Shown one piece after another: positions 1 through 64,000 of a stretch of DNA of 64,000 nt (position 1 is its first letter; each line of letters opens with the position of its first letter). The translations under genes and the position numbers were made by a program. This stretch comes from Eledone cirrhosa (lineage: Eukaryota). The notes under the pieces were generated by a model. That model saw only the letters and a list, made by a program, of their open reading frames with translations. It ran no database searches and was not told the origin of the DNA. The stretch covers positions 406,410,001 through 406,474,000 of the forward strand of contig OZ024740.1 in NCBI GenBank assembly GCA_964016885.1, in the 5' to 3' direction.

Positions 1-549
1 AGCCATAGATTCTCGCCGTTCCCTGTAAATAATGTGCTCAAAGGAGAGGAAATCCTGAGCTCTCTAAAATACAATATGTTGAAAAGGTAACACACTAGAG
101 AGAGATACAGTGCGCTATCAATAAAACAGGGAAAAACCACCAGTGTATGGAATCTATAACCTATGAAAGGCAGAGTATAGACACGATAATTAAAATATAA
201 ATTAAAGCGTAAATAAATACCTCTATAACTATATAACACACGTACAAATCCAAAGTGATCTGTTTCGCCAGTAAGTTGTTGACGGAAATGAAATAACCCA
301 GGTTCATCAGCGTGTGTAAGGCCATACATTTCAGACAACACTAAGAGACTTTTTAAAGCGACCGTCCATCTACACGTGAGAGAGAGAAGTCACAGCGTGT
401 TTAAGGGCAGTGAACCAGTGGCCTCTGAGGGACGAGCTGCTAGAAAAAACAGCCCAAAACCACTCAGAGAAGTGTGCTCAACCAAACAGAGAGAGAGGAA
501 AGACTGTTATAAGGAGCGAAATATCACGATACATTAACAAAGCCATAGA

Positions 550-554
<5 letters not shown>
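1..554 (-). mobile_element. Probable Penelope-like element (pLTR) or retrozyme-like fragment
   Basis: Contains a type I hammerhead fold on the - strand and abuts a (TA)n run. No ORF is seen, so the class is inferred only from the known association of hammerheads with Penelope-like elements. Confidence 0.4.
236..317 (-). ncRNA. Type I hammerhead ribozyme fold (possibly decayed)
   Basis: Minus strand reads ACACACG-CUGAUGA-[imperfect stem II]-GAA-ACAGAUC/acuuug/GAUUUGU-A-CGUGUGU. Stem I is a perfect 7 bp, stem III is 7 bp with one GU, both core boxes are intact and the cleavage triplet is GUA. The first pair of stem II is an A.C mismatch. Confidence 0.65.
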
Positions 555-602
<48 letters not shown>

Positions 603-673
603 AGAACAGATTAAAGTTTACGCAAAGAATCGCTGCTTACACCCTTAACGGGATATATATATATATATATATA

Positions 674-839
674 ATCATCATCACTGTTTAATGCCCATTT
701 TTCCATGCTTGCGTGGGTTAGACGGCTCGCTCACGTCATGAGAGAAGTCTAGCAGTTGACTGCCCTGTACCTTGCTCAGACAGAACTGTAATTTGGCAGG
801 GATTTTTACAGCTGGATGCCCTTCCTAACACCAACCACG
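674..839 (-). mobile_element. SINE 3' part with RTE-type tail and (GAT)n end
   Basis: Has the ggatgcccttcctaacaccaacc body and ccatgcttgcgtgggttagacgg tail, homologous to 7740-7905, 8582-8750 and the RTE-A 3' UTR. Confidence 0.7.
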
Positions 840-856
840 CATATACACGCATATAC

Positions 857-905
857 TGGTTTATGTGTTCCAGCCGATAGTCTGAAGACATGCTTGGGCA
901 CTGCC
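857..905 (-). mobile_element. Short fragment of CR1/L2-type 3' tail (SINE or LINE remnant)
   Basis: Minus strand ggcagtgcccaagcatgtcttcagactatcggctggaacacataaa resembles the 3' UTR of the element at 29765-29831. Confidence 0.45.
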
Positions 906-948
906 ATACACACACACACGTGTATATACACACACAAACACACACATA

Positions 949-1012
<64 letters not shown>

Positions 1013-1284
1013 CATACATACAAACACACACACATACATACATATATACACATATTTCCATATACACACACACATATTTTATCATTTTACATCTCTTTTA
1101 CCATGTTTGCTTAGGTTGGACCTGGGAAATATTCTTCATCCAACAACCATCAACTATAACCAATTGTCTCTTTACCATTTCATCATATTTCTGATCTTTA
1201 CTACCTTCTCCCCATCTTATCACCCCTCACCCAAAAGGTAGAGAGGGCTCATCACATGAGGCAATGATCGGCAACTTCCCACAA

Positions 1285-1610
1285 GTGCCATGGTAAAATG
1301 CACCCACTACACATTGTAAAATGGTTAGAAGTATGCCAAAAAGGGCGGAAAGGATCCTTCAGTCACAACATGACAACTGCAGTAGCGCTGGTGCTATGAG
1401 AAATGCACCCAGTACACCCTGTAAGGTGGTTGGTGATAGGAAGGCCATCCAGCTATAGAAACTATGCAAAAAAAAAAAAAAAGGGTTGGGAGGACTCTTC
1501 AGTTATGTCAAGAGTACAACAACCACTTGTGTTGGTGACATGATAAAACACACCCAGTACACTGTAAAATGGTTAGGAGTAGGAAGAGTATTCCTTTTAG
1601 AAAACTTTCC
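1285..1610 (+). repeat. Three decayed tandem copies of a SINE-body unit
   Basis: An aaatgcacccagtacac...tgtaa..tggtt.g...taggaag motif recurs near 1296, 1401 and 1545. Confidence 0.55.
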
Positions 1611-1614
1611 CCAC

Positions 1615-2369
1615 AAAGGATAGCTACCCCAATTTATCAACAAATAATCAGTATCAGCCACAACACTGATGAAACGGAATCAGCTTTTTTTACCAATTGA
1701 TTGGTTTTGATAATCGGCAGTTATTGTTTTGGAGTAAGAAAACAATGGGTGAGGGAGTAATTTGGAAAACACATTAGATTTAAAATGTAGAAACATATAA
1801 GAAACATTAATTCCTCAGACACAATCTAAGCCCACCAGTCATATAACTGTTCCTAGTGCGTGCTGATTTATACAACTAGAAAATAAGTGGGACTGTCCAC
1901 CTACCCAACTGAGAGAATATATATTTAATTAACCTTTTTAAAAAAATAATGAATTTTAAAATTATAAAGATTCTGATTACAAGATATTAAAAAAAATCCG
2001 AGTAATAATGGTTCTTAATATCTTCTCAAACAAAAAATAAAATCTAATGACCAAATTCAAAAATTTGTAAATTATACGGTAAAAACATAAAAATTTCTCT
2101 ATCTTCAGAGAATAGCTAATTTCTTGGAGGCTCATTACATGTTACCGCCTACAGTAAAATCAGTTTAATTTTCTCATCCGCTCTCAAATAGTAAGAAGCT
2201 CAATAATTGTGATTAATTATGAAATATAATATATTACTTACAATTAATTATAATACACATTTTTCATATCACAATACATAACTACATTATAGATAATCAT
2301 CCGGCAAATAATTGATGACATCGGTTGATAAGACAATACCGATTAATTGGTTTTGCCTATTGGTGCATC

Positions 2370-2374
<5 letters not shown>
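1615..2374. mobile_element. Possible decayed hAT-like non-autonomous DNA transposon
   Basis: The right end attggtgcatccctta resembles TAGGGATGCACCGAT-type termini, and atcgg/ccgat-like subterminal motifs occur near both ends. The left terminal repeat is not recognisable. Confidence 0.25.
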
Positions 2375-2421
<47 letters not shown>

Positions 2422-2560
2422 AAAAGCAAATAAGCTAATCAGGAGAGAAAGATGATTAGTTATGCAGATTACTAGCCAGTATAGAGAGATTAGTGTGCTC
2501 AATGCATATAGGTTGTTAGACTAGCGAGCCATATTCTTCTCTCCAGCATTTAAAAAAAAA

Positions 2561-2562
<2 letters not shown>

Positions 2563-2607
<45 letters not shown>

Positions 2608-2620
2608 AAGAGAGAGAGAG
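2563..2620 (+). repeat. (GA)n microsatellite
   Basis: Directly visible. Confidence 0.95.
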
Positions 2621-2700
2621 ATTTCATATTTCTAAAGAAACATGGTATGTTTACAGGTAAACATTTAGAAACCCATAACTATGCAAAAAACACCAGGGCT

Positions 2701-2715
2701 GACGCCCTCTGGTGG
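2701..2715 (-). promoter_or_regulatory. Candidate CTCF-like motif
   Basis: Minus strand CCACCAGAGGGCGTC closely matches the CCASYAGRKGGCRS core. Single motif, no functional data. Confidence 0.25.
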
Positions 2716-2799
2716 TGTCCAGAAGCAAAAAGGACAATCGTCGATGGATTTCGAACTGAACTTTCGAACTGAAATTTCGATCCCTCCCACTATTGCCAC

Positions 2800-3480
2800 T
2801 GCTGGACTTGAAAACAGTCGAAAATATAGTTTTCTCGTCTGTGTAAATGAGGTGATTAATCTCATTTGTATATGAAGCTGCCTAAGTTGGCTCATAAATG
2901 GACTGTTTCACATTGAGGAAGGCCCTCTATCACTCCAAAATTAACTGCTGATGGGTTGTCAAACAGGTCAGTAAAATGTTCCTCCCAACGCTGAACGATT
3001 TTTGACAGCTCTTTGATGATGATCACTACCCACACGAACATTAAAATCACTGAGAAGTAATAATTTATCGTCAGCAAATGTGCATGCAATGACAACATGA
3101 AGAGACTCATAGTAAGAATCAAGGACCACCTTACTGACCTGTAGGGTTGGTGCATAAACAGATAAAAGTGTTACATAACAGCCATGTCTCAAAGGAATAT
3201 GAAGCTTCATAATGCGATTGGTTACACCAGTAGAGCATTCCATACGATCAAGCAAGGATGTTCTAATGGCGAAGCCAGCACCGCCCTCTCTCCGTTCAGC
3301 TATGGGTTTACCTCCCCAAAAAGAGAGAAGCCTGATGATACTTCTGTTAATTGATCTTCTCCCGCCGTGTTTCAGATAAAGCTGTTATGTCTACGTTCAA
3401 TCTTCTGAGTTCTTTTGTCACAATTGCAGTTCTATGCTCCGGACGTCCTAACAACAAATGTTGAGTTTGACTCGCTCTTT
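2800..3480 (-). pseudogene. Old, internally deleted RTE-clade LINE remnant (APE endonuclease N-terminus)
   Basis: Broken frames encode RPEHRTAIVTKELRRLNVDITALSETR, LSVYAPTL, LLSDFNVRVG and QRWEEHFTDLFDNPS, homologous to the ORFs at 58820-59902 and 56721-58853. Confidence 0.8.
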
Positions 3481-3867
3481 CGCGTATTTTTTGCATTTTG
3501 CTTTATTCTTATTCCTGCTCAAGTAATGCAAAGTAAGCTCAGAGTGCCTGTGTGTAGACTTGTGACTATAAGCTTCCAACTGGTCAGGTCTGCACATGTT
3601 ACCATTCGTCTATCACCACAGTATTTCAGTAATAGGACACATGAAGAAAGATGTAAGAGACGTCTATACATCAGGATATTATAGTGGTAAATGCTTGTAC
3701 AACAGGAGTACCACTCTCTGAGCATCCGCAATTGTCCAGTGACATGCTGAAGCAAGTTAACTGGGAGTTTCTTCAACTGCAGGTTTTAAGGAATTTTCTT
3801 CTCACTTAATGACACCCATACATATGACATACACAAACACACACATGCCACTCACTTACACACACTA

Positions 3868-3925
<58 letters not shown>

Positions 3926-3933
3926 CTATCATT

Positions 3934-4028
3934 GTTGACTTTGCCTTTCATCCTTACGGGGTCGATAAAATAAAGTACCAGTAATGCACTGGGTAATTGC
4001 TGGCCTTGTGCCTAAAGTAGAAACAATT
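3934..4028 (+). mobile_element. SINE 3' part (Nin/Deu-domain-like gactttgcctttcatcc...gtcgataaaataaagtaccag)
   Basis: Near-identical to 45066-45160. Confidence 0.75.
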
Positions 4029-4341
4029 GTCTATATATTACTAAAACTCTGTGATTGCTTGCTTGCCTGTAATGTAATACAACCAAAAGGGAGCATAATG
4101 GGAAAATACTTTGAAAGGAAGTTGACCCTGAAATGGGAATACAAATGGAAAACAAGTTTTGCATAAATCGGACCACAGGTTCCTGAGATATGGGGTTTTT
4201 CCGGGTAACTTCATAAACAGAGACAGAAAGATAGAGAGAAAGAGATAGTGGTTCTGAGAGAGTAGATTGAAAGAGAGACAGGAGAATGCAAGAGAGCGAG
4301 AGAGCTGGTGGTGGTGTTATGTATATATATATAAATCTGTA

Positions 4342-4375
<34 letters not shown>

Positions 4376-4448
4376 ACCAGTGTATATAGATTACAGACAC
4401 TCACATATATATACACACACACACATATACATATATATATATGTATAC

Positions 4449-4910
4449 ACAATGTCACTGGACCGAGACCTTTGGCGGTACTCAGTAACAGAGAAGACCC
4501 GCCTTACCTAAATACATAGTAAAACCTACTCCAGCCAGTAGGCATCTCTAACAAAATACACCCCGTCCCACCACCACCACCCCCACCCCATCCACACCAC
4601 CCCGTTCTATGTAAAGTTATGTTGGTGCCGCGCCATCCAGGCCGAAACAAATGAGATCGTGTAGGTGTCACGACAAAAAAACACACAGTCCACGCTGTAA
4701 TGTGGCCGTGTAGGCAACACGGTAAAAACCTCCCAGACCCACACTGTAAATGTGGTTGGTGTTAGGAAGGGCATCCAACTGTAGAAAACCTGCCAGACAG
4801 TCCTATGCGAGCAAGACAATCACTCTTGCCTCAAGTGGGACTACCCCCGTCCAAACCCATGCAAGCGTGGAACACGGACGTTAAACGTTGATGATGATGA
4901 TGATGATGAT
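4449..4910 (+). mobile_element. RTE family A, 5'-truncated 3' end with (GAT)n tail
   Basis: Matches 21784-21895 and 51109-51568; ends ggacgttaaacgttgatgatgat. Confidence 0.9.
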
Positions 4911-5447
4911 ACACACACATTTATATATATATATATATATGTATATATATACATATATGTATACACACACATTTATAATATATATATATATACATATATA
5001 TACATATATGTATACACACACATTTATAATATATATATATATACATACATACACATATATATATATATGGGCCTTCCAGTTTCATTTCACATTATATACA
5101 TGTCTGTATATTTTAATAATTTAAAAATTATTTTTAAGTGAACATGATTTACAAAAAAATATTTTTGAGTGAAAGTGACCCAACGGGTCTCGCATGGTCT
5201 AGTTAATACTTAGATGTGGCCACTGTTGTCTTTTGAAAGTGTGGGTACAATTGAAGTTGTTAGTGTGTTGCTGTTTAGATTTATCGTTTCGTTGTTTTCA
5301 TAAGGTTTAGTCGTTTTGACTGAGTGGTGGTGATTGTGGTGGCACTTGATGTTGTTTGGCTTTTTATCGTTTTGATGCTGCTGTTGTTGTTCGTTTTGAT
5401 GTTGATGTTGTAGATATTGGTGTTGGTTCATATATATATATATATAT

Positions 5448-5555
5448 ATAGGAAAAAGTGTGACCCTGACGGCAGAGCTCAAGCCGTTTTGACTAGTCCA
5501 GAAATAGCCGTCGAAACGGCTTGAGCTCTGCCGTCAGGGTCACACTTTTTCCTAT
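5448..5555. repeat. 46-bp inverted repeat (fold-back) with 16-nt loop, containing the 3' half of a hammerhead
   Basis: 5448-5493 vs 5510-5555, one mismatch. The + strand has GAAACGGC-ttgagctct-GCCGTC-AGGG. Confidence 0.9.
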
Positions 5556-5635
5556 TTCCCACTCTACTACCCTAAGTATTGAGTACTCTGGTGCGTTATG
5601 GTCCATTACCACAATTCCTTTGTTATGTATATATT

Positions 5636-5680
<45 letters not shown>

Positions 5681-6012
5681 TTACATACACATATATACAT
5701 ACCTACATATATATATATATATACATACATACATACACATATATACATACCTACATACACATATATACTTACATACACATATATACATACCTACATATAT
5801 ATACATACTTACATATATATACATACTTACATATATATACATACTTACATATATATACATACTTACATATATATACATACTTACATATATATACATACTT
5901 ACATATATATACATACTTACATACACATATATATATATATATATACACAAACATACATATATATACATACATGCATACATACATATATACATGCATGCAT
6001 ACATACATATAT

Positions 6013-6878
6013 AATGGCTGCCCCCTCGTTATCGAGTATGGCCATTGCACGAGGAGAGAAAAAAAAAAAATAATAATAATAATAAATAAATAAAAAATAA
6101 AATAAAAATAAAAAAAAAAGAAATATCTATATATCTATATATATATATATAGACATACACACATACATACACATATACACGCACACACACACACACATAC
6201 ATTAATAACAATAATAATAATAATAACAACAACAATAATAACGACAACAACAATAATAATATACATATACATATATATATACACACACACACATAAGCAT
6301 ATTTATACACACACACACACACGATAGCAACTAACAGCGCTGCGATCAAATGTGGCTTTTTAGCCCAGCCAATGATCTAAAATGTCTTGCACAGAGTCGG
6401 CAACCAAAACATTCACTGGGATAGTCGGCTGTGGTTGGAGTTCATGTACTTTTGCATGTCGCTTGAGCCCTCCTGCTGATTTACATTCTCTACCACATGT
6501 TTAGCAAGCATGATGAGTAGCATCTCCAACAGCAGCCTGGTAGTCAACCACTGGTCTTACTTTATGACTGCGAAGATGACTTTCGAGTCCAGCTTTGCTT
6601 AGGCAGAGTCTCGCACAGACGCTGCATGTCAGCACCATAGGAGGACCCTCGCCATCTGGAAGTGCAACAGCAATGTCCTTCCTCACATCCCGCTTTACTT
6701 TCTCGTATGCGATTCGAGATGCCTCAAAGGCAACTTTTCCCTCATATACAGTCTTTCTCCATTTATTACGATCAGCAGCAATATTTTCCCATGTATCAGC
6801 AGAGATGTTAGCGTCTTTCAGAGAGGCTTTCAAGGAATCCTTATACCTCTTTTTTGGTTTATGTGGCGGTCGTTTTCC
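6013..6878 (-). mobile_element. RTE family C, 5'-truncated (C2H2 fingers + 3' UTR)
   Basis: Encodes [17 protein letters not shown] and [21 protein letters not shown]; homologous to 56131-56905. Confidence 0.9.
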
Positions 6879-7122
6879 ATATATACATACATATATACAT
6901 GCATGCATACATACATACATACCTACATACATACATTTACGTATATATACATATATATGCATACATACATACATATACATACATATATGTATGTATATAT
7001 ACAAATATATATATACATACATATATACGTACATACATGTATATACATATATATATGTATATATACATATATATACATACATACATATATGTATATATAC
7101 ATATATATATACATACATATAT

Positions 7123-7736
7123 GATGGCTGCTCCCTCGTTATCGTGTATGGCCATTGCACGATATACCATTATAAATAATAATTAATTAATTCTATCGTG
7201 CAATGCCTGTGCGTGAAGATATTTTTTAAAGTGAGGAAAGACTGTGCACTGAGCCAATCCCACTCTCTGAACGACAGTAGCTATAACCCGAAAAGAAGAA
7301 AAGATGAACATCATCGGTAACTACTGAGCCGCAGGTTTTATATCGGAGTTATCCCAGTTTCCTGAGTTGCCTTCTCCTAGAAGAATGCCCTGAGAAAGGC
7401 TAGGGGTCCTTCACTCCCAGTGGTTTAACCGCGCGATCGGATGTCCAGCCCGACTATTTCTATGTCTCCGCGCATATACATACACGCATGCATATACACA
7501 TATACACACACATGTACATGTGTATATACATATTTACACACTTTTGGATGGCCGTTGACCCTTATGAGTTCTTCCGCCCTTTTGTCAGGTTTTGTTTTTT
7601 GTCCTGCAGGGTGTCCAAAATCACCCTCCCCACCAAGTAAACTTGGTGGGGTTGCCAGTTTAGTCGCTGACGACCTGACCATGCGACAGGTTGTACTGGG
7701 TTACATGTTACCAGTATCACTCAAGAGAGACCCGAC
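7123..7736 (-). mobile_element. Bipartite non-autonomous derivative of RTE family C (leader + internal microsatellite + 5' UTR + 3' tail)
   Basis: 7194-7473 matches the 5' UTR at 60028-60306. 7123-7164 matches the 3' end at 56131-56168. 7541-7736 is homologous to the leader of family D (18311-18462). Confidence 0.8.
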
Positions 7737-7739
7737 ATA

Positions 7740-8080
7740 TCATCATTTCATTTCATTTTACGTCCGCTTTTCCCTGCTTGCAAGGGTGGGACGGGAACTG
7801 ATTCTGGCTTGATTTTTACAGCTGGATGCCCTTCCTAACACCAACCTCATTTACAGTCAGTGCTGGGTGCTTTTTTGCCGTGGCACCTCCACGACCACTT
7901 TGCAGTGGAATGATATGGATCCCAGTACCTACCATCTCATTTCTACAGCTGAGTAAACTGGAGCAATGTGAAATAAAGTGTCTTGCTCAAGCAAACAACA
8001 CATCACCCAGTCTGAGAATTGAACTCACAACCTTTCGATTGCAAGGCCAATGTTCTAACCACTAAGCCATGTGCCTCCAT
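7740..8080 (-). mobile_element. tRNA-derived SINE with RTE family B-type tail
   Basis: Head has A box TGGCTTAGTGG and B box GAGTTCAATTC. Tail ccgtcccacccttgcaagcagggaaaagcggacgtaa matches 55566-55602. Confidence 0.8.
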
Positions 8081-8088
8081 ATATACAT

Positions 8089-8549
8089 GGTGGTGGCTGC
8101 CAACTCGTTTTCGAGTACGGCCACTACTTTATATCCATGTAGGAGAACCCCTACCGATGCGCTGAACGAGTGTGACTTTTTAGTCCAGCCAGCGACTTGA
8201 AAACTCGGGTACAAACACTACACTTGTGACAATTATAGACACATAGTGTTGGGCCCATGGTACGATGTAACGACAAGTGCAGAGAGATCTTCAGATATAA
8301 AGCAATGCCTGTGCCGTGAAGTTTTTATAGTGAGCAAAGGCACTGCACAAAGCCAGTCCCACTCTCTTAACCAAGATGATATTTACCAAAAAGAATAACA
8401 AGTCAACATCATTGGATACCATCAGGGTTGCAGGTGTTATATCAGAGTTTTCCTTTCTTAGAATTCTGCCTTGACAAAGGCTAAGGGGTCATCTCTCCCA
8501 GTGACTTTGGATGGCCATTGACCCTTAAGAGCTCCTTTGCCCTTTGACA
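8089..8549 (-). mobile_element. Bipartite RTE-derived non-autonomous element, family D (5'-truncated)
   Basis: Homologous to 17896-18353. Confidence 0.85.
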
Positions 8550-8581
8550 TATATACATACATACATACATACATGTATATA

Positions 8582-9321
8582 TCATCATCATCATCACCGT
8601 TTTACGTCCGTGCTTCCATGCTAGCATGGGTTAGACGGGTTGTCCTGTTGTGGGCAGTGTCTGGTCGGCTGACCATGCCTTGCTCATACAGCAACTGATT
8701 TTGGCTTGATTTCTACAGCTGGATGCCCTTCCTAACACCAACCTCATTTACAGTGAGTGCTGGGTGCTTTTTGCCATGGCGCCTACACGTCCACTTTACA
8801 GTGTGGACTGGGTGCTTTTTTGCCGTGGCACCTCCACGACCACTTTGCAGTGGGAGGGTGTGGGGGCATATTATCTATATGCTTCAGCTTGTACTCATGG
8901 GAGGTCGGCTACTCTGTATTACTGTGTGACGCCAGAGGCCACGGTCGTGTGTCATCGCCTTTGAGATGTGAAACTGGGTAAGGTCGGACCCTATCACCTC
9001 CTCCGTGGTCTTCTTCGGTCTCCCCACTCCGCGGCTTCTATTGACTTTTAGTGCTCTACCTTTTTATGCAGCTATCATCCTTCATACGCATCACATGTCC
9101 ATACCAACGCAACTGCCTCTCCTGCACACAACATTTGATTCCTCTTATGCTCAGTCTCTCTCTCAATTCATTTATGCTTTGCCGTTCGCGTATATTACTA
9201 TTAGACATCCATCGGAGCATGCAGGCTTCGTTTCTTTCTAATCTACGTAAGTCTTCCAACTTCAGCACCCAGGTCTCACTACCAGTCTTCCACCTTCAGC
9301 GCCCAGGTCTCACTACCTCAC

Positions 9322-9322
<1 letters not shown>
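8582..9322 (-). mobile_element. RTE A/B-related LINE 3' fragment with SINE-like 3' UTR and (GAT)n tail
   Basis: Encodes [18 protein letters not shown]...[20 protein letters not shown] 33-bp tandem duplication sits at the 5' junction (9251-9283 / 9285-9317). Confidence 0.85.
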
Positions 9323-9354
<32 letters not shown>

Positions 9355-9360
9355 ATACAT

Positions 9361-9481
9361 GATGGCTGCCCCCTCGTTATCGAGTATGGCCATTGCACAA
9401 GAAAAAAAAAAGAGAAAAAATAAAATTTTCAAAAAAAAAAATTTAAAATAAAATAAAATAAAAATAAAAATAAAAAAAAAA

Positions 9482-9528
<47 letters not shown>

Positions 9529-10907
9529 TACATATATATATACATATATTAATAACAATAATAACAACAATAATAATAATGACAACAACAACAATAATAA
9601 TATACATATACACACACGCATAAACATATCTATACACACACACACGATAGCAACTAACAGCGCTGCGATCAAATGTGGCTTTTTAGCCCAGCCAATGATC
9701 TAAAATGTCTTGCACAGAGTCGGCAACCAAAACATTCAATGGGAATAGCCGGCTGTGGTTGGAGTTCATGTACTTTTGCATGTCGCTTGAGCCCTCCTGC
9801 TGATTTACATTCTCCACCACATGCTTGGCAAGCATGATGAGTAGCATCTCCAACAGCAGCCTGGTAGTCAACCACTGGTCTTACTTTATGACTACGAAGA
9901 TGACTTTCGAGTTCAGCTTTGCTTAGGCAGAGTCTCGCACAGACGCTGCATGTCAGCACCATAGGAGGACCCTCGCCATCTGGAAGTGCAACAGCAATGC
10001 CCTTCCTCACATACCGCTTTACTTTCTCGTATGCGATTCGAGATGCCTCAAAGGCAACTTTTCCCTCATATACAGTCTTTCTCCATTTATTACGATCAGC
10101 AGCAATATTTTCCCATGTATCAGCAGAGATGTTAGCGTCTTTCAGAGAGGCTTTCAAGGAATCCTTATACCTCTTTTTTGGTTGATGTGGTGGTCGTTTT
10201 CCTTTAACTAACTCTCCATAAAAGAGTTGTTTTGGTATTCTAGAATCCTTCATCTTGGCAAGATGCCCACTCCAACGGAGTCGTTGCTTAAGCACAAGAG
10301 CTTCTATACTGTCACACAGAGAGCTTTCCAAAATCTCGACATCACTGATGTGGTCCCTCCAGTGAACGCCAATGGAGCCGTCTGAGACACATCTGATGGA
10401 AACGCTCCAATTGCTTAAGGTGGTGTCGATATGTGACCCAGGTCTCGCAGGCATAAAGAAGACAAGAGAGCACACATGCCTTGTACACCTTTACCTTTGT
10501 CCTCCTGCATTGTCTCGCCGACCCCAGAGTCGCCTTTCTAGCTTTCCGAAAGCATCACTTGCTTTCCTAATCCTAAGTGAGATTTCACTATCAAGGTTGC
10601 TGTATCGATTGACAGTGCTTCCCAGGTAGACAAACTGATCAACCACTCCAAGTCGTTTACCATACACATAGATATTTGGTTCAGTGTACTGCTTACAAGG
10701 GGCAGGTTGGTACATGACGACGGTTTTCTTGAGACTGACAGTCAATCCTAGGGCAGTGCAGGCATCAGAAAATGCATTCAAAATGTGCTGCATATCACTC
10801 TCTGTGTGCGCTATAAGATCGCAATCATCTGCATACAAGAGGTCTCTTATGATTGATGTAAATACTTTTGTCTTTGCAGCAATGCGCCTGATGTTAAATA
10901 CGCTGCC
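9361..10907 (-). mobile_element. RTE family C, 5'-truncated (RT C-terminal half + C2H2 fingers), frameshifted
   Basis: Encodes [17 protein letters not shown] and RLRWSGHL; homologous to 56131-57608. Confidence 0.92.
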
Positions 10908-11025
10908 ATACATATATACATACATACATATATGTATATATACATATATATATACATACATACATATATATATATATATACATACATACATATATATATA
11001 TAAATATATATACATATACATACAT

Positions 11026-11234
11026 AAATTATTTAGCCTGATAGTGGGGTTAAGAACCCTCGGGGAAATGGAAAAAGATGAGTATTGACGTACAGCTTTT
11101 TCCATTTCCACGAGGGTTCTTAACCCCACTATCAGGTTAAATAATTTCTTTAATTTCTTTAATCAAAATACGGCGAAAGCTTACATTTATAATAATTTCA
11201 AACCCGCTCGCTGTTTCGAAAATATTCTTACTTG
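11026..11234. repeat. Unclassified fold-back insert: 52-bp inverted repeat with 18-nt loop plus about 87 bp unique tail
   Basis: 11026-11077 vs 11096-11147, two mismatches; microsatellite on both sides. Confidence 0.85.
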
Positions 11235-11270
11235 ATATACATATATATATACATACATACATATATAAAT

Positions 11271-11589
11271 GGTGGCTGCCAACTCGTTTTCGAGTACGGC
11301 CACTACTTTATATCCATGTAGGAGAACCCCTACCGATGCGCTGAACGAGTGTGACTTTTTAGTCTAGCCAGCGACTTGAAAACTCTGGTACAAACACTAC
11401 ACCTGTGACAATTATTGACACATATTGCTGGGACCATGGTACCATGTGACGACAAGTGAAGAGAGATCTCCAGATATAAAGCAATGCCTGTGCCATGAAG
11501 CTTTTATAGTGAGCAAAAGCACTGCACAAAGCCAGTCCCACTCTCTTAACCAAGATGATATTTAACAAAAAAGAAGAACAAGTAAACAT
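11271..11589 (-). mobile_element. Family D bipartite element, 5'-truncated
   Basis: Homologous to 17896-18213. Confidence 0.85.
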
Positions 11590-11688
11590 ACATATATATA
11601 GATACATACATATATACATACATACATACATACATATACATACATACATATATATATATATACATACATATATACATACATACATATA

Positions 11689-11724
<36 letters not shown>

Positions 11725-11905
11725 TATATACATACATACATATATATATACATACATACATACATATATATACATACATACATACATATATATATATACA
11801 TACATACATATATATATATACATACATATATACATACATACATATATATATATATACATACATACATACATATATATATATACATACATACATACATATA
11901 TATAT

Positions 11906-11936
<31 letters not shown>

Positions 11937-12173
11937 CATACATACATACATATATATATATACATACATACATATATATATATACATACATACATACATA
12001 TATATATATACATACATACATATATATATATACATACATACATATATATATATACATACATACATATATATATATACATACATACATATATATATATACA
12101 TACATACATATATATATATACATACATACATATATATATATATACATACATACATACATATATATATACATAC

Positions 12174-12207
<34 letters not shown>

Positions 12208-12219
12208 ATACATACATAC

Positions 12220-12253
<34 letters not shown>

Positions 12254-12560
12254 ACATACATACATACATATATATACATACATACATACATATATATACA
12301 TACATACATACATATATATATATATATACATACATACATATATATACATACATACATACATACATATACATACATATATATATATATATACATACATACA
12401 TATATATATATATATACATACATACATATATATATATACATACATACATATATATATATACATACATACATATATATATATACATACATACATACATATA
12501 CATACATACATACATATACATACATACATACATATACATACATACATACATACACATACA

Positions 12561-12594
<34 letters not shown>

Positions 12595-12603
12595 CATACA
12601 TAT

Positions 12604-12638
<35 letters not shown>

Positions 12639-12639
12639 C

Positions 12640-12674
<35 letters not shown>

Positions 12675-13104
12675 CATACATACATACATACATATATATA
12701 TATATACATATATACATACACATATATATACATATATACATACACACATATATATATATACATATATACATACACATATATATACATATATACATACACA
12801 CATATATATATATACATACATACATACATATATATATACATACATACGACAAGTGCTAAATAGATTGTTTGCCAGAGATCCTAAATCAGTTTATCGCAGC
12901 TTCGGTGGCAAAAGCTCAATCTCTGTAAATGACACCCCTTCAAAAGAACAGGTTGAGAGCTACTGGAGATCTGTATGAGAAACGGATGACGGATTCAACA
13001 GACAAGCTAATTGGCTAAAAGAACTGGAACAGGACTACTGCCAACATGTCCAGACAAAACAATATGACATAGATGGGTCAATACTGGAAACAGCTCTACA
13101 GAAA

Positions 13105-14847
13105 ATGTCGAATAGGAAATCGCCAGGCCCAGACCTCATTACAGGATACTGGTTGAAGAATTTCACTTTCTATCGGCAAGATCTCATACGGCTGTTTACA
13201 GAAACCATTAAGGGCACACAAGAACTGCCCAGATGGTTATCAACTGCCTCTACTCTCCTCATTCCCAAAAATAGCCAAACCACCCTTGCTAAAAATTACC
13301 GCCCAATTGCCTGCCAAAACATCATGTATAAATTATATACTGGGTGCCTTAACCTGTTCTTACAGGATCACTGTGCTACCAACAACATCATAACACCTGA
13401 GCAAGCTGGTGGAAAGAGGGAGGTGTGGGGTTGCATAGATCACCTAACTAACAAAATGATTCAGGAAAAAACAACAAAGAATCGCAGAAACATGACTGTC
13501 GTGTGGCTGGACTATCAAAAAGCATTTGATAGTGTACCTCATGGGTGGATTGTTAAGGCTTTACAGTTAGCTAAAGTCCCACAACCATTGGTAGCTGCTG
13601 TTGAACGCCTGACCAAGGACTGGTACACCAGTTTGATCCTTAGAGGTGAGAAGGAGCAGGTTAAGACTGATAAGATACATTACCAGAAGGGCATCTTTCA
13701 GGGTGATAGCTTGTCAGTACTACTCTTCGTTCTCTCACTGAATCCACTATCTTACCTACTCAGGAAACAAGGTGGACAAAGAAGTTGGCCCAGAAGTATC
13801 TCCCATCTTTTCTTTGTTGATGACCTGAAGTTGTATGGGCCAAATATCAATGACATCAAGAAACAATTGGACCTCATTACACAATTTTCAACCGACATCA
13901 AAATGAAATTTGGTGAGTCCAAGTGTGCATATTTGGCAGTAAAACGTGGAAGAGCTGTGCCCTCCTCTAGAAATTTAGATATGAACGGCCTGACAATACA
14001 ACCTCTGCAGTCAGGTGACAACTACAGATATCTTGGACAGGATGAGAATGTCAGATATGATGGACCCATAAATAAGGAGAGAACCAGAACTGAATACCTC
14101 AGAAGAGTAAAAAAAATATGGTCATCAGAACTGTCAGCATACAACAAATACATTGCCCACAATACCTATGCTGTGCCAATTATAACGCCAACATTTGGCC
14201 TACTGAACTGGTCATTGCAAGAACTAAGTGAGATGGATGTTAGAACTCGTAAACTTCTCAGTGTTACTGGGAACTTTAACATCAATGGTGATGTGGATAG
14301 GCTATACTTCTCACGCAAGGAAGGTGGCCGGGGTCTAAAATCAATATTAACAACATATGAGACCCGGATAGTAACACTGAAGCAACACCTTCAACAGAGG
14401 AAAAAGGTTGGCGACCATCTTGCTCAGGTTTATGAGCATGAAAAAAGAAATATCATTAGAATAGCGACTGATCTGGAGGAGAGATATGGAATAAAGCCTG
14501 ATATAAATCTCTCACCCAGAGAAATCGGAAGATCCTATTCAATGTTCAAACAAGAAAAAAAAATTGACCAATTTACAGAGAAAGTTGTGCATGGATACTT
14601 GAGGCGTAAAACACAGACCATAGAGGGGATAAACCACTCAAAAAGCCTGGCATGGAGTTCCGACAAGTTTATGACATCACACCTTGAGGGATATCTCTAT
14701 GCAATACAGGAACAAGAACTCCCTACCAAATATCTGCTGCACAAAAGAGGAGGGCCAGCAGCTGACAATAAATGTAGGCTATGTAAAACAAAGATCGAGG
14801 ATGTAAGCCACATTGTTGCCAGCTGCGAAAGAATGTCATCTCGCTAA
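13105..14847 (+). pseudogene. R4-type reverse transcriptase and zinc knuckle (stop-interrupted ORF)
   Basis: 580-aa open stretch; TAA at 14845 separates it from the in-frame endonuclease domain. Confidence 0.85.
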
Positions 14848-14856
14848 TACCTCCCC

Positions 14857-15345
14857 ATGAGACACGATGGGATAGCTAGAACTATCTGGAACGCACTTCG
14901 GAAAACAAAATTAACAACAAACGAGGAAGAATATATTGAGACAGATGGCACTAAGGAATACTGGTGGAACCTGAAAATAAAAACTGCCACCAAATTAAAG
15001 CACAACCGGCCTGATATTGTAGTTTGGGACCACACATTGAAAACGTGTTCTGTTGTGGAGATCAGCTGCCCACTTGATGTAAACGTTGTCAGAAAAATAC
15101 AGGAGAAGGAGGACATCTACGGACCATTGATGAGGAGCTTACAAATCCAGTATCCAAGATACACCTTTAGCATCATACCCATCATTATTGGTGCTACGGG
15201 TTATATACCAACCCGCTTGGACCAAAGTATGACCGAACTTGGATTTGCGGACAAAAAGCGCAGCTCCCGAATTCATAGTCTACAAATGGCTGCGATAGCT
15301 GGCACCTTCAAAATATGCAAAACATTCTTGCGATTCAAGGGATGA
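14857..15345 (+). pseudogene. Restriction-like endonuclease (PD..E.K-type) domain of the R4 element
   Basis: [30 protein letters not shown]. Confidence 0.85.
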
Positions 15346-15442
15346 CAATTTCTTTTCTTTTACAACCTTGCCACCAGGAAGGTGGCCGGTCAAAAAAATA
15401 TACTCGAAATTAAGAGAAAGAGAAAACATACATATATATATA

Positions 15443-15478
<36 letters not shown>

Positions 15479-15570
15479 TATACATACATACATACATACA
15501 TATATATACATACATACATATATATATACATACATATATATATACATACATACATACATATATACATACA

Positions 15571-15602
<32 letters not shown>

Positions 15603-15667
15603 CATACATACATACATACATATATATACATACATACATATATATATGTATATATATATATATACAC

Positions 15668-15724
<57 letters not shown>

Positions 15725-15729
15725 CATAC

Positions 15730-15764
<35 letters not shown>

Positions 15765-15769
15765 CATAC

Positions 15770-16000
<231 letters not shown>

Positions 16001-16471
16001 CATACATACATATATACATACATACATATATATACATACATACACACATACATACATATATATACATACATACATATATATACATACATACATATATATA
16101 TACATACATACATACATATATACATACATACATATATATATATATATACATACATACATACATACATATATATACATATATATATATACATACATACATA
16201 CATATACATATATATATATATACATATATACATACATATACATATATATACATATATATATATATATACATATATACATACATATACATATATATATATA
16301 TACATATATACATACATATACATATATATATATAAACATATATACATACATATACATATATATATATATACATATATACATACATATACATATATATATA
16401 TATACATATATACATATATATATATATACATATATACATATATATATATATACATATATACATATATATAC

Positions 16472-16504
<33 letters not shown>

Positions 16505-16539
16505 CATACATATATATATACATATATACATATATATAC

Positions 16540-16572
<33 letters not shown>

Positions 16573-16627
16573 CATACATACATATATATATACATATATA
16601 TATATATACATATATATATATACATAC

Positions 16628-16658
<31 letters not shown>

Positions 16659-16850
16659 CATATATACTTATATATATACATACATATATATATACATACA
16701 TATATATATACATACATATATATATATACATATATATATACATACATATATATATATACATATATATATACATACATATATATATATACATATATATATA
16801 CATACATATATATATATACATATATATATACATACATATATATATATACA

Positions 16851-16882
<32 letters not shown>

Positions 16883-17133
16883 CATATATATACATATATA
16901 TATACATACATATATATATATACATACATACATATATATATACATACATATATATATATACATACATACATATATATATACATACATACATATATATATA
17001 CATACATATATATATATACATACATACATATATATATACATACATATATATATATACATACATACATATATATATACATACATATATATATACATACATA
17101 TATATATATATACATACATACATATATATATAT

Positions 17134-17210
<77 letters not shown>

Positions 17211-17224
17211 CATACATATATATA

Positions 17225-17364
<140 letters not shown>

Positions 17365-17370
17365 CATACA

Positions 17371-17402
<32 letters not shown>

Positions 17403-17460
17403 CATATATACATCCATACATATATACATCCATACATATATATATACATACATATATATA

Positions 17461-17496
<36 letters not shown>

Positions 17497-17500
17497 TACA

Positions 17501-17536
<36 letters not shown>

Positions 17537-17711
17537 TACATACATACATACATATATATACATACATACATACATATATATACATACATACATACATATA
17601 TATACATACATACATATATATATATATATACATAGATACATACATATACATAGATACATACATATATATACATACATACATATATATACATACATACATA
17701 CATATACATAC

Positions 17712-17750
<39 letters not shown>

Positions 17751-17895
17751 CATATATATACATACATACATACATATATATACATACATACATATATATA
17801 CATACATACATATATATACATACATACATATATATACATACATACATATATATACATACATACATACATATACATACATACATACATATACATAT

Positions 17896-18462
17896 GGTGG
17901 CTGCCAACTCGTTTTCGAGTACGGCCACTACTTTATATCCATGTAGGAGAACCCCTACCGATTCGCTGAACGAGTATGACTTTTTAGTCCAGCCAGCGAC
18001 TTGAAAACTCGGGTACAAACACTACACTTGTGACAATTATTGACACATAGTTCTGGGCCCATGGTACCATGTGACGGCAAGTGCAGAGAGATCTCCAGAT
18101 ATAAAGCAATGCCTGTGCCGTGAAGCTTTTATAGTGAGCAAAGGCACTGCACAAAGCCAGTCCCACTCTCTTAACCAAGATGATATTTACCAAAAAGAAG
18201 AACAAGTCAACATCATTGGATACCATCAGGGTTGCAGGTGTTATATCACAGTTTTCCTTCTCCTAGAATTCTGCCTTAACAAAGGCTAAGGGGTCATCTC
18301 TCCCAGTGATTTTGGATGGCCATTGACTCTTAAGAGCTCCTTTGTCCTTTGACAGATTTTGTTTTTAGTCCTGCAGGATGTCCAAAGTCACCCTCCTCAC
18401 CAAGAAACCTTAGTGGGGTTGCCAGTTTAGTCGCCAACGACCCGACCATGAGACAGGTTGTA
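17896..18462 (-). mobile_element. Family D bipartite RTE-derived non-autonomous element (longest copy, about 570 bp)
   Basis: The 5' part is homologous to the family C 5' UTR (cactgggag...ctaggagaagg...gagagtggga...cacaggcattgc). The 3' part encodes a SLAGLKSH remnant and ends in the ggcc.tactcga.aacgag..ggcagcca stem-loop. Confidence 0.88.
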
Positions 18463-18603
18463 GACATATACATATATATATATACATACATACATATACA
18501 TATATATATATACATACATACATATACATATATATATATACATACATATATATATATATACATACATATATATATATATATATACATACATACATATATA
18601 TAC

Positions 18604-18637
<34 letters not shown>

Positions 18638-18729
18638 ACATACATATATATATATACATACATACATATATATACATACATACATATATATACATACATA
18701 CATATATATACATACATACATATATATAC

Positions 18730-18766
<37 letters not shown>

Positions 18767-18807
18767 CATACATACATACATATATATACATACATACATA
18801 CATATAT

Positions 18808-18838
<31 letters not shown>

Positions 18839-18894
18839 CATACATACATATATACATACATACATATACATATATACATACATACATATATATA

Positions 18895-18926
<32 letters not shown>

Positions 18927-18932
18927 CATACA

Positions 18933-21845
18933 TGGTGGAGGGGTGGGTCTGCTAGATTCATTGAGGGTAAAAAACGATGTTATAAGCTTTTCTGGGTGGG
19001 AAACGACGATGGGCTGGGTGGAGTAGGAATCATGGTAGCAGAAAAGTGGGCAGATAAGATAATAGACGTAAATAGAGTGAACGACAGAATAATTAAAATA
19101 CGACTTGTCCTCAATAGAACTACGGTGACAGTAATATCTGCGTACGCACCCCAATCCGGACTGCCCGGCACTATAAAAGACAGATTCTATGAGACACTGA
19201 TGCTAACTACCTCCCAAATATCCGACAGTGACTATATAATTATTGCAGGCGACCTAAATGGTCACGTTGGACAACATTGTGACGGCTACGACGAAATCCA
19301 TGGAGGCTATGGGTTTGGTACTAGAAATGAGGAAGGCTCCAGAATCCTGGAATTCTGTGATGCAAATAACCTAACTATCTGTAACACTAACTTCAAAAAA
19401 TGTGACAATCACCTGATCACCTATAGATCCGGGGAACACACAAGCCAGGTAGATTATATCCTTACCAGAAGACGTGACAGAGTGTCTGTTGTAAACACTA
19501 AATCCCTCTCCCAACATAGACTCATAATTAGCGACCTCATAGTCAGGACGAGACGTACTCGACAGCAGAAGAGGACTATCCTCAGGAGAAAAATATGGAA
19601 GCTAAAGGACCCCACAGCCAGGAATAAATTTCAAAGCATATTACTTGATGCTTTCGACAGTAAGGAAGAACATTTAGAGTCGGACAATATAGAGGGAGAG
19701 TGGGAATTTCTGAAAGCAAACCTGCTGTTGGCGACAGACGAAGTCTGTGGCTGGAGCAGGCCTGTAGGCAGGAGGAGAGTAACATGGTGGTGGAACAGTA
19801 AGGTGGAGGGGTCAATTAAGGCCAAAAAGCAGGCTTGGAAAGTATGGCAGGATGGGGGAAGTAGAGAAGACTATCAAGTGGCCAGGAGGGAAGCTAGGAG
19901 ACAAGTGTACTTAGCAAGAAGGGAAGCTGAGGAAAGAAAGTTCAAGCATGTTCTACAACGCGATGACCAAAAACGTGAGGTGTTCAGGATTGCTAGGCAA
20001 TGCGTCAAGGAAAACCGTGATATTGTCGGGGAGAAGTGTGTACTAAACGACGATGGCACACTTGCCATCACCGACGCTGATAAGAAGGTAGCTTGGAAGT
20101 GTCACTATGAAAGGCTACTAAATAAGGAGAATAAATGGGAGAAAGACAGTCTCCCCCATATTGACCCAATAGGGGGACCAGCAGTGTTAGTCGAGGGGAA
20201 TATAATAAGTAAGGCAATCAAGGATATGAAGATAGGTAAGGCGGCTGGGCCTTCGGAAATAGTTGCTGAGATGCTGAAGGCATCTGGCACGGTGGGACAC
20301 ACCATGGTCACCCGCTTAGTTAACCAAGTCGTACAGAATGGGGTTGTTCCGAAGGACTGGCATAGCAGCATCATCGTTAACTGTTATAAGGGTAAAGGAG
20401 ACGCCCTAGATAGGAGTAATTATAGAGGCATTAAATTAATCGACCAGGTCATGAAGGTCACGGAAGAAGTAATAGCACAACTAATCAGAGAGAGAATTGA
20501 CCTAGATGAAATGCAGTTCGGGTTTGTGTCAGGCAAAAGTACCACAGACGCTCTTTTCATTGTACGACAACTACAAGAGAAGTACCTAGCTAAAGGTAAA
20601 CCCCTCTACTTAGCTTTTGTCGACTTGGAGAAAGCCTTCGACAGAGTCCCCCGCTCCATTATCTGGTGGGCTCTTAGAAAACTAGGCGTTGACGAATGGC
20701 TTGTGAGAGCTATACAAGCCATGTATAAAGAAACAGTCAGCAAGGTTAGAATTAACAACGAATATAGTGAAGAGTTTAGCGTAAAAGTTGGCGTCCATCA
20801 GGGCTCTGTTCTCAGCCCCCTACTATTTATTATTGCCCTTCAGGCTATAACAGAGGAGTTCAAGACCGGCTACCCATGGGAACTCCTATACGCAGACGAC
20901 CTGACACTCATAGCGGAATCAATGGCCGAGCTAGAGAAGAAATTCCAAACATGGAAGCACGGCCTAGAATCAAAAGGCCTTAAAATTAACCTGGCTAAGA
21001 CTAAAGTTCTAGTTTGTAGAAAAGAAAATAAGGCGGCGGTCCCTTCTGGGAAATGGTCGTGCTCGGTGTGTAGGAAAGGCGTAGGTAGAAACTCCATTTT
21101 ATGTCCTAAATGCAAAGTATGGGTGCATAAAAGATGTAGTGGGATCACAGGTAAGCTAACTAAGAACATAGATTTTACATGTGGCCGGTGCTCTGTTGCA
21201 ATAAATAGCAGCAAGTGCCCACAAAATACTAGCTCTTTCAATTGCGCAGAGGGTTCTATAGAAATAATGGACAGTTTCCGTTACCTGGGTGATAAAATCA
21301 GCAGTGGGGGAGGGTGCTCTGAAAGTACAGTAGCTAGAGTCAGAACTGGTTGGAAAAAGTTCAGAGAGCTTATACCACTATTAGCTGCTAAAGGGTTCTC
21401 CCTAAAAATGAAAGGCAGGTTGTACAATGCCTGCATACGAACAGCAATGTTGCATGGCAGTGAGACCTGGGCATTGTGTGCAGAGGATATACGCAGACTA
21501 GAGAGGAACGAAGCTTGCATGCTCCGCTGGATGTGTAACAGTAATATACGTGAACGGCAAAGCATAAACGAACTAAGGAAAAAATTAGAAATAAGAGGGA
21601 TCAGATGTTGTTTACTCGAGAGAAGGCTACGTTGGTATGGACACATGATGTGCATGAAAGTCGATAGCTGTATAACAAAGTGCAGGGCAATAAAGATAGA
21701 CGGTAGCCACGGAATAGGCAGACCTAGAAAAACCTGGGACGAGCTGATAAACTCCGACCTCACACACTTACACCTCTCCAAGACAATGTCACTGGACCGA
21801 GACCTTTGGCGGTACTCAGTAACAGAGAAGACCCGCCTTACCTAA
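18933..21845 (+). CDS. RTE ORF: APE endonuclease + reverse transcriptase + internal PHD finger (N-terminus missing; frame open from the truncation point)
   Basis: [60 protein letters not shown], and CSVC..CPKC..HKRC..CGRC. Confidence 0.85.
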
Positions 21846-21895
21846 ATACATAGTAAAACCTACTACAGCTGCTAGGCATCTCTAACAAAATACCC
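18933..21895 (+). mobile_element. RTE family A LINE, slightly 5'-truncated, with 3' UTR cut short by a Tx1 fragment
   Basis: Single long APE-RT ORF typical of the RTE clade. Confidence 0.92.
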
Positions 21896-22940
21896 GAGAA
21901 AACTGGGCGCCTGGCACACTGAGTGTGCCCAGGCGCTCACCGCCCTCTGGCAGGCGGATCCGGTTATCAGTGGAGACTCCACCGCAACATTCTATAGAGG
22001 GCTGGTACGCAGCAGGTGCAACGACGCCCTCGGAGAAGCCCTAGACATGGAGGAGGACGAACTGGCCAGCCTGTTCGGTAGGACATTCAGCCCGGGACCT
22101 ATGGACAACTTCCAGAAGTCCCTGGCAGTGCTACCGAGGAGCTTTACCCGTTCGAGAAAGGCTCTACAGACACGGGCGCCCGGGTAGGGACCCCGCCAAA
22201 AAGATCTGTCCCAGATGCGTGTGCGACGAGGAAACCGTTGCACACGCACTGGTACACTGCTCGGGCGTAGCCGATCTGTGGGGCTATGTCGAACAACTGC
22301 TGTCAAGGGTGGGACCGATCCGGTTGACCACCGAGTCTATTGTAATGATCAAGCCGCCTCCCCCCTTCAAAGATGAAGCAGAGGCGGTGTTTCTGTGCGT
22401 AATAGCCATGGCGAAAGAGGTTGTATGGTGGACGCGTCTGAAAGGACTGAGGTCAGGCACCTTTCTCTCTAGCCAACAACTGGTCCGTTTCTTCCGATAT
22501 CATTTCGGAAGAAGGATCAGGATGGAGAGAGAGGTGCTGCACCCCAGTCGTTTTTATGAAAGGTGGGTGAAAGTGGCGAGAATGGCCCGTGTGAATGGGC
22601 CTTCTCTTTACATGAGCCTGTAGGTGGAAAAGAGGAAGGAACGAGGGAGCACTCCCTCTCTGTGCTCCTGAGGAAAAGGGTTGCACACTTTTTTCGGGGG
22701 TGTGTGCGACCCCCCAAGGCGCCTCCTCTCTACTGAGGATTTTGTTATAAATTTTATTTTTTGTTATATTTTGTAACAAAATCCTCTATTGAGGATTTTG
22801 TTATAATTCTATTTTTTGTTATATTTTATTTTATTTTTATATATTGTTATTGCCTCCTCCCTATTGAGGACGCCTTGTTTTGTAAACTCCCCCCATTGTA
22901 CTTGTCCCACTTTTGATGCCCTTGTGGCAAATAAAAGAAA
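21896..22940 (+). mobile_element. Tx1/L1-clade LINE 3' fragment
   Basis: CYRGALPV..ICPRCVCDEETVAHALVHC zinc-binding C-terminus; T-rich 3' UTR with a tandem duplication; ends aataaaagaaa. Confidence 0.75.
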
Positions 22941-22994
22941 CATATATATATATACAAACATACATATATATACATACATACATACATACATATG

Positions 22995-23042
<48 letters not shown>

Positions 23043-23093
23043 CATATACATACATATATATACATATATACATACATACATACATATACATAC

Positions 23094-23126
<33 letters not shown>

Positions 23127-23293
23127 CATACATACATATATATATACATACATATATATATACATACATACATACATATATACATACATACATATATATA
23201 TACATACATACATATATATATACATACATACATATATATATACATACATACATATATATATACATACATACATATATATATACATACATACAT

Positions 23294-23828
23294 ACGCACT
23301 TCGGAAAACAAAATCAACAACAAACGAGGAAGAATATATTGAGACAGATGGCACTAAGGAATACTGGTGGAACCTGAAAATAAAAACTGCCACCAAATTA
23401 AAGCACAACCGGCCTGATATTGTAGTTTGGGACCACACATTGAAAACGTGTTCTGTTGTGGAGATCAGCTGCCCACTTGATGTAAACGTTGTCAGAAAAA
23501 TACAGGAGAAGGAGGACATCTACGGACCATTGATGAGGAGTTTACAAATCCAGTATCCAAGATACACCTTTAGCTTCATACCCATCATTATTGGTGCTAC
23601 GGGTTATATACCAACCCGCTTGGACCAAAGTATGACTGAACTTGGATTTGCGGACAAAAAGCGCAGCTCCCTAATTCATAGTCTACAAATGGCTGCGATA
23701 GCTGGCACCTTCAAAATTTGCAAAACATTCTTGCGATTCAAGGGATGACAATTTCTTTTCTTTTACAACCTTGCCACCAGGAAGGTGGCCGGTCAAAAAA
23801 TATACTCAAAATTAAGAGAAAGAGAAAA
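23294..23828 (+). mobile_element. R4/Dong element 3' fragment (endonuclease domain + 3' UTR)
   Basis: Near-identical to 14891-15426. Confidence 0.92.
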
Positions 23829-54574: not shown

Positions 54575-55614
54575 TACAAGCCATAACAGAGGAGTTTAAG
54601 ACTGGCTGTCCATGGGAACTTCTCTATGCTGACGATCTGGCTCTTATGGCAGAATCAGTAGAGGAGCTAGAGAATAAATTCCGGCTATGGAAACAGCAGT
54701 TGGAAGCAAGAGGACTGAGAGTAAATCTAGCTAAGACAAAAGTGTTGATGAGTAGAAAAGAGGACAAAACCCTGATTCCGTCAGGGAAATGGCCATGTTC
54801 GATATGCAGAAAAGGAACTGGCATAAATTCTATAAAATGCACACAATGCAGGTCCTGGGTACACAAGAGATGTAGCGGGATAGCAGGCAAACTAACAGGT
54901 AGGGAGAAATATGTATGCAGTAGATGTACAGGGAAATTAGACAGTAGAAGTCGCACTGATAGACACATTTTTCAAATGCGAGAGGGCGCTATAGAAGTGG
55001 TGGATAGCTTCCGGTACCTAGGAGATCAGATTAGCATGGGAGGAGGGTGTTCCGAGGCCATAGTATCTAGAATAAGGACGGGTTGGAAGAAGTTTAGGGA
55101 GCTGCTTCCTCTGTTGACGAAGAAGGGTTTCTCCCTGCGTACGAAAGGCCGGTTGTATGATGCCTGTGTGAGGAGCGCGATGCTGCATGGTAGTGAGACA
55201 TGGGCAGCAACCGCAGAGGATATGCGACGGCTGGAGAGAAATGAGGCAAGCATGCTCCGTTGGATGTGCAGTGTAAATGTGCGTGAACGACCCAGCATAA
55301 ATGTGTTGAGAGAGAAACTGTGTCTGAGAGGGATAGAATGTAGTGTACGGGAGAAAAGACTGAGGTGGTATGGACATGTGATGCGCATGGAGGATGACCG
55401 ATGGGTGAAGAAGTGCCAGGAAATGCCAGTTGAGGGAAGACGTGGTAGAGGTAGACCACGAAAAACATGGGCGGAGGTGGTGAGAACAGACCTCAGATCA
55501 TTGAAGCTCACGGTGGAGATGACGAGGGACCGTGACGAGTGGAGAGATGCTGTGCTGAATAAGACCCGTCCCACCCTTGCAAGCAGGGAAAAGTGGACGT
55601 AAGATGATGATGAT
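54575..55614 (+). mobile_element. RTE family B, 5'-truncated (YADD + PHD + C-terminus), ORF running into the tail stem-loop, (GAT)n end
   Basis: [34 protein letters not shown]; diverged from family A; frame open to 55602. Confidence 0.9.
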
Positions 55615-56130
55615 ACATACATATATATACATACATATACATACATACATACATATATATACATACATACATACATATATATACATACATACATATATAT
55701 ACATACATACATATATATACATACATACATATATATACATACATACATATATATACATACATACATATATATACATACATACATATATATACATACATAC
55801 ATATATATACATACATACATACATATATATATATACATACATACATATATATACATACATACATATATATACATACATACATATATATACATACATACAT
55901 ATATATACATACATACATATATATACATACATACATACATATACATACATACATACATATACATACATACATACATATACATACATACATATATATATAC
56001 ATACATATATATATACATACATACATATATATACATACATACATATACATACATACATACACATACATACATACATACATATACATACATACATACATAC
56101 ATATATATATACATACATACATATATACAT

Positions 56131-56178
56131 GATGGCTGCCCCCTCGTTATCGAGTATGGCCATTGCACAAAAAAAAAA

Positions 56179-56230
<52 letters not shown>

Positions 56231-56309
56231 GCAATAATAATAATAACGACAACAACAATAATAATATACATATTCATATATATATACACACACACGCACG
56301 CACATAAGC

Positions 56310-56347
<38 letters not shown>

Positions 56348-59300
56348 GATAGCAACTAACAGTGCTGCGATCGAATGTGGCTTTTTAGCCCAGCCAATGA
56401 TCCAAAATGTCTTGCACAGAGTCGGCAACCAAAACATTTACTGGGAATAGTCGGCTGTGGTTGGAGTTCGTGTACTTTTGCATGTCGCTTGAGTCCTCCT
56501 GCTGATTTACATTCTCTACCACATGTTTGGCAAGCATGATGAGTAGCATCTCCAACAGCAGCCTGGTAGTCAACCACTGGTCTTACTTTATGACTACGAA
56601 GATGACTTTCGAGTCCAGCTTTGCTTAGGCAGAGTCTCGCACAGACGCTGCATGTCAGAAACATAGGAGGACCCTCGCCGTCTGGAAGTGCAACAGCAAT
56701 ACCCTTCCTCACGTCCCGCTTTACTTTCTCGTGTGCGATTCGAGATGCCTCAAAGGCAACTTTTCCTCATATACAGTCTTTCTCCATTTATTACGATCAG
56801 CAGCAATATTTTCCCATGTATCAGCAGAGATGTTAGCGTCTCTCAGAGAGGCCTTCAAGGAATCCTTATACCTCTTTTTTGGTTTATGTGGCGGTCGTTT
56901 TCCTTTAACCAACTCTCCATAGAAGAGTTGTTTTGGTATTCTAGAATCCTTCATCCTGGCAAGGTGACCACTCCAACGGAGTCGCTGCTTAAGCACAAGA
57001 GCTTCTATACTGTCACACATAGAGCTTTCCAAAATCTCGACATCACTGATGTGGTCCCTCCAGTGAACGCCATGTATCCGTCTGAGACACATCTGATGGA
57101 AACGCTCCAATTGCTTAAGGTGGCGTCGATATGTGACCCAGGTCTCGCAGGCATAAAGAAGACAAGAGAGTACACATGCCCTGTACACCTTTACCTTTGT
57201 CCTCCTGCATATGTCTCGCCGACCCCAGAGTCGCCTTTCTAGCTTTCCGAAAGCATCACTTGCTTTCCTAATCCTAAGTGAGATTTCACTGTCAAGGTTG
57301 CCGTATCGATTGACAGTGCTTCCCAGGTAGACAAACTGATCAACCACTCCAAGTCGTTTGCCATACACATAGATGTTTGGTTCAGTGTACTGCCTACCAG
57401 GTGCAGGTTGGTACATGACGACGGTTTTCTTGAGACCTACAGTCAAACCCAGGGCAGTGCAAGCGTCAGAAAATACATTCAAAATGTGCTGCATATCACT
57501 CTCTGTGTGCGCTACAAGATCGCAATCATCTGCATACAAGAGGTCTCTTATGACTGATGTAAATACTTTTGTCTTCGCAGCAAAGCGCCTGATGTTAAAT
57601 ATGCTGCCTGAGGTTCGATATCGGATGTAAACACCATGCTCGCAATTCCTGAATGCAATACAGAAAACCATTGCAAAGTATATGGCAAACAGGGTCGGTG
57701 CTGGAATATCCCCCTGTTTCACTCCATTTTTTTTTACTGAGATAGGCTCCGACATGTTACCTCCGACATTAACCCAAGCCTTCATGTCGTCATGGAAAGA
57801 CCTAACTAAAGCAAGGAACTTATCAGGGCAACCAAGTTTCTGGAGAACCTTCCATAATGCATCTCTGTTGACAGTATCGAAAGCCTTTGTCAGATCGACA
57901 AAAACCTGATACAGATCCAAGCCCTGTTCAATGCACTTCTCCTGGAGCTGTCTAGCTGAGAAGATCATATCAGTAGTGCCGCGTCCAACACGAAAACCAG
58001 ATTGACTTTCAGGAAGGACACAATCTGCAATGTGTGTCAGCAGACGGTCCAGAAGCACCCTACATAAAACTTTCCCCACGACAGAAAGCAATGATATACC
58101 TCTGTAGTTCCCACAATCATTCCTGTTACCCTTTCCCTTGTACAAGACCACCATTACTGCATCTCTCCAGTCCTCAGGCACGGATTCATTAGCCCATATC
58201 CTTCCAAACAGAGAGTGAAGATGTTGCAGGAGTCTCTCACCACCATATTGTAGGAGCTCAGCATGTATGCCATCCATACCTGGAGATCTTCCACTGTTCA
58301 GCTTCGAAATAGCCACTGCAACCTCCACAAGTGTCGGAGGCTCTGCGAGAGCTACTTTCACAGGACTTTCCGGAATGAGATTGAGGAAATCTTCACTGAC
58401 GACAGACGGCTGATTCAAAAGATCATCAAAGTGCTCCCGCCACCTTCGTAGAATTCCCTGTGAGTCACGAAGAAGTTCTTTGCCATCCTTGCTGCGAATC
58501 GGTGTCACCAGAGAAGAAGACGGTCCATAAACCTCACGCAAGAGACTGTACAACAGCTTTGTGTTATTGCAATCAGACGCAGTTTGTATCTCACCAGCCT
58601 TCTCACTCCACCACTGATCCTTCATCTGAGAAAGACTCCGCCTAACACGTGATTTTACATCCCTGAGCTCCTCATGCAACGTATTCCTCTCCTGTGGTCT
58701 TGCCGTCAAGTAGCGTGACAGAGCGCGCCTCTTATCAGCCAACAAGTCATCTATATGCACATCTTTCTCATCAAACCAGTCCTGATGTTTTCTCTGCACC
58801 AATCCCAGAACACGTCTGCCTACATCATAAACCGACTTTTTAAGGGTCGGCAATCCTCACCAAGATCTGCAGCCTGCATCTCTTCTTCCAATGTCCTCTT
58901 CACATTTTTATCCTTAAGACGAGCAGCATTCAATCTTTTGGGCAGGGTAACACCAGGAGCCCGGATTTTACGTTTGGTGATTAGATTCACTTTTGCGCGT
59001 ACCAGGCGGTGGTCCGTCCAGCACTCAGCTCCACGAAGAACACGAACACACCGCACATCCTGTCTGTCACGCATCCTGACTAGGACGTAGTCCAAAAGAT
59101 GCCATTCCTTAGATGCAGGATGCATCCATGTGGTCTTGAATTTGTTCTTTTGTTGGAACATGGTGTTGGTAACACACAGATCCAGCTCCTCACACATCTG
59201 CAGCAAGAGCATACCATTGCTGTTACACTTTCCCACCCCATGCCTTCCGATTACATTCCATGTGTTAAAATCCCTACCCACTCTAGCATTAAAGTCACCA

Positions 59301-59910
59301 AGCACGATGACTTTGTCTGCCTGAGGGATATTTCTTAAAACACCTTTCAAGGCATGGTAAAAGGACAGTTTTTCTTCATCGACAGAATTCATAGTTGGAG
59401 CATACACACTCACCAGGGTAGCATATCTTCCCTTGTCCAGCGGAACTCTCATGGACATAAGACGCTCACTAATCCCCACTGGGAATTCTTCCAATTTATT
59501 CACCAGTACAGTCTTAACAGCAAATCCTACCCCAGCCTCTCTTCTGGTTCCTTCATCTCTTCCTTTCCAGAAGAATGTATATTCTCCACAAAATTCCGTA
59601 AGATGACCATCTCCAGCTAACCTCGTCTCAGACAAAGCCACGATGTCAAGATCGTAACGTCGAAGCTCCCTCGCAACAAAAGCGGTCCTTCGTTCAGGAC
59701 GCTCCAAAGAATCCCTGTCAAGCAGCGTCCGTACGTTCCAGCAGCCAAGACTAAATGCCCTGTTTGGCTCTATTACAATGGCACGATGACGGGCGGGCCC
59801 AGGTTGTGATAACTTGGGGCCCCTGCCCTTATTGCCAATGATCTTTTTTGTTCCAGAACCCAAATTGGCAATTATCTCGTTTACATTGTTCTGGAACATC
59901 ATTGAATTGG

Positions 59911-59942
<32 letters not shown>

Positions 59943-59968
59943 AGAAAAAAAAAAAAAAAGTAATAATA

Positions 59969-60003
<35 letters not shown>

Positions 60004-60306
60004 ACACTATTAATAATTATTAATGCACTCGTGCAATGCCTGTGCGTGACGAATATTTTTAAAGTGAGGAAAGACTGTGCACTGAACCAATCCCACTCTC
60101 TGAGCGACAGTAGCTATAACCCGAAAAGAAGAAAAGATCAACATCATCGGTAACTACTGAGCCGCAGGTTTTATATCGGAGTTAACCCAGTTTCCTGAGA
60201 TGCCTTCTCCTAGAAGAATACCCTGACATGGGCTAGGGGTTCTTCACTCCCAGTGGTTTAACTGCGCGATCGGGCATCCAGCCCGATTATTTCTATGTCC
60301 CCGCGC
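56131..60306 (-). mobile_element. Near full-length RTE (BovB-like) family C LINE
   Basis: 5' UTR, APE (GCWNVRTL, ALSETR, VYAPT, GDFNARVG, TDH), RT (NYRGISLL, FVDLTKAFDTV, GVKQG, LLYADD), three C2H2 fingers, and a simple-repeat-rich 3' UTR with terminal stem-loop. Confidence 0.93.
56356..59902 (-). pseudogene. RTE family C ORF (APE-RT-3xC2H2) broken by two frameshifts (about 58850 and 56765), possibly sequencing errors
   Basis: Consecutive ORF pieces 58820-59902, 56721-58853 and 56356-56712. Sister copies have ttttccctcat where this copy has ttttcctcat. Confidence 0.85.
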
Positions 60307-60314
60307 AAAAAAAA

Positions 60315-60346
<32 letters not shown>

Positions 60347-60428
60347 CATACATATATATATACATACATATATATATACATACATATATATATACATACA
60401 TATATATATACATACATACATACATATA

Positions 60429-60464
<36 letters not shown>

Positions 60465-60488
60465 TACATACATACATATATATATACA

Positions 60489-60522
<34 letters not shown>

Positions 60523-60685
60523 CATACATACATATATACATACATACATACATACATATATACATACATACATATATACATACATACATATATACATACA
60601 TACATATATACATATATATATACATATATATATACATACATACATATATACATACATATATATATACATACATACATATATACAT

Positions 60686-60718
<33 letters not shown>

Positions 60719-60723
60719 CATAT

Positions 60724-62435
60724 ATCATCATCAACGTTTAACGTCCGTGTTCCACGCTTGCATGGGTTTGACGGGGGTTTTCCCACTTGAGGCAAGAGTG
60801 ATTGTCATGCTCGCATAGGACTGTCTGGCAGGTTTTCTACAGTTGGATGCCCTTCCTAACACCAACCACATTTACAGTGTGGGTCTGGGAGGTTTTTACC
60901 GTGTTGCCTACACGGCCACATTACAGCGTGAAACTGTGTTTTTTTTCTCGTGACACCTACACGATTTCATTTGTTTCGGCCTGGATGGTGTGGCACCAAC
61001 ATAACTTTACATAGAAGAGGGCGGTGTGGATGGGGGGGGGGGGGGGGGTATTTTGTTAGAGATGCCTACTGACTGTAGTAGGTTTTACTTTGTATTTAGG
61101 TAAGGCGGGTCTTCTCTGTTACTGAGTACCGCCAAAGGTCTCGGTCCAGTGATATTGTCTTCGTGAGGTGTAAGTGTGTGAGGTCGGAGTTTATCAGCTC
61201 GTCCCAGGTTTTTCTTGGTCTGCCTATTCCATGGCTACCATCTATCTTCATTGCCCTGCACTTTGTTATACAGCTATCGTCCTTCATGCGCATCACGTGA
61301 CCGTACCAACGTAGCCTTCTCTCGAGTAAACAACATCTGAGTCGTCTTAGTTCTAATTTTTTCCTTAGTTCGTTTATGCTTTGCCGTTCACGTATATTAC
61401 TATTACACATCCAGCGGAGCATGCAAGCTTCGTTTCTCTCTAGTCTGCGTATATCCTCTGCACACAATGCCCAGGTCTCACTGCCATGCAACATTGCTGT
61501 TCGTATGCAGGCATCGTACAACCTGCCTTTCATTTATAGGGAGAACCCTTTAGCGGCTAATAGTGGTATAAGCTCTCTGAACTTTTTCCACCCAGTTCTG
61601 ACTCTAGCTACTGTACTTTCAGAGCACCCTCCCCCACTGCTGATTTTGTCACCCAGGTAACGGAAGCTGTCCACTATTTCTATAGAACCCTCTACGCAGT
61701 TGAAAGAGCTAGTATTTTGTTGGCACTTGCTGCTACTTATTGCCCCAGAACACCGGCCACATGTAAAATCTATGTTCTTAGTTAGCTTACCTGTGATCCC
61801 ACTACATCTTTTATGCACCCAAACTTTGCATTTGGGACACAAAATGGAATTTCTACCTACGCCTTTCCTACACTCTGCGCATGGCCACTTCCCGGAGGGG
61901 ACCGCCGCCTTATTTTCTTTCTTACAAACTAGAACTTTAGTCTTAGCCAGGTTAATTTTAAGGCCTTTTGATTCTAGGCCGTGCTTCCATGTTTGGAATT
62001 TCTTCTCTAGCTTGGCCATTAATTCAGCTATGAGCGTTAGATCATCTGCGTATAGGAGTTCCCATGGGCAGCCGGTCTTGAACTACACTGTTATAGCCTG
62101 GAGGGCAATAATAAATAGTAGGGGGCTAAGAACAGAGCCCTGATGAACACCAACTTTTACACTAAACTCTTCACTATATTCGTTGTTAATTCTAACCTTG
62201 CTGACTGTTTCTTTATACATGGCTTGTATAGCTCTCACAAGCCATTCATCAACACCTAGTTTTCTAAGAGCCCACCAGATAATGGAATGGGGGACTCTGT
62301 CGAAGGCTTTCTCCAAGTCGACAAAAGCTAAGTATAGGGGTTTACTTTTAGCTAGGTACTTCTCCTGTAGTTGTCGTACAATGAAAAGAGCGTCTGTGGT
62401 ACTTTTTCCTGACACAAACCCGAACTGCATTTCAT
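60724..62435 (-). mobile_element. RTE family A, 5'-truncated at EMQFGF, complete 3' UTR and (GAT)n tail
   Basis: Homologous to 20506-21890 and 51170-51568; contains a stop and a frameshift. Confidence 0.92.
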
Positions 62436-62677
62436 ATATATACATACATATACATACATATATATATATACATACATACATATATACATACATATATACA
62501 TACATACATATATATATACATACATATACATATATATACATACATATACATATATACATACATATATACATACATACATATATATATACATACATATACA
62601 TATATATACATACATATACATATACATATACATACATATACATATACATACATATACATACATATACATATTTATGC

Positions 62678-62710
<33 letters not shown>

Positions 62711-62735
62711 CATATATATACATACATATACATAC

Positions 62736-62771
<36 letters not shown>

Positions 62772-63063
62772 ATATATATACATACATACATATATATAGA
62801 TACATACATATATATAGATACATACATATATATATACATACATACATACATATATATAGATACATACATATACATACATACATATAGATAGATACATACA
62901 TACATATATATAGATACATACATATACATACATACATATAGATACATACATACATATAGATACATACATACATATATATATACATACATATATACATACA
63001 TATATATACACATACATATATATACATACATATATATACACATACATATATATACATACATAC

Positions 63064-63112
<49 letters not shown>

Positions 63113-63118
63113 CATACA

Positions 63119-63220
<102 letters not shown>

Positions 63221-63231
63221 CATATATATAC

Positions 63232-63274
<43 letters not shown>

Positions 63275-63507
63275 CATATATACATACATATATACATACA
63301 TACATATATACATACATACATATATACATACATACACATATATATATACATACATACATACATATACATATATACATACATACATATACATATATACATA
63401 CATACATATACATATATACATACATACATATATATACATACATACATACATATATATACATACATACATACATATATATACATACATACATACATATATA
63501 TACATAC

Positions 63508-63541
<34 letters not shown>

Positions 63542-63719
63542 ATACATACATATATATATACATACATATATATATATACATACATATATATATATACCTA
63601 CATATATATATATACATACATATATATATATACCTACATATATATATATACATACATACATATATATATATACATACATATATACCTACATATATATATA
63701 TACATACATATATATATAC

Positions 63720-63753
<34 letters not shown>

Positions 63754-63917
63754 ACATACATATATATATATATATACCTATATATATATATATACATACA
63801 TACATATATATACATACATACATATATATACATACATACATATACATACATACATATATATACATACATACATATATATACATACATACATATATATACA
63901 TACATACATACATATAC

Positions 63918-63951
<34 letters not shown>

Positions 63952-64000
63952 ACATACATATATATATATACATATATATATATATACATACATACATACA

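What the first reader, a model, noticed from the sequence alone, without database searches (positions are those of the whole stretch)
7153..7205. Covarying 5'-3' panhandle shared by the autonomous RTE and two non-autonomous families
Seen on the sense (-) strand: the segment following CACAGG in the 5' UTR is complementary to the segment just before the terminal stem-loop. In autonomous family C, CAUUGCACGAG (60028-60038) pairs with CUCGUGCAAUG (6043-6053; 11 bp, with GU-compatible variants at 9391 and 56161), about 3.9 kb apart in the full element. In this derivative, CAUUGCACGAUA/UAUCGUGCAAUG is a perfect 12 bp closing a 29-nt loop. In family D, CAUUGCUUUAUAUCU (18097-18111) pairs with GGAUAUAAAGUAGUG (17926-17940): the sequence differs but pairing is kept, and the deviations are G.U only on the sense strand. 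Inference: a long-range helix circularises the RTE RNA and brings the 5' module next to the RT-binding 3' stem-loop. This would explain why RTE parasites keep both ends and why their deletions fall inside the helix. I do not know of a description of this structure.
Basis: partly seen in the sequence, partly recalled or inferred. Interest (0 to 1): 0.82.

Follow-up and report, generated by a model that had tools for sequence, protein, structure and literature searches.

The report
End-to-end RNA clasp in RTE retrotransposons
In this animal genome and in many distant relatives, a short stretch near the front of RTE-type jumping genes is complementary to a stretch just before their tail and the two sides change together between families, so the RNA is predicted to clasp its two ends, which likely builds the site the copying enzyme binds and would explain why short parasitic copies keep both ends.

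Summary
Confirmed, and wider than claimed. All arms are at the stated coordinates. The same layout recurs in five families of this genome and in 17 full-length RTE relatives from other samples (median 45% protein identity): 5' UTR hairpin, A-rich linker, 5' arm … 3' arm, terminal hairpin, repeat tail. Arms are only 27% identical between lineages, yet each 5' arm pairs with its own 3' arm far better than with others (-14.7 vs -7.6 kcal/mol; 0 of 200,000 permutations). Published consensus sequences read by eye (BovB, two alligator RTEs, wallaby, platypus and bird SINEs) show the same helix, in SINEs often closing a 4-6-nt loop at the deletion junction. A further 2-3 bp helix would make a three-way junction, but it rests on hand-set registers and has no thermodynamic support. 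Function is untested; most likely it is a template-recognition site for the RTE reverse transcriptase built from both ends. Against: a whole-element fold missed the helix, one short SINE form lacks it, one forecast was only partly met. Nine literature searches found no description; Gogolevsky 2008, Ruminski 2011 and patents could not be read.

The parts
7121..7473 (-). Mini element: bipartite, non-coding derivative of an RTE LINE (about 300 nt of 5' UTR joined to the last ~45 nt), ending in a (CAT)n tail inside a microsatellite
   Evidence: 92% to the 5' end of family C; at least 40 copies at 96-98%; same junction in the copies; 54 distinct copies
7230..7264 (-). H5: conserved 5' UTR hairpin upstream of the arm
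   Evidence: Aligns in all 21 elements with upstream sequence; consensus fold -6.9 kcal/mol sense vs -0.5 antisense with several pair types per column (17 rows)
7208..7229 (-). A-rich linker and the conserved CACA motif between H5 and the arm
   Evidence: alignment
7206..7207 (-). 5' strand (GG) of the proposed short closing helix P0
   Evidence: Hand-set register pairs in 22 of 22 elements with six pair types; pair probability about 0.01 in ViennaRNA: inferred only
7194..7205 (-). 5' arm of the long-range helix P1
7165..7193 (-). 29-nt A/U-rich loop holding the deletion junction (replaces ~3.9 kb with the ORF)
7153..7164 (-). 3' arm of P1
7130..7152 (-). P2: terminal hairpin (3-bp lower stem, internal loop, 4-5-bp upper stem, tetraloop); this copy has two private changes that weaken it
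   Evidence: other copies; base 7145 differs in nearly all contigs
7126..7127 (-). 3' strand (CC) of proposed P0, directly before the repeat tail
   Evidence: inferred
56131..60306 (-). Full-length autonomous RTE family C copy (APE + RT + C2H2 fingers, two frameshifts in this copy; ~1200-aa open ORF in sister copies)
60028..60038 (-). 5' arm of P1 in family C (H5 at 60063-60097)
56161..56170 (-). 3' arm in the full-length copy: 10 pairs, one G.U (young subfamily state)
6043..6053 (-). 3' arm (11-bp Watson-Crick form) in a 5'-truncated C copy; a further variant at 9391-9401
17894..18462 (-). Family D bipartite element (5' module + ORF C-terminal remnant + 3' end; 5' limit approximate); further copies at about 8081-8552, 11237-11589, 41041-41568, 43480-43973
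18097..18111 (-). 5' arm of P1 in family D (H5 at 18133-18167)
17926..17940 (-). 3' arm of P1 in family D, followed by P2 at 17903-17925
   Evidence: 957 of 975 cells paired in 65 copies

Best explanation
RTE-clade retrotransposons carry a 5' UTR arm that is complementary to the segment just before their terminal hairpin, the two covary between lineages, and they are predicted to pair in the RNA, likely forming (with the 5' hairpin and the terminal hairpin) a composite site that the element's reverse transcriptase binds to pick its template and start copying at the tail. Shown: complementarity, fixed position between conserved flanks, covariation, retention of both arms in deletion families. 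Inferred: pairing across 3-4 kb in vivo; a 2-3 bp helix P0 (5' GG with the CC before the tail) that would close a three-way junction P0-P1-P2; protein binding. Consequences inferred: only RNAs with both ends are good templates, so parasites must keep both; shortening the loop makes the helix local and easier to form, which would favour bipartite derivatives; RT held at the junction could jump across the loop and so create them.
For: Cognate duplex mean -14.65 vs non-cognate -7.56 kcal/mol (sd 3.1), 16 elements, fixed windows, 0 of 200,000 permutations; cognate best in its row in 10 of 16. Ungapped 8-bp test with automatic anchors: 6.9 vs 5.3 pairs, 16 lineage representatives, 0 of 200,000, two anchor rules; 5' windows shifted by 20-60 nt give 4.2-5.1; arm identity between representatives 27%; 4-6 standard pair types per column in 7 of 8 columns. 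Proteins 45% identical at the median, spread over three deep groups. Cofolding puts 5' arm on 3' arm in all 22 elements. Families E (up to ~2,000 motif hits) and F (116 hits) of this genome keep the helix with new sequence. Out-of-sample, by eye in supplements of PMC5786205 and PMC4844689: BovB 10 of 10 pairs between positions ~813-822 and ~3797-3806, BovA2 11 pairs with a compensated change; RTE-3_AMi 10 of 10; RTE-11_AMi 7+5 and its SINE2_Gav a compensated form closing a 5-nt loop at the published junction; WALLSI1 9 of 10 closing 6 nt at the junction; MonoRep87A/B 8 and 11; ManaSINE1 7 pairs round 4-6 nt. Non-coding parasites keep it, so it is needed by RNA that makes no protein. Stringent LINE proteins bind a 3' stem-loop (PMC4176376 abstract); engineered RTE-1_MD templates use both cognate UTRs (PMC13708176 passages).
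Against: No experiment, no RNA data. Minimum-energy fold of one full-length C copy (4,198 nt) paired the 5' arm elsewhere; in most full-length elements other windows bind the 3' arm as well or better (only D, E, L159 had none better), so a protein or co-factor must be assumed. Weak cases: L133, L139, L144, F not significant against shuffles (26, 52, 213, 35 of 300). P0 has pair probability about 0.01 and its register was set by eye; blind MAFFT does not give that register for all rows. The antisense control does not separate the strands for most outside elements; the G.U 17 vs A.C 6 count is biased by a score that counts G.U. A forecast written before looking was met well in 2 of 8 old copies, partly in 3, not in 1, 2 uninformative. 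One single C copy lost the 3' arm (L239); 3 of 9 forms of a second RTE-type SINE lack a helix there. Plant RTEs switch 5' UTRs and Au-like SINEs share only the 3' end, so it may not hold for the whole clade.
Confidence: 0.55

Rival explanations
1. Translation coupling: the helix closes the uncapped or non-polyadenylated RNA into a loop for translation, or acts as a switch melted by the terminating ribosome so that the new protein is handed to its own RNA (cis preference); parasites mimic it to sit near ribosomes.
For: The stop codon ends 23-41 nt before the element end, i.e. in or beside the 3' arm, in 14 of 17 outside elements; elements end in simple repeats, not poly(A).
Against: Non-coding derivatives and Pol III SINEs keep the helix; in family C the stop lies ~190 nt upstream of the arm; the overlap may only reflect a short 3' UTR.
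Confidence: 0.2
2. RNA protection: P1, P2 and P0 clamp the 3' end of an RNA without poly(A) against 3'-5' decay or aid export; mobility benefits only through RNA level.
For: The structure sits directly before the short repeat tail in all 22 elements and is kept in non-coding copies.
Against: A local hairpin would do this without a 5' partner; does not explain why the upstream hairpin H5 and linker are kept with the arm.
Confidence: 0.12
3. Late-step role: the helix holds the 5' part of the template near the target site to finish cDNA, join the 5' end or trigger second-strand nicking, as proposed for the B. mori R2 5' RNA.
For: R2 precedent (PMC12503042 passages); many C copies have complete 5' ends (24 of 30 loci run on into the ORF).
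Against: RT must unwind P1 within its first ~45 nt; the arm lies ~280 nt or more from the 5' end, and SINEs replace the 5' end with a tRNA or 5S head yet keep the arm.
Confidence: 0.08
4. No function: chance complementarity, shared ancestry, or a DNA inverted repeat kept alike by template switching.
For: Short helices; several weak cases; copy-level variation shows no selection; anchors partly set by eye.
Against: Permutation and shifted-window controls; arms 27% identical between lineages; bulges and G.U pairs are not what copying gives; same helix in published families.
Confidence: 0.05

Closest known systems
Bipartite ORF-absent non-autonomous RTE elements and RTE-mobilised SINEs (Bov-A, MAR4/WALLSI3, RTESINE, ManaSINE, SINE2_Gav; Kojima 2018 PMC5786205: passages, sections 7 part 1 and 22, supplement parts 1-3 of 15 read)
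   Same: The mini, D, E and F have this layout: 5' UTR part joined to the 3' end. The H5 hairpin region is the 5' UTR piece seen in WALLSI, MonoRep87 and the AviRTE SINEs.
   Different: That paper says such derivatives arise 'for unknown reasons' and offers ribozyme or transcription ideas; it has no 'stem' and no pairing between the parts.
3' stem-loop of stringent LINEs (ZfL2-1/2, PMC4176376 abstract only; plant RTE/Au-like SINE hairpin, PMC6007223 passages)
   Same: P2 is a covarying terminal hairpin just before the repeat tail.
   Different: There the signal is local to the 3' tail; here a second helix next to it needs a strand from the 5' UTR.
Ty1 CYC5/CYC3 genome cyclisation (PMC7969010 passages); flavivirus cyclisation (recalled)
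   Same: Short complementary stretches near the two ends of a several-kb RNA genome, needed for copying.
   Different: Those are an LTR element and viruses, with tRNA priming and strand transfer or RdRp; this is a TPRT LINE, and the helix abuts the terminal hairpin and tail.
B. mori R2 5' RNA and 3' UTR (PMC12503042 passages)
   Same: Both ends of a non-LTR RNA take part in insertion; R2 also makes bipartite derivatives.
   Different: The two R2 RNA parts bind protein separately; no base pairing between them is described in the passages seen, and the 5' motif is said not to be conserved.

Membership tests
RTE-clade LINE (family C) | Single ORF with APE endonuclease and RT | tested here: met
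   PF03372/PF14529 + PF00078 + C2H2; one ORF of 1174-1212 aa in 7 of 16 fetched copies that run into the ORF
RTE-clade LINE (family C) | Ends in a short tandem-repeat tail, not poly(A) | tested here: met
   (CAT)n tail
RTE-clade LINE (family C) | RT groups with named RTE references | tested here: inconclusive
   Tree held only unnamed relatives; the 5' module and 3' end match AviRTE, RTE-3_AMi and WALLSI by eye
Bipartite ORF-absent non-autonomous RTE (mini, D, E, F) | Only 5' and 3' parts of a LINE, no coding capacity | tested here: met
Bipartite ORF-absent non-autonomous RTE (mini, D, E, F) | Amplified as a unit with one junction | tested here: met
   54 distinct mini, 74 D, 21 E copies aligned over 92% of the reference stretch
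Bipartite ORF-absent non-autonomous RTE (mini, D, E, F) | Autonomous parent identified | tested here: inconclusive
   Mini is 92% to C but its distal arm differs, so probably a sister lineage; no parent of D, E or F found among held loci
tRNA/5S-headed SINE | Pol III head from a small RNA | tested here: not met
   The head is the LINE's own 5' end; no Rfam match on the C 5' end; ARAGORN not run
Stringent-LINE 3' stem-loop | Conserved terminal hairpin before the tail | tested here: met
   P2 in 22 elements with changing pairs
Stringent-LINE 3' stem-loop | Bound by the cognate RT protein | not testable with these tools
   No RTE protein structure in the PDB copy, only L1 and R2
Ty1-type cyclisation element | Long-range 5'-3' complementarity | tested here: met
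Ty1-type cyclisation element | LTR element primed by tRNA | tested here: not met
   APE-RT non-LTR element; works like it at most
HDV-like 5' ribozyme of RTEs | Match to a ribozyme model at the 5' end | tested here: inconclusive
   No Rfam hit on the C 5' end or 20 outside loci; Rfam may not model these

The most novel reading that the evidence does not exclude
Across the animal RTE clade (BovB, AviRTE, RTE-3_AMi and lepidopteran types) the reverse transcriptase recognises a split RNA element, a three-way junction assembled from the 5' UTR and the 3' end, and reset by the ribosome terminating inside the 3' arm. This would be the first two-ended template check in a LINE, the reason RTE SINEs are bipartite, and a design rule for RTE-based gene-insertion templates; and it is not yet in print.
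Probability: 0.4. Interest if true: 0.9.

Novelty: new variant of a known kind. Interest (0 to 1): 0.8.

Why it matters
Why RTE-mobilised SINEs keep a piece of the 5' UTR as well as the tail is an open question (Kojima 2018: 'for unknown reasons'). This helix gives a concrete answer that a disrupt-and-compensate assay can test directly. It adds long-range end pairing, known from LTR elements and RNA viruses, to non-LTR retrotransposons, in a clade that moves horizontally across animals and fills ruminant, marsupial, reptile and cephalopod genomes. RTE-1_MD is being developed as a gene-insertion tool with both UTRs on the template, tuned by screening; a pairing rule would guide that design. It also helps annotation: the 'unknown 3' end' of platypus MonoRep87 reads as an RTE end paired to its 5' part.

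Tried and rejected
Rfam: nothing on the C 5' end or 20 outside loci. PDB: no RTE protein. Viral contigs: no relative. The look-up of DNA around single proteins was closed, so relatives came from metagenome and genome contig scans; their hosts are unknown. No RNA holder listed; contigs only: nothing on expression. Whole-element fold of a full-length copy did not give P1; 4-kb folds are unreliable, so weak either way. Editing idea (A>G excess in the D arms, 20 vs 5 T>C) was not different from the rest of the element (p=0.32; mini p=0.23): rejected. Search for autonomous parents of D, E, F in held loci failed. Forecast for a 'family G' gave mixed results. One search had a wrong coordinate and was not used; the mini tally failed and was redone. 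Careful tree did not finish; the quick tree was used. Rows dropped: of 88 outside loci, 32 near-full-length were inspected plus L153, L174, L200 from the motif scan; 17 with both ends entered; L133 (duplicated 3' end) only; L143 and L149 (cut inside P2; 9-pair arms by eye) and L160 (same family as L159) not counted; the rest lacked a 5' module or a readable 3' end (e.g. L137, L142, L154, L166). Automatic 3' anchors were wrong for 4 of 22 and about 5 of 22 and were left uncorrected. Earlier scan findings: none on this pairing.

Full report
Observation. The window lies in a 3.0-Gb animal genome, cephalopod-like by its repeats (my inference). It holds a full-length RTE-type LINE (family C, 56131-60306, minus strand; APE, RT and C2H2 fingers), 3' fragments of it, a 350-nt derivative (7121-7473) and five copies of a second short family, D. 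The motif CACAGGCATTGC that ends the 5' module has 37,817 exact matches in the genome against 35 for the reversed control. The mini and D are true families. One correction: the perfect 11-bp partner at 6043 is in another copy. Of 11 full-length C copies with a readable 3' end, 5 (young, 98-99% to the window copy) have a 10-pair arm with a G.U, and 6 (older, 95-96%) have both 11-bp arms in cis.

More families in this genome. Family E (most of 2,002 motif hits) pairs about 12-16 bp with bulges and has a compensated lower stem in the terminal hairpin. Family F (116 hits) pairs 11-12 bp. A C deletion copy (L221) breaks right after base 10 of the 5' arm and resumes 560 nt before the 3' arm. In D, 957 of 975 arm cells pair in 65 copies, but copy-level changes are neutral, as expected after insertion. 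One single copy (L239) lost the 3' arm. A forecast for a further family, written before the search, was met well in 2 of 8 old copies, partly in 3, failed in 1, and 2 were uninformative.

Relatives elsewhere. A protein alignment fetched 88 loci from metagenome and genome contigs; 17 had both ends readable. Their proteins are 45% identical at the median and span three deep groups of a quick tree. All share a 5' UTR hairpin (H5), which covaries and folds on the sense strand only (-6.9 vs -0.5 kcal/mol), then an A-rich linker and the arm. Three tests were run. With fixed windows on 16 elements, cognate duplexes averaged -14.65 kcal/mol and non-cognate -7.56; 0 of 200,000 permutations reached it; cognate ranked first in 10 of 16 rows; L133, L139, L144 and F were weak. 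With an ungapped 8-bp score and automatic anchors, left uncorrected where wrong, 16 lineage representatives gave 6.9 against 5.3 pairs, 0 of 200,000, under two anchor rules; shifted 5' windows gave 4.2-5.1; arms were 27% identical between lineages. Cofolding placed the arms together in all 22 elements. Permutations do not model relatedness fully, but near relatives were collapsed and the arms are saturated. The 5' anchors were set by eye on a conserved motif after I had seen the sequences.

Published families. I read consensus sequences by eye in the supplement of Kojima 2018 (PMC5786205, parts 1-3 of 15) and Suh 2016 (PMC4844689, data 5, long entries cut). Autonomous BovB pairs 10 of 10 between about 813-822 and 3797-3806, and BovA2 11 with a compensated change. 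Alligator RTE-3_AMi pairs 10 of 10 across 3.6 kb; RTE-11_AMi 7+5, and its SINE2_Gav has a compensated form closing 5 nt at the published junction. Wallaby WALLSI1 pairs 9 of 10 round 6 nt at the junction; platypus MonoRep87A/B 8 and 11; bird ManaSINE1 7 round 4-6 nt in two species with different sequence; RTE1_LA 8+7; coelacanth and butterfly SINEs 5-6. SINE2-2_ACar has only 4, and SINEs with exchanged tails (ERE4B, EbuSINE2, the squid SINEs) were not evaluated. These counts are by eye, not computed.

Structure model. H5 - linker - P0 5' strand - P1 5' arm - (ORF or deletion loop) - P1 3' arm - P2 hairpin - P0 3' strand - repeat tail. P1 and P2 are well supported. P0 (2-3 bp) pairs in 22 of 22 elements in a hand-set register (13 GG/CC, 4 GU/AC, 2 AG/CU, one each GG/CU, GA/UC, GC/GC), but has about 0.01 pair probability, so the three-way junction is a hypothesis. 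In 14 of 17 outside elements the stop codon ends 23-41 nt before the element end, in or beside the 3' arm; in C it is about 190 nt upstream.

Mechanism. I put the reality of a selected 5'-3' helix at about 0.92. Its most likely role (0.55) is template recognition: stringent LINE proteins bind a 3' stem-loop (PMC4176376, abstract), non-coding parasites keep H5, both arms and P2 while replacing the true 5' end, and deletions shrink the loop to as little as 4-6 nt without touching the arms. Rivals are translation coupling (0.2), 3' end protection (0.12), a late 5'-joining role (0.08) and no function (0.05). Against any reading that the helix forms unaided: a fold of a 4,198-nt copy missed it and most full-length RNAs contain other sites that bind the 3' arm as well. 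Against universality: 3 of 9 forms of a second RTE-type SINE in this genome lack it, and plant RTEs are reported with switching 5' UTRs and 3'-only SINEs (bioRxiv 10.1101/2022.11.04.512097 and PMC6007223, passages).

Novelty. Nine searches of the held library bore on this (one search was on octopus elements) and none listed a description of 5'-3' pairing in RTE RNA. Passages of PMC5786205, PMC7245038, PMC4844689, PMC6007223, PMC13295347, PMC3747384, PMC13708176 and PMC9115989 do not mention it. No RTE protein structure is in the PDB copy. Gogolevsky 2008 and Ruminski 2011 were not held, and patents and subscription journals are not searched, so I put the chance that it is unpublished at about 0.6. 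End-to-end pairing is known from Ty1 (PMC7969010, passages) and RNA viruses (recalled), hence a new variant of a known kind. Interest 0.8: it makes a long-standing question directly testable and bears on RTE-based gene insertion.

Noticed in passing
window 8551-8839 (-), about 7753-7910 (-), 4449-5069; L056, L068, L072, L089, L256: A second group of RTE-type short elements (tail shared with the LINE fragment ending at 55602) folds in the same order, 5' hairpin - A-rich linker - helix - terminal hairpin, in 6 of 9 forms; the 3 short forms lack the middle helix. Parent 5' UTR not checked.
   Followed up: partly
L256, L257, L259, L262 (G000 C1): Young family C copies, 98-99% identical, with open ORFs of 1194-1212 aa: the family is probably active or recently so. 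Relation to RTE-2_OV (PMC9115989) not tested.
   Followed up: partly
L133-L174, between the arm and the ORF: Most outside relatives carry further conserved 5' UTR blocks inside the P1 loop (including a GAGCAG...CTGCTC inverted repeat) that family C lacks, having an A/U-rich microsatellite there.
   Followed up: no
window 60240-60306 (-) and 7410-7473 (-): The first ~45 nt of C and the mini can form a nested stem (outer GCGCG pairing, inner 7-bp hairpin); no Rfam match; a ribozyme or promoter role is untested.
   Followed up: partly
L018, L022, L027: Several mini copies are interrupted in the A/U-rich P1 loop by another SINE in opposite orientation.
   Followed up: no
L213-L220: RTE retrotransposon contigs sit in eight prokaryote genome records, probably animal contamination of those assemblies.
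   Followed up: no
window 12979-15345 (+), 18414-21845 (+), 24386-27523 (-), 29849-33162 (-): Other non-LTR RT ORFs: one with a restriction-like endonuclease-type C-terminus, a distant RTE-like family (about 27% to C), and two CR1/L2-like elements by eye.
   Followed up: no
PMC5786205 supplement, MonoRep87A/B: The platypus SINE tail labelled 'unknown 3'' matches the 3' end type of L140 by eye and pairs with its RTE 5' part.
   Followed up: partly
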